In this document: one piece after another, positions 1 through 25,973 of the stretch
Layout: every line of letters starts with the position of its first letter
Numbering within the stretch: position 1 is the stretch's first letter
Program-made: the position numbers and the translations under genes
Origin: Minisyncoccota bacterium
GTDB lineage: Bacteria > Patescibacteriota > Minisyncoccia > Phycocordibacterales > UBA1006
Assembly: GCA_021129535.1 (NCBI GenBank)
Contig: JAJOLB010000040.1
Location: 1 to 25,973 of the forward strand
Reading direction: 5' to 3'
Length of the DNA stretch: 25,973 bases
The notes under the pieces: model-generated
Seen by the model: only the letters and a program-made list of their open reading frames with translations
Told to the model about the DNA's origin: nothing
Database searches by the model: none

Positions 1-1
1 A

Positions 2-433
2 AGTAAAGATATTTCTGTAAACAGCAATGAGCTATTACAGCAATCACCTGATTTGGCTCAAAAGGTTGCAGAGCAAAATAACGTGATTAAATCCTTGGTC
101 TTGCAGATTAGTAAATTACAAAATTCTGGTCAAGAAATTATCGAGCACGAACAACAGAGAATCGTTAGTAATGGTCATATTGATGAGCGAAGAGTAGGAA
201 AGGGAAAGGTTGTAAGAATTAAAAATAAAGCAGAAATTAATGACAATGAAATTGTAAAAGAGCTTAATAGAAAAAGCTCCTTTAAAAACATTTTGATATT
301 TATATACGGTATTTTTCTGAATATTTTTGCATGGTTGTTCTCGTTGTGGTGGTTTGTGGTGATACTGTTATTTTTAGGAATTTATGTATTGTTGCGATTG
401 TTATTTAAAATTTTTGGTAGGGATAGGGATTAA
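2..433 (+). CDS. Hypothetical membrane protein, 5'-truncated by the window edge
   Basis: Frame is open from base 2 (SKDISVNSNELLQQSPDLAQ...) to TAA 431-433; C-terminal hydrophobic stretch (ILIFIYGIFLNIFAWLFSLWWFVVILLFLGIYVLL). Confidence 0.6.
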   Translation, partial: SKDISVNSNELLQQSPDLAQKVAEQNNVIKSLVLQISKLQNSGQEIIEHEQQRIVSNGHIDERRVGKGKVVRIKNKAEINDNEIVKELNRKSSFKNILIFIYGIFLNIFAWLFSLWWFVVILLFLGIYVLLRLLFKIFGRDRD

Positions 434-471
434 GTAAAAAACTAACTTTGTATTGGTTTTTTGTTTTAAGA

Positions 472-500
472 TTGACATTTATAATAATGCATGATAGATT
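472..500 (+). promoter_or_regulatory. Sigma70-type promoter of the 597-1211 gene
   Basis: TTGACA (472-477), 17-nt spacer, TAGATT (495-500) preceded by TG (extended -10). Confidence 0.6.
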
Positions 501-515
501 ATATATGAAATTCAT

Positions 516-566
516 TGTTCACAGTAGTTAGTTTTTAATTCTATTGAGAATTACATACTGTGAACA
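516..566. other. Stem-loop/inverted repeat in the 5' leader
   Basis: TGTTCACAGTA (516-526) / TACTGTGAACA (556-566), with an inner TAATTCT/AGAATTA stem. Confidence 0.6.
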
Positions 567-596
567 TATGAGCAGTCTTAGAAAATTAAATACGTT

Positions 597-1211
597 ATGC
601 AAAAAAACAAGCACCTAACAAACAGGCAAGGGGTAAAATTTGACCAATTAGGGAGACAAAATAACGTTTCCAGAGCAAAAATGAAAGAATTTTTTAGTCA
701 ATTTAAACTAAGAAACCTTCAAAATTTAAAATCTAAAAAAATAATTTCAATTCCTAAAATGTCGTTTAATCCAGGTGAATTTTTTATTCACAGAAGAAAC
801 GATAATGGAATTCAGCTATGGTTAAGTGATGATATCCAAAATATATTTTTACCACTTTTAAGTAAAAATATTGAATTTGATGGGGTTGACCTTGAAAAGT
901 TGAGATTGAAAAAAAGGTTAAGCGATTTTGATATTCAAAAAAAAATTGGAAATCAAATCCAAAACCCTGATGATATCGCAGCTGAAATTAAACATTTAAT
1001 ATCCCAACAACCAAAAGGTAAAAAAAATGGCGATTTAGATGTTCCATATATTTCACATATATTCTATTTTGAGTATATGGATCGTGTTTGGTCTGTGTGG
1101 CTGCGCTGGGGTGATGACGGTGAGGAGTGGGACATGGATTGCGACGAGACGAACGCGTTCGAGTGGAATGTTGATGATTCGGTGTTTAGTCCTGCAACTG
1201 ATAAATCTTAG
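597..1211 (+). CDS. Putative DGR target (variable) protein of a CPR-type family
   Basis: 204 aa. C-terminus (SHIFYFEYMDRVWSVWLRWGDDGEEWDMDCDETNAFEWNVDDSVFSPAT) resembles, from recall, Parcubacteria DGR target C-termini (xNIFY...VxxxW...WxVxAx...W...xxVFS). Abrupt codon/GC shift in the last ~45 codons. Confidence 0.7.
   Translation: MQKNKHLTNRQGVKFDQLGRQNNVSRAKMKEFFSQFKLRNLQNLKSKKIISIPKMSFNPGEFFIHRRNDNGIQLWLSDDIQNIFLPLLSKNIEFDGVDLEKLRLKKRLSDFDIQKKIGNQIQNPDDIAAEIKHLISQQPKGKKNGDLDVPYISHIFYFEYMDRVWSVWLRWGDDGEEWDMDCDETNAFEWNVDDSVFSPATDKS
1062..1200 (+). other. Putative DGR variable region (VR)
   Basis: 44 consecutive codons (1062-1193) with no A at the third position; GC 65/120 (54%) in 1081-1200 versus 28/120 (23%) in 661-780; W-D-M-D-C-D pattern compatible with a W-N-x-N-x-N (AAY) template. 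Confidence 0.7.
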
Positions 1212-1278
1212 AGTTTTGAGTTTTTGTATCTTTATTTTGATACTTTGATTCTTGGAATCTTTGACTCTTGAGCTTTGC
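1212..1278 (+). repeat. T-rich imperfect tandem of ~8 YTTTGA-like units
   Basis: TTTTGA, TTTTTGT, TTTTGA, CTTTGA, CTTGGA, CTTTGA, CTTGA, CTTTGC directly after the stop codon. Confidence 0.6.
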
Positions 1279-1336
1279 ATAAATTCGTTATTGTTGTTTT
1301 CTTTCAGAAAACTCGGTAACTTATTTAAAACTTTAT

Positions 1337-1371
1337 AAACTGATTTCTTTCTTTTGAGGAATCGGTTTTTT
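1337..1371 (+). terminator. Intrinsic terminator-like hairpin
   Basis: AAACTGATTTCT / AGGAATCGGTTT (two G-U pairs) followed by a T run. Confidence 0.55.
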
Positions 1372-1507
1372 CTATATACTATGTATATCCTTCAAGAAAC
1401 GGCGGTCAGGGATTGAAGAGACTATAATAACTACTAAGAAGTCTATTAATACTTTAATATGTTTACATAAATACATCTCCATGGCTTATAGAACTAAGAT
1501 TCAATAT

Positions 1508-1540
1508 AAAAAACAAACGAAAATAATTCGTTTGTTTTTT
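1508..1540. terminator. Bidirectional intrinsic terminator
   Basis: Perfect AAAAAACAAACGAA / TTCGTTTGTTTTTT inverted repeat, 5-nt loop, next to the stop of the minus-strand flavoprotein gene. Confidence 0.75.
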
Positions 1541-1543
1541 ATT

Positions 1544-2791
1544 TTAAACACTTATTCCCGCAACATAACCAGTAGTCCAACACAACTGCAACGAATATCC
1601 ACCAGACGGACGATTCACATGTAGCATGTCACCGGTAATATACAGATTTTTTATAATCTTTGATTGCATGGTTTTCGTATTAATTTCCTCTAATGGAATT
1701 CCACCATCAGCAATAACCGCACGATCCATTCCCATTAAACCGTCAATTGTCAGTGGTAAATGTTTTAAAAGATGAAGTAATGTTTTTCGTTCCTCGACAG
1801 TCACGACGTTAACCTTTTTGTGGGGTTCCTGTAATTGCATCATGTCGTGAACAACCTCAGCAATTTTTTTAGGTAACAATTCATATAAAGCATTTCGAAT
1901 ATTTTTATTTTTTGTTTGTTCAAATATTCTCAGAATTCGTTTATCCAGCGACCCTAAGTCTGTGTCAGGGAACAAGTCAATCTCAGCAGTAACATGACCA
2001 CGGTCCAAAAGCTCGCGAACTTGTTTTGCGGAATTTAGAATTAATGGTGCAGATAACCCAAAATGGGTGAATAATATTTTTCCAGTTTTTGAAAATTCGC
2101 GTACTTCATCACAGAAAAAGGTGATTTTCATGAATGATAATGTTGTTCCAGAGATTCCAGCTATCCAGTAATCTGTGACTTGCAATGGAACAATGTCAGG
2201 ATTTGAACGATGAATAGTATGTCCAAGTTTCTCCATCCACGCAAAACCATCACCTGTTGAGCCTGTTTCAGGTGCAGCAACACCACCAACAGCAACAATG
2301 TATTTATCTGCTGTGTAACGCATGTCTTTGGTGTCTACTGATGTAATCTCGCCTCTGGTATGGTTCATTTTGTATATTGGCGAACCTTGAAGAATTTTTA
2401 CACCATGGTCTTTAATAAACTGTTTCATGGTTGCATAAACATCATAGGCCTTTTCAGATTTTGGAAAGACACGGTTTCGGGCTTGGGTTACCAGTGGTAA
2501 TTTTTTCTTTTCAAAAAAGGTAAAAGTGTCTTTTACCGAGAATTGTGAAAATGGGGAAAACAAAAATTTCCCAGCATCACCATAATGTGCCAACAGTTTT
2601 CGGTTATCTAATTCATAATTCGTTATATTACAACGTCCTCCACCGGTAATTTTTAATTTATCACCAAGGTCGTGATTTTTTTCAATCAATAATACACCTT
2701 TACCATTTTTTGCTGCTGTTCCCGCAGCCATCATGCCAGCCGGTCCACCACCCAAAACGATAACGTCATAATGCTCCTTATCATATTTCAT
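1544..2791 (-). CDS. HI0933/YhiN-family NAD(P)/FAD-dependent oxidoreductase
   Basis: GGGPAGMMAA Rossmann motif, KLKITGGGRCNITN, ETGSTGDGF, GGYSLQLCWTTGY. Start moved to ATG 2791 (MKYD), which has TATACT 8 nt upstream. Confidence 0.93.
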   Translation of the reverse strand: MKYDKEHYDVIVLGGGPAGMMAAGTAAKNGKGVLLIEKNHDLGDKLKITGGGRCNITNYELDNRKLLAHYGDAGKFLFSPFSQFSVKDTFTFFEKKKLPLVTQARNRVFPKSEKAYDVYATMKQFIKDHGVKILQGSPIYKMNHTRGEITSVDTKDMRYTADKYIVAVGGVAAPETGSTGDGFAWMEKLGHTIHRSNPDIVPLQVTDYWIAGISGTTLSFMKITFFCDEVREFSKTGKILFTHFGLSAPLILNSAKQVRELLDRGHVTAEIDLFPDTDLGSLDKRILRIFEQTKNKNIRNALYELLPKKIAEVVHDMMQLQEPHKKVNVVTVEERKTLLHLLKHLPLTIDGLMGMDRAVIADGGIPLEEINTKTMQSKIIKNLYITGDMLHVNRPSGGYSLQLCWTTGYVAGISV

Positions 2792-2926
2792 ATATGTGTA
2801 GTATACGTGGAGACCTATAAAAGACAATTAAATATTGGTTTTTCTAAATACCTTATTTTAATTAAAACACATTTTATAAAATGAGTACTGGTATAATAAA
2901 ATAACATGGTTTATAATAAAAGTAAT

Positions 2927-3544
2927 ATGTTTGTATTACCAAATTGTAGAAAATCATACTCAGCGTATGAACCTTATATAGATGAACCAACTATGAAAAT
3001 CCACCATTTAGGACATCATAAGGGGTATGTAGAAAAACTTAACAGAGGACTTGTTGATATGGAATTTTCAACAGAACGAATAGAGGATATTTTTGAAAAA
3101 ATTTCTGATTTTCCTACGCTTGTTCGAAATAACGCAGGTGGTCACTATAACCACACGGTATTTTGGTCAACATTGAATGATTCTATGTCGACACCATCAA
3201 CGGAACTTATGAAACTTATCACTGCTAAGTATGGAATAATGGAGGATTTCAGAGCAGAATTTACAAAAGCTGCCTTGCTACTCTTTGGTTCTGGTTGGGT
3301 TTGGTTAGTTGTAAATAGCGATGGCGAGCTTGATATAGTAACAACAAAGAATCAAGACAATCCACTAATGTCTGATATTAATTCTGGTTATCCATTGTTT
3401 GGTTTGGATATTTGGGAGCATGCTTATTACATGAAACACCAAAATAAAAGAATTAATTATATTAAAGATTTTTGGTCTGTTCTAGATTGGGACACAGTTT
3501 CAATACGATTGTCAGAACGCCCAGAGATGAATGACCTTGCCTAG
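2927..3544 (+). CDS. sodA: Superoxide dismutase, Mn-type signature
   Basis: IHHLGHH, NNAGGHYNH, NQDNP and DIWEHAYY motifs; GG-H plus Gln in NQD is the Mn-type pattern. Start likely MFVLP (TATAAT at 2912-2917). Confidence 0.93.
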   Translation: MFVLPNCRKSYSAYEPYIDEPTMKIHHLGHHKGYVEKLNRGLVDMEFSTERIEDIFEKISDFPTLVRNNAGGHYNHTVFWSTLNDSMSTPSTELMKLITAKYGIMEDFRAEFTKAALLLFGSGWVWLVVNSDGELDIVTTKNQDNPLMSDINSGYPLFGLDIWEHAYYMKHQNKRINYIKDFWSVLDWDTVSIRLSERPEMNDLA

Positions 3545-3558
3545 GTCTTTTTCTTTTT

Positions 3559-3924
3559 ATGATTAATTTAAATCAATTGGTAGATTTTTGTATGAAAAAA
3601 TCTGGGGTAAACCAAGAGTTTCCATTTGATAAAAAGACGATGGTTTTCAAGCTTTGCGGAAAAATGTTTTTGTTGACCAATATTCAAGAATGGGAACAAT
3701 ATCAAGGACGAATCAACGTAAAAAATGAACCAGAAATTAATACATTATTACGTGAACAATATAGTTCAATTATTCCAGGCTATCACATGAATAAAAAACA
3801 TTGGAACACCATTAATATTTTTGAAGAAGAATTAGACGATGATTTTATTTTTAACCTCATTGATGAGTCTTATGAGATAATAAAATTAAAATTACCTAAA
3901 AAAGATCAAAAGACACTTTCCTAG
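3559..3924 (+). CDS. MmcQ/YjbR-family DNA-binding protein
   Basis: FPFDKKTMVFKLCGKMF and IIPGYHMNKKHWNTI motifs; LIDESYE. Confidence 0.9.
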   Translation: MINLNQLVDFCMKKSGVNQEFPFDKKTMVFKLCGKMFLLTNIQEWEQYQGRINVKNEPEINTLLREQYSSIIPGYHMNKKHWNTINIFEEELDDDFIFNLIDESYEIIKLKLPKKDQKTLS

Positions 3925-4185
3925 AACGTGTCTTTTATTTTTGTCAAAGTGATTGAAAATAAGGCCCCTGATAGTTTTTTTCTTTGACAAAAAAGAAGGT
4001 GAATTATTTATTTTCTACTTATGGCTTTATTTTATTTTTTCTTGAAAAATATCTGATATACTAAACCTATAAATAATTAATAATCATTCATAATGCTACA
4101 TGAATACAGAATATGTTACCTGTGAAAAGGGTGATAGTGACTTTTTGTACTCTTTTATTGCTTATGATACTAACCAAAGAATGCA

Positions 4186-5457
4186 ATGATAGAAAAAACA
4201 CAAAAACGAAATGGAGATATCGCTGATTTTGATATTCAAAAAATCATAAAAGCTGTTTTAGGGGCCATGCGTGATGTCGGAAAAGGGAAACGGGAAGACG
4301 CTGAACGAGTCGCCGAATTAGTTTTTCAAGAGTTAATGCAGAGAGCAGAAATGAACCCTGAATATATTCCAAACATCGAGGAAATTCAGGATGTTGTCGA
4401 GGAGGCTTTGATGGTTGGAGGATATCGTGATGTTGCAAAGGCATATATTATTTACCGTGATGAGCGTGCACGTGAACGGCAAACAGATGTTTTTGAACGG
4501 CGTGTTGCCCTTAAACCATATGAATATCCACACCTTTACGAATATGTTGATGCTATTCGTCATTCATATTGGATTCACACAGAGTTTAATTTCACTGGTG
4601 ATATTCAAGATTTCAAGGCAAATCTAAATGATGCTGAAAAAAGCGCTGTAAAAAATGCGATGCTTGCAATCTCACAAATTGAAGTAGCTGTAAAATCATT
4701 TTGGGGTGATATTTACAAGCGAATGCCAAAGGCTGAGATTGGAGCTGTTGGTGCAACCTTTGCGGAGTCAGAGGTTCGTCATCACGATGCATACTCGCAC
4801 CTATTAGAAATTCTTGGACTTAATAATGAATTTAAAGAGCTTAAAAGAAACCCTGTAATTATGAAACGTGTGCGATATTTAGATCAGGCACTTTTGAATT
4901 CACAGTCAGTTGAAAATAAAGAATATTTTGAGGCTATTATGTTGTTCTCCTTATTCATTGAACATGTTTCATTGTTCTCACAGTTTCTTGTTATTATGTC
5001 ATTCAACAAGTTTAAAAATAAACTAAAAGGAATTTCAAACGTGGTGGAGGCAACATCAAAAGAAGAACAAATTCATGGTAATTTCGGTTCAGATATTATT
5101 AATATCATTAAGAAGGAAAACCCAACATGGTTTACACCAAAGACAAATGATATGGTGCGAGAAATGTGTTTAGAGGCATATGAATCAGAGGCAGAAATTA
5201 TTGATTGGATTTTCGAGGGAGGGGAATTAGATTTCCTACCTGTTAATGTTGTAAAAGAATTTATTAAAGACAGATTTAATAAATCACTTGTTGGAATTGG
5301 TGTATTACCGGTTTTCGAGGTTGATGATTCCTTGGTACAACAATCAGAATGGTTTGATGATGAAATCCTTGCGACTAAACATGGAGATTTCTTTGTAAAA
5401 CGCTCAATTAATTATAACAAGAGAAGTAAAAGTATTACCAGTGATGACCTATTCTAG
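4186..5457 (+). CDS. nrdB: Ribonucleotide reductase beta subunit with N-terminal ATP cone (class Id/NrdBi-like)
   Basis: N-terminal ~95 aa ATP cone (KRNGDIADFDIQKI...IEEIQDVVEEALM); ferritin-like ligands QIEVAVK, ESEVRH, FIEHVSLFSQF, EEQIH; C-terminal DFFVKRSINY...ITSDDLF. Confidence 0.92.
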   Translation: MIEKTQKRNGDIADFDIQKIIKAVLGAMRDVGKGKREDAERVAELVFQELMQRAEMNPEYIPNIEEIQDVVEEALMVGGYRDVAKAYIIYRDERARERQTDVFERRVALKPYEYPHLYEYVDAIRHSYWIHTEFNFTGDIQDFKANLNDAEKSAVKNAMLAISQIEVAVKSFWGDIYKRMPKAEIGAVGATFAESEVRHHDAYSHLLEILGLNNEFKELKRNPVIMKRVRYLDQALLNSQSVENKEYFEAIMLFSLFIEHVSLFSQFLVIMSFNKFKNKLKGISNVVEATSKEEQIHGNFGSDIINIIKKENPTWFTPKTNDMVREMCLEAYESEAEIIDWIFEGGELDFLPVNVVKEFIKDRFNKSLVGIGVLPVFEVDDSLVQQSEWFDDEILATKHGDFFVKRSINYNKRSKSITSDDLF

Positions 5458-5478
5458 GTTTTAAGAAAGATTATATAT

Positions 5479-7155
5479 ATGAAATGGTTAAATGAAAATA
5501 GTAGAAAATTCCTAGAAGGTGGTTACTTGTTACCAGGCGTAACACCAGAGGCACGAATTCGTGAAATTGCGGATCATGCTGAAAAATTGTTGGATAAACC
5601 TGGTTTTGCAGATAAATTTTATGACTATATGTCGCAAGGTTTTTATTCACTTGCCTCGCCGGTATGGTCAAATTTTGGACATAAACGCGGGCTTCCAATT
5701 TCATGTTTTGGTTCATATATTTCTGATGACATGGGAAGTATCCTGTATACACAAGCTGAGGTTGGAATGATGTCAAAATTAGGTGGCGGTTGTTCAGGTT
5801 ATTTTGGTGCACTGCGTGGTCGTGGAACGTCAATTAAAAACAATGGAACATCATCAGGTTCAGTGCATTTTATGAAATTATTTGAATCTCTGATTGATGT
5901 TGTTTCACAGGGTTCAGTACGGCGTGGATTTTTCTCACCATATTTACCTATTGAACATCCAGATATTGCAGAGTTTTTAGAAATAGGAACAGAAGGAAAT
6001 GCTATTCAAACATTAACACATGGTGTTACCGTTGGAGATGAATGGATGCAATCAATGATTGATGGCGATGTAGAAAAACGAAAAACATGGGCACGCTTGA
6101 TTCAGGCACGTAACGAGGTTGGATATCCTTATATTATGTTCTCTGATACGGCAAATAGAAATACTGTTGATGTGTACAAAGACAAAGGTCACACAATTTA
6201 CGCCAGTAATATGTGTTCTGAAATTATGTTACCATCGAATGATGAATGGTCATTTGTATGTTGTTTGTCATCAGTGAATTTATTCCATTATGAATCTTGG
6301 AAAGATACTGATGCTGTTGAAACACTGACTTACTTTCTAGAAGCTGTTCTCGTTGAATTTACAAATAAACTTGAAGAGTATCGAGATTCTGATTCGCTTG
6401 ATGACCAGCAAACATTTCAGTTTATGCAACGAGCCTATAAATTTGCAGTAGAAAATCGTGCTATTGGAATTGGTGCATTAGGTTGGCATTCACTGCTACA
6501 ATCACGAATGTTAGCATTCGAATCTATTGAAGCTACGAAATTAAATACAGAAATTTTTAAACTTTTAAAGGATAAAACATATGCAGCCTCAGCAGAAATG
6601 GCAGATATTTATGGGGAACCAAAAGTTCTAAAAGGCTACGGACGTCGACATACAACAACAATGGCAGTGGCACCGAATACTTCATCAGCTTTTATTCTAG
6701 GACAAGTCTCACAAGGAATTGAACCGCTATGGTCCAATTGTTATGTAAAAGATATTGCAAAATTAAAGGTAACATTAAAAAATCCACTATTGGAGGAGCT
6801 ATTGGAACAAAAAGGTCACAATACGCGTGAAATATGGAAAAGCATCAAAGAGAATGATGGTTCTGTTCAGCACTTAACAGAGATTCTGGATGAAAAAGAA
6901 CGCGAGGTATTTAAAACTTTCCCTGAAATTAATCAAATGGTTGTTATTCAGCAAGCAGCAGCTCGGCAATTGTATATTGACCAAGGTCAATCATTAAATA
7001 TTATGGTTCACCCAGATACACCTGTAAAAGATATTAACGCCATGTATATTGAGGCTTGGAAAATGGGAATCAAGGCTCTCTACTATCAACATAGTATGAA
7101 TGCAGCACAACAATTAAATAGAAAATTGTTGGAATGTGTCAGTTGTGAAGCATAG
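5479..7155 (+). CDS. nrdA: Ribonucleotide reductase alpha subunit, short and without ATP cone
   Basis: GLPISCF, ASNMCSEI, FVCCLSS, APNTSS, ALYY and C-terminal CVSC all present; 558 aa. Confidence 0.93.
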   Translation: MKWLNENSRKFLEGGYLLPGVTPEARIREIADHAEKLLDKPGFADKFYDYMSQGFYSLASPVWSNFGHKRGLPISCFGSYISDDMGSILYTQAEVGMMSKLGGGCSGYFGALRGRGTSIKNNGTSSGSVHFMKLFESLIDVVSQGSVRRGFFSPYLPIEHPDIAEFLEIGTEGNAIQTLTHGVTVGDEWMQSMIDGDVEKRKTWARLIQARNEVGYPYIMFSDTANRNTVDVYKDKGHTIYASNMCSEIMLPSNDEWSFVCCLSSVNLFHYESWKDTDAVETLTYFLEAVLVEFTNKLEEYRDSDSLDDQQTFQFMQRAYKFAVENRAIGIGALGWHSLLQSRMLAFESIEATKLNTEIFKLLKDKTYAASAEMADIYGEPKVLKGYGRRHTTTMAVAPNTSSAFILGQVSQGIEPLWSNCYVKDIAKLKVTLKNPLLEELLEQKGHNTREIWKSIKENDGSVQHLTEILDEKEREVFKTFPEINQMVVIQQAAARQLYIDQGQSLNIMVHPDTPVKDINAMYIEAWKMGIKALYYQHSMNAAQQLNRKLLECVSCEA

Positions 7156-7194
7156 AATTTTTTGTAAACGAAAATTGTAAAAAAATCGGACGCT

Positions 7195-7222
7195 TGTCAT
7201 TCTCAGCTTGACTGGGAATCCA
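7195..7222 (+). repeat. TGTC/CGTC-type palindromic repeat (REP-like), single arm
   Basis: TGTCATTCTCAGCTTGACTGGGAATCCA; ATTCTCAG/CTGGGAAT stem. Confidence 0.75.
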
Positions 7223-7225
7223 AAT

Positions 7226-7259
7226 AAAGAAAAAGAATAATTTGTTATTCTTTTTCTTT
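7226..7259. terminator. Intrinsic terminator after nrdA
   Basis: AAAGAAAAAGAATAA / TTATTCTTTTTCTTT perfect inverted repeat. Confidence 0.65.
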
Positions 7260-7294
7260 TATATTTAATTTAAATAATTTGTTATACTAAATAC

Positions 7295-7456
7295 ATGAAA
7301 AAAAAGATTACAAAAGAACAGTTGCAAAATATTCTGAATAAAATACCAGCACAATTTAGAAAAAAAATAATAGCAGCTGCAAAACAAGGTAAGAAGGTTA
7401 CCTTAAAAATTACAAAAACCAAAGGAGGATTAAAATCTCCGTATCAAAATAAATAA
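7295..7456 (+). CDS. Small basic hypothetical protein (53 aa), absent from the ORF track
   Basis: MKKKITKEQLQNILNKIPAQFRKKIIAAAKQGKKVTLKITKTKGGLKSPYQNK; TATACT at 7283-7288, 6 nt before ATG; 16 K/R versus 1 E. Confidence 0.55.
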   Translation: MKKKITKEQLQNILNKIPAQFRKKIIAAAKQGKKVTLKITKTKGGLKSPYQNK

Positions 7457-7486
7457 CATGAAAAAATTTATTATAATTTAGTATTA

Positions 7487-7900
7487 ATGGATAATCTTGA
7501 TATTGTAGCCTAGGAACAAGTAATTCATGATATGGGCGGAATTGTAGCCTGGGAAATGATTCGGGAAAATCCTGCAAAGATTTCACATTTATATATTTTA
7601 AATACGATTATCTATGCTGAGGATTTTCATCCGCCAACAGATTTTTCATATACAAATCCATTACATACATTTTTCCTCGACCTCCATTCAAATACATACA
7701 TTGGAAAAATGATTGTGGAAAATATGCTGAAAACAGGAACGGATAACTATTCAATGAATATGGAAACAAGACGTGGATATTGGTTGCCGTTACGTGAAAA
7801 TGCTGATGCCTTGGTCCACTTCTTTACATATACAAAATGAATAAAGGGGAATTTAGCAGACTATCGAAAAGTCTTTGAAAAACCAATAGTATTGGTTTTT
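7487..7900 (+). pseudogene. Alpha/beta hydrolase remnant (haloalkane dehalogenase/epoxide hydrolase-like)
   Basis: One frame reads MDNLDIVA*EQVIHDMGGIVAWEM...LNT...HFFTYTK*IKGNLADYRKVFEK; nucleophile elbow HDMGG; in-frame TAG 7511 and TGA 7838; N-terminal half missing. Confidence 0.7.
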
Positions 7901-7934
7901 TTGTTTTCTTTATACAGGTATACTTGTAAAAGCA

Positions 7935-8804
7935 ATGAAGCCTAATTACCAGCAATTTAAAAATACTGTCATGGAACATTACGGGGAATATGGGCGACAT
8001 GATTTACCTTGGCGGTTAAATCAATCACCATATTATGTGTTAGTTTCTGAGATAATGTTACAGCAAACCCAGGTTGATAGGGTTATTCCATTTTTTGAAA
8101 AATGGATGGAACAGTTTCCAGATATTCAAACACTTGCGACAGCAAAGCAATCTGATGTTTTGCGTCTATGGAAAGGTCTTGGTTACAATTCACGGGCTCT
8201 ACGGTTGCAAAAATGTGCACAGGTGACTATGAATGACTATTTTGGAGTAATCCCGCAGGACTATAAAAAACTGCTGGATTTGCCAGGGATTGGACCCTAT
8301 ACTGCGGCGGCATTAATGAATTTTGCATTTAATACGTGGACGCCATTAATTGAAACAAATATTCGTAGGATTTTTATTCATCATTTTTTCAAAGATGATT
8401 CGCAAATTTCTGATACAGATATTATGGACATGGTGGAGTCTGTTGGTTTTTGTGATGAACCCAAAATATGGTGTTCTGCATTGATGGACTATGGATCTAC
8501 ATTACCAAAGATTATTAAACATAATCCAAATATAAAATCAAAACATTATACCAAGCAATCAAAGTTCGAAGGTTCCGACCGACAAATCCGGGGAATGATT
8601 TTAGAAATTTTACTGGAAAAGAAAAACGGAAAAATGTTGCAGTCGTTGTTGTTTAAGAAATTATATAAACTTTGTCATCAAAAATCACTTTGTCATTCCA
8701 TACTTGATCCGGAATCTCAAAATCTTCGTTACAAAAATATCATTACAAAACTAATAACCGAAGGCTTCATTATAAAAGAAAAAAAGAGCATTATTTTGAA
8801 ATAA
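7935..8804 (+). CDS. mutY: A/G-specific adenine glycosylase, short form without Fe-S cluster cysteines
   Basis: HDLPWR, VSEIMLQQTQV, WKGLGYNSRA, HhH LPGIGPYTA; ALMDYG is followed by no Cys motif; no C-terminal NUDIX-like domain. Confidence 0.88.
   Translation: MKPNYQQFKNTVMEHYGEYGRHDLPWRLNQSPYYVLVSEIMLQQTQVDRVIPFFEKWMEQFPDIQTLATAKQSDVLRLWKGLGYNSRALRLQKCAQVTMNDYFGVIPQDYKKLLDLPGIGPYTAAALMNFAFNTWTPLIETNIRRIFIHHFFKDDSQISDTDIMDMVESVGFCDEPKIWCSALMDYGSTLPKIIKHNPNIKSKHYTKQSKFEGSDRQIRGMILEILLEKKNGKMLQSLLFKKLYKLCHQKSLCHSILDPESQNLRYKNIITKLITEGFIIKEKKSIILK
8691..8717 (+). repeat. REP-like palindrome inside the mutY coding frame
   Basis: TGTCATTCCATACTTGATCCGGAATCT, read as CHSILDPES. Confidence 0.8.
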
Positions 8805-8852
8805 ATAAGCTCTTTTAATTTATGTTATTTAAGTAAATGCTATAATAGAAAC

Positions 8853-11800
8853 ATGAAAATATCTGAAAAAGTATTCAACAAACAATATAAAATTCTCAAC
8901 CCAGAACAGAAACGTGCCGTCGACAGCATAGACGGTCCAGTCTTTGTTATGGCGGGTCCAGGAACAGGGAAAACCCAAATTCTGACATTGCGTATTGCAA
9001 ATATTCTGCGTGAGGCATCTGACATCGAGCCGGAAAACATTTTGGCACTGACATTCACCAATGCTGCGGCATATAATATGCGTGAACGTTTATCAGATAT
9101 TATTGGAGGAGAATTGGCATACCGTGTGACTATTTCAACATTTCACGCCTTTGCCGAGGATACGATGAAAAAATTTCCAGAATATTTTCCGCAATTTATT
9201 GCTGCGCGATTGTTGTCGCCGGTAGAGCAGATTGAACTCTTGGAAAAATTGGTGAATAAAATGACAGAATTAGTTCATTTCTCAAAATTTAAACGACGGG
9301 AAAATACCTTGAAAACTATTGCCTTTTCAATTGGAAAAATAAAGAGCGAGGGAATATCGGTGGATGAATATATTAAACAGGTTAACGAAAAATATCATTT
9401 GGATATGGAAAGTCCTGATATGTTTTATAAGCGAAAACATGGAGAATTCCAAAAAGGAGATTTGAAAATTTCTGCGGTTCGGAAACTTGATCGACGGCGG
9501 GAAAAATCTTTAGAGCTTGCAGACATTTATGAACAATATCAAAATGCACTGATAAAAACTAAAATGTATGATTTTTCAGATTTAATGTTAAATTTTGTAA
9601 CAGAATTAGAATCAGAAACAGAATTCCAAACAGAAATCCAAGAGCAATATCATTATATGTTGGTGGATGAACATCAGGATACGAATGATGCACAAAATAG
9701 AATTTTGCACGCATTAATTGATAATCCAGTCTGGGAAGGGAAGCCAAATATTTTTGTTGTTGGGGACACAAAACAGGCAATTTTTCGTTTTGCAGGAGCG
9801 AGCGATAAATCATATTCATCATTGTTGGCGAAACTCTCAGACGTAGAAACTATCGAGCTGGAACATAACTATCGATCACATCAGAATATTCTAGACACAT
9901 CGCATTCATTGATTTCAAAATCTGAATATCATGTTGATGAAATTAAATTAAAAGCCTTTTTCGATAAGGGTGGAGTTTTCCAATATCGACAATTTGGAAA
10001 TGATAAAATGGAGGTTTTGTATGTTGCCCAAGACATCAAACAACGCATTGCTGATGGTCAGGATATTAATAATATTGCCGTATTATATCGAAACAATAAA
10101 GACGGCGAGGATATCAGAAATCTGCTGTCTATTTATGGAATTCCTGTGCGTGATTTCTCGAAAAAAAATATTTTAAAGGATCGTGATGTGATGAAGATTT
10201 TTCTGTTGCTAGGTTCAATTTATAATATGGACGATAACGAGGTTGTTGCGAAATCTTTATTTATTGATTTCCTTGGTTTTGATATTTATGCCGTACAGCG
10301 AATTATTAATGCAGGAAAGGCTGCAAAAAATGTCACCAAAAAATCAATATACAGCATTATTTCTGATGCAAAACGTATGACTGATATTGGTATTGATGAA
10401 GATAATCAAAATGATTTTCTGGATTATGCTGATATGTTACAGCGTGCAAAATCAGAATCAGAAAATAATGATTTCCTGACATTTTTCTCGTGGTTTGTGC
10501 GTGAATCAGGTGTATTAAAATATTTTTTGGGTCACGCGGATTCAAGTATTGGAATTGGAAAAATTGAAAAGCTCTTTGATGAAATTAGAAAGGAGTCTTT
10601 GGCACGTACAGAATTCAGCTTTGCAGATTTTATTCAGTATCTGAATACTCTAAAAAAACATAATATTGCGATGAATATGACCAATGCATTATCTGACGGT
10701 GTTCAAATGATGACCTTTCATGGATCAAAAGGGCTCGAATTTGAAACGGTTTATATTATAAAATCATTACAAAAACGACGAATGGGTGCAGAGATTGCTT
10801 TGCCGTTCGAGGACTTTTCCGATGGTGCAACTGATGACGAGCGACGTTTATTGTATGTTGCCATAACACGTGCCAAACATGAATGTTACATCTCATCACA
10901 TATTTTAAATGCCGAAGGTAAAGAAAAAAATGCCTCTGCATTTATTGGTGAAATTGACGGACTGGAAACCGTTGATGTTTCTGATTGGGAACGCGAACAT
11001 ACTGGTGATATTGTTGATTTGTTTGGAGAACCAAATGAACATGTGGTGTCATTGCTGGATGCAGAGTATATTCAGCAATTGTTTCGTAGCAAACAATTAT
11101 CAGTTTCGGCATTAAATAATTATATGGAGTCACCATTGAAATATTTTTTCAGAAACCTGGTTGCTTTACCCGAGGCGCGTTCGCATTTTCTAGATTTTGG
11201 GAATTTAATGCATGGAACCTTGGAACATTATTTTGATGTTTGTAAAAACGAGAACAAAATTCTGGGTGCTGACGTTTTGAAAACTTCGTTTGATGCTATC
11301 CTAGATTCAAAACCTTATTATGCAGAATTCGCCGAGCGAGCATGGGGAATGTTGGAATCATATCATGCACACAACAGGGAACAGTTTATGGTTCCTGTCG
11401 AAAATGAATTAACGGTTCGCGGGATTCCCTTTGATATAGGAAATGATGAAACTATTAATCTATCAGGTGCAATTGATAAAATTACACGTAATGATGATGG
11501 TTCATTAACGGTTTGGGATTATAAAACGGGACGAGCCTATTCAGATATGGACAAAGGGCGAAAAGAAAAAACAAAACGACAGGCGACATTTTACAAAATG
11601 TTATTACAGCACGCCTATGACGGGCGATATAATTTTAAATATGCAATATTTGATTTCCTCGAAAAAAATGAAAAAGGGGAATACGAACAAGCAACATTCG
11701 AGATTACCCAATCTGATGTTGATGAATTAAAAGTTCAGATAATGGAACTAGTAAATGATATTAAAAATGGAACATTATTGGAAAAAGATTTCTCACGTGA

Positions 11801-11891
11801 TTCTACAAATGCAGAGTTGTTGGAATTTTTGGAGGTTATGAAAGGTCCACGAACTGCGGAGCAATTGGATTTGTTTGTGAAAAAGTTATAA
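8853..11891 (+). CDS. UvrD/PcrA-like SF1 helicase fused to a C-terminal PD-(D/E)XK (RecB/AddA-like) nuclease
   Basis: AGPGTGKT, LTFTNAAA, VDEHQDTN, GDTKQAIFRF, NYRS, MTFHGSKGLEF, ERRLLYVAITRAK; nuclease motif GAIDKI...WDYKTG. Confidence 0.92.
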   Translation: MKISEKVFNKQYKILNPEQKRAVDSIDGPVFVMAGPGTGKTQILTLRIANILREASDIEPENILALTFTNAAAYNMRERLSDIIGGELAYRVTISTFHAFAEDTMKKFPEYFPQFIAARLLSPVEQIELLEKLVNKMTELVHFSKFKRRENTLKTIAFSIGKIKSEGISVDEYIKQVNEKYHLDMESPDMFYKRKHGEFQKGDLKISAVRKLDRRREKSLELADIYEQYQNALIKTKMYDFSDLMLNFVTELESETEFQTEIQEQYHYMLVDEHQDTNDAQNRILHALIDNPVWEGKPNIFVVGDTKQAIFRFAGASDKSYSSLLAKLSDVETIELEHNYRSHQNILDTSHSLISKSEYHVDEIKLKAFFDKGGVFQYRQFGNDKMEVLYVAQDIKQRIADGQDINNIAVLYRNNKDGEDIRNLLSIYGIPVRDFSKKNILKDRDVMKIFLLLGSIYNMDDNEVVAKSLFIDFLGFDIYAVQRIINAGKAAKNVTKKSIYSIISDAKRMTDIGIDEDNQNDFLDYADMLQRAKSESENNDFLTFFSWFVRESGVLKYFLGHADSSIGIGKIEKLFDEIRKESLARTEFSFADFIQYLNTLKKHNIAMNMTNALSDGVQMMTFHGSKGLEFETVYIIKSLQKRRMGAEIALPFEDFSDGATDDERRLLYVAITRAKHECYISSHILNAEGKEKNASAFIGEIDGLETVDVSDWEREHTGDIVDLFGEPNEHVVSLLDAEYIQQLFRSKQLSVSALNNYMESPLKYFFRNLVALPEARSHFLDFGNLMHGTLEHYFDVCKNENKILGADVLKTSFDAILDSKPYYAEFAERAWGMLESYHAHNREQFMVPVENELTVRGIPFDIGNDETINLSGAIDKITRNDDGSLTVWDYKTGRAYSDMDKGRKEKTKRQATFYKMLLQHAYDGRYNFKYAIFDFLEKNEKGEYEQATFEITQSDVDELKVQIMELVNDIKNGTLLEKDFSRDSTNAELLEFLEVMKGPRTAEQLDLFVKKL

Positions 11892-11991
11892 ACAAGTGAA
11901 CCTCTTTGTTGAGATCAGCGTTTGGGCGCTCACGGTACATAAATACCGCTCGCGCCTAAACACTAATTCCACCGCGATTTTCATCTTGTTT
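11890..11991. repeat. GC-rich nested hairpin (MITE/REPIN-like)
   Basis: Outer AAACAAGTGAA / TTCATCTTGTTT; middle GTTTGGGCGC (11920-29) / GCGCCTAAAC (11952-61); inner CGGTA/TACCG. Confidence 0.55.
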
Positions 11992-12008
11992 CTATAATTT
12001 TTAAATAA

Positions 12009-12036
12009 AAATACACAAGTTGTTACTTGTGTATTT
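12009..12036. terminator. Terminator between convergent genes
   Basis: AAATACACAAGT / ACTTGTGTATTT, 4-nt loop. Confidence 0.7.
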
Positions 12037-12049
12037 AAATATATTAATT

Positions 12050-12496
12050 TTAACTAAAAGATTTATCAATTTTAGTATTAACTTCTTTAGCTCCTATTCC
12101 AGTTAAAAGCGAACCGACAAGAATAGAACATCCCACTAAAAACCTTTTCATTTGTAAAACAACCTCTTGCTTTACTTCTGGTGCTACCTCACGTTCGCCA
12201 ACATGAAAGTTTGCATGACTTAGTGTTTCAACAAAGGAGTCACCTGCTAGATATAATCCAGCCACTCCAACAGCGGCTCCTCCTACCATAACCATTGAAC
12301 CAGGTATTTTTGAGATATTTTTTGCAATTTTTTTTGCAAAAGAAATTTTTTCCTCAGGTTCTAACTGTTCAATCTCTTTCAGGTTTTCTTGAAATTCTTC
12401 AATTTCAGCAGCTTCCAAGGGTGTATCAATAGTCTCTAAATTATCTGTTGGATTAGCATCAACATTTTCTTGTTTATTTTTAAAATCTTCTATCAT
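12050..12496 (-). CDS. Hypothetical membrane protein
   Basis: 148 aa; acidic N-terminus and two Gly-rich hydrophobic segments (VMVGGAAVGVAGLYL; FLVGCSILVGSLLTGIG). Confidence 0.65.
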   Translation of the reverse strand: MIEDFKNKQENVDANPTDNLETIDTPLEAAEIEEFQENLKEIEQLEPEEKISFAKKIAKNISKIPGSMVMVGGAAVGVAGLYLAGDSFVETLSHANFHVGEREVAPEVKQEVVLQMKRFLVGCSILVGSLLTGIGAKEVNTKIDKSFS

Positions 12497-12500
12497 AATA

Positions 12501-12635
12501 TTATTTGTTTAAGAATTCTTTTGAGACAGCATTTACCTCTCTAATAATCTTTGTGAAATGTTTTAATAAAACTTCTTTGTCTATATCGCTAATTTCACCA
12601 TTCTCTAATTTTTCCAATAACTCTTTTGTATTCAT
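12501..12635 (-). CDS. Small hypothetical protein (44 aa), absent from the ORF track
   Basis: MNTKELLEKLENGEISDIDKEVLLKHFTKIIREVNAVSKEFLNK; ends 4 nt before the next ATG; TTGACA upstream on the minus strand (~12692-12697). Confidence 0.5.
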   Translation of the reverse strand: MNTKELLEKLENGEISDIDKEVLLKHFTKIIREVNAVSKEFLNK

Positions 12636-12740
12636 AATATATAATGTATTACCTTATAATATAATTTAAATATATTAAAGATATATAGAGTTGTCAAGTA
12701 GTGTAGTATTGCAGCATTAACTTGATTGTGGATAACTTTT

Positions 12741-12892
12741 TCAATCTTTCAAAAAGTGTGGTTCCTCCCATCCCCAAACCTCTATGTTTCATTCTGAAAT
12801 CTTTTTTCAAAAACAAGTATCTCTTCCTCTGTTTTATTACTTTGAGTGCAAGAGCTTGTTAATACAATAAATTATAAGATTATTTTTTTCAT
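12741..12892 (-). pseudogene. Decayed lipoprotein-like gene fragment
   Basis: MKKIIL*FIVLTSSCTQSNKTEEEILVFEKRFQNET, then a frameshift to EVWGWEEPHFLKD*; looks like a signal peptide II with lipobox Cys. Confidence 0.4.
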
Positions 12893-13006
12893 ATTTTTAA
12901 TTTAATTTTGTGAAATATTTCAATTTAAATATAATAAAGAGAGTTTTGCCAAACAAGAGTTATTTTTTTTCTATGAATATTTATTCATTTTATATATACT
13001 AAAATA

Positions 13007-13804
13007 ATGTTTGAATCTTTTATTTTAGGAGCTGTTCAGGGTATTGCAGAATGGCTACCTGTTTCGTCAGAAGCGATGATTGTTTTGGTAAAAAATAATT
13101 TTTTCCCCAGTGGAATGAATTTTTCTGAAATGATTTCCTTTGCAATTTTTTTACATTTAGGGACATTATTGGCGGCAAGTGTTTATTTTAGAAAAAAAAT
13201 AATTAATCTTGTTAAAAATTTATTTCATTATAAAAAAATATCTAAAGATCAAAAAAATGAATTAAATTTCATTATAATAGCAACACTTATCTCTGGGGTT
13301 TTAGGTTTTTCTATTTTGAAAACTATTGAAAATTATGTGTCATTTTTTGAAAACGAAATGGTTATTAATATTGTGGTTGCGGTGTTTTTGTTAATTACAG
13401 CATTTTTTTTGTTTCTTGCAGAAAGACAGAAGAATATAAAAACGGTGATCCTGACAAAGAAAAAAGCCCTAATAACAGGGATATTTCAGGCCTTTGCCGC
13501 GATTCCTGGAATATCACGTTCAGGGTCAACAATTGCCGGAATGGGGTTATTGGGAATTAAAAAAGAAAAGGTTTTAGAATTGAGCTTTATTTTATCTATT
13601 CCCTTGGTGCTGTTTGCAAATGTTATTTTGAACTATGATATGTTTTCAGAAATTAATTTATCACACATTGTTGCGCTATCTTCGGCATTTGTTTTTGGAA
13701 TATTAACGATTGAAATTTTATTACGTTTAGTAAAAAAAATTAGATTCAGTTATTTTGTTGGGGTTTTTGCCTTGTTAATTATTTTTCTACAAATAGTTTT
13801 ATAA
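13007..13804 (+). CDS. uppP: Undecaprenyl-diphosphate phosphatase (BacA family)
   Basis: GAVQGIAEWLPVSS, LHLGTLLA, IPGISRSGSTI motifs; multi-pass hydrophobic. Confidence 0.93.
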   Translation: MFESFILGAVQGIAEWLPVSSEAMIVLVKNNFFPSGMNFSEMISFAIFLHLGTLLAASVYFRKKIINLVKNLFHYKKISKDQKNELNFIIIATLISGVLGFSILKTIENYVSFFENEMVINIVVAVFLLITAFFLFLAERQKNIKTVILTKKKALITGIFQAFAAIPGISRSGSTIAGMGLLGIKKEKVLELSFILSIPLVLFANVILNYDMFSEINLSHIVALSSAFVFGILTIEILLRLVKKIRFSYFVGVFALLIIFLQIVL

Positions 13805-13837
13805 GATTTAGTTTTTAAATATGCTACTATAATAAAT

Positions 13838-14269
13838 ATGAAATTTATTGCTCGAAAACTTGTTCAATTTGTAGAATGGATTGAAACAATGTCGCCAAAA
13901 CTACATGTTTTCCATATAGAAGATATTTTTGTTATTGTAGTATTGGCGATCACAGCCTTTGTGTTAAAAGGCGACTATATTGAATGGTTTGGTGTATTGG
14001 CGGTATATTTAACCTTTAAACATGATGTTATTGCCTTTCGGTTAGAGGCTGCCGAGGAAGATCGTGAGGAGCACGGAAAACCTTTTATAAAATCATACAA
14101 GGCACAAACACAGTATTTTTATGCGAAAGAAGCTGTTTGGTTGATCTATTTTCTATTGTTTGGTGCATGGTCTGGGTTGGTTGGTGTTATTATATTTTTA
14201 TTGTATCCAACATGGCATGATATTCGTGAAAAATATCACACGAAACGTAAGGAAAATAAACTACTATAG
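13838..14269 (+). CDS. Hypothetical membrane protein
   Basis: 143 aa with 3-4 hydrophobic segments; own -10 box upstream and hairpin downstream. Confidence 0.65.
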   Translation: MKFIARKLVQFVEWIETMSPKLHVFHIEDIFVIVVLAITAFVLKGDYIEWFGVLAVYLTFKHDVIAFRLEAAEEDREEHGKPFIKSYKAQTQYFYAKEAVWLIYFLLFGAWSGLVGVIIFLLYPTWHDIREKYHTKRKENKLL

Positions 14270-14323
14270 TTTGTTTTCTTTTTTTTATTATGTCATAATA
14301 ATACAAAATTTAAAATAAAAAAA

Positions 14324-14798
14324 ATGAAAAAATACATTGTTATTCTGACATTTATGTTAGGTCCTTTGTTTTTTCACAAGGGTTTAAGAAAACAGATATT
14401 GATATTCGTTTCGATCAAGCTCGGTTTAGGATTCATGATTAATTTAAAATTATGAAACAGCCTGTTTCCACCTTTATTATTGTTCGCTTTAATAAATTAG
14501 AGTTCTATGAAGAGATTAAAATCTCCGTGGATAAATATACTGTCTTGAGCCTTGGTGTTGGTGGAGATTATAAATATGAGACAGGAATCATTCACCGCGT
14601 TTACGATTTAATATTATATCGCAGTTTGATCCTTGTGATGTTAGAATTAATATTGGTAGCGATATTAAAACATATGGTGTTTCAACACGTGTAATGTGTA
14701 GTTTTAAAAATAACTTTTCATTTGGTATACAAACGGCAAATGAATTTTATGGACCAAGAGCTGAGTGGGATTTCAAGATCTTCAAAGAAAAAGAATAA
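14324..14798 (+). pseudogene. Fragmented exported-protein gene
   Basis: MKKYIVILTFMLGPLF / frameshift / SQGFKKTDIDIRFDQARFRIHD*FKIMKQPV...GIIHRVYD / frameshift / NIISQFDP...GPRAEWDFKIFKEKE*; includes ORF-track entry 14452-14694. Confidence 0.45.
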
Positions 14799-14863
14799 AG
14801 ATCATAAAGGTTAAATACTTTTATGATTTTTTAATTCTTTTCTAAAACTGATATAATAGAATT

Positions 14864-15913
14864 ATGACTGATAAAAAAACAAGAGTAGCCATTAATGGCT
14901 TTGGACGAATTGGACGAGCATTTTTAAAACTTGCTTATGCGCAACATTCAAATATTGAAATTGTGGCAATTAACGATTTAGGGGATATTGAAAACCTAGC
15001 CTATTTATTAAAATACGATACAGCACAGGGAATGACAGATTTGATTATTGATATTAATGCGGACAAAACACACATGCATGTAAATGGTGATGATATTCGT
15101 GTGCTTCAGCAACGTGCTCCACAAGATCTACCTTGGGCAGAATTAGATATTGATGTGGTTGTAGAATGTACAGGGTTTTTCACGAAATACGATATGGCGG
15201 CACTTCATCTGGACGCTGGTGCAAAACATGTATTGATTTCAGCACCAGGAAAGGGTGAACCTCGGGCAGGTGTAGAATCAGAAACCGTTATTATGGGTGT
15301 AAATACCGAACGTGCAGCAACATGTCAGATTACATCAAATGGTTCATGTACGACAAATGCCAGCGCTCCATTAATGTCTATTCTTAGCGAATCCATTGGT
15401 GTTGAAAAGGCTCTGCTAAATACTACACACGGATATACCGCGACACAGTCAACCGTTGATTCACCAGCGCGTGGATCTGATTTCCGAAAGGGGCGCGCTG
15501 CCGCACAAAATATTGTACCAACATCAACAGGTGCAGCTATTGCGGTGACAAAGGCTTTGCCAGAGCTTGTTGGAAAATTTGATGGTATTGCATGTCGTGT
15601 TCCTGTGGTTACTGGGTCTATTGCTGATGTAACCTTTGTTGCAAGTCGCGATACAAGCGTCGAGGAGATTAATCAGATTCTATCAGACGCAGCACAGTCA
15701 GAGCGATGGAAGGGAATATTTACGGTGACAAACGAACCTGTTGTTTCATCAGATATTATTGGACGAACCGAAGGGTCAATCGCTGATTTGGGAATGACAC
15801 GTGTTGTTGATGGAAATTTGGTAAAGGTTATGGCTTGGTATGATAATGAGATGGGATATACGAATACATTGATTCGTCATTCAATTCAAGTTGGAAAAAA
15901 TCTACATTCTTAA
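14864..15913 (+). CDS. gap: Type I glyceraldehyde-3-phosphate dehydrogenase
   Basis: INGFGRIGR, SNGSCTTN catalytic Cys, HGYTATQ, NIVPTSTGAA, WYDNEMGY. Confidence 0.96.
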   Translation: MTDKKTRVAINGFGRIGRAFLKLAYAQHSNIEIVAINDLGDIENLAYLLKYDTAQGMTDLIIDINADKTHMHVNGDDIRVLQQRAPQDLPWAELDIDVVVECTGFFTKYDMAALHLDAGAKHVLISAPGKGEPRAGVESETVIMGVNTERAATCQITSNGSCTTNASAPLMSILSESIGVEKALLNTTHGYTATQSTVDSPARGSDFRKGRAAAQNIVPTSTGAAIAVTKALPELVGKFDGIACRVPVVTGSIADVTFVASRDTSVEEINQILSDAAQSERWKGIFTVTNEPVVSSDIIGRTEGSIADLGMTRVVDGNLVKVMAWYDNEMGYTNTLIRHSIQVGKNLHS

Positions 15914-15962
15914 AAAATATAAATTTTGAAATTTAAAAAGAGCAGAAATGTTCTTTTTTGTT

Positions 15963-16268
15963 TGTCATTTTGAGCTTGCCGAAGAGTCTTAAAAAATCCG
16001 TCTTCCTGAACTGACCTAAAAAATAATGAGCTTGCGAATATATTTTTGGAAATACTCTTGTGGTGTATTTCAGGATTCAAGGCAATAAAAGAAAGTTTAG
16101 ATTCTGAAACAAGTTCAGAAAAATGAAAATAGATATTATGTCATCCCAGAAAGTATATTTTTTATGAACGAAGTAAATTTAAAAATAGTTTATCAGGGAT
16201 CCAGAGTTATTTAGTTTGTGTTTATTGTGTAAGTAAAACTTTAGATTCCCATTTTCATGGGAATGACA
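15963..16268. repeat. Cluster of five REP-like arms (one single arm and two inverted doublets)
   Basis: TGTCATTTTGAGCTTGCCGAAGAGTCT (15963-89); GTCTTCCTGAACT..TTTCAGGATTC (16000-78) plus AGATTCTGAAACAAGTTCAGAA (16099-120); TGTCATCCC..GGGATCCA (16139-203) plus GATTCCCATTTTCATGGGAATGACA (16244-68). Confidence 0.75.
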
Positions 16269-16389
16269 AAACTTAAGATTTTAGATAATGAAAAACACAC
16301 TAAACAAAATTAATTTTGAGTAGTGTGCAACATACTATATTAAGGACTTATCCTTTTGTGTCTGGGTAAAGGACTCTATTCTTATTCAC

Positions 16390-16713
16390 CTAACTTTCAT
16401 TCTCTAAAATTTTTAAAAAGCTCTCTTCAATTTCATAAAGATTTTTAAAATCAAAAACAATTTCAGCTTCATCATTCATTTCTCTACTATAAGACAGTGA
16501 TTTTAATTTATTTCCCAATAAATTAAAAGGAGTTTTATTAATTCCTCTATGATTTTTTAGTAATTTTTTAAATTTACTAAAAAAATGTTCAACATCTTCG
16601 CCATAGTGTGATAAGTGTCCATCAGCTTTATGTAAACTAATAGAAGACTTCAATGCACTTAGACACTCTTTGATTTGCTCAATATCCGTTTTGTATTTTT
16701 CTTGATTATTCAT
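16390..16713 (-). CDS. Hypothetical protein
   Basis: 107-aa ORF with plausible helical composition; TTGACA upstream on the minus strand (16852-57); no motif recognised. Confidence 0.55.
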   Translation of the reverse strand: MNNQEKYKTDIEQIKECLSALKSSISLHKADGHLSHYGEDVEHFFSKFKKLLKNHRGINKTPFNLLGNKLKSLSYSREMNDEAEIVFDFKNLYEIEESFLKILENES

Positions 16714-16872
16714 TTTTGTTTGTTTTAAAGATTAAATTATTATTTTTGAAATATTTTACCTACGAAATTCATAAACAAAATATTTCAAAAAATGGGAAAC
16801 CTTTAAACGAAAGAACTAATCTGATATAAATGTATCATAGTGTAGATTATTTGTCAAGTATTATGTGGAAAT

Positions 16873-16907
16873 ACAAAACGCAATTCGCGAAGCGAATTGC
16901 GTTTTGT
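16873..16907. repeat. Perfect 16-bp palindrome with GAA loop
   Basis: ACAAAACGCAATTCGC-GAA-GCGAATTGCGTTTTGT. Confidence 0.85.
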
Positions 16908-16934
16908 TATTGCTAAGGCTACAATAAAATATAT

Positions 16935-18053
16935 ATGTCACATGGAAATGAGATTCCGGATCAAGTTCGGAATGACAATGGAATAAATTTAGCTGATTAT
17001 GGATGGAACTCCTTTTACGCAGACGCAAAAAACTCATCTGAAAATAGCCACCTAGAACACGGACGCATTGTATCTGTACATAAATCAAAATACGAGGTTG
17101 TAATAAACAGCGGGATTTTTTCCTGTGAAATTTTGGGGAATTTACAGTTTCAGAAAAATCCCTTGGATAAACCCGCGGTTGGGGATTGGGTTCTGTTGGA
17201 CGAGGAAGCAGGAACAAAATTAATTGTAGAAATCTTGGCACGGAAATCTCTGATCAAGAGGCAGAAAAAACACGACAATTTTCCCAAACCTATTGCTGCA
17301 AATATTGACCGCGGAATTGTTGTTCAGGCGATTGGTCCAGATTTTAACATTAAACGATTGGAACGAATATTGATTCATATTATTGATGCTGGTGTGGAGC
17401 CAATGATTATCATTAACAAGATTGATTTAGCTGATGGAGAATTGGATGATATAAAATTAGCGATAAAAAAACTGAATTATAATATTGATATTTTGTATAC
17501 ATCGTACATTACAGGCGAGGGAATTGACGAGCTTGCGGAAAAACTTACCCCAGGAGAAACAGTGATTTTTATTGGATCATCTGGTGTTGGAAAATCATCT
17601 ATTATTAATTCAATGCTTGGGCACGCCAAACAGGCGACACGGGAAATTACCGATAAAACAGGAAAAGGGAAGCATACCACAACAGCACGACGTTTAATTC
17701 TATTAGATAATGCTGTATTGGTGATAGATACACCTGGAACACGTGAATTTGGGATGCACAGCGATGATAACGCCGCTATCAAGCAAAGCTTTGACTATAT
17801 AGAAAATGTTGCATTAGGATGTCAATTTGGAAATTGTGGACATAGTAACGAATCGGGTTGCGCAATACGTCACGCACTTGAAAATGGTGATATTGATACT
17901 GATAACTACAAACGATATTTGGTATTACAGATAGAATCAGAACAAAGTGCAAAGCAAATGAGGCAAGCCGGAAAGGTTTCATCAAAGGTTCATGCTGGGC
18001 AACCATTACGTTCAGCACGTCGCGGAAAATCAAAGCCTAAAAAGAGGAAATAA
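16935..18053 (+). CDS. rsgA: Ribosome small subunit-dependent GTPase A
   Basis: PAVGDWV, AANID, INKIDL, GSSGVGKSS, GKHTTT, DTPG, zinc finger CQFGNCGHSNESGC. Confidence 0.94.
   Translation: MSHGNEIPDQVRNDNGINLADYGWNSFYADAKNSSENSHLEHGRIVSVHKSKYEVVINSGIFSCEILGNLQFQKNPLDKPAVGDWVLLDEEAGTKLIVEILARKSLIKRQKKHDNFPKPIAANIDRGIVVQAIGPDFNIKRLERILIHIIDAGVEPMIIINKIDLADGELDDIKLAIKKLNYNIDILYTSYITGEGIDELAEKLTPGETVIFIGSSGVGKSSIINSMLGHAKQATREITDKTGKGKHTTTARRLILLDNAVLVIDTPGTREFGMHSDDNAAIKQSFDYIENVALGCQFGNCGHSNESGCAIRHALENGDIDTDNYKRYLVLQIESEQSAKQMRQAGKVSSKVHAGQPLRSARRGKSKPKKRK
16951..16977 (-). repeat. REP-like palindrome inside the rsgA N-terminus
   Basis: Reverse complement TGTCATTCCGAACTTGATCCGGAATCT, 25/27 identical to the mutY copy; read as EIPDQVRND in RsgA. 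Confidence 0.85.
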
Positions 18054-18086
18054 ATTCAAAAAGACGAAAAGTATAATAATTCGTTA

Positions 18087-18120
18087 AAATAAAAAACTAT
18101 CACTTGATAGTTTTTTATTT
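18087..18120. terminator. Bidirectional terminator between rsgA and the rhodanese gene
   Basis: AAATAAAAAACTATCA / TGATAGTTTTTTATTT. Confidence 0.7.
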
Positions 18121-18546
18121 TAACGAACCTGCTGGTGTAGATTTGTGTCCGCCGTCTAAATGATATGCGGTTAATCCATATTTTTCAAAAATTTTCAGGG
18201 ATTTTCCAGTTCTACTTCCTGAACGACAGTAAATAAGATACGTTTTGTCTTTATCAAGTTCTGAAATCTTTTGTTCAAAATCTGATTCGTAATAGTCAAA
18301 ATCTACAACTGCATCAGAAAAAAGTTTCCCTGCATTATATTCCCCAGCTGTTCTAATATCAATAACAACGGTATTTTCTAATTCAGCCTGGATTTGGAAA
18401 TCTTCCCAGTTTAGATTCTGTGATTTTTCTGTCTTCTGATTATTGGTGACTTTTGCAAGTGGTTTATTTGTTTTTGTTGATTGTGACAGGACGAATAATA
18501 GAGCCGCAACGATTATAATAGCCGAAATAATAAGTATTTTTTTCAT
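18115..18546 (-). CDS. Membrane-anchored rhodanese-like domain protein
   Basis: Start MKKILIISAII (TM/signal); VIDIRTAGEY, YLIYCRSGSRT, HLDGG. The longer ORF-track start overlaps NADAR and is unlikely. Confidence 0.85.
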   Translation of the reverse strand: MKKILIISAIIIVAALLFVLSQSTKTNKPLAKVTNNQKTEKSQNLNWEDFQIQAELENTVVIDIRTAGEYNAGKLFSDAVVDFDYYESDFEQKISELDKDKTYLIYCRSGSRTGKSLKIFEKYGLTAYHLDGGHKSTPAGSLK

Positions 18547-18582
18547 ATGATAAAAGTATACAGAAAATGATATACTTTGACT

Positions 18583-19017
18583 ATGATAAAAGAATTTCAA
18601 GGAGAATACAGATGGCTTTCCAATTTCTGGCCAGTACAAATAAAATATAAGGATCGTGTTTTTCATAATGTAGAAAATGCTTATCATTCTGAAAAAAGTG
18701 ATGATTCTTTCTATAAAGATTTTTGTGCCTTTGAGGCAGATCCAAGAATTGTAAAAGAAAGACAATTAGACATGATTACATTGCGTTCAGATTGGGATGA
18801 CGTGAAGGTTGAAATTATGGAAAAGTTAACTCGTATCAAATATCAGAATCTAGAATTACGGCAAAAACTTTTAGATACTGGAGACCAAGAGATTCAAGAG
18901 GGAAATTCTTGGAATGATATTTACTGGGGAATAAATCTTGAAACAGGAAAGGGTGAAAATATATTGGGAAAAATAATTATGAAAATTCGTAATGAAATAA
19001 AAATAAAAAACGCCTAA
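18583..19017 (+). CDS. NADAR (YbiA-like) family protein
   Basis: WLSNFW, ENAYHSEK, WDDVKVEIM, KLLDTG, WNDIYWG, GENILGKIIMKIR. Confidence 0.9.
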   Translation: MIKEFQGEYRWLSNFWPVQIKYKDRVFHNVENAYHSEKSDDSFYKDFCAFEADPRIVKERQLDMITLRSDWDDVKVEIMEKLTRIKYQNLELRQKLLDTGDQEIQEGNSWNDIYWGINLETGKGENILGKIIMKIRNEIKIKNA

Positions 19018-19030
19018 GCGTTTTTTATTT
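19001..19030. terminator. Bidirectional terminator between NADAR and lemA
   Basis: AAATAAAAAACGC / GCGTTTTTTATTT. Confidence 0.7.
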
Positions 19031-19033
19031 TTC

Positions 19034-19618
19034 TTAAAATGAAACCTTAACAGGTTTTTTTTCTTCTGGTTTGTCATCAAGGTTAAAGAATTCTTTTTTA
19101 CTAAATCCGAACATTCCAGTAAAGATATTTGTTGGGAATGATAGAACCATGGTATTCATATCACGAACAACTCCATTATAGAATCGCCGAGATGCCTGAA
19201 TTTTATTTTCTGTATCTGTAATTTCACGTTGTAGTTCTAAAAAGTTTTCGTTTGCTTTTAGATCTGGATATTGTTCAGCTACTGCCATTAATTTTCCAAG
19301 AGCTCCTGATAATCCTGATTGTGCACCTGCAAATGCTGACATTTGTTCAGGTGTAACATTTCCAGCATCGATGTTGATGGCTGTTGCTGCTGCACGTGCC
19401 TTTAATACTGCTTCTAATGTTTCTTTTTCGTGTGCTGCGTATCCCTTTACGGTTTTCACAAGATTTGGAATAAGATCATATCGACGTTTTAATTGAACGT
19501 CAATATCAGCCCATGCCTCCTCTACGCGTACAGATAGTTTTACAAGTTTATTATATAAACCAACAAGCCATCCACCCAACACTACGACAATTATTAATAT
19601 TATTATTCCTGTGTTCAT
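19034..19618 (-). CDS. lemA: LemA family protein
   Basis: N-terminal TM, YNKLV, AWADIDVQLKRRYDLIPNLV, YPDLKANENF, ENKIQASRRFYN; start likely MNTG (TATACT 9 nt upstream). Confidence 0.93.
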   Translation of the reverse strand: MNTGIIILIIVVVLGGWLVGLYNKLVKLSVRVEEAWADIDVQLKRRYDLIPNLVKTVKGYAAHEKETLEAVLKARAAATAINIDAGNVTPEQMSAFAGAQSGLSGALGKLMAVAEQYPDLKANENFLELQREITDTENKIQASRRFYNGVVRDMNTMVLSFPTNIFTGMFGFSKKEFFNLDDKPEEKKPVKVSF

Positions 19619-19742
19619 AGTACTTATAGTATACACGAATATTATAAAAATAAGTACAAAATAAAAATCCTATTGAGAGTTTTATATTTATTAGATAATA
19701 GTCTCTGTTGAAAATAATAATAAATATATTATTATTTAAAAT

Positions 19743-20837
19743 ATGAAGAAATCTAAAAAAATTAAAAAAGAAGTTTTAAAGAATCTCCTTTGTAAAAAAG
19801 ACGCACAGAAAATTGTTGATGCAGAAAATTTTGAACGCGTAACTGTTTCGTTTTATAAATATATTGAAATCAAGGATACACAAAAAATGCGCGATAATTT
19901 GTGGCGAGCTTGGTCTAAACTGAATTGTTTCGGACGTATTTATATTGCGACCGAGGGAATTAACGCCCAAATGTCAGTTCCAGAACATAACTGGGAACAA
20001 TTTAAAAAGGAATTGTATGCTATTTCTGAATTCGATAATGTTCCATTTAAAATTGGAATTATCCAAGATTCAAAATCATTTTGGAAACTTGCCATTACGG
20101 TTAAAAAAAATATTGTGGCTGATGGATTAGAATTTGGTGAATATGATATTGAAAATATTGGTAAACATTTAACGGCTGCTGATTTTAATGCTGCTATGAA
20201 CAATCCAGAAACGGTTGTTGTTGATATGCGTAATCAATATGAATCAGAAATTGGTCATTTTGATGGTGCGATGTGTCATGATGTTGATACTTTTCGTGAC
20301 CAGTTGCCAATGGTTGCAGATGATATTGCTGATAAAAAGCATAAAAAACTATTATTATATTGTACTGGTGGAATTCGTTGTGAAAAGGCATCGGCGTATT
20401 TTAAAGGCAAAGGATTCACAGACGTGAACCAGTTGCATGGCGGTGTTATTGCCTACAAACATCAGGTCGAGGAACAAGGTTTAGAAAATAAATTCCTAGG
20501 CTCTAACTATGTATTTGATGGACGTGACAAGGAAAATATCGGTGGACAGATTATCAGTCATTGTCATCAATGCGGCGAATTATCTGACAGGCATGTAAAT
20601 TGTAAAAATAAATCATGTAATTTGCTTTTCCTGCAATGTGAAAAATGTGCAGAAAAAATGACCACAGCATGCAGCAAGAAATGTAAACGAGTTGCCTCAT
20701 GGTCAGATGAAAAACAGAAAAAATACTATCGAAAACATAGCACAGGATCACAAAAACAATTTTCAAAATCTTTGCGACCAAAACAAAGTTTGGCAAAAAA
20801 ATCCCCAATTAAAAAATTTATTTCTTTATTTAAGTAA
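19743..20837 (+). CDS. trhO: Oxygen-dependent tRNA uridine(34) hydroxylase TrhO (YceA/UPF0176)
   Basis: SFYKY, GRIYIATEGINAQ, DMRNQYESEIGHF, LYCTGGIRCEKAS, QLHGG, YVFDGR, Cys-rich C-terminus. Confidence 0.88.
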   Translation: MKKSKKIKKEVLKNLLCKKDAQKIVDAENFERVTVSFYKYIEIKDTQKMRDNLWRAWSKLNCFGRIYIATEGINAQMSVPEHNWEQFKKELYAISEFDNVPFKIGIIQDSKSFWKLAITVKKNIVADGLEFGEYDIENIGKHLTAADFNAAMNNPETVVVDMRNQYESEIGHFDGAMCHDVDTFRDQLPMVADDIADKKHKKLLLYCTGGIRCEKASAYFKGKGFTDVNQLHGGVIAYKHQVEEQGLENKFLGSNYVFDGRDKENIGGQIISHCHQCGELSDRHVNCKNKSCNLLFLQCEKCAEKMTTACSKKCKRVASWSDEKQKKYYRKHSTGSQKQFSKSLRPKQSLAKKSPIKKFISLFK

Positions 20838-20855
20838 AAAATAAACCTTAAAACA

Positions 20856-21167
20856 TTATTTTGTTTTAAGGTTTTTCTTGTTATAGAAATATGAGTATGC
20901 AGGTCCAATAAGGAATGGTAGAGACGAGAAAAATGAATATTTTATCTTTCCATTTGTTATAATCAAGAATATTGTAAATTTTATTAATGTATCAATAATT
21001 GCCAATTGGATAAGATTATTTTTTATAAAGTAAATTATTGTCATCAAAAATGAAAATTCTGGATTTTTATAATAATTAAATATAAATAATATAATTCCAA
21101 TCACTATAAATAATAGATTCAATCGCCATATAATTCTACTTTCATGTTTTTTTATGAAATTTTTCAA
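20856..21167 (-). CDS. Hypothetical membrane protein
   Basis: 103 aa, TTG start, three hydrophobic segments. Confidence 0.5.
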   Translation of the reverse strand: MKNFIKKHESRIIWRLNLLFIVIGIILFIFNYYKNPEFSFLMTIIYFIKNNLIQLAIIDTLIKFTIFLIITNGKIKYSFFSSLPFLIGPAYSYFYNKKNLKTK

Positions 21168-21273
21168 AATATAAAATTTTAAGGTTTCCAGATAAGAATA
21201 GCGAATTTGTCTTGTTTAGGCAAGAAAAAATAGATACTATGACTATCTATTTTTAAATAATTTGTTTTAGTTA

Positions 21274-21981
21274 TTATTCAATTTCTTCTCCTTCTGCAAT
21301 GCTACGAAAATACGCCACATTTTCACTAGGAATTCCATGTCCAGAAATACCTGAACCAGAAACAAACCGCGAAACACCAGCGTCACGCAGTGCTGGAATA
21401 GTATTTTCTGATACACCACCATCAATAGCAATAATCATGTCAGGATATTTTTTATGTAAGATTTCAATAATATCTAAACAACGCTCATCAAAGGGTTCAC
21501 CCATAAATCCAATCTGTGCAATTCCCATGACTTGAACAAATTTCACAATTTTTTCATCAATCAATGGAAAGATATCTTCTAGACTATCGTGAATCGTTAT
21601 TGCGACCCCTAAATCTAAAAAGTTTAATAATACAGGGTCAATGTCCCTGATAATATCCCAATCATGCACTGATGCGTAATGGAGAATCACACGTGACGCC
21701 CCGATAGTGAGCCAGGTATCAATATCTAGCTCTGGTCGTTCTACCATTAAATCTAATTCATAATTAACGTCCTCCCACATAGGAAAGCCGCGGTCTTCTT
21801 TTTTTAAATCATCTAAATGGTAGTCATTTGTGTAAATAAATGGCCATGTTTTTTCTGGTACATATTTTCCGTCCATTAAATCTAATTGTATTGTTCGTAC
21901 ATTACGACGAACAGCAGCTGCAATGTCAGCAATGTCGTCAAATTTTTCTGGCATGTTTGCCGGTATAATTTCTATATTCAT
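21274..21981 (-). CDS. rpe: Ribulose-phosphate 3-epimerase family protein (divergent)
   Basis: IQLDLMDG, ELDLMV, QVMG..GFMG, IDGG, SGS; the two canonical His metal ligands appear replaced (Q, D). Confidence 0.8.
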   Translation of the reverse strand: MNIEIIPANMPEKFDDIADIAAAVRRNVRTIQLDLMDGKYVPEKTWPFIYTNDYHLDDLKKEDRGFPMWEDVNYELDLMVERPELDIDTWLTIGASRVILHYASVHDWDIIRDIDPVLLNFLDLGVAITIHDSLEDIFPLIDEKIVKFVQVMGIAQIGFMGEPFDERCLDIIEILHKKYPDMIIAIDGGVSENTIPALRDAGVSRFVSGSGISGHGIPSENVAYFRSIAEGEEIE

Positions 21982-22150
21982 ATTTCTATCATATCATTTT
22001 CAAAGTTAAAAAAACAAGAAATTAATAATCTTGTTTTTCATAATATCTTTTTCAAAAATATTATGAATATTTGTTTTTTCAGTATCATTAAAATCATCAC
22101 ACTGATTTATAAAAGAGTGAAATGGTGTATGAAATCTTTTTAAAAACATA

Positions 22151-22612
22151 TTAATCTTGTGGAATATAGGTATCTATTTCTATTTTTTCGATTCGGTTTA
22201 AATGACGTCCACCCTCAAATTCAATTTCAAGCCAGAATAATACAGATTCCAACATTTCCTCGTTTGATAGGAATCGTGCGCCAATAGATAATATATTTGC
22301 GTCATTATGTTCACGTGAGAGTTTAATAATTTCTGGGTCAAAATGATAATAGGTTGTAGCCCGTACGTTTGCAAAACGATTTGCGGTTATTGCCTCACCT
22401 TGACCTGATCCACCAAAAATAATTGCAATATTCTCATCTGGATTTATTGAGACCTCTGATGCTGCAAGTTTAATATAGTCAGGGTAATCATCACTGTCAT
22501 TGTATTCATGCGCACCATGATCTGTTATGTTGTGACCCAGCTCCAAGAGTGCTTCCTTTAAAAATTCCTTCATTTCGAAACCTGCATGGTCTGTTGCTAG
22601 ATGTATGTTCAT
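22151..22612 (-). CDS. rpiB: Ribose-5-phosphate isomerase B (Glu-type)
   Basis: ATDHAGF, DDYPD, GGSGQGEAITANR, SREHNDANIL, FEGGRHLNRI. Confidence 0.92.
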   Translation of the reverse strand: MNIHLATDHAGFEMKEFLKEALLELGHNITDHGAHEYNDSDDYPDYIKLAASEVSINPDENIAIIFGGSGQGEAITANRFANVRATTYYHFDPEIIKLSREHNDANILSIGARFLSNEEMLESVLFWLEIEFEGGRHLNRIEKIEIDTYIPQD

Positions 22613-22678
22613 AATTTTAGTATATCAAAATAGATATCTATGCCAACAATAAAAAAAGTCTAGATAAGAATCTAGACT

Positions 22679-23461
22679 TTATGCAAGTGTTTCTGTATAC
22701 AAAGAAACCTCTCTTGTAAACAGATTATTATTTGAAATTTCTTCTTTCTTCAAAAAAACAAAGGGTGAAAACTCATCCTGTCCCATTATATCCATTAACT
22801 GTTTCATTGTAAAAACAGGTTTAATAATGTGAAATCGATTTATAATATTTTCATTTTGAATGATAATATTAGATATAGCTTCCTTTAAAAAAGGATAAAA
22901 ATTGAAGGTGATTTTTTCTTCAAAATTTTCTAATAAATATCTATCAGCATTCAAACTTTCCTTGAAATTATTTATTCCAAAAAATGAAAACTTATCAGGA
23001 TTAGCAGAGCAATGAATTGATCTCCTAAATAAGAGATAGTAATCATCGTTTGTTTGCAACACAATATGGCTATTTTTTTCTGGAATAGCCTTATTTTTTA
23101 ATTGCCACTTTTGGACGGCGTGTGAAATTCCTCTCGTACCTTTCAATAAATTTTTTGTGTGAATAAACTCTGTTAATTCTGCAAAATCATCAAAATTTAT
23201 TTGCTGCATGAACTCATCAATATAAAGAGTCACCGCAACGAAATAAAATGTTTCATTTGATGACAGTTCCTTTTTTACTATTAAAGAAGGAATGTCTTTT
23301 TTCCCTATGTGGCAGGAAAGAAGTTCTTTTCTAATTTCCAATATAGGGTTTTCTTTTTGTGAAATATTGATTTCCCAAAATAGCTTTTTTTGACCAGAAA
23401 TGCTGTTAAAATAAACAACAAAACCGTCAAGCGTTTGAATTAGTATTTTTATTTTTTTCAA
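22679..23461 (-). CDS. Hypothetical protein
   Basis: 260-aa ORF with TTG start; weak NUDIX-like segment (YLLFRRS...NPDKFSFFG) without a Nudix box. Confidence 0.55.
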   Translation of the reverse strand: MKKIKILIQTLDGFVVYFNSISGQKKLFWEINISQKENPILEIRKELLSCHIGKKDIPSLIVKKELSSNETFYFVAVTLYIDEFMQQINFDDFAELTEFIHTKNLLKGTRGISHAVQKWQLKNKAIPEKNSHIVLQTNDDYYLLFRRSIHCSANPDKFSFFGINNFKESLNADRYLLENFEEKITFNFYPFLKEAISNIIIQNENIINRFHIIKPVFTMKQLMDIMGQDEFSPFVFLKKEEISNNNLFTREVSLYTETLA

Positions 23462-23537
23462 AATTTTTGTATTTAGTTATTTTTACCACTATATGACAAA
23501 AATAATAAATGTCTAGTATATTTAAATATCAATTTTA

Positions 23538-23963
23538 CTAAATTTGTTCTAATGCATAAAGTGTTGCATTTTGGACATGTTTAAACCTATCAGATTCTAA
23601 TTTAATACCACCATACCAACGTGTTACACAAACAACAGTATTTATCATATTCTTCTTTTGCAAGATTCGCAGAATGACATTTCCCGCACCCGTTTCGCCT
23701 CCGTCATTTTTTGATTCATACATAACCCCACCATTAGATATGCGCACTGCCCATGTGTGATGGGTTGCCTTGTAGTGATTTTTTAGTTTCTTTGTTTTTT
23801 TCAAGAAGTCTTTAATCTGTTCACGATTATTTACCAAAGCAATAGAAACAGAATAGACAGAACGTCTGTCGGTAATTATTTTTTCAAAGTTTTGAAAATC
23901 ATGTGCTGGAACATTTCCATCACCAAAATCCATTTTCATCATCTTATCTGTGTTGCGACTCAT
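23538..23963 (-). CDS. YigZ/IMPACT family protein (N-terminal domain only)
   Basis: DRRSVY, KATHHTWA, NDGGETGAG, VTRWYGGIKL..DRF. Confidence 0.85.
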   Translation of the reverse strand: MSRNTDKMMKMDFGDGNVPAHDFQNFEKIITDRRSVYSVSIALVNNREQIKDFLKKTKKLKNHYKATHHTWAVRISNGGVMYESKNDGGETGAGNVILRILQKKNMINTVVCVTRWYGGIKLESDRFKHVQNATLYALEQI

Positions 23964-24120
23964 GGTTATTATAATAACAGTATTTATCTATTATCAAATG
24001 CGTTATGCTCTATACATTATAAATTAATTTATTTTAATATAATGAAAAAACTTTTAAAAACAGGAGTAGTGGCATTTATTACCTACAAAATAATGGATTT
24101 TATTATTGGAAATATTTGTA

Positions 24121-24150
24121 AGAAAAAATACCGAATAGGTATTTTTTTCT
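24121..24150. terminator. Terminator downstream of rpmA
   Basis: AGAAAAAATACC / GGTATTTTTTTCT hairpin. Confidence 0.65.
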
Positions 24151-24153
24151 TTG

Positions 24154-24432
24154 TTATTTTGCAATAACTGAAACCATTTTTTTAACGATAGTTTTACCAT
24201 CAAAATGGGTTTTTCGTTTTGTACCAAATTTTACGGTTCCATCTGCTAGTGCAAACAAAGTGTGATCTTTACCAACACCAACATTTTTTCCAGCAAGGAT
24301 TTTTGTTCCTCGTTGTCGTATAATGATTGATCCGATTTGTGCTGACTGTCCGTCAGCTAGTTTTGTTCCGAGATACTTTGGATTGGAATCTCGTAGGTTT
24401 TTTGCGGAACCACCGGCTTTCCTATGTGCCAT
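24154..24432 (-). CDS. rpmA: 50S ribosomal protein L27
   Basis: [33 protein letters not shown]. Confidence 0.97.
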
Positions 24433-24519
24433 ATATTAGTTTATAGTATACTTAGATTGTTAAGAGACGTTTAAACGTCATTTGCAGAAAGGTTATGAAC
24501 CTTTAACCACAAGAGTAAC

Positions 24520-24897
24520 ATGCGCATTATAGACAAATTAAAAGAAAATATCAAGGCTTTTATCCACTCAAAATGGATAGATGAAGCTTTTTGGATAACC
24601 TTGGTTATTTTCGCGACTATGGGTGCATTTTCATTGGGAATGCGACATCAAAGAGAAATCAGTTTGGTAGAAAACCCTATCAGAATTGAACAAGATTCTC
24701 GTGTCGTAGAAGCTTGGCAAGAATATATTTCTACAAAAAAATCAGCAGCCAAATTTTTTGCGTCAAAAAACGGGACAGTTTATTATCCATTAGCATGTTC
24801 ATCAGGTGACAGAATAGCAGAGAAAAATCGTGTGTATTTTAATAATGAAGTCGAGGCGCGCGGTGCGGGATTTAAACAATCAAAGCGTTGTAATTAA
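24520..24897 (+). CDS. Hypothetical membrane protein with C-terminal Ada metal-binding-like domain
   Basis: TM segment, then FFASKNGTVYYPLACS...KNRVYF..EVEARGAGFKQSKRC. Confidence 0.7.
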   Translation: MRIIDKLKENIKAFIHSKWIDEAFWITLVIFATMGAFSLGMRHQREISLVENPIRIEQDSRVVEAWQEYISTKKSAAKFFASKNGTVYYPLACSSGDRIAEKNRVYFNNEVEARGAGFKQSKRCN

Positions 24898-24910
24898 TTG
24901 ACATATAAAT

Positions 24911-24996
24911 TGTCATTACGAACGAATGTGAAGTAATCTCTGGTCTTATTTATTAAGTGACAAATACCTAGATTGCTTCGCAAGCTCGCAAAGACA
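24911..24996. repeat. REP-like inverted doublet
   Basis: TGTCATTACGAACGAATGTGAAGTAATCT (24911-39) ... AGATTGCTTCGCAAGCTCGCAAAGACA (24970-96). Confidence 0.75.
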
Positions 24997-25003
24997 AAAG
25001 AGC

Positions 25004-25288
25004 TTAATCAAGAATTCGAAAAGCCTCTCCGAGCTTATCCTTTAAAATATTTAAAATAACCTCACGCGAAACGTCATCATAAATACGGAACTCTTGTTTA
25101 TAGCGTTTTCCGGTGATGGTCAGTAGGTGAGCACCAGATTCTGAATTATGTTTTATGGTGGCACGATGGTCGCGACGTCCTTTTATGGAAATAATAATTC
25201 CATAGCTGATATTGGTGATTCCTTGTTTTTTTAGGATTTTCACCATCTTTTTTACTGGATCTGTTGCTGTTGTTTTTGAACCCCTCAT
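25004..25288 (-). CDS. Hypothetical protein, DUF2103-like
   Basis: 94 aa; pattern ISYGII...KG......I......G.L.I.G...QE..IY recalled from DUF2103; TATGAT 6 nt before ATG. Confidence 0.55.
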   Translation of the reverse strand: MRGSKTTATDPVKKMVKILKKQGITNISYGIIISIKGRRDHRATIKHNSESGAHLLTITGKRYKQEFRIYDDVSREVILNILKDKLGEAFRILD

Positions 25289-25337
25289 GTGATTATCATA
25301 CTGTTTATGAGATTAGAAATAAAGCTTTTAAAAGAAC

Positions 25338-25365
25338 TTGACCCATTTTTTAGTTTTGTTAAGAT
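25338..25365 (+). promoter_or_regulatory. Sigma70-type promoter
   Basis: TTGACC, 16-nt spacer, TG-extended TAAGAT. Confidence 0.55.
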
Positions 25366-25405
25366 GCTCTGAGATTTAACATTAATTACATAAAGAATTT
25401 AGAAA

Positions 25406-25561
25406 ATGAACACCAAAGACAAAAAAATTACAGTATCTTTAAGCGCAAACATAAAAGGTGGAGTCTGGTCTACACAGAGTCCAGGAATCACAAGGGTGAC
25501 TAGAATTACAGAAAGAAGCCCTATTGGATTTTCAATAACGAGAATCAGCAGAAGAAGATAG
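25406..25561 (+). CDS. Small hypothetical protein (51 aa), absent from the ORF track
   Basis: MNTKDKKITVSLSANIKGGVWSTQSPGITRVTRITERSPIGFSITRISRRR; flanked by a promoter and an AAACCATATTA/TAATATGGTTT hairpin. Confidence 0.4.
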   Translation: MNTKDKKITVSLSANIKGGVWSTQSPGITRVTRITERSPIGFSITRISRRR

Positions 25562-25643
25562 AATTTTATATAAACCAAACCATATTAATTAATGTAATAT
25601 GGTTTTTTAATGCCTCATTTTTAAAATACGTTATGATAAGGCT

Positions 25644-25973
25644 ATGAAAAAGAAATTCAAACTTCATTCAGAATACGAACCAGCTGGTGACCAACCACAG
25701 GCTATTTCATCATTGATTGATGGTTTAAACAAGGGTCTAAAAAAACAAACGCTGCTCGGTGTTACTGGTTCAGGGAAAACATTTACCATGGCAAATATTA
25801 TTGAAAACCAACAAAAACCAACATTGGTTATTGCACACAATAAAACACTTGCCGCACAACTTGCCCAGGAATTCAAAGCATTTTTCCCAGATAATATCGT
25901 ACATTATTTTGTATCGTATTATGATTATTATCAGCCAGAGGCCTATGTAGTGGCGAGTGACACCTATATTGAA
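25644..25973 (+). CDS. uvrB: Excinuclease ABC subunit B, runs off the window end
   Basis: [21 protein letters not shown]...[12 protein letters not shown]...[10 protein letters not shown]...[13 protein letters not shown]. Confidence 0.96.

Follow-up and report, generated by a model that had tools for sequence, protein, structure and literature searches.

The gene at positions 597 to 1211 of the window (the whole contig of 25,973 nucleotides analysed here) ends in a segment that strongly supporting sequence comparisons identify as a genuine DGR variable region (VR), carried by a member of a known family of CPR targets. The gene is probably, at about 60%, a frozen and abandoned DGR target, stranded only recently: its VR is the product of past diversification, and the elements that diversified it would no longer be available to it.

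The window is one of the 52 contigs of a 483-kb MAG, 80.5% complete. Since a genome from its family bears the label Candidatus Nomurabacteria, the source is a member of the Patescibacteria/CPR, an ultra-small, Nomurabacteria-like bacterium. The neighbouring genes, normal under translation table 11, encode a HI0933-like flavoprotein, a Fe/Mn superoxide dismutase (SOD), RNR subunits, a MutY-like glycosylase, an AddA-like helicase, UppP and GAPDH. Metagenome runs containing the sequence include hydrothermal-vent, aquatic and plastisphere samples.

Composition of the 3' end of the gene

The ORF at 597-1211, on the + strand, encodes 204 aa, according to the ORF listing. An abrupt switch in the composition of its last codons had been reported in a preliminary description of the window, made from the sequence alone, and all of its figures are reproduced by the present counts. 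None of the 44 codons at 1062-1193 ends in A, versus 68 of the 155 upstream codons of the same ORF; the chance of 44 such codons in a row is 0.56^44, about 8e-12. Glutamate is always encoded by GAA upstream (5 out of 5) and always by GAG in the tail (5 out of 5). The proportion of adenine is 17% in the tail and 44% in the remaining gene; GC content is 54.2% at 1081-1200 and 23.3% at 661-780. The former is the GC maximum among all 120-nt segments of the window (mean 32.9%, sd 6.9%), although values of 50-52% are found in conserved parts of the GAPDH and helicase genes. The shift begins at the FYFEYM motif, at 1062-1079. The compositional switch is thus confirmed as real and beyond chance.

The rest of the MAG was inspected for similar segments, and none was retained: the other long stretches in which no codon ends in A correspond to antisense frames, low-complexity sequences, membrane frames or runs of N, and a GC-rich tail scaffolded by Trp residues is not present among them.

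Comparison with a complete cassette

A complete cassette, where target, template repeat (TR), bAvd and RT are found together, is present on contig JAOULM010000003.1 of G036, a Candidatus Nomurabacteria MAG of the same taxonomic family. When the genomes of this family were searched, the G036 target was found to share 37% identity with the 204-aa protein over residues 32-202 (E 1e-23). The G036 target gene extends from 168 to 800 and contains its VR at 655-773; the TR, a non-coding, Asn-codon-rich copy of the last 39 codons of the target, is located at 1118-1236, 463 nt further downstream. The bAvd gene (PF22296) is encoded on the strand opposite to the target, and the RT is recognized as RVT_1. 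VR and TR differ at 15 positions, all of them (15/15) adenines of the TR. A second fragment of the RT C-terminus (residues 204-289, 91% identical) is found on a separate contig of the same MAG, at G036:C12:4371-4628; it could represent a second copy of the cassette or an assembly split.

The VR of the window, 40 codons at 1080-1199 on the + strand (DRVWSVWLRW...SVFSPAT; 54% GC, 17% A), aligns to the VR and TR of G036 without gaps and in register, with common Trp residues at positions 10, 17 and 29 and a common SP(A/E)T end. Agreement with the G036 TR is found at 48 of the 84 non-A positions (57%), versus 11 of the 33 A positions (33%), and eight of the nine window codons opposite AAY codons of the TR are NNY. 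Ten codons had been proposed as variable in the preliminary description: in the alignment they are opposite AAA (position 9), AAY (positions 11, 14, 18, 20, 22, 25, 27 and 33) and GAT (position 30), so that all ten fall on codons of the G036 template containing mutable adenines. Given this alignment, and the location of the candidate codons on template adenines, the composition of the tail indicates that its reading as a DGR target was correct; the homology to the target of a complete cassette, the gapless VR alignment and the adenine footprint all argue for the same identification.

The target family and its predicted fold

The 204-aa protein has no Pfam match at E<=10, and neither a signal peptide nor a membrane segment is obvious in it. 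A phmmer search against 1.84 billion representatives found 67 cluster representatives at E<=1e-3, among which no common Pfam domain is present; homology at the protein level extends through the tail across the 67 clusters. By alignment, the FYFEYM motif (1062-1079, + strand), which precedes the VR, corresponds to the conserved N-I-F-Y-(F/V) strand of the family framework. The closest full-length homologue, P0003 (42% identity), is likewise an orphan, and is identical in two sources. A word-index search with the protein returned two close relatives only, and two such searches restricted to the tail returned only strain variants, and no other proteins. Neither the JGI metagenome scan nor that of GTDB contigs yielded relatives of the window protein.

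Among the 401 genomes of the order, members of the family were found by profile search in 47, and a DGR-type RT in 149. Twenty-nine family loci were scanned for a TR: in eight of them a local one is present, with mismatches almost only at adenines (from 13/13 to 23/24), while the remaining ones feature no TR within about 1.4 kb. Depletion of adenine in the VR is found throughout the family (12-16%, versus 26% upstream), orphan members showing the same values as TR-linked ones.

The preliminary description had suggested a C-type lectin-like fold. The AF2 model, built from the 67 sequences, has a pLDDT of 87, which rises above 90 over residues 40-200, and the tail is folded into the domain. An exhaustive search by VIA-align reports as top matches a FGE paralogue (1y4j), PvdO, CarF, the Treponema DGR protein TvpA (2y3c), EgtB and many CTLDs; these matches span residues 45-202, with Z scores of 4.0-4.9, under the noise guide of about 7-8 given for the tool. 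Foldseek found no match in the PDB (best E 0.037), and only uncharacterised proteins among the AFDB clusters; a profile search of PDB sequences with the protein found nothing. The list of FGE, TvpA and CTLD matches is coherent, but their Z scores are weak (<=4.9) and the Foldseek search of the PDB was empty. On the predicted model, a C-type-lectin-like fold is plausible.

Search for a retroelement

According to the preliminary description, no second copy of the tail is present in the window, and this holds also for the whole 483-kb MAG, where a BLAST search with 1040-1215 was empty. The near-copy expected to differ at template adenines, next to an RT, was accordingly not found by BLASTN in this 80.5%-complete MAG; nor did a search tolerant to changes at adenines detect a template matching the VR on either strand. 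As to the proteins, PF00078 (RT) has no match in the MAG, tblastn with the RT and bAvd of G036 gave nothing below E 1, and an RT protein search across the taxonomic family found none in the MAG of the window. The 330-nt spacer at 1212-1543, which runs to the convergent flavoprotein gene, was compared to the G036 cassette by blastn and tblastx: only chance matches were found, and no remnants of TR, Avd or RT. A firm absence of TR and RT may not be claimed, because the MAG is 80.5% complete and its missing part could contain them.

The presence of the retroelement is patchy also among relatives: a strong DGR-type RT is found in 4 of the 17 genomes of the same genus. A family member, but no RT of any kind, is found in five near-complete genomes of the order, of which two consist of a single contig. 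When family and RT searches are cross-tabulated, about 18 of the 46 family-positive genomes have no detectable RT.

Variation between strains and signs of decay

In five independent assemblies, which come from three samples or more, the VR is represented by essentially a single allele, each assembly showing 0-3 point differences, as read from assembled contigs, which hide minority variants. Contigs from run X2 are identical to the window over 1032-1197; those from run X1 differ at 1081 (A>G) and 1148 (G>A). Contig L009 (ERZ23488011) differs at 1081, 1174 (A>G) and 1179 (T>G), and contig L051 (ERZ23488236) at 1174, 1179 and 1207. Altogether, differences at the VR end are found at five sites, four of them inside 1080-1199; by rough counts, 4 sites fall in the 120 nt of the VR and about 9 in the roughly 1160 nt outside it, a somewhat higher density in the VR. 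Among the strains, all four allele combinations of sites 1081 and 1174 occur, for which recombination or recurrent change is needed. At 1179, the T/G difference involves a base other than adenine in the sequences of both strains. A single retrohoming event re-draws many of the roughly 20 adenine sites simultaneously; the differences found here look like point mutation, perhaps with the addition of recombination, and not like retrohoming.

In the sister strain represented by L051, a CAA>TAA change at codon 122 (Q122*) splits the gene. Taken jointly, L009 and L051 feature 8 nonsynonymous and 2 synonymous changes, over 501 and 111 sites respectively, corresponding to a dN/dS of about 0.9.

A further copy of the gene is found in a related species, with 82% identity in rplB, on contigs L010 and L011. 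Its identity to the window is 92.7% over 710-1065; similarity ends at 1065/1066, shortly ahead of the VR, where a stop codon directly follows, and the copy features no VR. Both contigs terminate within 46 nt. The matching segment corresponds to 2473-2828 of L010, and to its counterpart in L011, the N-terminal 38 codons and everything past 1065 being unrelated. Such an arrangement suggests, at the level of sequence comparison, that the scaffold module has passed between species, by lateral exchange or by recombination within the gene. An alternative genetic code was also considered and rejected: the genes neighbouring the target in the window are normal under table 11, and reading TGA as Gly adds merely 17 codons to the tail of L010.

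A second breakpoint is found upstream of the gene. Contigs L009 (1-1439) and L051 (1-1481) match the window at 98-99% identity from 358 up to their ends, at 1324 and 1261 respectively. Upstream of 358 their context is wholly different, and consists of a MGMT-like DNA_binding_1 gene and a 75-aa ORF, of which only the C-terminus is common with the window ORF at 2-433. At this junction, X1 and X2 are of the L009 type, while a more distant relative, in X8, spans 358 as the window does. The differing contexts imply either that a recombination breakpoint is located at the target gene or that the gene moves from one context to another.

The 5' leader of the target gene, at 505-556, contains a perfect 11-bp inverted repeat, TGTTCACAGTA ... 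TACTGTGAACA, inside which a second one is found, AATTCT-ATTG-AGAATT. Both are located within the block 98-99% identical in L009 and L051, and could function as an operator, as a leader hairpin, or as the terminator of the upstream gene.

Repeated elements downstream of the gene

Directly after the stop codon, at 1214-1278 on the + strand, an array of (T/C)TT(T/G)GA units is found, with a period of 8 nt; its regular part extends over 1235-1272 and its core units are at 1243, 1251 and 1259. L009 features one additional unit, TTTGATAC, at 1235. The array is followed, at 1287-1320 on the same strand, by a weak AT-rich hairpin and then by a T-rich run, in the position where a strong GC-rich hairpin is present in all other family loci. 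The best 44-nt fold is -11.2 kcal/mol in the window, versus -18.5 to -30.7 in 29 other family loci (28 from the order search, plus the L052 locus), and the region 1180-1300 folds no better than its shuffles.

In nearly all family loci the stop codon is followed by 2-6 tandem 8-nt units, with core CTTTGA, CTTGGA or CTCTGA, and then by a strong hairpin and a T-run. Over 30 family loci, the density of core motifs is 16.3/kb in the 90 nt after the stop versus 0.8/kb elsewhere, an enrichment of about 20-fold; 44 motifs were observed, versus 2.5 +/- 1.6 in shuffles. Only one strand carries the motif, and 18 of 21 pairs are spaced by exactly 8 nt. TR-linked and orphan loci (L014-L043, L052) carry the array alike, and comparable arrays follow the VRs of other target families located beside RTs in the same bacterial family (L045-L049). 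No array is seen in the sequence after the G036 TR. Array and hairpin are, by sequence, a candidate for a DGR target-recognition element or for a regulatory site; a description of the pair was not found in the literature searched, non-exhaustively.

At the far end of the spacer a different hairpin is found, AAAAAACAAACGAAAATAATTCGTTTGTTTTTT, at 1506-1540, between the convergent target and HI0933-like genes. It is AT-rich, with runs of A and T on its flanks, and looks like a bidirectional terminator.

Status of the target gene

Two statuses had been envisaged by the preliminary description, that of a remote target still served by its template and, as a fallback, that of a frozen, abandoned one. 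The former is disfavoured by the results: no TR, RT or Avd is found in the MAG, the VR is nearly invariant, and a sister strain carries a nonsense allele. The fallback best fits the same set of observations. As shown by the homology to a complete cassette, the VR at 1080-1199 was once overwritten by cDNA from an adenine-rich TR, whose adenines were read at random; this accounts for the absence of A at third positions, for NNY codons at former AAY sites, for the exclusive use of GAG for Glu and for the GC spike. The cassette of TR, bAvd and RT, which is not found in the genome, would no longer lie beside the gene in this lineage; after its loss, the tip would stop changing and the gene would drift to loss. 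We infer freezing and drift from the missing components, from the near-invariance of the VR, from the near-neutral substitutions and from the broken alleles of close relatives. The loss would be recent, because the VR keeps its A-depleted, GC-rich composition in a genome of 33% GC.

Some observations speak against freezing. The VR composition has not decayed toward the AT bias of the genome, the 3' array is intact, differences are somewhat denser in the VR than outside, assembled contigs hide minority variants, the MAG is incomplete, and 4 of the 17 genus genomes feature a DGR RT. The main rival is a live remote target, whose VR would be rewritten in trans, rarely or at a low rate per adenine, by a cassette located in the unassembled part of the genome, roughly 20%, or on another replicon. 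Such an explanation is possible, if clearly less probable than a frozen target. Non-adjacent, remote targets are documented (PMC5758913, PMC8144416); in the family itself, nine examined loci have no local TR despite an RT in their genome, and DGR RTs are found in 149 of the 401 genomes of the order and in 4 of the 17 of the genus. The intact 8-nt array after the stop, the unameliorated VR composition, the slight enrichment of strain differences in the VR and their four allele combinations may be seen in the same light. Against it stand the lack of TR, RT and Avd in 483 kb, the single VR allele of five assemblies, from at least three samples and with 0-3 point differences, and the T/G change at 1179, where adenine is present in neither strain; the nonsense allele and the near-neutral dN/dS, moreover, oppose a maintained function.

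Explanations not involving a DGR are unlikely. In one of them, which we regard as quite improbable, the copy descends from family members that no retroelement ever served, and the tail is either a foreign or recombined 3' module, or a Trp/Gly/Asp-rich domain which is GC-rich by itself. The gene is indeed mosaic, as shown by the 92.7% identity of 710-1065 to a species with 82% identity in rplB, ending at 1065, and by the nearly identical L009 and L051 sequences, with another upstream context and a break at 358; about 18 of the 46 family-positive genomes, in addition, have no detectable RT. The tail, however, matches a proven VR/TR pair in register, and it is precisely at the template adenines that it departs from the template; amino-acid content does not explain the lack of A at the third position of 44 codons, in a gene where its frequency is 44%; and orphan family members are as depleted in adenine as TR-linked ones. 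GC islands in AT-rich genomes often mark RNA genes, and three frames are open over 1040-1280, yet a structured non-coding RNA, or another overlapping element with an incidental open frame, is barely credible here, given that no Rfam family is matched in the window, that protein homology extends through the tail in 67 clusters, and that AF2 folds the tail into the domain with pLDDT >90.

For the frozen target, as for the other orphans of the family, a further role may be imagined, by analogy with known systems. Array and hairpin could mark the targets of CPR DGRs, as a functional analogue of the IMH and cruciform, and orphans would then be addressable docking sites, open to re-activation by an incoming cassette. 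We regard this suggestion as rather doubtful; if true, the patchy and mosaic distribution of targets and retroelements would follow from re-activation by cassettes whose template matches. The conserved array and hairpin are a candidate, open to testing, for the signal by which CPR DGRs recognise their targets.

On a more general level, the results indicate that a DGR variable region may be recognized from base composition alone, even when no retroelement accompanies it. If the favoured reading holds, the gene documents one instance of the fate of a target deprived of its diversifier, with a frozen tip, nearly neutral substitutions, and sister alleles in which a stop has appeared or the VR has been lost. 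About 40% of the family-positive genomes of the order, closed ones included, have no RT, so that stranded targets seem to be a regular outcome of DGR turnover in reduced genomes. Such targets matter when DGR activity is inferred from target counts.

Comparison with known systems

The DGRs of CPR bacteria form a clade of their own (DGR clade 2), with targets mostly devoid of recognisable domains, which may be new variants of the C-type lectin fold (Roux et al. 2021, PMC8144416); in an earlier survey, the "CPR set" was described as mostly of B3 architecture, with unclassified VR classes (Wu et al. 2018, PMC5758913). The window gene shares with cellular CPR DGRs, such as that of JAOULM010000003.1, the target family: in both, the protein is small, no domain or membrane segment is recognised in it, and the VR, about 118 nt long, is at the C-terminus. 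Also common to both are the scaffold of the VR, with its Trp spacing and its SP(A/E)T end, the depletion of adenine and the layout of array and hairpin. It differs from them in that TR, bAvd and RT are not adjacent to the gene and were not found in the MAG, in that the hairpin is weak, and in that the VR is nearly invariant among samples.

The DGR of Treponema denticola has seven additional, non-adjacent targets (Wu et al. 2018, PMC5758913). Like them, the window gene contains a VR and is not adjoined by a retroelement. Remote targets elsewhere, however, are assigned by a TR in the same genome, from which they feature A-to-N differences only, and none was found for the window.

In Mtd of Bordetella phage BPP-1, the VR is marked by a target-specific IMH and by an inverted repeat (Guo et al. 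2011, PMC3240598; summarised in PMC5758913). The window gene likewise features a C-terminal VR followed by downstream elements that may act in cis, and its fold is possibly C-type-lectin-like, on a weak fold match (Z <=4.9) and an empty Foldseek search of the PDB. It differs from Mtd in being a cellular gene, and not one for a phage tail fibre, and in having an 8-nt tandem array and a hairpin in place of a GC-rich IMH and a cruciform.
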